A DNA stretch of 27,994 bases, from IMG/VR virus record IMGVR_UViG_3300020044_004165, positions 1-27,994 of that record. One strand, written 5' to 3'. Source of the DNA: a virus (Duplodnaviria; Caudoviricetes). Positions 1-27,994 of the stretch are shown here, in pieces. Positions within the stretch are counted from its first letter, which is position 1. Each line of letters opens with the position of its first letter. The position numbers and the translations under genes were made by a program. The notes under the pieces are model-generated. The model saw only the letters and a list, made by a program, of their open reading frames with translations, ran no database searches and was not told the DNA's origin.

Positions 1-2
1 CG

Positions 3-923
3 TTGACTGCGGACGAAGAAAAATCCATGTACGACCGCTCCACTGCTCGTGGCAAGGAAGTCTATGGCGACGTGCTTTCCAAAATCAAAGCGGACATTGA
101 GTCTCAGCGTGGGGGAAGCGCGGAGTCTTTGCGCGAAGGGCGTGGTTTGGCTGCGCTTGAAGCTGCTGCTGCTATGTCCCAAGGTCGTGGCTTTGCCCAA
201 GGTCTTGGTCGTGCCGGTGGCGCGTTTGCTGGGTCCTACGGCAAAGCCCTGCGTGCAGATAAAGAGCAAAAACGCGCTCTGTCCGCTATGGACTTGAGTC
301 TGGCTAAGGCTGAAGCTGACCAGCGTATGGGCCTGCACGATAAAGCAGAAGCGCAAATTGCCAAGGCCAACGCCAGCCGCGAGAAAGCGTATACCGCTGG
401 GGTAACCAAAGACAGGGCAATGGCTGATGTGCTGTCTAAGACCGGTCGCCTCGCTATGCCCCCAGCGCCTACTAAGTCGGGTGAGCCTAAGCCTTTGAAG
501 ATTGCCGAGCAGCTCGCTGCGGCGGAGATCGCGCACGAGACCAAGCCTTCAGAAGCTACGCTAGCAAACGTAACCGCGCTGCGCCGTGCTATGGACCGAG
601 CCAGAACTTCTGACTTTGGCCCAACTCGTGCGGGTCTGGGTGAGGCTAATTTGGATGTGAGACTGGGAGATGCCATCAACGCCGCGCAGGCGAAGCTGAA
701 GTTCACACCCGACTACGTCAAAGCTGACCCAGCTAAGAAAGCCCAGATGATGCGGGACGAAGCGGCTAAGGTTCGCGCAAATGCGGGTAAGGACGCAGGC
801 GTAAACAGTAATTCGACATCGGGTACGGGATCGGGTACAGTCGAGGGACTGCCTGCGGGTGCTACCGTAAAAGGCGATAAGGTCTACGACTCAAGTGGCA
901 AACTAATCGGACACGTAAAATGA
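3..923 (+). CDS. Putative internal virion (DNA ejection) protein, 5'-truncated
   Basis: ORF open from the window edge. Ala/Gly/Lys-rich helical sequence with Gly-rich stretches (GRGFAQGLGRAGGAFAG). Its stop overlaps the start of the giant gene (AAAATGA). Confidence 0.6.
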   Translation: MTADEEKSMYDRSTARGKEVYGDVLSKIKADIESQRGGSAESLREGRGLAALEAAAAMSQGRGFAQGLGRAGGAFAGSYGKALRADKEQKRALSAMDLSLAKAEADQRMGLHDKAEAQIAKANASREKAYTAGVTKDRAMADVLSKTGRLAMPPAPTKSGEPKPLKIAEQLAAAEIAHETKPSEATLANVTALRRAMDRARTSDFGPTRAGLGEANLDVRLGDAINAAQAKLKFTPDYVKADPAKKAQMMRDEAAKVRANAGKDAGVNSNSTSGTGSGTVEGLPAGATVKGDKVYDSSGKLIGHVK

Positions 924-3900
924 AATTTGTTCCCCTCTCTGAATCAGCAAAAACCGAAACAGAAGAGGGGGCCAAAACCCTTCGATTTGTACCGTTAGAG
1001 CCCGCTGCCCCGCAAGAAAGTAAGGCTGCGCCTTTTGGCCCAACTTCTGGGCTCGTAGACTTCATAAACAAGCCTACCCCCAAGCCAGAAAGCGTGCTTG
1101 AAGGGCAGCAGATGCCCGGTCCACTGCCGACCGAGGACAAAATGATCCGCCCCGAGTTTGTTTCCGGTTTGGAAGCACAACTCAACGCAATGCCGGAAGC
1201 CAAGCGCAGCGCAGCGCTTGAGAAAATGCTCCAACGCCCAGACGTTTACGGGCGTGCGGCCAAAGTAATCCAAGGTCGGTATGCGGCTAGAGACAAGGTT
1301 CAGCCCACCTCGCTCCAAAACTTGACCGACTTGCGTCTGGAGCAGCAGCAAAAACGGTTTATGCAGCAGGGCATGGAGCCAACGGCTGCCCTCAACCTCG
1401 CACGACAGCAAGCCCAACAGGGTGTTGCCCGCCCCGATCTTCAGCAGATGACCCGGGACGTTGACGGCGAACTCGCCGATCAAGAAGCAGCTCAGATGCG
1501 CGAGAACCTCAAAGACTCCGGGTTCCTCGGGCGCGTGGGTGCGGAAACTAAGGTGCAGTACACACAGGCTGGGCTCGGCTTGATGAACGTCTTCGCCGAC
1601 ATCACCGGCGACGAGCAGATGCAGCGGAACATAGCCAGAACTCGGAATATGGTCGAGGCTGGCCGGGAAGCCATTCCCAAGGGCGACACCATTTTTGAAC
1701 GCTCGGCGCAAGGAGCCATTTCGTCCTTAGCGGGGCAAGCTCCCATGATTGCCCTGAGCGTGCTTACCGGTACGGCAGCTCCCGTTCTCTTGCAGGCGGG
1801 TATTCAGCAGTTCGGTGATTCCTACGGCCAAGCCCGAGCTGCGGGCAAATCCCCAGAAGCCGCCGCTGCGCGTGCTATTCCTATGGCTGCTGCGGAGATT
1901 TTCTTCGAGCGGTTTGGTATGGAGAAGGCACTTGCTGGCCTGACCAAGCACGTATCCAAGTACGGGTACGACTCTATCCCCAAGTACGTTGGCCAAGCAG
2001 TCGCGAAAGAAATCCCAGCCGAGATGGCTACTACTGCTACGCAGTACGGTATCGACATCGTTCCCGGGATTGGCCTGAACAAAAACCCCAGCTTGGTTGG
2101 TCTGTACGAGCAGCTGGAAGAGACACTGCGCCAGACGATCATCCAAGCTGGGGTGCAGGCAGGCACAACTATCGGGGCTGTAAAAGGCGTCCAGAAACTG
2201 TCGAAAGCTCTGCAGGCTAGCGCCCCCAAGTATGAGCGCCCCGATGACACGGGGTACTACCAAGCCCTGCTTGCAGCAAAGGAAAAAGGGTTCTTGGTTT
2301 CCGAGCGCCGCAATCAAATGGTGCCCCCCGGGCAAACTGCTGGAGCCCCATCCACCGATGGTACCCTCACTGATGAGGGTAGCATACCAAAACAAGATCA
2401 GTTGGCTGATCTTACTGCTGAGATCGAGGCCACAGGCATCCCTGCGGACGACGCACGGGCGCAAGCCGAGCAAATGCTCGCCGCTCAGGAAGCTGAAAAG
2501 CGTAAGGCTCTGGCCCCTCGCATCATCGAGTTGACCCGCGAGTTTGTTGATGGCGGTATGGACCCTCAGCAAGCCAACCAAATAGCCATTCAACAAGCCA
2601 CTGAGGAGGCACAAGCAGATGAACAAGCCCAACTCGAAGGTGCTGTCGGTAGCGCACCAACTGTCAGTACCGCAGATCGAACAGGCGCTGGAGTGGCTGG
2701 ACAGCCCGGTGGCGTCACCGCCCCCGGAGGAGCTGGAGTCACTCAGCCAAGTGGAGTGGTTCCAACTGGACAGACTGCTGCAGGCACTGTGGCGGGAGAA
2801 GGCGGGCAGCCCGGTGCATTGAGGATAAAGAAGAACGAAAAAACTGGTGCCGTAACAACTACGTACGCAGTGCAGGACGAGGACGGCAACCCCTCAGAGC
2901 TTAGCATCGTACGAAACGCCGACGGTTCAGTGTTTCGTGTGTTTGACAAAGTCACACGAGATGACGGCAAAACAATGCAGGTTGAGCTGGACAACAGCTA
3001 TGGTCAGGGGGTTGATAACGCAAAGATCATCTCGCAGTCCAACCGTACCCCTATCGAAGCACCCAAGGCCAAGCGTGGCCGACCCGCTGTTCTGACCGAG
3101 GAAGAAAAGCAGCAGCGTGCCGAAGGTAAAAAGCCCGTGCAGGCTGCGAAGGCCAAGGCCGAGCGTTCAATCCTCCGGCTGACAAACAAGCTGGACGAGC
3201 TGGCTACGCTGCCCGATGAAGGTGACTTCGAGACGGACGAAGATTACGAAGCAGCCCTTGCCGACCACCGAGCCGAGCGCCGCGAGACGATCAAGTCTTT
3301 GTTGCAGTTGCAGGCCGATCCCCTGCTTCGGGGTACTAAGGTAGGTGAGCGCGTCAAAGTTGCGCTGGCCCGCCCTGACATCTCCGAGAAGGAAAAAGCT
3401 GATCTCAAAGCAGGTATCGAGGCGCAAAAGCGTGCACAAGCTGCGATCCAAGGTGACCGACCAAGTTCTTCTCGCGTGACCAAGGGCACGCCCGACACTA
3501 CGTTTGGCAAGTTCACCAACGGTGTCCAAGCCCTGAATCACATTATCAAGACGGGCAACGACTTCCAAAAGGCGCTCGGCAAGCGCCTGCGCAGCTTTGT
3601 AACCAACGTGAAGTTTGTGGTTATCGAAGAAGGTCAAGAGCTGCCAGCTCAACTCAAGTCGGCAAAAAACGCTCGCCACTGGGATCGTTCTATTGCGCTA
3701 TACATCGAGAACTACAACACGGGTGACCGTGTCATCTATGTGCGCGGCGCATCCTTTGGCGAGAACCAAGGCGTCAACAACCTGACCATCCTGCACGAGC
3801 TGCTGCACGCGGCCACCAACCGCAAGATTGTTCTGGCTATCGAAGCAATCAAGAAGGGGGTCAGCCTCAACTCGCCGCTGGTGCGTTCTGCAACCGACTT

Positions 3901-6900
3901 GCTCCGCACAATGAACAGTGCCATCAGCACGTTCAACGACCTGTCGGCTAGACGGCAGCTGCCCGAATACATCTCCCTGCTTGCTGACCGTGGCGAGGTC
4001 TTGGAAGACCCCCGCGAGTTCATTGCGTACGGCATGACCGACCCAGAGTTTCAGCAGTTCTTGATGAAGGCCCAAGGCTACGAGGAAGACACTTCGTACT
4101 TCAACCGCTTTGTGCGCGGTATCCGTGAGCTGTTCGGCATGGGTGACGACACCACCAACGCTCTGACCGACTTGATTGTCGTGACCGACACCATTTTGAG
4201 CACCCGTGCCCCTCAGTACCAAGCTCGTGGGGAGCAAGCCAGCAGCACGTTCTTTGGGTTTGGCAAGAAAGAAGAGCCGAAGGCTGATACGCCCATGGCT
4301 GGTACGACGGAGGTCAAGGCTCGCCCCAGTGCCAACGTGCAGCGTCTGGCCAAGATGCTCGGCTCCAAGCTGTACGGCACGCCCAAAGACATCGCTGTGG
4401 TCTCGATCAAAGAGTTGTTCCAAAACTCCTTCGACGCCATCAAGGGCTCGCTGGAGCAAGGGCAGCTGACCAAGGGCAAGGTCGATGTAAAGATTGACGC
4501 TGGCAATCGCTCTATCCGTGTCGTGGACAACGGCCTTGGTATGCCGACCAGCGTGATGGGCAATCAGTTCTTGCAGATTGCTGGTACTGTCAAAGAGACA
4601 AAGCGTGCGTCCGGCGGTCTCGGCGTTGCCAAGATGCTGTTCCTGTTCGAGAACAAAGCCCTTGAGGTTGTGTCGCTGCGCGATGGTGTGATCTCCCGCA
4701 TGGTCACCAACGGTGATGACTTGAAGGCCGCACTGGATGACCCAAGCCGAGCACCAAACATCGAAGTCACTGAAGACCCCGCTGTTGTGCAGCGCTACGT
4801 TGATTCTTTGTTCCCCGATGGCCACGGCACTGCGGTGACTGTGACAATCCCCGATACGTTCACCAACGAATCTACTGGCGAGCAGGAGAAGATCAACTTC
4901 GATGTATGGGACCTCAAGAACGCTCCCGTGTTGGAGTACAGCCCATTGTTTGGCGACATCGACGTAACTGTTGACTACGGGTACGGCCAGAACCCACTGC
5001 CGATCGGTTCAAACTTCCCGACTAACGACTACACCCCCTTTGCAAATGTCAACTTTGCGTGGGGCACTGCGCGTATCTACGTATCCAAAGAGAAAGTGGA
5101 CAACTGGAGGGATAATACCCATGTGCTGTCCAACGGCCTGTGGCAGTTCAACACTGCGATCAAGGATCGTCCCGGCTTTAGCGGCAAGAACATCAAGCGC
5201 ACTTTCTATGTGGATGTGACCCCCGCCGAGAACGTCAGACCAGAGGATGCGGGGTACCCCTTTGACTTGAACCGCCAGAACTTCTCCAAGGCGGCTAAGG
5301 AAGACTTCGGCAAAATCTTCAACTACATCACCGCCATTTACAGCCAGCTCGATCTAGCTTCGGGCGTCAAAAACTTTGGCACGGTGCAGTACGTCAACGC
5401 TGATGGTTCGGTGACTGAGGCAAAAGCACTGGAGCCAACCGCTCCTCCTAGCGATAACGCGTTCACGCTGATCAAGCCCGGCGACCAAGTTGAAGTGCGT
5501 GACGGCGTGCTGTACGTCAACAACCGCGCACTGCCAGAGTTGACCGCTAAAGACTTGGAGAACACCAGCATCCGCATCGACGAGTTGACTATCCCGCAGA
5601 ACGAGATTGACTCGACCAAGGTCATGATCCATGACAATACCGAGACGCAGGTAAGGACTGTGACCGAAGCGGATGCGAAAAAAGCGCTTGATGATCTGGT
5701 GGCAAGTGACCCCGAAAGATACGAGATAGTTGATCTCGGCAACGGGCGCTTTTGGATGAGCGTGTACGGCACCATAAGTGTACACGGCCCCGGCAGGACT
5801 AAGATTGTTGACTATTCTGGCGTCCCCTCAAAAATTTTTGAGTGGGCGACTATGAACGATATACCTGTGCAAGCTCCTACGGGCACGCCTCAGTCTTTGT
5901 CCGACCTTGCACGCGCCAAGTTTGGTGCCGAGCGGGTCAACAAATACTTCGCAGCCATTGGTGAGACGTTTCACTTGCTGCGTGATGCTCTTATCTCCGT
6001 CGATAGTTCATACGCTGATATGTCTACACAGGCTTTCGGCATCAGTATCGACAACGAGTACTACGGTGTCAGCATCATGGTGCCCTTCAAGGGCATGTTC
6101 ATCAACCCGGCAACCACAGCTCTGAGCGATACCCCTGCGCAAATTGCCGTATCCATGATCGGCACGATGATTCACGAGATGGCGCACTTCCGTCAGCGCA
6201 ACCACGGTGGCAGTTTTGCGTCTGAGATGCAGAAGATCGCGACGCTGCTTGACACTCATCCGTCGTTTGATTTACAACAGGCCAAAAAAGACCTGACCAA
6301 AGTCGTCGATGCCAATGATGGCATCTTTATATTCATGAACAAGGAGTTCCGTGATGGAAATCTCAAGCCTCGTGGCAACCGCTTCGCGGACGCTAGCTAC
6401 CAACAAATCGGAGATGAAGGCGCTTCTGAGCCAATGGAAGGCGAACGCGCAGAAGGACAAGGAGGACCCAGCGTACCAGAACAGCTTGGAGCAAGCGCTC
6501 AAAGTACTGGACAAGTCGGCCAGCCTGCCGGAGCTGGTGGCCAAACTCCAGCGGTTGGAAACGCAGTCCGTACCCAGCAACAGCTGAACCGTGCGGTAAA
6601 AGTAGCAAACGCTAAATTTGAAGAGTCCCAGAACGGGCAGGAGTATTCTAAAGCCTTGTCGTTGCTTCAGATGATGCAGGACCCCCGTAAGGTAATCCCG
6701 GCTATCCGTGACCTTTACGCCCGCATGAACCTCGGTGCACGCTCAGCTTTGACTCGCGTGCTGACAAACGACTTCATAGTGGAACTAACCGGGCAAGATG
6801 TCCCCGAGCTGCGCAACACCCACAAGTTGATGCAGCAAATGAGTGGCATGACTGAGACGCTTCTCAAGGGCGCGGGTGATCTGACCAACGACATTTCTCG

Positions 6901-9499
6901 TGCGTTCCGTAAGGACCCAACCCTGCGCGAAAAGCTAGACAAGATCACGCACATGGCTACTCTTGCCGAGTACGACCCAGCGGACAAGTCCCAGACTGTT
7001 CGGAACAAAAACCTCGACGCGCAATACGATGCGCTTGGCCCAGAAGGTCAGCGCATCTACAACCGTATCAAGCGCCACTTTGAAATCTTGTCGAACACCT
7101 TCTCCAAGTTGCTCGATGACCAGATCACACAGTCGGGCCTGCCGATGGCGGAGCAGGCCAACCTGATCAAGAAGATCAGGGCGATGTACGAGACTGGTAG
7201 CAAGATCACTCCCTACTTCCCACTGGTGCGCCGTGGAGATTTTTGGTTGTCGATCGGCACAGGTGAGACTCGCAAGTTCTTCATGTTTGAGAGCATGGGC
7301 GAGCGTGACCGTGCAATGCAAGGGTTTGCCGACGAGAAAGTAAAGCAGAAGCCCGGTGAGTCGGATGCCGCGTTCCAGAAGCGCCGCGACCGCAACTTAC
7401 AAGACCTGCTGGAGTCAGAAAACTTTGTGTACGGCAACGACATCAGTGCCTTGCGCAAAACCACAGTTGGCAACAGCCAGCTTCTGTCCGGCGTGTTTGC
7501 TGAGATTGACAAGACTGGGGTCAAGACTGACTTCACCCCAGAAGCCAAAGAGCAGCTCAAGGATGCGGTGTACCAGCTGTACTTGCAGACAATGCCAGAG
7601 CAGAGTTTCCGCAAGCAGTTCATTCACCGTAAGGGCTTCGCTGGTTTCCGCACTGACTTGCTGCGCAACGTGGCCGACACGACCACCAAGATGGCGACTC
7701 AGCTTTCTCGGATCAAGTACGCCCCTCTGCTGCGCAACTCGTTGTCTCAGGCGCGTGACTCGATCAAGAACCGCCCAATGTACGAGCCCTACGTTGCTAC
7801 CTTCGAGCGGCGTGTGTCTGACGCATTGACGGCGGGTAAGCCATCTTTGGCCGAGAGCATCGCGGCGGGGCTCAACAAGTTCTCGTTCATCTTCTATCTG
7901 GGGGGTATCTCCTCGGCTGTGCTTCAGCCGTTGAGCTTGTTCCAGACTGGCATCCCCGTGCTCACAAAGTATGGTGTCGGTAACGCCTACGCCGAGATGG
8001 GCAACATGCTCAAAGTGTGGCAAGAATATGGCGTGATGAAGAAGAATGCTGACGGTACCTTCTCTTGGGCACCTCCATCTATTGAAAACGTCACCCGCAG
8101 TGGAGACGAGCGCCGCGCTATCAAGGACATGCTGGGCCGTGATCTCACCACTTCCACCTACGCACGCGATGCGCTGGACTACAAGGCTACGCCGACTGAT
8201 GCCATCCCGTCACCCACGGCACAGTTTGGTAAGGATACCGTCAGCGCGTTGGTGCTCGGCGGGTTGATGCACTCGACTGAGCGTATGTCTCGTGAGGCCA
8301 TGTTCCTTGCAGCGTACCGACTGAACCGCAAAGCGGGTCGAGACCATGAGACTTCGGTGGACAACGCTGTCTACGACACCAATGAAGCCCTTGGTAACTA
8401 CGGCCAGTACAACCGCCCCGACTTTATGAAGGGCGCTCCGGGCAGAGTTCTTACGCAGTTCATGATGTACCCTGTGTACATGACATTGTTCTTGGGTAGA
8501 AACTTTGTCGAGATGATCAAACCAATGAACGGGCGCACTCGGTGGGAAGCGTCTAAGAAGTTCTTCGGCACTATGGGGCACACATGGGTGCTCGGCGGCG
8601 CGGTTGGCCTGTGGGGTTTCAGCACAGTCATGGGCTTCCTTGGCGCGATGTGGAACTCCCTCAAGGATGACGAGTGGCCAGAGGATGTGAAGAGCATGAG
8701 CTACGAGTTGTGGTGGCGCACCGTCTGGCTCAAGGAGCAGCTTGGTGGTACTCAAGTTGCTGGATACGATCTCGCCGACGTGGTTGAGCGCGGCCCTGTC
8801 AACGCCATCACAGGTGTGGACATCTCCAGCCGTACGAGCTTGAACAACATGTGGCTGCGCGAAACCAAAGAGACCGCAACCACACGCGAAAGTGCTCTGG
8901 CTCTGGCAGTGGAGAAAGCTGGCCCAACAGCCAACATGATCTTGTCACAGCTCGATGCCTACGATGCGTTCATGCAAGGGGACTACAAGAAGGGTGTCCT
9001 CAAAGCCGCCCCTGCTGGTTTCCGCAACTGGATCAACGCGGCTAACTATTACAAGGAAGGCGCGAAGGACAACAAGGGTGCGGAGATTCTGTCCCGCGAT
9101 GCCTTCACCACGGGTGAACTGATCTTCCAAGCTGTCGGCTTCCGCTCAGACCTGCTTGCGAATACACAGTACGTGACCTTCAAAGTGATCGGCCTTGAGC
9201 AAAAGATTCTGAATGAGCGCACCAAGATCATGAATCAGATTGATCGTGCGTACCGGCAGGGGGACTTCGACGCCTACACCGACTACTACGAGGATATGCA
9301 GAAGTTCAACACCAAGTACCCTACGTACGAGATCACGACCGACAACCTTGTGGACTCGTTGGAGCGCAAGCAGGAGCAGCGTGGCAAGTCTTTCCGGGGC
9401 ATTACGTTGACCGAGAAGAACGTGGGGCCATTTGCAGAGACGTTGCTTCCATCCCGGATTGCGGCAGACAAGCGGGAAGAAAAGAACCGCCAAAAATAA
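920..9499 (+). CDS. Large polyvalent / giant internal virion protein (2859 aa): HExxH metallopeptidase, GHKL ATPase, WLM/YgjP-like peptidase, PLxRFG-like C-terminal region
   Basis: Single 8.6-kb ORF, last gene of the + strand block. Motifs: ILHELLHAA (~3794-3808) with downstream EFIAYG; KELFQNSFDA, VVDNGLGM, GGLGVAK, DGHGTAV (4400-4840); IHEMAHFRQRNHGGSF (~6170-6220); YFPLVRRGDF (~7214-7243); hydrophobic Gly-rich segment near 8585-8655. Confidence 0.85.
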   Translation: MKFVPLSESAKTETEEGAKTLRFVPLEPAAPQESKAAPFGPTSGLVDFINKPTPKPESVLEGQQMPGPLPTEDKMIRPEFVSGLEAQLNAMPEAKRSAALEKMLQRPDVYGRAAKVIQGRYAARDKVQPTSLQNLTDLRLEQQQKRFMQQGMEPTAALNLARQQAQQGVARPDLQQMTRDVDGELADQEAAQMRENLKDSGFLGRVGAETKVQYTQAGLGLMNVFADITGDEQMQRNIARTRNMVEAGREAIPKGDTIFERSAQGAISSLAGQAPMIALSVLTGTAAPVLLQAGIQQFGDSYGQARAAGKSPEAAAARAIPMAAAEIFFERFGMEKALAGLTKHVSKYGYDSIPKYVGQAVAKEIPAEMATTATQYGIDIVPGIGLNKNPSLVGLYEQLEETLRQTIIQAGVQAGTTIGAVKGVQKLSKALQASAPKYERPDDTGYYQALLAAKEKGFLVSERRNQMVPPGQTAGAPSTDGTLTDEGSIPKQDQLADLTAEIEATGIPADDARAQAEQMLAAQEAEKRKALAPRIIELTREFVDGGMDPQQANQIAIQQATEEAQADEQAQLEGAVGSAPTVSTADRTGAGVAGQPGGVTAPGGAGVTQPSGVVPTGQTAAGTVAGEGGQPGALRIKKNEKTGAVTTTYAVQDEDGNPSELSIVRNADGSVFRVFDKVTRDDGKTMQVELDNSYGQGVDNAKIISQSNRTPIEAPKAKRGRPAVLTEEEKQQRAEGKKPVQAAKAKAERSILRLTNKLDELATLPDEGDFETDEDYEAALADHRAERRETIKSLLQLQADPLLRGTKVGERVKVALARPDISEKEKADLKAGIEAQKRAQAAIQGDRPSSSRVTKGTPDTTFGKFTNGVQALNHIIKTGNDFQKALGKRLRSFVTNVKFVVIEEGQELPAQLKSAKNARHWDRSIALYIENYNTGDRVIYVRGASFGENQGVNNLTILHELLHAATNRKIVLAIEAIKKGVSLNSPLVRSATDLLRTMNSAISTFNDLSARRQLPEYISLLADRGEVLEDPREFIAYGMTDPEFQQFLMKAQGYEEDTSYFNRFVRGIRELFGMGDDTTNALTDLIVVTDTILSTRAPQYQARGEQASSTFFGFGKKEEPKADTPMAGTTEVKARPSANVQRLAKMLGSKLYGTPKDIAVVSIKELFQNSFDAIKGSLEQGQLTKGKVDVKIDAGNRSIRVVDNGLGMPTSVMGNQFLQIAGTVKETKRASGGLGVAKMLFLFENKALEVVSLRDGVISRMVTNGDDLKAALDDPSRAPNIEVTEDPAVVQRYVDSLFPDGHGTAVTVTIPDTFTNESTGEQEKINFDVWDLKNAPVLEYSPLFGDIDVTVDYGYGQNPLPIGSNFPTNDYTPFANVNFAWGTARIYVSKEKVDNWRDNTHVLSNGLWQFNTAIKDRPGFSGKNIKRTFYVDVTPAENVRPEDAGYPFDLNRQNFSKAAKEDFGKIFNYITAIYSQLDLASGVKNFGTVQYVNADGSVTEAKALEPTAPPSDNAFTLIKPGDQVEVRDGVLYVNNRALPELTAKDLENTSIRIDELTIPQNEIDSTKVMIHDNTETQVRTVTEADAKKALDDLVASDPERYEIVDLGNGRFWMSVYGTISVHGPGRTKIVDYSGVPSKIFEWATMNDIPVQAPTGTPQSLSDLARAKFGAERVNKYFAAIGETFHLLRDALISVDSSYADMSTQAFGISIDNEYYGVSIMVPFKGMFINPATTALSDTPAQIAVSMIGTMIHEMAHFRQRNHGGSFASEMQKIATLLDTHPSFDLQQAKKDLTKVVDANDGIFIFMNKEFRDGNLKPRGNRFADASYQQIGDEGASEPMEGERAEGQGGPSVPEQLGASAQSTGQVGQPAGAGGQTPAVGNAVRTQQQLNRAVKVANAKFEESQNGQEYSKALSLLQMMQDPRKVIPAIRDLYARMNLGARSALTRVLTNDFIVELTGQDVPELRNTHKLMQQMSGMTETLLKGAGDLTNDISRAFRKDPTLREKLDKITHMATLAEYDPADKSQTVRNKNLDAQYDALGPEGQRIYNRIKRHFEILSNTFSKLLDDQITQSGLPMAEQANLIKKIRAMYETGSKITPYFPLVRRGDFWLSIGTGETRKFFMFESMGERDRAMQGFADEKVKQKPGESDAAFQKRRDRNLQDLLESENFVYGNDISALRKTTVGNSQLLSGVFAEIDKTGVKTDFTPEAKEQLKDAVYQLYLQTMPEQSFRKQFIHRKGFAGFRTDLLRNVADTTTKMATQLSRIKYAPLLRNSLSQARDSIKNRPMYEPYVATFERRVSDALTAGKPSLAESIAAGLNKFSFIFYLGGISSAVLQPLSLFQTGIPVLTKYGVGNAYAEMGNMLKVWQEYGVMKKNADGTFSWAPPSIENVTRSGDERRAIKDMLGRDLTTSTYARDALDYKATPTDAIPSPTAQFGKDTVSALVLGGLMHSTERMSREAMFLAAYRLNRKAGRDHETSVDNAVYDTNEALGNYGQYNRPDFMKGAPGRVLTQFMMYPVYMTLFLGRNFVEMIKPMNGRTRWEASKKFFGTMGHTWVLGGAVGLWGFSTVMGFLGAMWNSLKDDEWPEDVKSMSYELWWRTVWLKEQLGGTQVAGYDLADVVERGPVNAITGVDISSRTSLNNMWLRETKETATTRESALALAVEKAGPTANMILSQLDAYDAFMQGDYKKGVLKAAPAGFRNWINAANYYKEGAKDNKGAEILSRDAFTTGELIFQAVGFRSDLLANTQYVTFKVIGLEQKILNERTKIMNQIDRAYRQGDFDAYTDYYEDMQKFNTKYPTYEITTDNLVDSLERKQEQRGKSFRGITLTEKNVGPFAETLLPSRIAADKREEKNRQK
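2619..2822 (+). CDS. Putative overprinted small helical protein (67 aa) in the +1 frame of the giant gene
   Basis: GAGGAGG at 2603-2609, 9 nt before the ATG at 2619. Product looks amphipathic (VPQIEQALEWLD...LSQVEWFQLDRLLQALWREK). ORF limits match a G/A/P/T/Q linker in the main frame. Confidence 0.6.
   Translation: MNKPNSKVLSVAHQLSVPQIEQALEWLDSPVASPPPEELESLSQVEWFQLDRLLQALWREKAGSPVH
6354..6587 (+). CDS. Putative overprinted small helical protein (77 aa) in the +1 frame of the giant gene
   Basis: AAGGAG at 6341-6346, 7 nt before the ATG at 6354 (GTG at 6351 is in frame). Amphipathic helices (EMKALLSQWKANA, YQNSLEQALKVLD, LPELVAKLQRL). Coincides with a G/Q/P/E linker in the main frame. Confidence 0.6.
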   Translation: MEISSLVATASRTLATNKSEMKALLSQWKANAQKDKEDPAYQNSLEQALKVLDKSASLPELVAKLQRLETQSVPSNS

Positions 9500-9527
9500 A
9501 AAAACCCCCCGACGCAAATCGGGGGGT
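9498..9527 (-). terminator. Rho-independent terminator between the convergent blocks (U-tract on the - strand)
   Basis: ACCCCCCGA-cgcaaa-TCGGGGGGT hairpin (9504-9527) with an A-run at 9498-9504. Confidence 0.85.
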
Positions 9528-9584
9528 AAATCAACTCACAACCAAAGAGAAATGCTGGTCCAACTCCAGCGGCTCCAGTGTAAT

Positions 9585-9779
9585 TTAGACGCGCCAAACG
9601 CGCAAGCCTTTGACACCTTCCTCGACCACCACTTTGCTGATTGTTTTGATCTTCAAGCGTTTGGTGACCACGGCCAGAGTTTTTCTGGCCGCTTCATGGT
9701 CGATGCAGGGCACAAAGAAAGAGTACCCCTTTCGGAATTTCCTCCAGTCAATCTGGAACGATACCGTTTCGATTTTCAT
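9585..9779 (-). CDS. Small hypothetical phage protein
   Basis: 64 aa, overlaps the primase 3' end, ends in GLRVWRV and contains SFFVPC. Protein-like composition. Confidence 0.75.
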   Translation of the reverse strand: MKIETVSFQIDWRKFRKGYSFFVPCIDHEAARKTLAVVTKRLKIKTISKVVVEEGVKGLRVWRV

Positions 9780-12603
9780 CCGCGCTCAGTTGTATGTCCA
9801 CTTGCAAAAACTCTGAAGACGAGGCGTCGAACTTCAGCACTCGAACGGCGGGGGACACCATCTTCATGCCTTTGGACATTCGTTTGTTCATGGTCTCGGT
9901 GTAGCAACCAAGTTGCTGGAGCTCCTTGAGAGTGCCCTTATAGTTGATCTGCTGACGTACGCAGAAGTCTTTGAACGCCTTGGCCGCGATGTACAGCTCT
10001 TTGGTGTCGGGCTCGTAGCGAATCATCAACTCACCACGGGGCTCCAGCAGTGGGAGCGCCGACAAATTGCTCCGGGCATCCACTTCACCGTTGACCACCA
10101 ATGCGTTGGAGATGTGCGCGTTGATAAACTCGCCGATCGCGGTAACCGGCGATGCCTGTGGGGGCTTCACTTCGTTTCGCATCTCGCTGAGCATACGCTT
10201 GAGCCATTCATAGACGGCCTTCATGTCGAAGTCGTGCAAGCCAAGGCTCTTGGAGATCAGGCCCCCAACGATGTTGCAAGCGGCAACACCCGACCAAAAA
10301 CGCTCACGCTGCGTGAACTGAACTTCCTTGTCGATACGGGCCTGAACTTGGCGCATCAGATCGACTGCTTCTTCTTTGTTGTTCACAAGCCACTGTGCGT
10401 AGACTTCCATTGCGTGGCCGTAGTTCTCCCGCAGTTGGTGGTCAAACATATGTTTGCCGTGCTCCATCGAGATGATGTTGTTGTGGTCCACCCTGTACTC
10501 AAGCAGACGCATTGATTCACCGTCTGGCGAACTCTTGGCCACACCGAGCTTCTCGTAAAAGCTGGCGTTAGATGAGCACAGGCTGATGCCTTGCCATTTG
10601 GTGTTGTTGACGCGCAGTTCGTTGGTCGAGCCCTTCATCTTCTCTTTGCCCCGGCCTTGGCTGATGCTGTACGCCAGATCGGAGAACTCCATGCCGCTCA
10701 TGTTTGTAATCTCGTCAATCGTGTTGGCGAGGTTGTTCATTACACCGAGCCTATGAATCTTGGCGTTGAACGTGTCCTTGAACATGGAAGTCAGCTCTTT
10801 GGGCTCACCGCTTACGCTGTTGCACATGTACAGGGCCGTAGACTTGCCCGAGCCTGACTCCGGGGAAATGATGTTGATGATTGCGCCTTCCAAGCCGGTG
10901 AACTTGAGCAGTGGAGAGCCGAACGCTGTGAGCGCGGCAAATGCGTGGGGCTCCATCCCCGGCAGGGCGTAGAGGTTAAACACTTCCTTCCACTTATCGA
11001 ATTCGCCCTTGACGTGAATCTTCTCTGCGGCGTCTTTGTTGGTGCTGGAGGGTGGGCTGTAGAACACACCGTCCTTGGTGATCTCGCGGTCGCCGAGGAT
11101 AAACTTGCTGTCTCCGTCGGCCCATCCAAATTGGGTTCTCATGGTTTCTGCTTTCTTTACATACTGCAAATTCTTGATGAACGACACAACGAACGAAGCA
11201 AGGTTTTCGTATTGCTTGTGGTGCGCCATGACCCCGTTGTGGGCCAACTGCTTGCGCAGATCATCTTTTGCAGAAATGGATGCTGTAGAAATACTGAACT
11301 CGCGCACACCATCGTGCGGCAGGTGCAGTCGGAACAACGCAACTTCCCCAACCTCGGGGTCTTTCATGCGCTTGACCACGTACAAGTCGTGCTCGTACAC
11401 CAACGATGGCTCGTCCTCTTCTTCACTGGCTCGGCGGTAGATGCCACCTTTTGCGCCGCGGAAGAATGGGTACGGGTACTCGGGTATGTGGTAGTGTGTT
11501 TCTTCGCCGGTTTCCTCGTCAGCAACCACAAATTCGTTGTCTTCTGGGTCGGCTTCCTCAATCTCCATGCCGAGCACGATCGGTGATTTGATCTTGCCTT
11601 TGTGTGGGCATCCATCACACCCAGTCGGGTTCAGCTTTTCAAACGTAGCGCAGTGGTGCGGCCCACCCTTGGAGCGAATCTGCGCGAGTTTCTGATCAAC
11701 TTGGGCGGGGTCGTATTCCGGGTGCCCTTTGGACATCTTGTGGGCAGAGGCATCACCATCGGAGCAAAACGCCGCAATCGACAATGCAGAGCGCCACAGC
11801 GGTTCTTCGACAGAGGCTTGGTTCTCAAAGCAGTGCAGCAGCTGCTGGCAACCGTCACCCTCGGCGGACCGAAGCATAATGGTTTTGAACTTTTTGACTT
11901 TGTTGCCCATCAGGGCCTCCATCATCGGGCTCATCGAGCGCGGGATGAAGTCGGGTATATCGTCTTTGGGTTCAGGCGCACCGAGCAGCTCTTTGAACTG
12001 TTCGTACGTCAGGCGTTGTGTTTTTTCGTTGAGGACTGTTACCGCCTTGGGTTCGTCCTGTTTGAAATTGAATGTGCCCGGGATGCGCAGAACACGCGAT
12101 GCCTCAAACACAGATGCGTCAACGATCAGCCCCTGCTCGGCACACAACTCACGTAGTCGGTTAGCAAGAGGTTCCCAGTCGCGGCGCGAGACCACTTCTT
12201 CGAGTAGCCAGTATGCGTGAATCCCGTAACCGGAACTCACCAGAATTGGTCGTGGCAAGCCAGCGGCCATGCAGAACTTTTTGAACTCAGCAAGCCCAAT
12301 CTCTTGGGTCAGGTAGCCTTTGATAACGCCCTTCTCATCTGGGACACCCTTGGTGGGGCCGCAGTCAATGTCCATCCACAGTGCGCGGAAGTACGTGGCG
12401 TTCTCATGAGTTCGGTTATTCAAAGGGCCGTACTTGGCGCATCCAAAATACGCATCCACTTTACGGCGAACAAACTCCTCGGCTACCTCATTGACTTCTT
12501 CTCTAGTATCTACAAAGCGTTGATCTGGGTAACGACCGTATCCGAAAACACAGTACCGCCCCTCCGTGGGCAACACGGTGTCGAGTAGGTCAAAACTGGA
12601 CAT
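9748..12603 (-). CDS. DNA primase-helicase (AEP/RepB-like primase + DUF927 P-loop helicase)
   Basis: AEP motifs WMDIDC, SSGYGIHAYW and RVLRIPGT. Cys/His cluster HCATFEKLNPTGCDGCPH. Walker A ESGSGKST and Walker B TIDEIT. Confidence 0.9.
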   Translation of the reverse strand: MSSFDLLDTVLPTEGRYCVFGYGRYPDQRFVDTREEVNEVAEEFVRRKVDAYFGCAKYGPLNNRTHENATYFRALWMDIDCGPTKGVPDEKGVIKGYLTQEIGLAEFKKFCMAAGLPRPILVSSGYGIHAYWLLEEVVSRRDWEPLANRLRELCAEQGLIVDASVFEASRVLRIPGTFNFKQDEPKAVTVLNEKTQRLTYEQFKELLGAPEPKDDIPDFIPRSMSPMMEALMGNKVKKFKTIMLRSAEGDGCQQLLHCFENQASVEEPLWRSALSIAAFCSDGDASAHKMSKGHPEYDPAQVDQKLAQIRSKGGPHHCATFEKLNPTGCDGCPHKGKIKSPIVLGMEIEEADPEDNEFVVADEETGEETHYHIPEYPYPFFRGAKGGIYRRASEEEDEPSLVYEHDLYVVKRMKDPEVGEVALFRLHLPHDGVREFSISTASISAKDDLRKQLAHNGVMAHHKQYENLASFVVSFIKNLQYVKKAETMRTQFGWADGDSKFILGDREITKDGVFYSPPSSTNKDAAEKIHVKGEFDKWKEVFNLYALPGMEPHAFAALTAFGSPLLKFTGLEGAIINIISPESGSGKSTALYMCNSVSGEPKELTSMFKDTFNAKIHRLGVMNNLANTIDEITNMSGMEFSDLAYSISQGRGKEKMKGSTNELRVNNTKWQGISLCSSNASFYEKLGVAKSSPDGESMRLLEYRVDHNNIISMEHGKHMFDHQLRENYGHAMEVYAQWLVNNKEEAVDLMRQVQARIDKEVQFTQRERFWSGVAACNIVGGLISKSLGLHDFDMKAVYEWLKRMLSEMRNEVKPPQASPVTAIGEFINAHISNALVVNGEVDARSNLSALPLLEPRGELMIRYEPDTKELYIAAKAFKDFCVRQQINYKGTLKELQQLGCYTETMNKRMSKGMKMVSPAVRVLKFDASSSEFLQVDIQLSADENRNGIVPD

Positions 12604-12606
12604 GTT

Positions 12607-12858
12607 TTATTTCTGCTTGTTGCGGCGGCTCTTGATACTGCGCATGTACTTCTCGATGGCGGCGTGAGTATCTGGGTGGGGCACGGAGTCCCCTTTGAAC
12701 CAGTTGTAAACGGCCATGCGACTGACTCCAAAAGAATCAGCAACATGGCTTACGCTTACGCCTTCAAGAATACATACACGGCCCAAGGCTACGCCTAGAG
12801 ATTTGATGTTGGCCTTTTTATTGGCGTACACCAAACTCTGGCTGTAACCATAGCTCAT
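12607..12858 (-). CDS. Cro/XRE-like helix-turn-helix protein
   Basis: SVSHVADSFGVSRMAVYNWFKG is a typical HTH pattern. Confidence 0.8.
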   Translation of the reverse strand: MSYGYSQSLVYANKKANIKSLGVALGRVCILEGVSVSHVADSFGVSRMAVYNWFKGDSVPHPDTHAAIEKYMRSIKSRRNKQK

Positions 12859-12860
12859 GC

Positions 12861-13772
12861 TTACTCCTCGTCAGACCATGCGGCGACCACGGAACCCAAG
12901 TCCTTCTTTGCGGTCGGAGCGGGGGCCTCCGCTTTTTTGCTCTCGCGCTTGGTGGGCTCGGCCACAGCATCGGCAACCGTCACAGGTGCGGCGGCTTTGG
13001 GTGCAGGTGTGGGAGCTGGCGCTTCCAGCTTGGGGGCTCGGCCTGATGTGTCCGCTTGGTACGGAGTCATCAAGACCATCTTCTGCACTTCGGGCTTTGC
13101 CGCCACTTCGCTTGTCACAGCGTACTCAGCCTTGTTGATGAAACGTGCTGGGGTGAACAGCACCGACTGGTTGTCGTTTTCTTCGTTGAAGCTGATGGTG
13201 GTAACCACGTAGTCCAAGCTCTTGCCGTTGTTGGCAAGATACTTGGTGTAGTTGCCGAACGTGTGGGTGTTGTCGGAAGTGCTGTCGCCGAACAGGGACT
13301 TGGAAGCCAAGTTCATTTGGTAGATTTCACCTTCCAGCGAAGTACCAAAGTCTTCTTCCAACACCATCGCGATGCGCTGGCTGTAACGGCAAGCCTTGGA
13401 GTTGCCCATGCCCGAACCTTTGATGTTCTGTTGGCAGGTGTCGCAACGATCGGACTGCGCGTTGGTCGAACCAGCGTCAGGCACGTTACCGTCATTGCTG
13501 AAGCAGTCAGGTGCAGTCGGCTCGGCATCGGGGGTCCACTGCTTTGCGTAGAAGATGCGGCCAACTTTGGGGGATGCGTTCACGATGATGGCGTTGATGT
13601 TGCCCTTCACCTTGCCCATTTCCTCGCCGCCGACTACTTTGCGGAAGATGCCGTTTTTCGGCACGATGCGCTTGACCCCGGTCTTACCGGCAAGAGATTT
13701 TGTAAGGTCACTGACACCTGCTTGTTGCAGAAAGTCGGGGAGGTCTTGATTCAACAGTGTGAGATTACTCAT
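12861..13772 (-). CDS. Putative ssDNA-binding/replication protein with Cys cluster
   Basis: Start reassigned to ATG 13772 (RBS AAAGGAAA). PDCFSNDG...CDTCQQNIKGS...KACRY cluster, Pro/Ala linker, acidic-aromatic tail WSDEE, located in the replication module. Confidence 0.6.
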   Translation of the reverse strand: MSNLTLLNQDLPDFLQQAGVSDLTKSLAGKTGVKRIVPKNGIFRKVVGGEEMGKVKGNINAIIVNASPKVGRIFYAKQWTPDAEPTAPDCFSNDGNVPDAGSTNAQSDRCDTCQQNIKGSGMGNSKACRYSQRIAMVLEEDFGTSLEGEIYQMNLASKSLFGDSTSDNTHTFGNYTKYLANNGKSLDYVVTTISFNEENDNQSVLFTPARFINKAEYAVTSEVAAKPEVQKMVLMTPYQADTSGRAPKLEAPAPTPAPKAAAPVTVADAVAEPTKRESKKAEAPAPTAKKDLGSVVAAWSDEE

Positions 13773-13773
13773 C

Positions 13774-14202
13774 TTAATTTCCTTTGGAACGTCTAACAAC
13801 CACGGAGTACGAATTTTCCACGTTGACCCCGATAGGGAACGTGTTGGGATTCTCAGAAAGAAACTCTTTCAGGTGTGTCTGATGGAGTCGCTTTTCTAAC
13901 AGGCCAAACGCATCATGTTCACGAATGAACTGATACATCGAATCCCAATCATTCGTCCAGTACCGTGACTTTACGGAACGGATGATCGTGCCATGTGGGG
14001 TGCGAACGCTGTCAGCGTTCATCTGCTTGCAGACTTCAAGCATCTCGGTCTCGATGATGCTCATCTGCTCTTCAAGTTCTTTTTCGCGGGCCTCGGCCTC
14101 ACGGCGCATGTCGTCCCGCTTGTCGCGCATCTTGAGGTAGACGGCGGTCAGTGTGTCGAGGTCTATGAGGGGGGAATCTTTCCCCTGAACTTCTTCGTCC
14201 AT
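13774..14202 (-). CDS. Hypothetical phage protein (N-terminal coiled coil)
   Basis: AAGGAG RBS. Coiled coil followed by SVRTPHGTI...DWDSMYQFI...LLEKR. Confidence 0.8.
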   Translation of the reverse strand: MDEEVQGKDSPLIDLDTLTAVYLKMRDKRDDMRREAEAREKELEEQMSIIETEMLEVCKQMNADSVRTPHGTIIRSVKSRYWTNDWDSMYQFIREHDAFGLLEKRLHQTHLKEFLSENPNTFPIGVNVENSYSVVVRRSKGN

Positions 14203-14226
14203 ACTTTTCTCCTTGGTTGGTGGGCT

Positions 14227-14257
14227 ACTCTACCACAACTCTTGACACTGTCAAGAG
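14227..14257 (-). promoter_or_regulatory. Sigma70-type promoter with a palindromic operator over the -35 box
   Basis: - strand TTGACA (14254-14249), 16-nt spacer, extended -10 TGgTAGAGT (hexamer 14232-14227). Perfect palindrome CTCTTGACA-C-TGTCAAGAG at 14239-14257. Confidence 0.7.
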
Positions 14258-15639
14258 GTTTCTTCAGAAATTTCTTCTTGGTAGAGGTCGATGATTTCTT
14301 TGTGTCCCGCCACGTTGTTTTGCAACATGGAGTACAGGCGGCTTTCGACTTGGCTTCCACGGATGTGGATGATGGTCATGGGGTTGACCTGACCGGGGCG
14401 GTCGATACGTGCGTTGGCTTGCAAGTACGTTTCAACACTGGTGCACGGAGCGTACCAAATAATGGTGTCTGCGGCAGTTAGGGTAAGCCCGTGTGACGCG
14501 GCTTGTGGTTGGATAATCAACACCTTGGGGTCGGGTTGCTCTTGGAACTGCTTGACCACGTCCGAGCGTTTGTTGACCGACACACTGCCGTTGATGATCT
14601 CGCAAGCGACGCCGTTCTTTGTTAGGTGCTTCTCAAGTAGCATGATCGAGTGAGTGAACGGCACAAAGATCAACACCTTGTTACTGCACTCATCCACAAT
14701 CTCCTGCACCACGTTAAGCCTGTTGCTCACGTCAAAGTCCACCACCTCGCCAGTGTCGGTGTAGATGGACCCACATGAAATCTGGAGCAGCTTGTTGATC
14801 TGCGTGGCGGCGTTGACCGCTGAGATTTCTTCCCCTGCGGCTTCGATCATCATTTCCTTCTTGAGTAGCTTGTAGAAGCCAGTCTGCTGTGGAGTCAGTG
14901 GAGCATCGCGTTCAACGAACGTCAACGGGGGCAGGTCAATGCACTGGCGCTTCTCAAACCGGATTGCGGGCTGCAGTACGGTGTGTACGGTGTGTTTCGC
15001 AGTCGGCTTCGGGATGTACCGATACTGACTGACCTTGGTCATCACCATGTCTTTGAAGTGCGTAAAGAACTGCGGTACGCCCTTGGGGTTGACCAGCTTT
15101 GCCAAACCATAAGCATCGGCAGGAGACTGCGCGGCGGGTGTGCCCGTCAACATCCACAAGCCCTTGATAACTTTTGTTAGGTCTCGGAGGTCTTTCCAGC
15201 GGCTTGTCTGTGCGTTCTTATACGCAGACGCCTCGTCCACAACGATGAGGTCAAACCCACCATTGATGATCTCGTCCTTAACGATGCCGACCCCGTCAAA
15301 GTTGATGATGACGAACTCGGCCCCAGCGTTGATGATCTCCTTGCGCTTACGTGCATTGCCGTAGGCGACAGAGACCGTGCGGTGCAGTGCAAACTTGAAC
15401 AGGTCACCCTGCCAAGCGGACTTCATGATTGACAGTGGGCAAATAACAAGCACTCGGCGAATGAGGCCAACGTGCATGAGGTAGTCAACGGCCCAGATCA
15501 CTGATGCGGTTTTGCCGGTGCCTTGCTCGTTGAAGCAAAACGCCTTGCGGTTACTAACCAAAAACTCTGCTGTTGACTTCTGATGTACGAACGGAGTGAA
15601 CCCGTGGGGGCGGGGCCACTCATACTCTGATAGGTTCAT
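14251..15639 (-). CDS. SNF2-family (SF2) helicase
   Basis: EQGTGKT, IVVDEAS, LTGTP, ASHGLTL and QANARIDRPGQ motifs. Confidence 0.92.
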   Translation of the reverse strand: MNLSEYEWPRPHGFTPFVHQKSTAEFLVSNRKAFCFNEQGTGKTASVIWAVDYLMHVGLIRRVLVICPLSIMKSAWQGDLFKFALHRTVSVAYGNARKRKEIINAGAEFVIINFDGVGIVKDEIINGGFDLIVVDEASAYKNAQTSRWKDLRDLTKVIKGLWMLTGTPAAQSPADAYGLAKLVNPKGVPQFFTHFKDMVMTKVSQYRYIPKPTAKHTVHTVLQPAIRFEKRQCIDLPPLTFVERDAPLTPQQTGFYKLLKKEMMIEAAGEEISAVNAATQINKLLQISCGSIYTDTGEVVDFDVSNRLNVVQEIVDECSNKVLIFVPFTHSIMLLEKHLTKNGVACEIINGSVSVNKRSDVVKQFQEQPDPKVLIIQPQAASHGLTLTAADTIIWYAPCTSVETYLQANARIDRPGQVNPMTIIHIRGSQVESRLYSMLQNNVAGHKEIIDLYQEEISEETS

Positions 15640-15814
15640 TTTCTTCCTTTGGTTTTAATCTAACGCATAGACGTGCGTGGTCGCTTTCAAGCATACGGGC
15701 CTCGTGCATACGCTCGGCTAGCTTGGACAGGTCATCCCCGGTCTCGTTTGCAAGGTCGTACCAATGAACCCAGCCTCTGCCATACCGCAGTAGCCAGATT
15801 TGCTCATCGGTCAT
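15620..15814 (-). CDS. Hypothetical protein
   Basis: 64 aa, ATGA-coupled to the upstream gene, fills the gap in the operon. Confidence 0.65.
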   Translation of the reverse strand: MTDEQIWLLRYGRGWVHWYDLANETGDDLSKLAERMHEARMLESDHARLCVRLKPKEENEPIRV

Positions 15815-16125
15815 TTCTTCTTCCGTTCCTTTGCGCTGGTCTCGGTCACCAGCTTGTGGTTGCTGTTGCGTTTGAACGAACGGTTCTTGGCCGCGCTTTC
15901 GATACGCACACCGTGTCCGTTGGTTCCACCTTTAGATAGAGCCTTGACGTGTGCAACATCTTTTCCTTCGCGGATGTCAGCCTTGCCATCACTGTCTCGG
16001 TCGGGGTGTTTTTTGTCGATGGTCTCTCGTGCACGTTGGCGTTCAGCTCGTGCTGGCCCTTCTCCTCGGGCTTTTTGTAATTGGTATTCATGTTTGTATG
16101 GTCGGGGGGTTTTGGTGTAGGGCAT
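15811..16125 (-). CDS. HNH-like protein
   Basis: Start reassigned to ATG 16125 (MPYTKTPRPYK, GGAG RBS). GKDVAHVKALSKGGTN...KNRSF resembles an HNH fold. Confidence 0.65.
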   Translation of the reverse strand: MPYTKTPRPYKHEYQLQKARGEGPARAERQRARETIDKKHPDRDSDGKADIREGKDVAHVKALSKGGTNGHGVRIESAAKNRSFKRNSNHKLVTETSAKERKKK

Positions 16126-16126
16126 T

Positions 16127-16789
16127 TCAGCTCCGGTTGTATTCGCACTGCTTGACTGAGCAGAATCTGCACAGCGGACCTTGGACGGGATTCCAAACCC
16201 CATTTTCCAATGCCGCCTCGATTCGCGCAACATCACGCGCTGGTTTTTCCACGTACTTGGGCACCATCTCAACGTGGTGCTCAGCTTTGACAAACTCTTT
16301 ACTTACAACGAACAAGAGGGCCGACTTAACCCGCTCAATCTGGGGGAACTTGGCAAAGATGCCTGTCGCCACCAAGTCCAACTGCTTCACGTCAGCGTAC
16401 CGTGCACTCTTGCTGGTCTTGTAGTCCACAGAGTAGGCGAGCTTCTTTTCCTCGTTGATCACCACCAAGTCGGCGATGCCATGCCACCAGACGTTCGGCG
16501 CGTGGAACTCACACGCTTCCAAGTCTTTGGTAAAGCCCAGCATCATCTCGCAATGCTTCTCGCCGGGGATTGCTTTGAGGCTGTCCAGCGTTTCTTGCAT
16601 GTACGCAAACTGAGGGGGAACTGGTGTATCGTCGCGGATGTATTCTTCCGCAGCAGTGTGGGCAGACTTCCCGTACAGCGTGGCCGTGGTGTCGGGCTCG
16701 ACAACATCCTTGGCGATTTTGGTGTGGTAATACTTCTTCGGACATTGCTGGAATGTCTTCAGGCTACTGAATGACCAGACGATGCTCAT
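16127..16789 (-). CDS. PD-(D/E)XK Cas4/RecB-like exonuclease
   Basis: SFSSLKTFQQCP, GKSAH, GIADL, VDYKT, QL and C-terminal CRFC..C. Confidence 0.9.
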   Translation of the reverse strand: MSIVWSFSSLKTFQQCPKKYYHTKIAKDVVEPDTTATLYGKSAHTAAEEYIRDDTPVPPQFAYMQETLDSLKAIPGEKHCEMMLGFTKDLEACEFHAPNVWWHGIADLVVINEEKKLAYSVDYKTSKSARYADVKQLDLVATGIFAKFPQIERVKSALLFVVSKEFVKAEHHVEMVPKYVEKPARDVARIEAALENGVWNPVQGPLCRFCSVKQCEYNRS

Positions 16790-17061
16790 GTGTTGAGTCC
16801 TTTTAGGATCAGTAGGGTTGTAAGTGCTTGCGTAAGCGTTTGATCCTCGGGCACGATGAACATCTCGCTGGTCCAGTCAGGTCCGTGGTTGTTGGGCTTG
16901 TACGTAGAGACTTCTAAGATGCGCCCGTTCATCGCCTTCATCACGCCGATGCGGAACGAGGGGGTGACCTCACTGCGCACGGATTCAAGGCCAAGGGTTG
17001 GGCGTGGTGAGTCGTTTTCCCGCAACGCCCATTGAATTACTCGATTGATCAGTCTTCTCAT
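16786..17061 (-). CDS. Hypothetical protein
   Basis: 91 aa, coupled to polA upstream and to the nuclease downstream. Confidence 0.7.
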   Translation of the reverse strand: MRRLINRVIQWALRENDSPRPTLGLESVRSEVTPSFRIGVMKAMNGRILEVSTYKPNNHGPDWTSEMFIVPEDQTLTQALTTLLILKGLNT

Positions 17062-18881
17062 CAGCAGTCTCCATAACTTTTGCCTGAACCAGATTCGCAG
17101 TTAAGAGGGAGGTCAAGCCCCCACTGCGGACGTATACGCATACACAGCTCAACGTATTCAACAGCACGTTCCACCTCGGCCTCGGGCACGATGCAAGCGA
17201 TCGCGTCATGCACCGTCATGACCACTTGATACTTCTTCGCAACCAGCAACATCTGATCACCAATCACGATCCGTGCAAGGGCTTGGCATACGTTCTCCAC
17301 CACCTTGCCGCCATAAATGCGGTTGGGGATTGTAGCTTTGCCTTTCTTGGTGTCGTACACGTACTCGGGCTTGCCGTCTTCCTCGTTGGTGGACCAGCGT
17401 AGGTTGGGGTAACGTAAGTACAAGCCGTTCGGTAACAGGATGCCTTTGGTGCCCAGCACCTTCAGCAGACCGTCTCGTCCAAGCTCGGCGTACTGGTCGC
17501 CGATGATGGCTCCAAGGACTCCCCCTGCGGCCTTCCACAGCTCGGTGATCTTGGGGTAAGTGCGGCGGTACGTGTCTATGATGCGTTTGGTTTCGTCAAG
17601 CTCGATAACAACACCAAAGTTTTTAAGCTGCGCTTGGAATTTTGCCGCGCCCATGCCGTACCCCGCACCAAGGATTGTCGTTTTACCCACGAACCGTTCA
17701 TCCTTGGTAATGTCCGAGATTGCCTTGCCATAAATAGCAGATGCCATGATTTTGTAAACGTCTTCGCCACGGTCAAATGCCTCCACCAAATCGTCTTGTC
17801 CTGCAAGCCATGCCAACGTACGTGCTTCAATCTGCGATGAGTCCGAGTCGATCATCATGTACCCGTCAGGGGCCAATATGGACTTCTTCAGGGGGGAGTT
17901 CCTCGGCAGGTTTTGCAGGTTCAACTTGTCGTCACCACCCCAGCGTCCCGTGTGGGCCGCGTAGTACCGCAAGGGAACTGGCATAGGTCCGCGTTGGGCA
18001 ATCCCGATGAACCGCTCGGTCCGGCTCTCCTCGATCGTGGACTTGGTACCCAGTCGGGCGGCAACCAAGGTCTGCACTGCCGTGGTCGGATGTTCGAGCA
18101 GGGCTTTGAACTCCTCGTCCGTCTTGGCAAACGCGTACGTCAGCTTACCCGTGGCAGGGCTCTTCTTCATTGGTGGCTCAACACCCAGATCACGCAACAG
18201 ATCGGCGAACTGAGGGTTGCTCATCAACGTATCTTTGTCGAAGTTCCTGAGCAGGTCTTCTTTGCGGCGTTGCTCTGCCTTCAAGTGATCGCGCAGCAGC
18301 AGCTCATCCAATCGCAACACAGGGTCGGTGAACATGCGAACGGTCAGGTCGATCAGGCGCAACTCAGTCTTGGGGAACCCTTGGCTCATGTGGCCGAACA
18401 AGTCCCACGTCAGCGCCACATCGTTACGGCAGTACGAACCGTAGTCGGCTAGCTCCTCGGGCGTGAAGTCCTTGCGGAAGTAGTTGATGTACTGCTTGAC
18501 CTGCGTACCCTTCTCGCCGATGCCGTAGTGCTCAGCCAACACACCGAGGCTCCCGCCTACGTTCGTACCGTGAAGTGCTCGGCCCATGCTCAGCGTATCC
18601 AACCAGCCCTTTGGTTTGATGCCGAAGTGCTCGGACAGGATAAACCCATCGAACACAGCGTTGTGCGCCAGCGCAAGGGAGTTGGCCCAGTCGAACTGCT
18701 TGAGGAACTTGGCGGTCTCGGTCATCGAACCGCTGAACCACTCGGGCTCACCGTCATTGACCTGCACCGCCACACCGATCACCTCAAACAATGGGTCTCG
18801 TACGTATTCCTCAGTAGTCTGTTTGGCGAACCCAAGGGCACCACCATACGCAGATTCAAAGTCGATAGTGATGATGTTCAT
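17061..18881 (-). CDS. polA: Phage family A DNA polymerase (3'-5' exonuclease + polymerase)
   Basis: Exo I IDFE, Exo II AHNAVFD, Exo III YCRND, HTGRWGG..NLQNLP, motif A DSSQIEAR, motif B RFVGKTTILGAGYG, motif C VHDAI. Confidence 0.95.
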   Translation of the reverse strand: MNIITIDFESAYGGALGFAKQTTEEYVRDPLFEVIGVAVQVNDGEPEWFSGSMTETAKFLKQFDWANSLALAHNAVFDGFILSEHFGIKPKGWLDTLSMGRALHGTNVGGSLGVLAEHYGIGEKGTQVKQYINYFRKDFTPEELADYGSYCRNDVALTWDLFGHMSQGFPKTELRLIDLTVRMFTDPVLRLDELLLRDHLKAEQRRKEDLLRNFDKDTLMSNPQFADLLRDLGVEPPMKKSPATGKLTYAFAKTDEEFKALLEHPTTAVQTLVAARLGTKSTIEESRTERFIGIAQRGPMPVPLRYYAAHTGRWGGDDKLNLQNLPRNSPLKKSILAPDGYMMIDSDSSQIEARTLAWLAGQDDLVEAFDRGEDVYKIMASAIYGKAISDITKDERFVGKTTILGAGYGMGAAKFQAQLKNFGVVIELDETKRIIDTYRRTYPKITELWKAAGGVLGAIIGDQYAELGRDGLLKVLGTKGILLPNGLYLRYPNLRWSTNEEDGKPEYVYDTKKGKATIPNRIYGGKVVENVCQALARIVIGDQMLLVAKKYQVVMTVHDAIACIVPEAEVERAVEYVELCMRIRPQWGLDLPLNCESGSGKSYGDC

Positions 18882-19237
18882 GGGAAGTTGTACCGGGTTT
18901 CCGATTGCTTGGGTATCGTTTGGTTGGAAATTGCTGCGACACGGCTATCGTATGAACTTCCAGTGATGACCCCTTGGGAGATCACCCCTTGAGCGTACCC
19001 CTTCATCTGGTCCTGCATCTCGTCCCTCAACAAAGTCTGCACTACGCTGTAATCAAACTCTTTGCGGCGCACAGCTTTCAGCGCCTCGTGCAGTGCGCCC
19101 TTCTCGGGCTCGGTCAGCACCTCACGGAACTTATCTTTGAAAATAAAGCGCCACTTGTCTGCCTCGTTGAAGAACTCCTCGGGGTTGGTCTCCATGCGCT
19201 TGATGACGGTCTCGACACCTGTTGAAAAATTAGACAT
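18878..19237 (-). CDS. Hypothetical protein
   Basis: 119 aa, AAGGAAG RBS, ATGA-coupled to polA. Confidence 0.75.
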   Translation of the reverse strand: MSNFSTGVETVIKRMETNPEEFFNEADKWRFIFKDKFREVLTEPEKGALHEALKAVRRKEFDYSVVQTLLRDEMQDQMKGYAQGVISQGVITGSSYDSRVAAISNQTIPKQSETRYNFP

Positions 19238-19255
19238 TGTTGCTTCCTTGGTAAA

Positions 19256-19552
19256 TCATTTTGCTCTCTCCTTGACCCACTGTTTAAACTCTTCCAAGTT
19301 CTCCTCGTTGACTACCCATGCGTGGCCGCCAGACATCAAAATGTCTCGCAGGTTCTTTTCTTGGAGTGCGGTGGTCTTGCCCTTACCCGCCTTGGCTTCA
19401 ATCGCCACAAACTGGCCTTGTAAGCAACATAGGAAGTCGGGCACACCAGCGTTACCGTAGCCACTGCCGATTGGCATAGCGTAGTAGACGTTGTGTTCTT
19501 TCAGGGTGGTCTTGATCTTGGCCTTGACCTTGGCCTCTGGCGTGGTTGCCAT
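19256..19552 (-). CDS. VRR-NUC domain nuclease (putative resolvase)
   Basis: TPEAKVK...AGVPDFL...AIEAKAGKGKTTALQ...GGHAWVV. Confidence 0.9.
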   Translation of the reverse strand: MATTPEAKVKAKIKTTLKEHNVYYAMPIGSGYGNAGVPDFLCCLQGQFVAIEAKAGKGKTTALQEKNLRDILMSGGHAWVVNEENLEEFKQWVKERAK

Positions 19553-19887
19553 CAGTCAAGCCACTCCATGAACGTGTTGCCCTTGTGCTGGAAGATAGCA
19601 AGCCGTTGCAGTGTGCCGCCGCCTTGGGATTGGGGGCCGCACTCCTCGCAGTCGAACTCAATGATCAGTCCGTGTCGGCGGGGGCTGGGGTTGCAGGTAT
19701 CTCGGTTGGGGAAGTCAGATGTTTGGACGGCCTTTCCGTCCTGAGCAATCACCGTGGTGGTGTCGCCATCTTCGCCACGTTCAAAGACCGTGACATTGGT
19801 CTGGTGCAGGTAGTCGCTTCCACACTTGCACTTCAGCTGTCCGTAGTGCGTGGGGTCTACATCAGCGGGGTGTTTTCCAAACGCCAT
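19552..19887 (-). CDS. Hypothetical protein with CxC / CxxC motifs
   Basis: Start reassigned to ATG 19887 (GGAG 6 nt upstream) because the track start at 19929 lies inside the promoter. CKCGSDYLH...NPSPRRHGL..FDCEEC...QHKG. Confidence 0.7.
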   Translation of the reverse strand: MAFGKHPADVDPTHYGQLKCKCGSDYLHQTNVTVFERGEDGDTTTVIAQDGKAVQTSDFPNRDTCNPSPRRHGLIIEFDCEECGPQSQGGGTLQRLAIFQHKGNTFMEWLD

Positions 19888-19917
19888 CTCATACTCCAAT
19901 TTGTTTTCAGGACCCAG

Positions 19918-19945
19918 AGAATACCACACCTCTTTACTTTGTCAA
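19918..19945 (-). promoter_or_regulatory. Sigma70-type promoter for the nuclease/polymerase operon
   Basis: - strand TTGACA (19945-19940), 16 nt, extended -10 TGgTATTCT. Sits just after a terminator, and its spacer resembles that of the 14227-14254 promoter. Confidence 0.75.
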
Positions 19946-19956
19946 CACCCAGACGC

Positions 19957-19980
19957 AAAAAAGCCGCCCGAAGGCGGCTT
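19957..19980 (-). terminator. Rho-independent terminator
   Basis: - strand AAGCCGCC-TTCG-GGCGGCTT followed by TTTT (UUCG tetraloop). Confidence 0.9.
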
Positions 19981-19989
19981 GGTATTTTC

Positions 19990-20005
19990 CCTAACAAATG
20001 TTAGG
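19990..20005. promoter_or_regulatory. Palindromic site TAACA-N2-TGTTA, copy 1
   Basis: CCTAACA-AA-TGTTAGG. Confidence 0.65.
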
Positions 20006-20510
20006 ATTTTTTGGGGTACTTGGACTCCATCTCGATCAGCAGGTCGATCTCGTGCTTGATCTTGTACAGGTCATCGAACCGTTTTTCCACCGGCTTTTCA
20101 CGCCAGCGGGTGATGCGCTTGACGACACACCCCTCAAGAAAGTTCAAGTTGTTTGCGGAAATGTACTCCACTGGTTGGATTGGCTTGTCCTTGTAGTGGC
20201 TACCCGCAACTTGAATGTCCAACGCACTCGGCTCTTCCATTGTGATTGGAATCTCTATCTCCATCGCCTTCTCGATGCTGTTGTCGGTTGTGCTGATGTG
20301 CATCACCTTCCAGTCTTTCGTGGGCTCTGGGAACCTCTTGCGGATGGTCTCTGCAAGCTCAATCTTCTTCTTGTCCATGTTGCGCTTGACCATGTATGCA
20401 ACCTGATACTTCACACCCGCTACCTTGGCAACCTCGGACACCGTTTTGTTGGGGTACTTAGCGAAGTAATTGCGGATGTTTTGTGCTTGGGAAAGATTTT
20501 TCTTAGCCAT
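20001..20510 (-). CDS. N-terminal HTH-like region fused to a DUF3310 (SaV-like / T7 gp1.7-like) domain
   Basis: TVSEVAKVAGVKYQVAY at the N-terminus. QVAGSHYK..IQPVEYI..NNLNFLEG...R...K...DL.K at the C-terminus. Confidence 0.8.
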   Translation of the reverse strand: MAKKNLSQAQNIRNYFAKYPNKTVSEVAKVAGVKYQVAYMVKRNMDKKKIELAETIRKRFPEPTKDWKVMHISTTDNSIEKAMEIEIPITMEEPSALDIQVAGSHYKDKPIQPVEYISANNLNFLEGCVVKRITRWREKPVEKRFDDLYKIKHEIDLLIEMESKYPKKS

Positions 20511-20715
20511 TGATTTCTCCTTGGGTTTGGCTATTGACGTACGCAGTAAGAACTTCTCTCATTTTCACTTGCTTGGAGTGCGGATGGTGGGTCTCGAAAT
20601 AATCAAGCACCTCCTTCGGCAGTCGCAAGCTCGTACAGTCAAGCGCGGGTTTCTTACCGGGTCCCCGCCCTTTACGTTTCTTCACAGGTTTGAGTTCTTC
20701 AATTCCAGTTGTCAT
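20503..20715 (-). CDS. BrnA-antitoxin-like ribbon-helix-helix protein
   Basis: GRGPGKKP...SLRLPKEVLDYF......Q..MREVLTAYV follows the BrnA pattern. Confidence 0.6.
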   Translation of the reverse strand: MTTGIEELKPVKKRKGRGPGKKPALDCTSLRLPKEVLDYFETHHPHSKQVKMREVLTAYVNSQTQGEING

Positions 20716-20900
20716 TCGATTTCCTCTATGCGTACTCTGACGCGGATTGGTTTGGCTTTGATCTCGTCAAAAAACTCAAGTCCTTGAGACCTTATCAAAG
20801 CCGACTTGAAAGTTTTGTAGAGGTGTGGGTGACCGTCATTGTTGTTGTAAAAGTTACGGCCTCTGAGCTTGATGGCCCACGCCTTGATGTCTTTCTTCAT
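20712..20900 (-). CDS. Hypothetical protein
   Basis: MKKDIKAWAIK...KPIRVRVRIEEIE, ATGA-coupled on both sides. Confidence 0.7.
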   Translation of the reverse strand: MKKDIKAWAIKLRGRNFYNNNDGHPHLYKTFKSALIRSQGLEFFDEIKAKPIRVRVRIEEIE

Positions 20901-21079
20901 GTCAATGACTTCCATTTGCTTTTTGGTTCGCTGGCCCTCTCCACGTAGAAGTGGATTAGAAAATTAAACACCTGCGAGTAAGTCATGGTGATGCCCGTGT
21001 CAGAAGCTAGTCGCGCACGTATCTTGTCAATGTCTTGGCTCACGGGAATCGTGACTCGCTTGGTCTTAGAGTCGATCAT
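20897..21079 (-). CDS. Small RHH-like protein
   Basis: Start reassigned to ATG 21079 (GAGGA RBS, ATGA overlap). KRVTIPV followed by two helices. Confidence 0.6.
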   Translation of the reverse strand: MIDSKTKRVTIPVSQDIDKIRARLASDTGITMTYSQVFNFLIHFYVERASEPKSKWKSLT

Positions 21080-21168
21080 TTGATAATCCTCATGAACGCG
21101 CCACATCGGACGCACTTGTATAGCAGTTTGTCTGGAACTTCTTCCCAGCGATGTTTGCATTCGGTCAT
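21076..21168 (-). CDS. 30-aa putative zinc-ribbon microprotein
   Basis: AAGGAG RBS and ATGA coupling. MTECKHRW...YKCVRCG (CxH...CxxC). Confidence 0.6.
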   Translation of the reverse strand: MTECKHRWEEVPDKLLYKCVRCGAFMRIIK

Positions 21169-21521
21169 GTGTTGCTCCTTGCTCGGATGGCGGCTTGTAA
21201 TGCACAGAAATCTTGATGAGCCTTGAGCGTTGACGAGTAGTGCAAGTTGCTGTCGCAATGAATCTTCCACCACTTGCGTGCAAACTCTTCACACAAATTC
21301 GCTATTTGTTTTCGTTCTTGTGCCAGCGCATCGGTCAGGATGTTGACCTGTCGCTCCATTGCCTCCATCTCGGCAGGCCAACTGTTGCGCTCGTCAGCAC
21401 GGACAAGATCGACTAAGGCTTTGAGTTCTTTTGCGCAATCAGCGTTGATAGTTGTTACATAGACCATTCCGTTGTGTTCTTTAAACCCGGCATAACTCGC
21501 CATTTCAATTATGGTCTTCAT
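21165..21521 (-). CDS. Hypothetical modular phage protein
   Basis: Strong RBS, ...LVRADER...ERKQIANLCE...AAIRARS, coupled to both neighbours. Confidence 0.75.
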   Translation of the reverse strand: MKTIIEMASYAGFKEHNGMVYVTTINADCAKELKALVDLVRADERNSWPAEMEAMERQVNILTDALAQERKQIANLCEEFARKWWKIHCDSNLHYSSTLKAHQDFCALQAAIRARSNT

Positions 21522-21721
21522 GTGTTCTTCTCCTTGAGTTTGGCTTCGATGGCATCAAGGTGCGCCAGCGTGTCGTCCCCGTACTTGGCATCCAGCTCAG
21601 CCTTTTCCTCATCCGTCAGCCCAACCCATGTGCGCTGTGCTGGCTGCTCTGCCAGCTTCAACATACTCTCCTGCCCGGCTTCATAACCTCTGGCATACCC
21701 GTTTGAATATTCTTCGCTCAT
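21518..21721 (-). CDS. Hypothetical modular protein (QPAQRTWVGLTDEE type)
   Basis: RBS, coupled to neighbours, ends AIEAKLKEKNT. Confidence 0.8.
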   Translation of the reverse strand: MSEEYSNGYARGYEAGQESMLKLAEQPAQRTWVGLTDEEKAELDAKYGDDTLAHLDAIEAKLKEKNT

Positions 21722-21956
21722 GTGTTCTCCTTGATGTAAAGCATCGTGATGGTTTCACCGGCTTCTAGGTGCGCTTCACACTCAGCCAGATAATCAAGCC
21801 CTTTGAACGTGGCATCTTTGCCGTTGTTGAACTGGATGTGAAAACCCCACGGCTTGCGCTGTGCTGGCTGCTCCTTGATTCGCCATGCTTCGCGGCGATA
21901 TTCTTCCGACATGCCTTTGAACCAGTCGTCAGGCATTTCCTGCTGTGCTGGCTGCT
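21631..21956. repeat. Three dispersed direct repeats encoding QPAQ linkers
   Basis: TGCGCTGTGCTGGCTGCTC at 21631-21649 and 21855-21873. Core GCTGTGCTGGCTGCT also at 21942-21956. Confidence 0.85.
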
Positions 21957-22140
21957 TGGGCACAGCAAACATTCTCTGCCCTTTGTGGAAGATGACGCTG
22001 ACCTCGATGGCATCTTTGTATTGCTCATAGTCCAGCCCCAACTCACGGGCGTTTTCTGCCATCTTGTCGAGGGCTTGATGCTTTGGGATGCACCCGTGCT
22101 TGGTGCAGTGAGCGACTGTTTCGCATTCGTCACAGATCAT
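21718..22140 (-). CDS. Hypothetical modular protein
   Basis: N-terminal CxxC...HC...C, ALDKMAENARELGLDYE segment, two QPAQ linkers. Confidence 0.8.
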   Translation of the reverse strand: MICDECETVAHCTKHGCIPKHQALDKMAENARELGLDYEQYKDAIEVSVIFHKGQRMFAVPKQPAQQEMPDDWFKGMSEEYRREAWRIKEQPAQRKPWGFHIQFNNGKDATFKGLDYLAECEAHLEAGETITMLYIKENT

Positions 22141-22292
22141 GCCGCCACCTCACACATCTCCCAGCCAAGCTGGAAATAGGACCAGCGCATTTGCAGTGCC
22201 GGGACAAGGTACTTGCCCTTTGCGTTCATGGTGAAATCGTTGTGTCCTTTGGTAGCCATGATGGCCTCAAAAACTTGTTGTGCTTTGCTCAT
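22137..22292 (-). CDS. 51-aa hypothetical protein (absent from the ORF track)
   Basis: GGAG RBS, ATGA overlaps at both ends. [51 protein letters not shown]. Confidence 0.75.
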   Translation of the reverse strand: MSKAQQVFEAIMATKGHNDFTMNAKGKYLVPALQMRWSYFQLGWEMCEVAA

Positions 22293-22762
22293 GTTTTCTC
22301 CAATATAGGTGTCATCTTCCTTAGCCGGTACTCCTCATGTACGAGGGCAACGGCAGTGTTCATGTCTTTCAAAGTCACCACTTCCAGCTGTGCGTCATGC
22401 AGTTCCATGAACTCGTTGAGCGTAGCCATTTCAGGGGCCTTCAGAATAAATCGCCCAACCCCAGCACCACGAGCGCCCACAGCGCGTAGGGCCAGCAGTC
22501 CCTCTTTGACTATGCTGCTGTAGCCACTACCGAAACCCATCCGTGCAAAGGCTTCGGTCATGTTGCCCATGTTGATGAGTGTGTCGATGTCAGCGCGTGT
22601 CGCCACGCCCTTAGTCAGTGAGTCCATCGCCGCATGGTTCTTGATCTTGAGGTCAACCATAAACGCTACGTTAGAACTCACTGGGGACAAGTTTTCCACT
22701 ACAAACCCGACTGGGTTGACCAGCACGGGCTTGGGCTTGTATTTACTGCGTTTGCGCGACAT
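22289..22762 (-). CDS. Hypothetical phage protein
   Basis: Start reassigned to ATG 22762 ([13 protein letters not shown]). Helical, 157 aa. Confidence 0.75.
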
Positions 22763-22925
22763 CTTGTTTTTCCACCGGGGTCCAACCAAACCTTTTCCAC
22801 GTACGCTGCACATCAGTATCGGATGCGTTGTTGTACTTGAAGTTCTTATCGAGGATACTAGGTCGAACTTCAGTCTGGGGTCGGTGGTGTTGGTCTACCA
22901 CTTTGAGTTTGGGTTGCTTTTTCAT
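22743..22925 (-). CDS. Hypothetical protein
   Basis: [33 protein letters not shown]. Confidence 0.75.
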
Positions 22926-23815
22926 TTCGTTTCTCCTTCGGTAACATTTGTTAGGTCTGGTTCAATGATCACAAACGTGTTTGTTCCGGCTTTCATACCC
23001 AAGTCAGATACAAACTGCATTGGCTCGATAAGTTTAAGCATACCGATCCGACTACGTATCCACTCGGGGAGCGTATTGTCATCGCAAATTTCAACTTTGT
23101 CTTTGTGTTCCACTACGTACGTACCCCCACGCCGAGTAACAACAGCGCCGTTGACTTGTTGTTGTATAACCGCCCGGACCTTGGAGATAGTCTTCATATC
23201 CTCCGTGGCCCTTGTAGCCGCTTCGCGCTTAGTCACAAGCAGGTCGTGCTCTTGCGCGGGGTAGTGATCTTTTGCATACGCCATGAATGTATCGAACCCG
23301 ACACCCATGACATACTTTCTGGCTGCGCGTTGCACAATCTCGTCGGCATCATTTATCTCTCGTTGCTTGTTCCACTCCGCGTTTTGCGCAATTTTTGCTG
23401 CCTCCTCACGCGACACCCCTGCTAGTTCTTGGGCATCTTTTGGGCCGAACATCTTCTTAGTCTTGGCAATCGCTTTGGTTGCATCCTTGGTCTTGTAGTA
23501 GTTCGTACGCTCCATCTTAGCTTTGATGCGTTCGTTGGTCACACAGATTTGGTAGTCACGCGCTTCATACCTGCGCTCGATCGTGCCCAATTGTTCGCCG
23601 TCACATAGCACTGTGAAATTGGTGAGCCACACGCGATCGTTGTTCATACTCAAGTGTCCGTTACCCCTGAACGTCCACAGCGGGTACAGCACTGCCAGCT
23701 TTGCAATCACTGGCTCCAGCAGGGGGTGCGCGTCTACAGCGCACTTAGGCATCTTTCTTTGATACTCTGAAACTTCTTCGGTCACCACCACGTTGTTGAA
23801 CTCGGTTGCTTTCAT
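22922..23815 (-). CDS. Hypothetical protein
   Basis: 297-aa ORF with a GAGGAGGA RBS, collinear with the operon. Confidence 0.85.
22942..22953. promoter_or_regulatory. Palindromic site TAACA-N2-TGTTA, copy 2
   Basis: TAACA-TT-TGTTA, just upstream of the RBS of the gene starting at 22925. Confidence 0.6.
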
Positions 23816-23818
23816 TGC

Positions 23819-24367
23819 TTAGTCCTCCTCTTTCACATACCGTTGTTCCACGCCCAGCTCACGCCGAACTTCATCTGCCGCTTGCTCAAACCATGCCTTG
23901 ATGACGGGCTCGGCCATCTTGTGCATGTTGTAGTCGACCGTAGCGTTGTATACGAGGGACTGCACCTCTTTGTGTATCGCTTTCTTGGCGTCATTCATAA
24001 CCTTGGTTTTCAACTCGGTAGTCAGCACCTCGGCCACAGCTTCGTTGACCCACTGCTTGATGGTCTCCTTCGCACCTTGGGCTAGGTAGTTGGTGATCGG
24101 CGACTCACGGCCATTGCAATGGTCAACCTCCCACTTGCCCCACCTGTCCTCCAAGCCTAGTAACTTGAGCGTGACCTGCCGCTTTTGTACGTTTAAGTCG
24201 TGAATGATCTGCCCCGTCACCGACTCCGCATGTGCGTCATTGGCCACCTCAGTGACTGCCTGTACGAACTTACCCTTTAACACTGCGGCCATCTCTGCCG
24301 CTGTCATAGGTGGAATCGGTTCCTTCACTGCCACCTCGGGGGTGACTGCCTTCTTACGTGTTGCCAT
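23819..24367 (-). CDS. Hypothetical protein
   Basis: 182 aa, AAGGAG RBS. Confidence 0.8.
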   Translation of the reverse strand: MATRKKAVTPEVAVKEPIPPMTAAEMAAVLKGKFVQAVTEVANDAHAESVTGQIIHDLNVQKRQVTLKLLGLEDRWGKWEVDHCNGRESPITNYLAQGAKETIKQWVNEAVAEVLTTELKTKVMNDAKKAIHKEVQSLVYNATVDYNMHKMAEPVIKAWFEQAADEVRRELGVEQRYVKEED

Positions 24368-24377
24368 GCCTTACTCC

Positions 24378-25235
24378 TTACCAATTGAACTTGCTCAAGA
24401 TCGCATCGACCTTGGACTTCACTTCGCTACGCGCTGTTGAGTCTTCCTTGATACTCTCAAGGTTGGCACCCAGCATCGTCATCTCCAGTTGCTTACGCGC
24501 CTCCTCCAGCTTGGGGTCCTTGGTCACGTTCAGCTTCGTCAGCAACTCGCATAGCTCCAGCGGGTTGGTGATCAGGGTATCGTGGTATCGCTTCTTGCTG
24601 TCCTCGTCCCCCTCGGCATCGGTCAGCTTCTCAGAGATACCCACTAGCATCGTATGCAGACGCTCCCACGGTGCTCGCATAGCCTCGGCCAACTTCTCAT
24701 CTTGCTGGGACACGAACTCAGCTCGCATCTCCTCCAAGTCATTCGCTGGAATGTCCAGTCGGAAGTCACCAGCCTCGGGCACAGGCTTCACGGTACGGCG
24801 GAACCCGAACTTCAACATAACATCTGTTATGTCTGGGTAGTCCTCAGCTTTGTACAGTCGGCCAAGATTCACCTGCGCCTCTTGCACCAGCCGTGGGTAC
24901 TCACTGAAAAAGTTCTGGCACATCGTCTCGAACGTCTGCTCGTAGGCGTTCATCGTCTGCTTGTATTCCATGAACAACGCAGTCGGTAACATGCGCTCAC
25001 CCTTGTCTGCCCATGGCAGGGTACGTTGGTTGTGGTACAGACGAATCCGCGCCGCCAACTTCTCGATGTCCTTGCGCAAGCCCGTACCTGCGAACAAGTT
25101 CTTCTTGGTCTGTGATGCGTCACGCACTGCTGATGCGTCCGTATTCACTTGGGCCGTGGTCTCACGATCAATCTTCGTGGCGGGCCACACACTGATGTTC
25201 AACTCAACTAATAACGCTGATGCACTGATGCTCAT
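24378..25235 (-). CDS. DUF3150-like phage protein
   Basis: LVELNISVW...K.D...TKKNLF...TLPW..G.R.LP...LG.LY...DYP...PVP..GDFRLD. Position downstream of the AAA/vWA genes fits. Confidence 0.6.
   Translation of the reverse strand: MSISASALLVELNISVWPATKIDRETTAQVNTDASAVRDASQTKKNLFAGTGLRKDIEKLAARIRLYHNQRTLPWADKGERMLPTALFMEYKQTMNAYEQTFETMCQNFFSEYPRLVQEAQVNLGRLYKAEDYPDITDVMLKFGFRRTVKPVPEAGDFRLDIPANDLEEMRAEFVSQQDEKLAEAMRAPWERLHTMLVGISEKLTDAEGDEDSKKRYHDTLITNPLELCELLTKLNVTKDPKLEEARKQLEMTMLGANLESIKEDSTARSEVKSKVDAILSKFNW
24815..24832. promoter_or_regulatory. Palindromic site TAACA-N2-TGTTA, copy 3 (intragenic)
   Basis: ACATAACA-TC-TGTTATGT, 8-bp perfect arms. Confidence 0.55.
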
Positions 25236-25236
25236 T

Positions 25237-25431
25237 TCATTGCTCCTTCAAAAGTTTAATAAATCCAAGCGCCGTCTTGCGGTCGTCTAACCATGGGGTA
25301 ATAATTTCCAGTTCGTGCTCGTCCACGTCATCACGTACCCCAGCCCACTTACCGGCAACGCACGTAACTCCGATCCGTTGCCATGAGTTCGGGTCGTACA
25401 ACCACTCGACTTCGGGCTTCGCTATTGCCAT
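25237..25431 (-). CDS. Small protein, paralogue-family member
   Basis: Start ATG 25431 just after the vWA stop. Ends LEIITPWLDDRKTALGFIKLLKEQ. Confidence 0.65.
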   Translation of the reverse strand: MAIAKPEVEWLYDPNSWQRIGVTCVAGKWAGVRDDVDEHELEIITPWLDDRKTALGFIKLLKEQ

Positions 25432-25432
25432 G

Positions 25433-26638
25433 TCAGTCTTTGATGTGAATCGTTTTGCCATTCGGTGCCACGTCAGTGTTGCCACCCACGATCACCCACA
25501 GCACTTGGGCTGGCCAGTCATTACCCCAGTCACTACCAACGTACCCGTCAGTGAGCATGATCACGCACTCTGGCTTGATCTTGTTGTCGTTCAGGTACGT
25601 TGATACACAGCTTGGGCTTGTGCCCCCGCCACCTTTCGGTTGGGTAGAGGTAACAATGTTGCCCACGTCATGCTCGGTGTACTCCTCGTGCCCTGCGACA
25701 CGCCCGTCCCAATACAGTAGATCGACCTTCTCGGGCTTGACTTCCTCGGCGATGCCCTTGACCTCGGACAAGAACTCGGCCAGCTCCTTGCCGCCTACCG
25801 ATCCTGACGTATCCACACCAACAACCAAGTGGCCAACTTTCTCGCCAATCATGGACGGCATATACACACCCGTACTCAGGAACCTACGGTTGACCCTGCG
25901 CCAGCTCGATGTGTCCTTGGCACTGCACGTAGCCTTGACAAACTCACGCAGCACTTCGCGCCAGTCAACTTTGGGCTCAAGTAGTTGCTCCAGCTCACGG
26001 TTCGATAGACCAGTTCCCTTACCTGCTACCTTCTCATGCGCCATGAGGCCCTGACGGATCGCTTGGTCAATGTCGCGCTCAAGCTCCTTGGCTTCCTCGG
26101 GGGTCAAGCCATTGGCCTCGGCCCAGTCGTGAATGTCCATGCCGCCTTCACCGTCACCGTCACCGCCGCCGTTCTCCTCTTTCTCCTGCTTGAGAATGTC
26201 GAACACTTGTTTGGTGTTCATGCCACGGAACCGCTCGTCACACAGGCCCATCGGCTTACCCTTCATCGGGCCATCGCGATAGATCGGCATGGCGATCGTT
26301 TTGTTGCCGGGGTCCAAGTCCTTGAGCATCAGGTTGATCACGTAGTCCATCGCGTTGTTGGCGAGTCGTGCGTCAATCTCGTGCAGTCGCTTCCACGTAG
26401 TCAGGTGCCGGTACATCTTGTGCCCTGCCTCGTGAGCTACAACAAAGTTGAGCTCTGGCTCTTTGAGTGACTGTATGAACTTGCGTCCATACCGCTCGTC
26501 ACGGCCATTGGTGCAAGCCGTTGGGATGTTGTCATCCACCCGTGTGCTACCCACCATCATCACACCAGACAGCAATGCGAACTTGGGGTCGCGCATCAGG
26601 CTGATCTTGGCTTTTTGCAGTTTGCGTTCTTCTAACAT
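25433..26638 (-). CDS. Metallopeptidase-vWA protein (DUF2201-like, MoxR partner)
   Basis: TACTNG, HEAGH (HExxH), N.A.D..IN, MIDAS VDTSGS, GGGGT, LTDGY. Confidence 0.92.
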   Translation of the reverse strand: MLEERKLQKAKISLMRDPKFALLSGVMMVGSTRVDDNIPTACTNGRDERYGRKFIQSLKEPELNFVVAHEAGHKMYRHLTTWKRLHEIDARLANNAMDYVINLMLKDLDPGNKTIAMPIYRDGPMKGKPMGLCDERFRGMNTKQVFDILKQEKEENGGGDGDGEGGMDIHDWAEANGLTPEEAKELERDIDQAIRQGLMAHEKVAGKGTGLSNRELEQLLEPKVDWREVLREFVKATCSAKDTSSWRRVNRRFLSTGVYMPSMIGEKVGHLVVGVDTSGSVGGKELAEFLSEVKGIAEEVKPEKVDLLYWDGRVAGHEEYTEHDVGNIVTSTQPKGGGGTSPSCVSTYLNDNKIKPECVIMLTDGYVGSDWGNDWPAQVLWVIVGGNTDVAPNGKTIHIKD

Positions 26639-26644
26639 TTGTTA
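26633..26644. promoter_or_regulatory. Palindromic site TAACA-N2-TGTTA, copy 4
   Basis: TAACA-TT-TGTTA, covering the upstream stop codon and the vWA start codon. Confidence 0.6.
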
Positions 26645-26848
26645 CCTTTCATTGCCAATAATGACCATCTTCATGGCCACTTCAAACGAATCGAACACAC
26701 CGAGAACTTCGGTTGTGCCTTCCAACGTATCAGGGCTACGCATAACGAACGCCCGTCCCGTTGCCTTCAACTTCTTGGCGCTCAAGTCGTAGTCAGCTGG
26801 TTGATCTGTCGCTACCACTTCTCGCCATACCCACAGCATTTTGTTCAC
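26642..26848 (-). CDS. Small protein, paralogue-family member
   Basis: GAGGAGG RBS with GTG start. Ends TEVLGVFDSFEVAMKMVIIGNER. Confidence 0.7.
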   Translation of the reverse strand: MNKMLWVWREVVATDQPADYDLSAKKLKATGRAFVMRSPDTLEGTTEVLGVFDSFEVAMKMVIIGNER

Positions 26849-27051
26849 GTCATTTCCTCCTCTATTGAGTTCATCAACTTACATACACCAACGGCTTCGC
26901 TCCGTTCATCGAACATAGCCAACACCTTGTGGGCGTCCCACCGGTCGCACACGCTCCATCGAACGATGGTCGAGTACTCGGTGTTTACCGTTACCCACAG
27001 AAAGCAGTACCTATGCAAGTACCCGTGTTTGTCCACGTACTCGTCGCTCAT
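26845..27051 (-). CDS. Small protein, paralogue-family member
   Basis: GGAGG RBS, ATGA overlap. Ends HKVLAMFDERSEAVGVCKLMNSIEEEMT. Confidence 0.7.
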   Translation of the reverse strand: MSDEYVDKHGYLHRYCFLWVTVNTEYSTIVRWSVCDRWDAHKVLAMFDERSEAVGVCKLMNSIEEEMT

Positions 27052-27335
27052 CGCTTTTCCTCCTCCTCTGCCTTTAACAGCATGGATATGAATCCGAGCA
27101 CGGCATAGAAGTCGTGCCCTTCGTACAGCACCTCACGGGGCGCGTCCTCGTTGATGCTTATCCGTTGCCCCCACCTGATCAGCGTGAACTGATACTCTGG
27201 GTACTTCAGCTGAAACATCCGCTGTCCTACCTGCAACTGATACGCCCAGTTGAGTTGCTTGAGCTTGCGCAACTTCCACTCAAGCTCCTCCCATCCAAGC
27301 GGGTAGCGTTCGTTAGGTATCTCTGCGTACAGCAT
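27048..27335 (-). CDS. Small protein, paralogue-family member
   Basis: Start reassigned to ATG 27335 (GAGGAGGAGTGATG junction). Ends REVLYEGHDFYAVLGFISMLLKAEEEEKR. Confidence 0.7.
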   Translation of the reverse strand: MLYAEIPNERYPLGWEELEWKLRKLKQLNWAYQLQVGQRMFQLKYPEYQFTLIRWGQRISINEDAPREVLYEGHDFYAVLGFISMLLKAEEEEKR

Positions 27336-27571
27336 CACTCCTCCTCGTACTTTGCTTGTGATAACAACAGCTTGCACATGGCCTCGGCTTCGGCTTCGTT
27401 GTCGTAGATACCCAACAACTCCTTACGCACAAGGTCCCCCTTACGGATTGCATACCTGCATTGGTCCCGGTATAACAGCCGTTCCCAGATCACCGAGTAG
27501 CCGATCCCAGACAACATCCAGTTGATGTGGTGCCACTTTCGATTGTGTTCGCTTGGTACTGAAATCGCCAT
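27335..27571 (-). CDS. Small protein, paralogue-family member
   Basis: Same GAGGAGGAGTGATG junction. Ends KELLGIYDNEAEAEAMCKLLLSQAKYEEE. Confidence 0.7.
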   Translation of the reverse strand: MAISVPSEHNRKWHHINWMLSGIGYSVIWERLLYRDQCRYAIRKGDLVRKELLGIYDNEAEAEAMCKLLLSQAKYEEE

Positions 27572-27804
27572 CACTCCTCCTCCGGTGGTAGTAGTAACTT
27601 GATCATGTTGTTCAGCTCCTCAGCAGAATCGAACTCATGGACGCGCTCTAACTTTCCAGTGTCGTCTCGGTACAGCACAAACCTCGGCTCCCCATTGTCA
27701 AGCCTGTACCCGCCCACTGCGTAGCCAGCTTTTTGAAGTCTCCGGCTGGCGTTACTGTACGTATCCACCCATCCTTTGTCGTCCATCCAGCTCACGTTTT
27801 TCAC
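27571..27804 (-). CDS. Small protein, paralogue-family member
   Basis: GTGA-coupled to the upstream gene. Ends LERVHEFDSAEELNNMIKLLLPPEEE. Confidence 0.7.
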   Translation of the reverse strand: MKNVSWMDDKGWVDTYSNASRRLQKAGYAVGGYRLDNGEPRFVLYRDDTGKLERVHEFDSAEELNNMIKLLLPPEEE

Positions 27805-27992
27805 AGCAAATCTTGGTTACGGGCAACCCAGTCGGCAAACGCTTTGCATGAGAACGCAATCGCTTGCTTGCTCGGTGTCTTGGCGATGTTGATCGCAAAC
27901 ACGGCTTGCCACTCGGGGCTGAACCGGCTGAGATACTCCATGAACGGCGTGATCGTTGTCTTCTCGATACGGGCAATCGCACCAAAGATCAC
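27801..27992 (-). CDS. C-terminus of a probable MoxR-like AAA+ ATPase (truncated by the window edge)
   Basis: Frame open to the window edge. YLSRFSPEWQAVF...FADWVARNQDLL resembles the C-terminal helices of phage AAA ATPases found upstream of DUF2201-vWA genes. Walker motifs are not in the window. Confidence 0.6.
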   Translation of the reverse strand: MIFGAIARIEKTTITPFMEYLSRFSPEWQAVFAINIAKTPSKQAIAFSCKAFADWVARNQDLL

Positions 27993-27994
27993 GA

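Follow-up and report, generated by a model that had tools for sequence, protein, structure and literature searches.

A giant gene in the window, a 27,994-nucleotide stretch of viral DNA, holds a second, conserved gene in its +1 frame directly behind a GHKL-zincin enzyme module. The product of this nested gene, ORF-B, is predicted to form four helices and to bind the active-site helix of the zincin peptidase, and it probably serves as the cognate inhibitor of that peptidase while the giant protein is being made. A first-pass annotation had pictured the catalytic region of the protein as bracketed by two nested partner genes. Judged by co-occurrence, this picture is half right: ORF-B is the partner of the module, and the upstream frame, ORF-A, follows the backbone of the giant protein. 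The features concerned, all on the plus strand, are as follows.

920 to 9499, plus strand: giant polyvalent gene (DarB-like, LPD39), 2,859 codons and 2,859 aa
2603 to 2609, plus strand: Shine-Dalgarno (SD) sequence of ORF-A, GAGGAGG, at a spacing of 9 to the ATG
2619 to 2822, plus strand: ORF-A, +1 frame, ATG at 2619, stop at 2822, 67 aa
3485 to 4207, plus strand: first zincin-like metallopeptidase (MPTase) domain, HExxH at 3794-3808 (aa 959)
4337 to 5374, plus strand: GHKL ATPase and S5 transducer domain, first half of the mobile module
5897 to 6352, plus strand: second zincin-like peptidase, second half of the mobile module, HExxHxxxxxH with His 1752, 1756 and 1762
6341 to 6346, plus strand: SD sequence of ORF-B, AAGGAG, at a spacing of 7, within the last helix of the zincin domain
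6354 to 6587, plus strand: ORF-B, +1 frame, ATG at 6354 (alternative GTG at 6351), stop at 6587, 77-78 aa
6740 to 9424, plus strand: LPD39/DarB-like C-terminal backbone, co-occurring with ORF-A

The giant gene and its enzyme domains

The product of the giant gene matches LPD39 in Pfam above the cut-off (E 1e-10) and phrog_10089 in PHROGs (E 2e-56), and its C-terminus shares about 25% identity with DarB-like proteins of cultured phages. With LPD39, two HExxH domains and a GHKL domain, it has the domain make-up of a polyvalent protein. It is likely an injected internal virion protein, because of its homology to DarB-like and internal core proteins and the account of Iyer et al. (PMC5512222); a homolog of the first peptidase was found in phiKMV-type internal core proteins. 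A promoter scan of positions 1-10000 returned 5 promoter-like sites against 3.0 ± 1.5 in shuffled sequences, which is chance level.

Between ORF-A and ORF-B the main frame encodes an HExxH motif (aa 959), the GHKL ATPase and a second HExxH motif (aa 1752, third His at 1762). The match of the GHKL domain to Pfam HATPase_c (E 7e-4) lies under the curated cut-off; the fold of the GHKL and S5 domains matches HSP90, GyrB and MutL (Foldseek E ~1e-11). The ExxxN and DxGxG motifs, the glycine-rich lid and the S5 transducer together argue for a GHKL ATPase, and residues E26, N30, D64, G66, G68, G93 and G96 are invariant in 71 module sequences from the best 80 of 176 loci. The second HExxH domain, modeled without ORF-B, consists of strands followed by the HExxH helix at a domain pLDDT above 80. 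Its HExxH helix, third ligand and preceding sheet identify it, by motif and model, as a zincin metallopeptidase, with H613, E614, H617 and H623 (module numbering) invariant in the 71 sequences (best 80 of 176 loci). The GHKL-zincin enzyme has 430 representatives at 50% clustering, with E values up to 1e-30.

Two genes nested in the +1 frame

The two nested ORFs noted earlier on either side of the catalytic region are both real and lie in the +1 frame of the giant gene. The distance given for ORF-B, about 45 codons past the second HExxH motif, was too short: counted from the first His of the motif, its start lies 59-60 codons downstream, and counted from the last, 55. Profiles of the nested ORFs gave 209 matches from 143 partly redundant sources, 208 of them lying +1 to an ORF that spans at least 500 aa and the sole exception at a contig edge. 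Wherever the main frame runs over one of the two ORFs, its wobble position ranks as the slowest to change or nearly so, the opposite of what control domains show. At a DNA divergence of about 0.3, the proteins of ORF-A and ORF-B are 59% and 58% conserved, against 37% and 39%, respectively, for the main frame read from the same DNA.

Open +1 frames are common in the giant gene, which contains 18 stop-free +1 stretches of at least 45 codons, and as a background rate an SD-led +1 ORF of at least 55 aa occurs in 82 of 6,266 26-codon windows (1.3%). When 183 SD-led candidates from 91 hosts were clustered, the only groups of more than three were ORF-A, ORF-B and one 9-member family. Other +1 open stretches of the window (at 2232, 4206, 4971, 5907 and 7356) were dropped because, under the SD filter, none of them clustered in more than three hosts. 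Judged by these patterns of change, both ORFs are shown to be under protein-level selection in the +1 frame, and each combines the marks of a functional nested gene, namely its own start signal, a conserved open frame and selection on the nested frame.

ORF-B travels with the GHKL-zincin module

The distribution of ORF-B was followed in two sets of hosts, one of 71 module-sampled hosts (distinct viral hosts of more than 900 aa among the best 80 of 176 loci: the window and 70 from IMG/VR) and one of 48 5'-complete backbone-sampled hosts; the hosts in these sets are kin, and their counts are not independent events. ORF-B is present in all 71 module-bearing viral hosts among the best 80 of 176 loci, about 60 codons past HExxH; within this same selection, 66 of the 71 have an offset of 58-65 codons, and 59 an SD-like motif. 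In the backbone-sampled set it accompanies the module in 11/11 hosts and occurs in 0/37 that lack the module. A profile built from the 37 closest hosts ranked the ORF-B site top among all alternative-frame segments in each of 34 distant hosts (36-49% module identity), and ten of ten metagenome ORF-B loci, largely repeats of viral contigs, have HExxH 59-62 codons upstream. Copies of ORF-B are 19-90% identical to that of the window, diverging fast together with the module.

The module is itself mobile. It lies ahead of or behind the first peptidase, and in 67 hosts its C-terminal context belongs to one of five unrelated families (51, 6, 4, 3 and 2 hosts) or, in one host, ends soon after ORF-B. 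Across these comparisons ORF-B is shown never to occur apart from the module and to keep a constant offset to it, whatever the place of the module, and its position directly downstream of the zincin, together with its movement with the module, would suit one half of an effector-immunity pair. The main frame across ORF-B is a fast-changing G/A/Q/P-rich linker; because it reads ORF-B as linker, different giant genes could acquire the enzyme together with its partner as one in-frame insert.

ORF-B matched no family in Pfam (at cut-off) or PHROGs, and members of its alignment gave only scattered weak matches. The ESM Atlas returned only scores below 0.8, and the best PDB sequence hit had an E of 0.18. 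A fold search gave generic helical matches, the best being eIF2B helices (Z 8.3, rmsd 2.5, 74 aligned), a level below what is meaningful for helical bundles. By tblastn, neither ORF, nor the module, matched any of 50,697 annotated phage records.

A predicted contact on the zincin active-site helix

Modeling of ORF-B with the enzyme module, as the first-pass annotation had suggested, is in keeping with a partnership. The predicted complex scores 0.80 against 0.00 for the best of three controls; 116 of 157 solved pairs attain the mark used, as do 2 of 215 mismatched ones, rates that are approximate for self-made alignments. Runs agreed in at least 88% of contacts, with a partner pLDDT of at least 82. 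ORF-B is predicted to pack on the zincin active-site helix, touching module residues 1713-1716, 1733-1756 and 1765-1789. These contacts include the zinc ligands His1752 and His1756 and the strand preceding the helix, and the interface of about 90-106 contacts reaches past the zinc site to 1765-1789; the predicted complex has no confident ORF-B contact on the GHKL domain. Residues on the predicted interface include Ser1745 and Gly1748 of the module and Ala23, Gln27 and Trp28 of ORF-B. The output is a contact list, which speaks to contacts and not to blockage of the cleft.

The contacted helix face carries small residues, with Gly at module position 609 in 62 and Ser or Gly at 606 in 55 of the 71 hosts (best 80 of 176 loci). 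Of the column pairs ranked highest by mutual information between ORF-B and the module (71 rows, ~46 effective), 4 in the top 20 fell on the interface of the model, where 1.1 were expected, and 10 in the top 200, where 11.2 were expected.

Some copies of the enzyme lie outside this arrangement. Three stand-alone copies (L144, from a Chlamydiae MAG, L146 and L148) end 57-72 codons past HExxH, keep the motif and have Asp or Glu at position 609; no partner ORF passing the filter was found in them, and the enzyme can therefore exist without a partner. Six others (L074, L075, L083, L143, L145 and L147) have a helical +1 ORF at +54 to +56, and comparison of ORFs of the L074/L143/L145 type with ORF-B gave hhalign P values of 0.055 and 0.012, which do not establish homology. 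Four of these six, those in which the motif was checked, have Asn, Glu or Asp at 609. As non-Gly residues also occur in copies with a +1 ORF, residue 609 marks the ORF-B clade, not the presence of a partner. No partner ORF is apparent for the first peptidase or for the GHKL domain.

ORF-A follows the backbone

ORF-A has SD-like sites in relatives too, and its product shows a helix/Pro-rich loop/helix pattern with an invariant Trp and a conserved C-terminal end. As a single protein it had no match in Pfam or PHROGs, members of its alignment gave only scattered weak matches, and the ESM Atlas held no usable match. It is present in 47/48 of the 5'-complete backbone-sampled hosts, including 36 of the 37 without the GHKL-zincin module. 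Among hosts from the best 80 of 176 loci, it occurs in 43/44 with the DarB-like backbone and 0/13 without it. In the window it ends about 220 codons ahead of the first peptidase domain, a distance that varies across hosts from 147 to more than 1,200 codons. A conserved domain upstream of ORF-A was sought across hosts and none was found; distances, neighbors and co-occurrence counts gave no fixed linkage to any one enzyme domain. The idea that each domain is exchanged together with its partner fits ORF-B, which moves with the module across positions and backbones, and is not supported for ORF-A. The proposed survey of SD-led +1 ORFs against enzyme domains divides likewise, ORF-B co-occurring strictly and ORF-A appearing in hosts that lack the module or the first peptidase. 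We conclude that the backbone clade carries in ORF-A a separate gene of its own, hidden like ORF-B but no partner of the enzymes; it probably helps the ejection protein to assemble or fold, or serves as some other late factor.

Alternative readings and the proposed role

That ORF-A is nonetheless cognate to an enzyme domain, be it the first peptidase or some other, seems unlikely. ORF-A and the first peptidase occur together in 45/48 backbone-sampled hosts, and the TnpV-like ORFs upstream of a methylase domain in two cultured phages indicate that a partner can be placed upstream, but 9 module-sampled hosts (best 80 of 176 loci) and 2 backbone-sampled hosts have ORF-A without the first peptidase, and both the variable distance and the dependence on the backbone point the other way. 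For ORF-B, a supporting role on the same surface of the zincin, as an obligate structural subunit, a chaperone, an activator or a substrate adaptor that aids activity and is perhaps packaged and injected with the enzyme, is a less probable but serious alternative to inhibition. It accounts equally for the co-occurrence and the predicted complex, and it gains from the large interface extending beyond the zinc site and from the retention of ORF-B in all module-bearing viral hosts (best 80 of 176 loci). It fits poorly with the stand-alone copies that keep HExxH without a partner, with a zincin domain modeled at high pLDDT without ORF-B, and with predicted contacts that take in a pair of zinc ligands and the strand leading into the active-site helix.

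Polymorphic-toxin immunity proteins diverge fast, as ORF-B and the module do jointly, and ORF-B might confer immunity against enzymes of related superinfecting phages (kin exclusion) in place of self-protection during synthesis. We consider this very unlikely, as ORF-B lies within a late structural gene where promoter-like sites are at chance level, with no sign of separate early expression. Less probable still is +1 ribosomal frameshifting, which would yield short polyproteins ending in ORF-A or ORF-B, the latter as a covalent cap. An SD-like sequence just upstream can stimulate such a shift, as in RF2, and could do so here; the +1 frame is open far upstream of the start in some hosts, and 2/71 hosts (best 80 of 176 loci) have no clear start codon. 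Yet an ATG or GTG stands at initiation spacing in 69/71 hosts (best 80 of 176 loci), a count favored by choosing starts within 15 codons of the profile start; five main-frame codons give rise to the start, and every one of them ends in T, where the background is 49%; and the +1 frame of the window opens only 4-5 codons ahead of the start. Finally, the abundance of long stop-free +1 stretches might suggest that the ORFs merely mirror conservation of the main frame and are no genes, a view effectively refuted by nested proteins that outconserve the main frame, by the slow main-frame wobble and by the few families that cluster.

ORF-B as a cognate inhibitor would be translated by internal initiation from the same late mRNA as the giant gene. 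It would keep the peptidase quiet during synthesis, sparing host targets or preventing premature self-cleavage of the polyprotein, and its release, or its being left behind, would allow the enzyme to act after packaging or injection. More tentatively, giant injected phage proteins may be built of self-contained cassettes in which an enzyme domain has an inhibitor gene overprinted in the adjoining linker, such pairs being shuffled in frame between unrelated ejection proteins; many 'disordered linkers' of polyvalent proteins might then be shadows of unannotated cognate regulators. The GHKL-zincin/ORF-B pair would be a worked example and the TnpV-like ORFs before the methylase-helicase of cultured phages another. 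These questions bear on how multi-enzyme injected proteins are produced without self-poisoning or premature cutting, and on how single domains move between them. ORF-B also represents a new family of small proteins, and the site predicted for it, on an enzyme that is widespread but unstudied, makes the activity and control of GHKL-zincin directly testable.

Comparison with known systems

The giant protein resembles the polyvalent proteins of Iyer et al. 2017 in its many domains, zincin MPTase domains and LPD39, and MPTases of such proteins were proposed to act in autoproteolysis or host targeting (PMC5512222). No description of a nested partner gene was found in the main text of that study, which mentions neither overlap nor GHKL nor TnpV; here, ORF-B is nested. 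At the level of titles and abstract openings of openly available papers, a literature search found no description of nested partner genes in polyvalent or DarB-like genes. Among cultured phages, TnpV-like nested ORFs were seen upstream of the methylase domain in two, and in four of five examined the DarB-like gene contains SD-led +1 ORFs that lack annotation; annotation overlooks nested genes of DarB-like genes even in cultured phages.

The GHKL half of the module recalls T4 rIIA-like proteins, described as having an N-terminal GHKL ATPase, a variable C-terminal domain and a part in phage conflict (PMC7824862); the match covers the GHKL part only (Foldseek, TM ~0.3), and in the present module, which sits inside a giant protein, a zincin takes the C-terminal place. 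The ShiLan insertion in actinophage DNA methylases is, as described in PMC11855218, likewise mobile, read through in the host frame and endowed with a hidden second-frame protein with its own start. That protein is a selfish HNH homing endonuclease, whereas ORF-B is predicted to bind the neighboring domain. A hidden endonuclease of this type was rejected for both ORFs, ORF-B being all-helical with no nuclease motif and ORF-A having no Pfam match or HNH motif.

Protealysin and emfourin of Serratia proteamaculans are encoded in one operon. Emfourin binds 1:1 at the active-site region of the enzyme, and the two, a metalloprotease and a small co-encoded binder, are discussed in PMC9505478 as an effector-immunity pair. 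Theirs are two ordinary, adjacent bacterial genes and the protease is of the M4 type; ORF-B, by contrast, is hidden within a linker of its enzyme's own gene, and that enzyme is a zincin fused to a GHKL ATPase. No homology of ORF-B to emfourin was found.

The embedded spanin genes Rz/Rz1 are small lysis genes in which a +1 nested gene encodes a product, the lipoprotein Rz1, that binds the product of the enclosing gene. Both rz and rz1 are annotated in PEp14. ORF-B shares with Rz1 the +1 nesting and, by prediction, the binding to the product of its enclosing gene; in contrast, the gene around ORF-B is 8.6 kb long, and ORF-B itself goes with a single exchangeable enzyme module.

The giant gene and its nested reading frames

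The window comes from the genome of a tailed phage and has the following features.

Features of the window
920-9499, plus strand: giant DarB-like ORF, 2,859 codons
2619-2822, plus strand, +1 frame: ORF-A, 67 aa; GAGGAGG 9 nt upstream of the ATG
6354-6587, plus strand, +1 frame: ORF-B, 77 aa; AAGGAG 7 nt upstream of the ATG
Minus strand: DUF927 protein
Minus strand: SNF2 helicase
Minus strand: PD-(D/E)XK nuclease
Minus strand: family A DNA polymerase
Minus strand: DUF2201 protein

The giant ORF strongly matches phrog_10089 (DarB-like) and carries LPD39 (E 1e-10) and a weak HATPase_c match. The last 750 residues of its product share ~25% identity with the DarB-like proteins that cultured phages encode (35 records), and the sequence of its first HExxH domain matches phiKMV gp37 and other internal core proteins. 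These similarities make it a polyvalent protein as defined by Iyer et al. (PMC5512222), and it would be a virion protein that is injected. The giant gene and the replication genes of the minus strand converge on a G+C hairpin (9504-9527), preceded by an A-run and with a T-run on the minus strand, which is likely a bidirectional terminator.

Over both nested ORFs the main frame, that of the giant gene, encodes a linker rich in G/A/Q/P, with a third-position A content of 0.30-0.38 that is otherwise reached only in the first 50 codons. ORF-B, for which a GTG at 6351 is an alternative start, begins 59-60 codons past His1752 of the second HExxH motif, not ~45 as the first-pass annotation had it, and ~220 codons separate the end of ORF-A from the first peptidase. 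Of the 209 matches to profiles of the two ORFs, from 143 partly redundant sources, 208 fall within an ORF of at least 500 aa and in its +1 frame; the single other match sits at a contig edge. With DNA divergence at ~0.3, nested codon positions 1/2/3 change at rates of 0.35/0.24/0.46 in ORF-A (72 sequences) and 0.30/0.26/0.48 in ORF-B (24 sequences); nested position 2 has the lowest rate in both, and thus the main-frame wobble position is the slowest there. In the control, two peptidase domains, it is the main-frame wobble position that changes most quickly (0.31/0.23/0.58 and 0.29/0.20/0.57). Among the closest ORF-B pairs, nested positions 1 and 2 change at about the same rate. At the same divergence, protein identity is 59% in the nested frame versus 37% in the main frame over ORF-A, and 58% versus 39% over ORF-B. 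A wider survey found 183 alternative-frame ORFs led by a Shine-Dalgarno (SD) motif in 91 distinct hosts (the large enclosing ORFs), where the only clusters of more than three members were ORF-A (80), ORF-B (26) and a third family (9). By these comparisons ORF-A and ORF-B are shown to be real nested genes.

ORF-B is linked to the GHKL-zincin module

The module comprises the GHKL ATPase and the second zincin of the giant protein. Sampling by module, independently of ORF-B, covered the best 80 of 176 viral loci and 13 genome loci and gave 75 distinct ORFs of >900 aa, reduced to 72 by leaving out three with the GHKL domain only. ORF-B is present in 71/71 viral module-bearing hosts of this sample; the one remaining ORF, L143, has a different ORF at the site. 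The offset of ORF-B from the first His of HExxH is 58-65 codons in 66 of the 71, and the chance level of an SD-led +1 ORF is 82 in 6,266 windows. Because most of these hosts had gone into the ORF-B profile, cross-validation was done: a profile from the 37 closest hosts ranked the ORF-B site first in 34/34 distant hosts, a few with weak scores. Sampling by backbone, the LPD39/DarB-like C-terminal part, covered the best 80 of 241 loci and gave 63 distinct hosts, of which 15 with an open 5' end were left out; here ORF-B occurs in 11/11 hosts with the module versus 0/37 without it.

The module follows the first peptidase in the window and precedes it in other hosts; in the 5,546-aa protein of L215 it lies at residue 3,334. 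The C-terminal families that accompany it number five and show no relationship by BLAST, and one further host stops soon after ORF-B. Relatedness among the hosts means that these counts cannot be taken as independent; the pattern nevertheless spans positions and backbones. Strict linkage of ORF-B to the module is shown at this comparative level, and for ORF-B it fits the earlier proposal that a domain is exchanged together with its partner.

Six loci (L074, L075, L083, L143, L145, L147) carry, instead of ORF-B, a helical +1 ORF at +54 to +56, for which homology to ORF-B was not demonstrable (hhalign P 0.055 and 0.012). The L145 module is almost a separate gene (703 aa), ending ~10 codons past the nested ORF. 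L145:15-2126 and L147:33-2277, on AT-rich contigs, are near stand-alone modules with a 59-aa +1 ORF in the 3' tail. Three stand-alone modules, which end 57-72 codons past the motif, had no partner ORF passing the filter.

Stand-alone GHKL-zincin genes, no nested partner
L144:9686-11806 (Chlamydiae MAG)
L146:9770-11611
L148:9971-11572

The L144 and L146 genes have housekeeping neighbours, and their N-terminal extension (~80-105 residues) may be a signal for secretion or targeting.

ORF-B is predicted to bind the zincin

The module model (pLDDT 83.5) consists of a GHKL ATPase with an S5 transducer and a zincin domain, plus an insert that varies, with fold matches to HSP90, GyrB, MutL and MORC (E ~1e-11); the ATPase motifs and H-E-x-x-H-x5-H are unchanged in all 71 module sequences. 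The insert (window 5640-5880, module residues ~435-515) is modelled as a small alpha/beta domain and is replaced or absent in relatives. In BFVD, uncharacterised Hokovirus and Yasminevirus proteins of 700-760 aa, about the module's full length, ranked above rIIA and HSP90 (E ~1e-12, TM ~0.4).

ORF-B is modelled as four helices (pLDDT 87.5), with no specific match in the fold search. The entire 672-residue module was folded with ORF-B, and the choice of site was therefore left to the model. The predicted complex scored 0.80 (best control 0.00); the mark is met by 116/157 solved pairs and 2/215 mismatched ones, figures that are only rough for self-made alignments. Contacts were at least 88% the same between runs, and partner pLDDT was at least 82. 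Recall of known structures is not indicated, because the PDB sequence matches of the module (60 of 127 listed) all fall on the GHKL part and ORF-B has none below E 0.18. The modelling suggested by the first-pass annotation gave contacts for ORF-B on the zincin, at 1713-1716, 1733-1756 (including His1752 and His1756) and 1765-1789, and none that was confident elsewhere on the module. The contacted helix face is rich in small residues (Gly in 62/71, Ser/Gly in 55/71); the copies without a partner have Asp or Glu at the Gly site, but this is also seen in copies with the other ORF type. Mutual information computed between columns of ORF-B and of the module (71 rows, ~46 effective) placed 4 of the 20 highest pairs on the predicted interface, where 1.1 would be expected, and 10 of the highest 200, where 11.2 would be; it does not enter the argument. 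By the complex model, ORF-B is a predicted ligand of the zincin active-site helix.

ORF-A follows the backbone

In the module sample, counting hosts whose 5' end is closed and setting aside three with an open 3' end, ORF-A occurs in 43/44 with the window's backbone versus 0/13 with other backbones, where a divergent ORF-A could escape the search. It occurs in 47/48 backbone-sampled hosts, 36 of them without the module. Nine module-sampled and two backbone-sampled hosts keep it though the first peptidase is absent, and its distance to that peptidase runs from 147 to >1,200 codons. These counts show ORF-A to be linked to the backbone, and they speak against its being an enzyme partner, as had been proposed: it survives loss of the first peptidase and keeps no fixed distance.

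A Trp residue is invariant in ORF-A, and the C-terminal end is conserved as well. The ORF stands where the variable payload region is entered; no conserved sequence was seen upstream of it among the hosts compared, and family and sequence searches found no named relatives. Our best guess is that it would help the ejection protein to fold, assemble or be packaged. Right behind it lies a small insert (window 2820-3055, aa 635-712), unmatched in any other host compared, in a slot that varies freely among relatives.

Other nested ORFs in giant phage genes

Unannotated SD-led +1 ORFs occur in DarB-like genes of 4/5 cultured phages examined, none matching ORF-A or ORF-B.

SD-led or helical-looking +1 ORFs in other giant genes
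L236:7291-7614: TnpV-like, Klebsiella phage SopranoGao (Pfam E 4e-3, below cut-off)
L239:6064-6378: TnpV-like, Erwinia phage PEp14 (Pfam E 4e-4, below cut-off)
L239:3826-4053: SD-led, unannotated, DarB-like gene (PEp14)
L237:13165-13365: SD-led, unannotated, DarB-like gene (PBC5)
L238:9256-9642: SD-led, unannotated, DarB-like gene (Skulduggery)
Third family, host aa: L092:733, L093:778, L095:749, L099:833, L063:1166, L035:1031, L066:1032, L037:447, L008:427
Third family, further loci: L176, L178, L180, L198, L205
L134/L215, host aa 527-577 and 2259-2355: helical-looking
L232, host aa 4-65: helical-looking
L225, host aa 3029-3088: helical-looking

The two weakly TnpV-like ORFs are mutually homologous and lie upstream of the methylase-helicase region; the remaining cultured-phage ORFs (67-129 aa) match no Pfam family at cut-off. 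The third family (35-50 aa, rich in Lys/Pro/Gln) lies in the payload region of other hosts, often immediately before the conserved domain that precedes the first peptidase, and is absent from the window; it might represent either a gene or a compositional shadow. Hosts of the helical-looking ORFs are 4,200-5,500 aa long, and the L215 and L232 ORFs appear homologous by eye.

Proposed role of ORF-B

For MPTases of polyvalent proteins, both host-directed and polyprotein-directed roles have been proposed (PMC5512222). Internal initiation would give free ORF-B product next to the polyprotein, and this product would keep the peptidase, whether aimed at host proteins or at the polyprotein itself, silent until packaging or injection parts the two; the read-through linker would allow enzyme and partner to move as a single in-frame unit. 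That ORF-B is such a silencer of the module peptidase, made by internal initiation and moving with the enzyme, is the reading we favour with moderate confidence, from the predicted complex and the linkage. A supportive subunit of the zincin would share that contact and that linkage, and we consider this role rather unlikely. Smaller weight goes to kin immunity by ORF-B, to ORF-A as a further enzyme partner in the face of its course with the backbone, and to frameshifting as the route into the nested frames.

Relation to known systems

Rz/Rz1 is among the nearest published cases. No description of the nested-partner arrangement was found in the open-licence literature, judged by listings. The separate ingredients are known; joined together, with a mobile module and a predicted complex at the active site, they appear not to have been described. 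The hidden HNH of ShiLan (PMC11855218) and the protealysin-emfourin pair (PMC9505478) also stand among the nearest published cases.

Follow-up and report, generated by a model that had tools for sequence, protein, structure and literature searches.

The locus and its giant host gene

The window, by which we mean the whole stretch of viral DNA analysed here, comprises 27,994 bases and is given a completeness of 45% by CheckV. Its plus strand carries a gene (920..9499) for a giant polyvalent phage protein of 2859 aa, DarB-like or PLxRFG-type, and it is this gene that houses the nested open reading frames (ORFs) discussed below. Polyvalent proteins, as described in passages of Iyer et al. 2017 (PMC5512222), are giant multidomain phage proteins with zincin-like MPTase domains and LPD39, and the same passages propose that the MPTases process the protein itself or attack host proteins, either before packaging or after injection. 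The 2859-aa protein is likewise large and multidomain, with an LPD39 match above the cut-off (E 1.4e-10), two HExxH motifs and a GHKL fold. Profile matches to HATPase_c and YgjP-like are weak, the former lying below the cut-off. The C-terminal part has a DarB-like PHROG match (phrog_10089, E 2e-56) and 24-26% identity to PLxRFG/DarB-like proteins of cultured phages. By analogy with the polyvalent family, as far as those passages of PMC5512222 describe it, the giant protein would be packaged and then injected with the DNA.

Two neighboring parts of this protein form what we call the cassette. A GHKL ATPase domain of the Hsp90/MutL/MORC type, together with a second cassette domain after it, occupies approximately 4319..5380 (plus strand); the model of the GHKL fold has a pLDDT of 87.8, and Foldseek matches it to HtpG (E 1.6e-12) as well as to TRAP1, MutL, and MORC2, so that it shares the fold of known GHKL ATPases (Hsp90, MutL, MORC). 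It is followed by a zincin-like peptidase domain (Wss1/WLM, YgjP-like) at 5588..6400 (plus strand; the piece serving as chain 1 in the complex prediction below), with a HEMAH motif at 6173..6187 (plus strand; aa 1752-1756) and a third His at aa 1762. The two His and the Glu of the motif, and the third His six residues on, are invariant in all 83 loci compared below. HExxH plus a third His is also what Wss1/WLM and the YgjP-like, minigluzincin-type domains have. The match to Wss1 has an E of 0.021, and at E <= 0.01 a YgjP-like match is found in 65 of the 83 members and a WLM match in 46, but the protein studied here differs from the YgjP-like family in that its score of 19 bits does not reach the Pfam cut-off of 26. 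On these matches, the domain is a putative peptidase. The GHKL and peptidase cassette was found only within large phage-type proteins or their fragments: among proteins of 386-1231 aa there was no free-standing cassette, the 5 matches looking like pieces of giant proteins, and neither the peptidase nor the GHKL part was found in any GenBank phage.

Two other HExxH motifs in the window deserve mention. The first HExxH motif of the giant protein, HELLH at 3794-3808, has no conserved nested ORF behind it, so peptidase-like domains do not all carry one. In the replication/early region, a 401-aa gene on the minus strand (25433-26638) has an HExxH motif and, by eye, a VWA-like C-terminus.

Directly behind the peptidase domain lies ORF2 (6354..6587, plus strand), a nested gene of 77 aa in the +1 frame relative to the gene at 920-9499; its product is predicted to have four helices and to be the partner of the upstream domain. 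The first-pass annotation had proposed an overprinted small gene here, opened by AAGGAG 7 nt before ATG 6354 and running for 77 codons, and all of this can be read off the sequence as claimed. The Shine-Dalgarno sequence (SD) sits at 6341..6346 (plus strand), where the main frame reads Lys-Glu, and a +1-frame stop just 5' of it (6336..6338, plus strand) closes the frame upstream; a GTG in the ORF2 frame occurs at 6351, and the terminator is the TGA at 6585-6587. The counts of a promoter and terminator scan were near those of shuffled sequence (5 vs 3.0 and 18 vs 12.0, respectively), and so we claim no internal promoter.

The core of ORF2 overlies a main-frame linker rich in G, Q, A, and E (approximately 6410..6590, plus strand). 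The earlier statement that ORF2 spans this linker holds for most of its length, the exception being the first ~20 codons, which overlie the conserved end of the peptidase domain. The cluster of particular main-frame codons that had been noted is also there, as an enrichment of codons ending in A (28/78 over ORF2 vs 349/2713 elsewhere in the gene), and the ORF2 region holds the highest 70-codon windows of the gene in this respect. Other +1 ORFs in the giant gene have 67-157 codons, and the SD of ORF2 ranks 4th in strength among 226 alternative starts. Judged from this genome alone, its length and SD are not beyond chance, and the proof of ORF2 therefore rests on comparison.

Conservation of ORF2 across related loci

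Relatives were gathered by the main-frame peptidase, without selection on the small ORF; the viral relatives are the best 80 of 106, and those from metagenomes and genomes are among the matches listed. We examined 120 loci, from which 2 without a profile match (L148 and L150, aminopeptidase-like by eye) and 34 near-duplicates (>95% identity) were dropped. From the remaining 84 we removed L149, an unrelated HExxH protein, which leaves 83 non-redundant loci, namely the viral stretch itself and 82 others. In one contig, L147:1-120 is an exact repeat of the C-terminal piece of ORF2 at the contig start and looks like a misassembly.

Over codons 80-125 past HExxH, the +1 frame is open in 83/83 loci and the +2 frame in 3/83, compared with 636 (14.7%) and 280, respectively, of 4338 background windows of 45 codons from the same genes. 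In 70/83 loci, vs 193/5300 background windows, there is a start codon whose SD energy reaches -5.5 or better and which opens a frame of at least 55 codons. The start is ATG in 62 loci, GTG in 18, and TTG in 3, at the same codon position in 45; the SD core lies 6-9 nt 5' of it in 73/83 loci, although the main-frame residues beneath are variable, and in 65/83 an upstream +1 stop lies at most 9 codons from the start. Weak SDs (-3 to -5) were seen in L012, L074, and L078. The fixed Glu codon at the SD is GAG in 40 loci and GAA in 6, vs 53 and 30 for the catalytic Glu codon, a preference (p 0.007, among related sequences) that appears real but moderate. The first-pass annotation would have taken a lack of conservation of the SD and open +1 frame in cassette-bearing relatives as refutation; both, together with the start, are conserved in these down to ~30% peptidase identity, and its proposal withstands this check.

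The pattern of substitution was followed in the viral stretch and six close relatives (21 non-independent pairs). In the core of the overlap (codons 80-130 past HExxH), pN/pS is 0.21 in the +1 frame and 2.46 in the main frame, whereas the flanks show the reverse (+1 frame, 1.97 and 1.50; main frame, 0.15 and 0.19). Across the first 20 ORF2 codons both frames are constrained (0.39 main, 0.43 +1). In the linker, therefore, the conserved frame is +1 and it is the main frame that drifts. Similarly, a hidden Markov model (HMM) of 10 ORF2 peptides matches the +1 frame in 80/83 loci and no other frame, similarity is higher in +1 than in the main frame in 82/82 comparisons, and for the 46 most distant loci, alignment to the sequence of the window gives a median z of 7.7 for the +1 peptide and 1.2 for the linker.

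For a wider view of nested genes, a composition log-odds filter proved too strict (it kept 57 loci for the ORF2 family) and was replaced by an identity test. Among 487 SD-bearing nested ORFs, +1 identity exceeds main-frame identity only in the ORF2 family (79 loci), ORF1 (44), and three small families; the difference is +0.16 for the ORF2 family and mostly -0.05 to -0.43 for families of shadow ORFs. ORF2 thus has the conserved ribosome-binding site and start of its own, and the open +1 frame under purifying selection, that mark an embedded gene on the same strand and out of frame. On these comparisons it is very probably a real gene nested in the giant phage gene, and its translation is predicted.

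Two readings would do without a separate gene. Long +1 ORFs are common in the giant gene, so the open frame might be an unexpressed by-product of linker composition; this is hardly credible given the reversed pN/pS, the open frame in 83/83 loci, the HMM matches, and +1 identity above that of the main frame. Alternatively, ribosomes might shift into the +1 frame, in which case the product would be a giant protein of reduced length that ends in helices, and no separate protein. SD-like sequences can stimulate +1 shifts, as in prfB, and covalent linkage would likewise set the helices on the peptidase. Frameshifting is nevertheless very improbable: a shared slippery site is not apparent, and there is a conserved start codon, which interchanges between ATG, GTG, and TTG (62, 18, and 3 loci) and moves with the SD at 6-9 nt. 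We therefore continue with ORF2 as a gene in its own right.

Embedded genes on the same strand are familiar from lambda Rz1 in Rz and Bacillus comS in srfAB, and Rz1 partners the product of its host gene. Like these, ORF2 is small, wholly inside a larger gene, out of frame, and has its own start. It differs from Rz1, a lipoprotein in a lysis gene, in its tie to a single mobile domain within a modular protein. We rejected ORF2 as an embedded spanin of the Rz1 type: it has no Cys, there are 3 Cys in 6229 family residues, and its host gene encodes a polyvalent protein.

The giant gene also contains a sister of ORF2. ORF1 (2619..2822, plus strand), a nested +1 gene of 67 aa, is unrelated in sequence to ORF2 and is not behind an HExxH domain. 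It had been put forward in the first-pass annotation as a companion case, and it too behaves as a real gene, being present in 44/83 loci with +1 identity above main-frame identity by 0.17; it also occurs in L014, a locus without the cassette. A third nested +1 family with higher +1 than main-frame identity is found in high-GC relatives (L012:2232 onward, 92 aa; L074:79). In addition, there are short, basic, proline-rich +1 ORFs with the same property (L058:5149, L060:5140, L061:5131, L062:2072, L054, and L072; L124:2074 and L125:2065); these, families 7 and 40, may be real or may be an alignment effect.

The upstream peptidase domain as predicted partner

The GHKL domain lies upstream of ORF2 in 78/83 loci; 4 others are truncated, and one, L146, is without it. 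L146 is missing the ATPase and has kept the peptidase and a nested ORF with a strong SD. When loci were instead found by the small peptide, it was in the +1 frame and directly behind the peptidase in 43/43 locus records (repeated contigs included). The main-frame context 3' of ORF2 falls into 28 clusters, some of them truncated. In L014, cassette and ORF2 are both absent. L178 and L179 are one lineage, 89-99% identical to L177 on either side of a gap of ~2.2 kb that held the cassette, SD, start, and most of ORF2; the main frame is still open, and a 25-codon remnant of ORF2 identifies the event as a deletion. ORF2 is thus directly downstream of the peptidase and co-inherited with it, as in an inhibitor pair. 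This coupling is suggestive of ORF2 belonging to the upstream peptidase domain, and is not proof, because physical overlap alone could yield linkage.

The helices that had been read from the peptide are borne out by the structure model, which gives four (3-13, 18-34, 39-54, and 58-71) at a mean pLDDT of 87. Searches of ORF2 against PHROGs, Pfam, PDB sequences, and folds returned nothing meaningful, and the ESM Atlas gave no usable match: Pfam matches were weak and scattered (best E 0.0015), the best PDB profile match had an E of 0.48, and the best fold match (Z 8.8) is at the level of helical noise. Nor did the Pfam, PDB, and fold searches connect ORF2 with a known inhibitor by sequence or fold; the match to the colicin D inhibitor, at Z 5.2, is within helical noise and was set aside.

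We modelled cassette residues 432-702 with ORF2 in three runs, alongside 3 controls. The ipSAE was 0.83 in the three runs and 0.00 in the best control; the mark used for this score is reached by 116/157 solved complexes and 2/215 mismatched pairs, counts that apply roughly with the alignments used here. The runs share at least 98% of contacts, with a partner pLDDT of 88. In the model, the HExxH helix is lined by residues 1-44 of ORF2, for the most part by helix 2 (19-35). Contacts are made with both HExxH histidines (aa 1752 and 1756), residues 588-591, and the next helix, and the interface has its centre on this next helix and the first, N-terminal half of the HExxH helix. The catalytic Glu is absent from the listed contacts, and the model therefore does not show the cleft to be blocked; many of the peptidase contact positions are variable. 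The predicted contacts show a weak enrichment of covariation (mean z 0.63, p 0.004), with 7 of the 30 highest-ranking pairs falling on them vs 2.5 expected; this signal comes from the same alignments as the model input and is not independent of it. No similar complex was found in PDB searches, so that the model is less likely to have reproduced a solved structure. ORF2 is accordingly predicted by the model to bind the HExxH domain directly, beside the active site.

A comparable gene order is known from operons that pair a protease with its cognate inhibitor or an effector with its immunity protein. Protealysin and emfourin share an operon in which a metallopeptidase gene is followed directly by a small gene whose product binds the protease, according to passages of PMC9505478. 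Binding is shown there and predicted here; the arrangement studied here differs in that the small gene sits inside a linker and the peptidase is one domain within a larger protein.

The explanation that we find the most convincing, and that we hold to be somewhat more probable than all others taken together, is that ORF2 is a conserved nested gene whose product would bind the adjacent HExxH domain and serve as its dedicated inhibitor. The need for an inhibitor would follow from the self-processing or attack on host proteins that passages of PMC5512222 propose for polyvalent MPTases. In the infected cell, ORF2 would be made from the same mRNA alongside the giant protein and would hold the peptidase off, so that the enzyme would neither cleave its own protein too early nor harm the cell that makes it; set free at packaging or injection, it would be active in the next host. 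Nesting in the linker would let an internal domain keep the enzyme-then-inhibitor gene order, and would allow enzyme and nested inhibitor to move as one cassette.

A predicted binder is not necessarily an inhibitor. Bound to the peptidase, ORF2 might instead serve as a chaperone for folding, as an adaptor for packaging, or as an activator. This would suit an interface that covers the HExxH helix in its N-terminal half, with the catalytic Glu unlisted, and the joint loss with the cassette fits it equally well. We consider this unlikely, given that both zinc-ligand histidines are contacted in the model and that there would be little benefit for a host in retaining a phage chaperone within its own enzyme and diversifying it (see below). 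Superinfection exclusion, in which ORF2 would chiefly neutralise the peptidase that competing related phages inject, self-protection being incidental, is decidedly improbable: ORF2 was lost in the same deletion as its own peptidase, and is absent with it from L014, pointing to a need in cis, and its nesting in a presumably late structural gene ties its expression to that gene, against which can be set the free-standing, membrane-anchored homologues among the 105 clusters described below, as expected for interception at the membrane. Slightly less probable again is a function unrelated to the peptidase, with ORF2 linked to the domain only by starting in its last codons. The SD and first 20 codons do overlap the domain end, and ORF1 has no enzyme domain just upstream; yet the predicted complex scores high and its controls zero, and among the loci selected by peptide no phage locus has the ORF without the peptidase (43/43 have both). 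A dedicated inhibitor therefore remains our preferred reading of ORF2.

Homologues outside the nest and the transpeptidase insert

The ORF2 profile matches 105 clusters among 1.84 billion representatives, most of them 48-140 aa in length. By eye, transmembrane segments are apparent at one or other end of about ten homologues, while T5orf172 and a receiver domain are fusion partners in single cases (fusions of these kinds: P0037, P0039, P0040, P0054, P0058, P0065, P0073, P0074, P0097, P0108, P0095, and P0107). Such fused domains are possible orphan antidotes or sensors. For the membrane-fused P0073, no relative was found in viral contigs.

One homologue is a YkuD L,D-transpeptidase, which exists as alleles of 161-162 aa and alleles of 228-231 aa, the latter with an in-frame insert of 67 residues, an ORF2 domain, after residue 22. 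Among the best 120 of 3364 transpeptidase homologues, the domain is present in 84 of the 85 with at least 180 aa and in 0/35 short ones. Source labels are Nitrosomonadales (MDA9642526.1) and Methylophilaceae (MDC6484772.1), on contigs of up to 194,883 bases, and viral contigs match the insert only. The alleles are presumably chromosomal, and a role in defence is putative. The sequences compared were P0038 and P0143-P0221 vs P0132, P0133, and P0141, with phage L177:3992-4204 and L107:8542-8775. P0082 has the same N-terminus, but ends at the phage's own ORF end.

In 87 full-length alleles, the enzyme has a median pairwise identity of 0.89 and the insert one of 0.69. Distinct inserts number 52 and fall into 15 types. 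Best matches of the insert to phages L107/L176 and L177 range from 55 to 94%. Identity to phage of up to 94%, combined with variation far above that of the enzyme, suggests capture of the ORF2 domain by the host transpeptidase. In a quick version of a tree (72 columns), the inserts, L107, and L177 form one clade (SH-aLRT 97) deep among phage sequences, with L107 and L177 in different subclades of it, which is consistent with phage-to-host transfer and repeated exchange. The junction of the insert, DDKY/DNKY in the host, resembles EDNKY in the phage, hinting at capture guided by microhomology.

Insert variation is concentrated in residues 5-44, the predicted binding half (entropy 1.08 vs 0.43), while variation among the phage copies is even (2.01 vs 2.28). 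In the stretch of residues 5-44, the interface positions are no more variable than their neighbors (p 0.19), and mosaic recombination could therefore give the same pattern. Orphan immunity genes and integrated decoys are known cases of a host protein with a variable domain that matches an enemy effector system. The transpeptidase insert is like these in this respect; what sets it apart is that its source would be the hidden gene of the phage and that an L,D-transpeptidase carries it in frame. Bacteria likely took the ORF2 domain because it would neutralise or detect the incoming peptidase. The broadest scenario is one that we offer tentatively, rating it as less than an even chance. Giant injected phage proteins would hide an antidote gene in the linker after an enzyme domain, the two forming a mobile cassette; hosts would steal the antidote gene, place it in frame within a housekeeping enzyme as well as within membrane proteins, and go on refreshing the peptidase-binding half by recombination with new phage variants, as a defence.

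Each ingredient has been described before: genes embedded in others, gene pairs for an enzyme and its inhibitor, and polyvalent proteins. In the open-licence literature, as covered by titles and the beginnings of abstracts, there is no description of nested partners of polyvalent-protein domains or of their capture by hosts. The main text of PMC5512222 has 0 matches for "overlap" or "HSP90", and nested genes and cognate inhibitors are absent from the passages of that paper considered here.

For phage biology, ORF2 offers a testable answer to how phages keep injected polyvalent proteins enzymatically quiet inside the cell that produces them. It is a predicted small binder for a new GHKL-Wss1-like cassette and explains the low-complexity look of some polyvalent-protein linkers as the by-product of another gene, while also supplying a rule by which further nested genes missed by annotation could be matched with their partners. 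In addition, the insert of the L,D-transpeptidase labelled as bacterial is variable, a sign of an arms race over the ORF2 domain, and suggests a screen in which host proteins with captured phage nested domains would be candidate defence factors.
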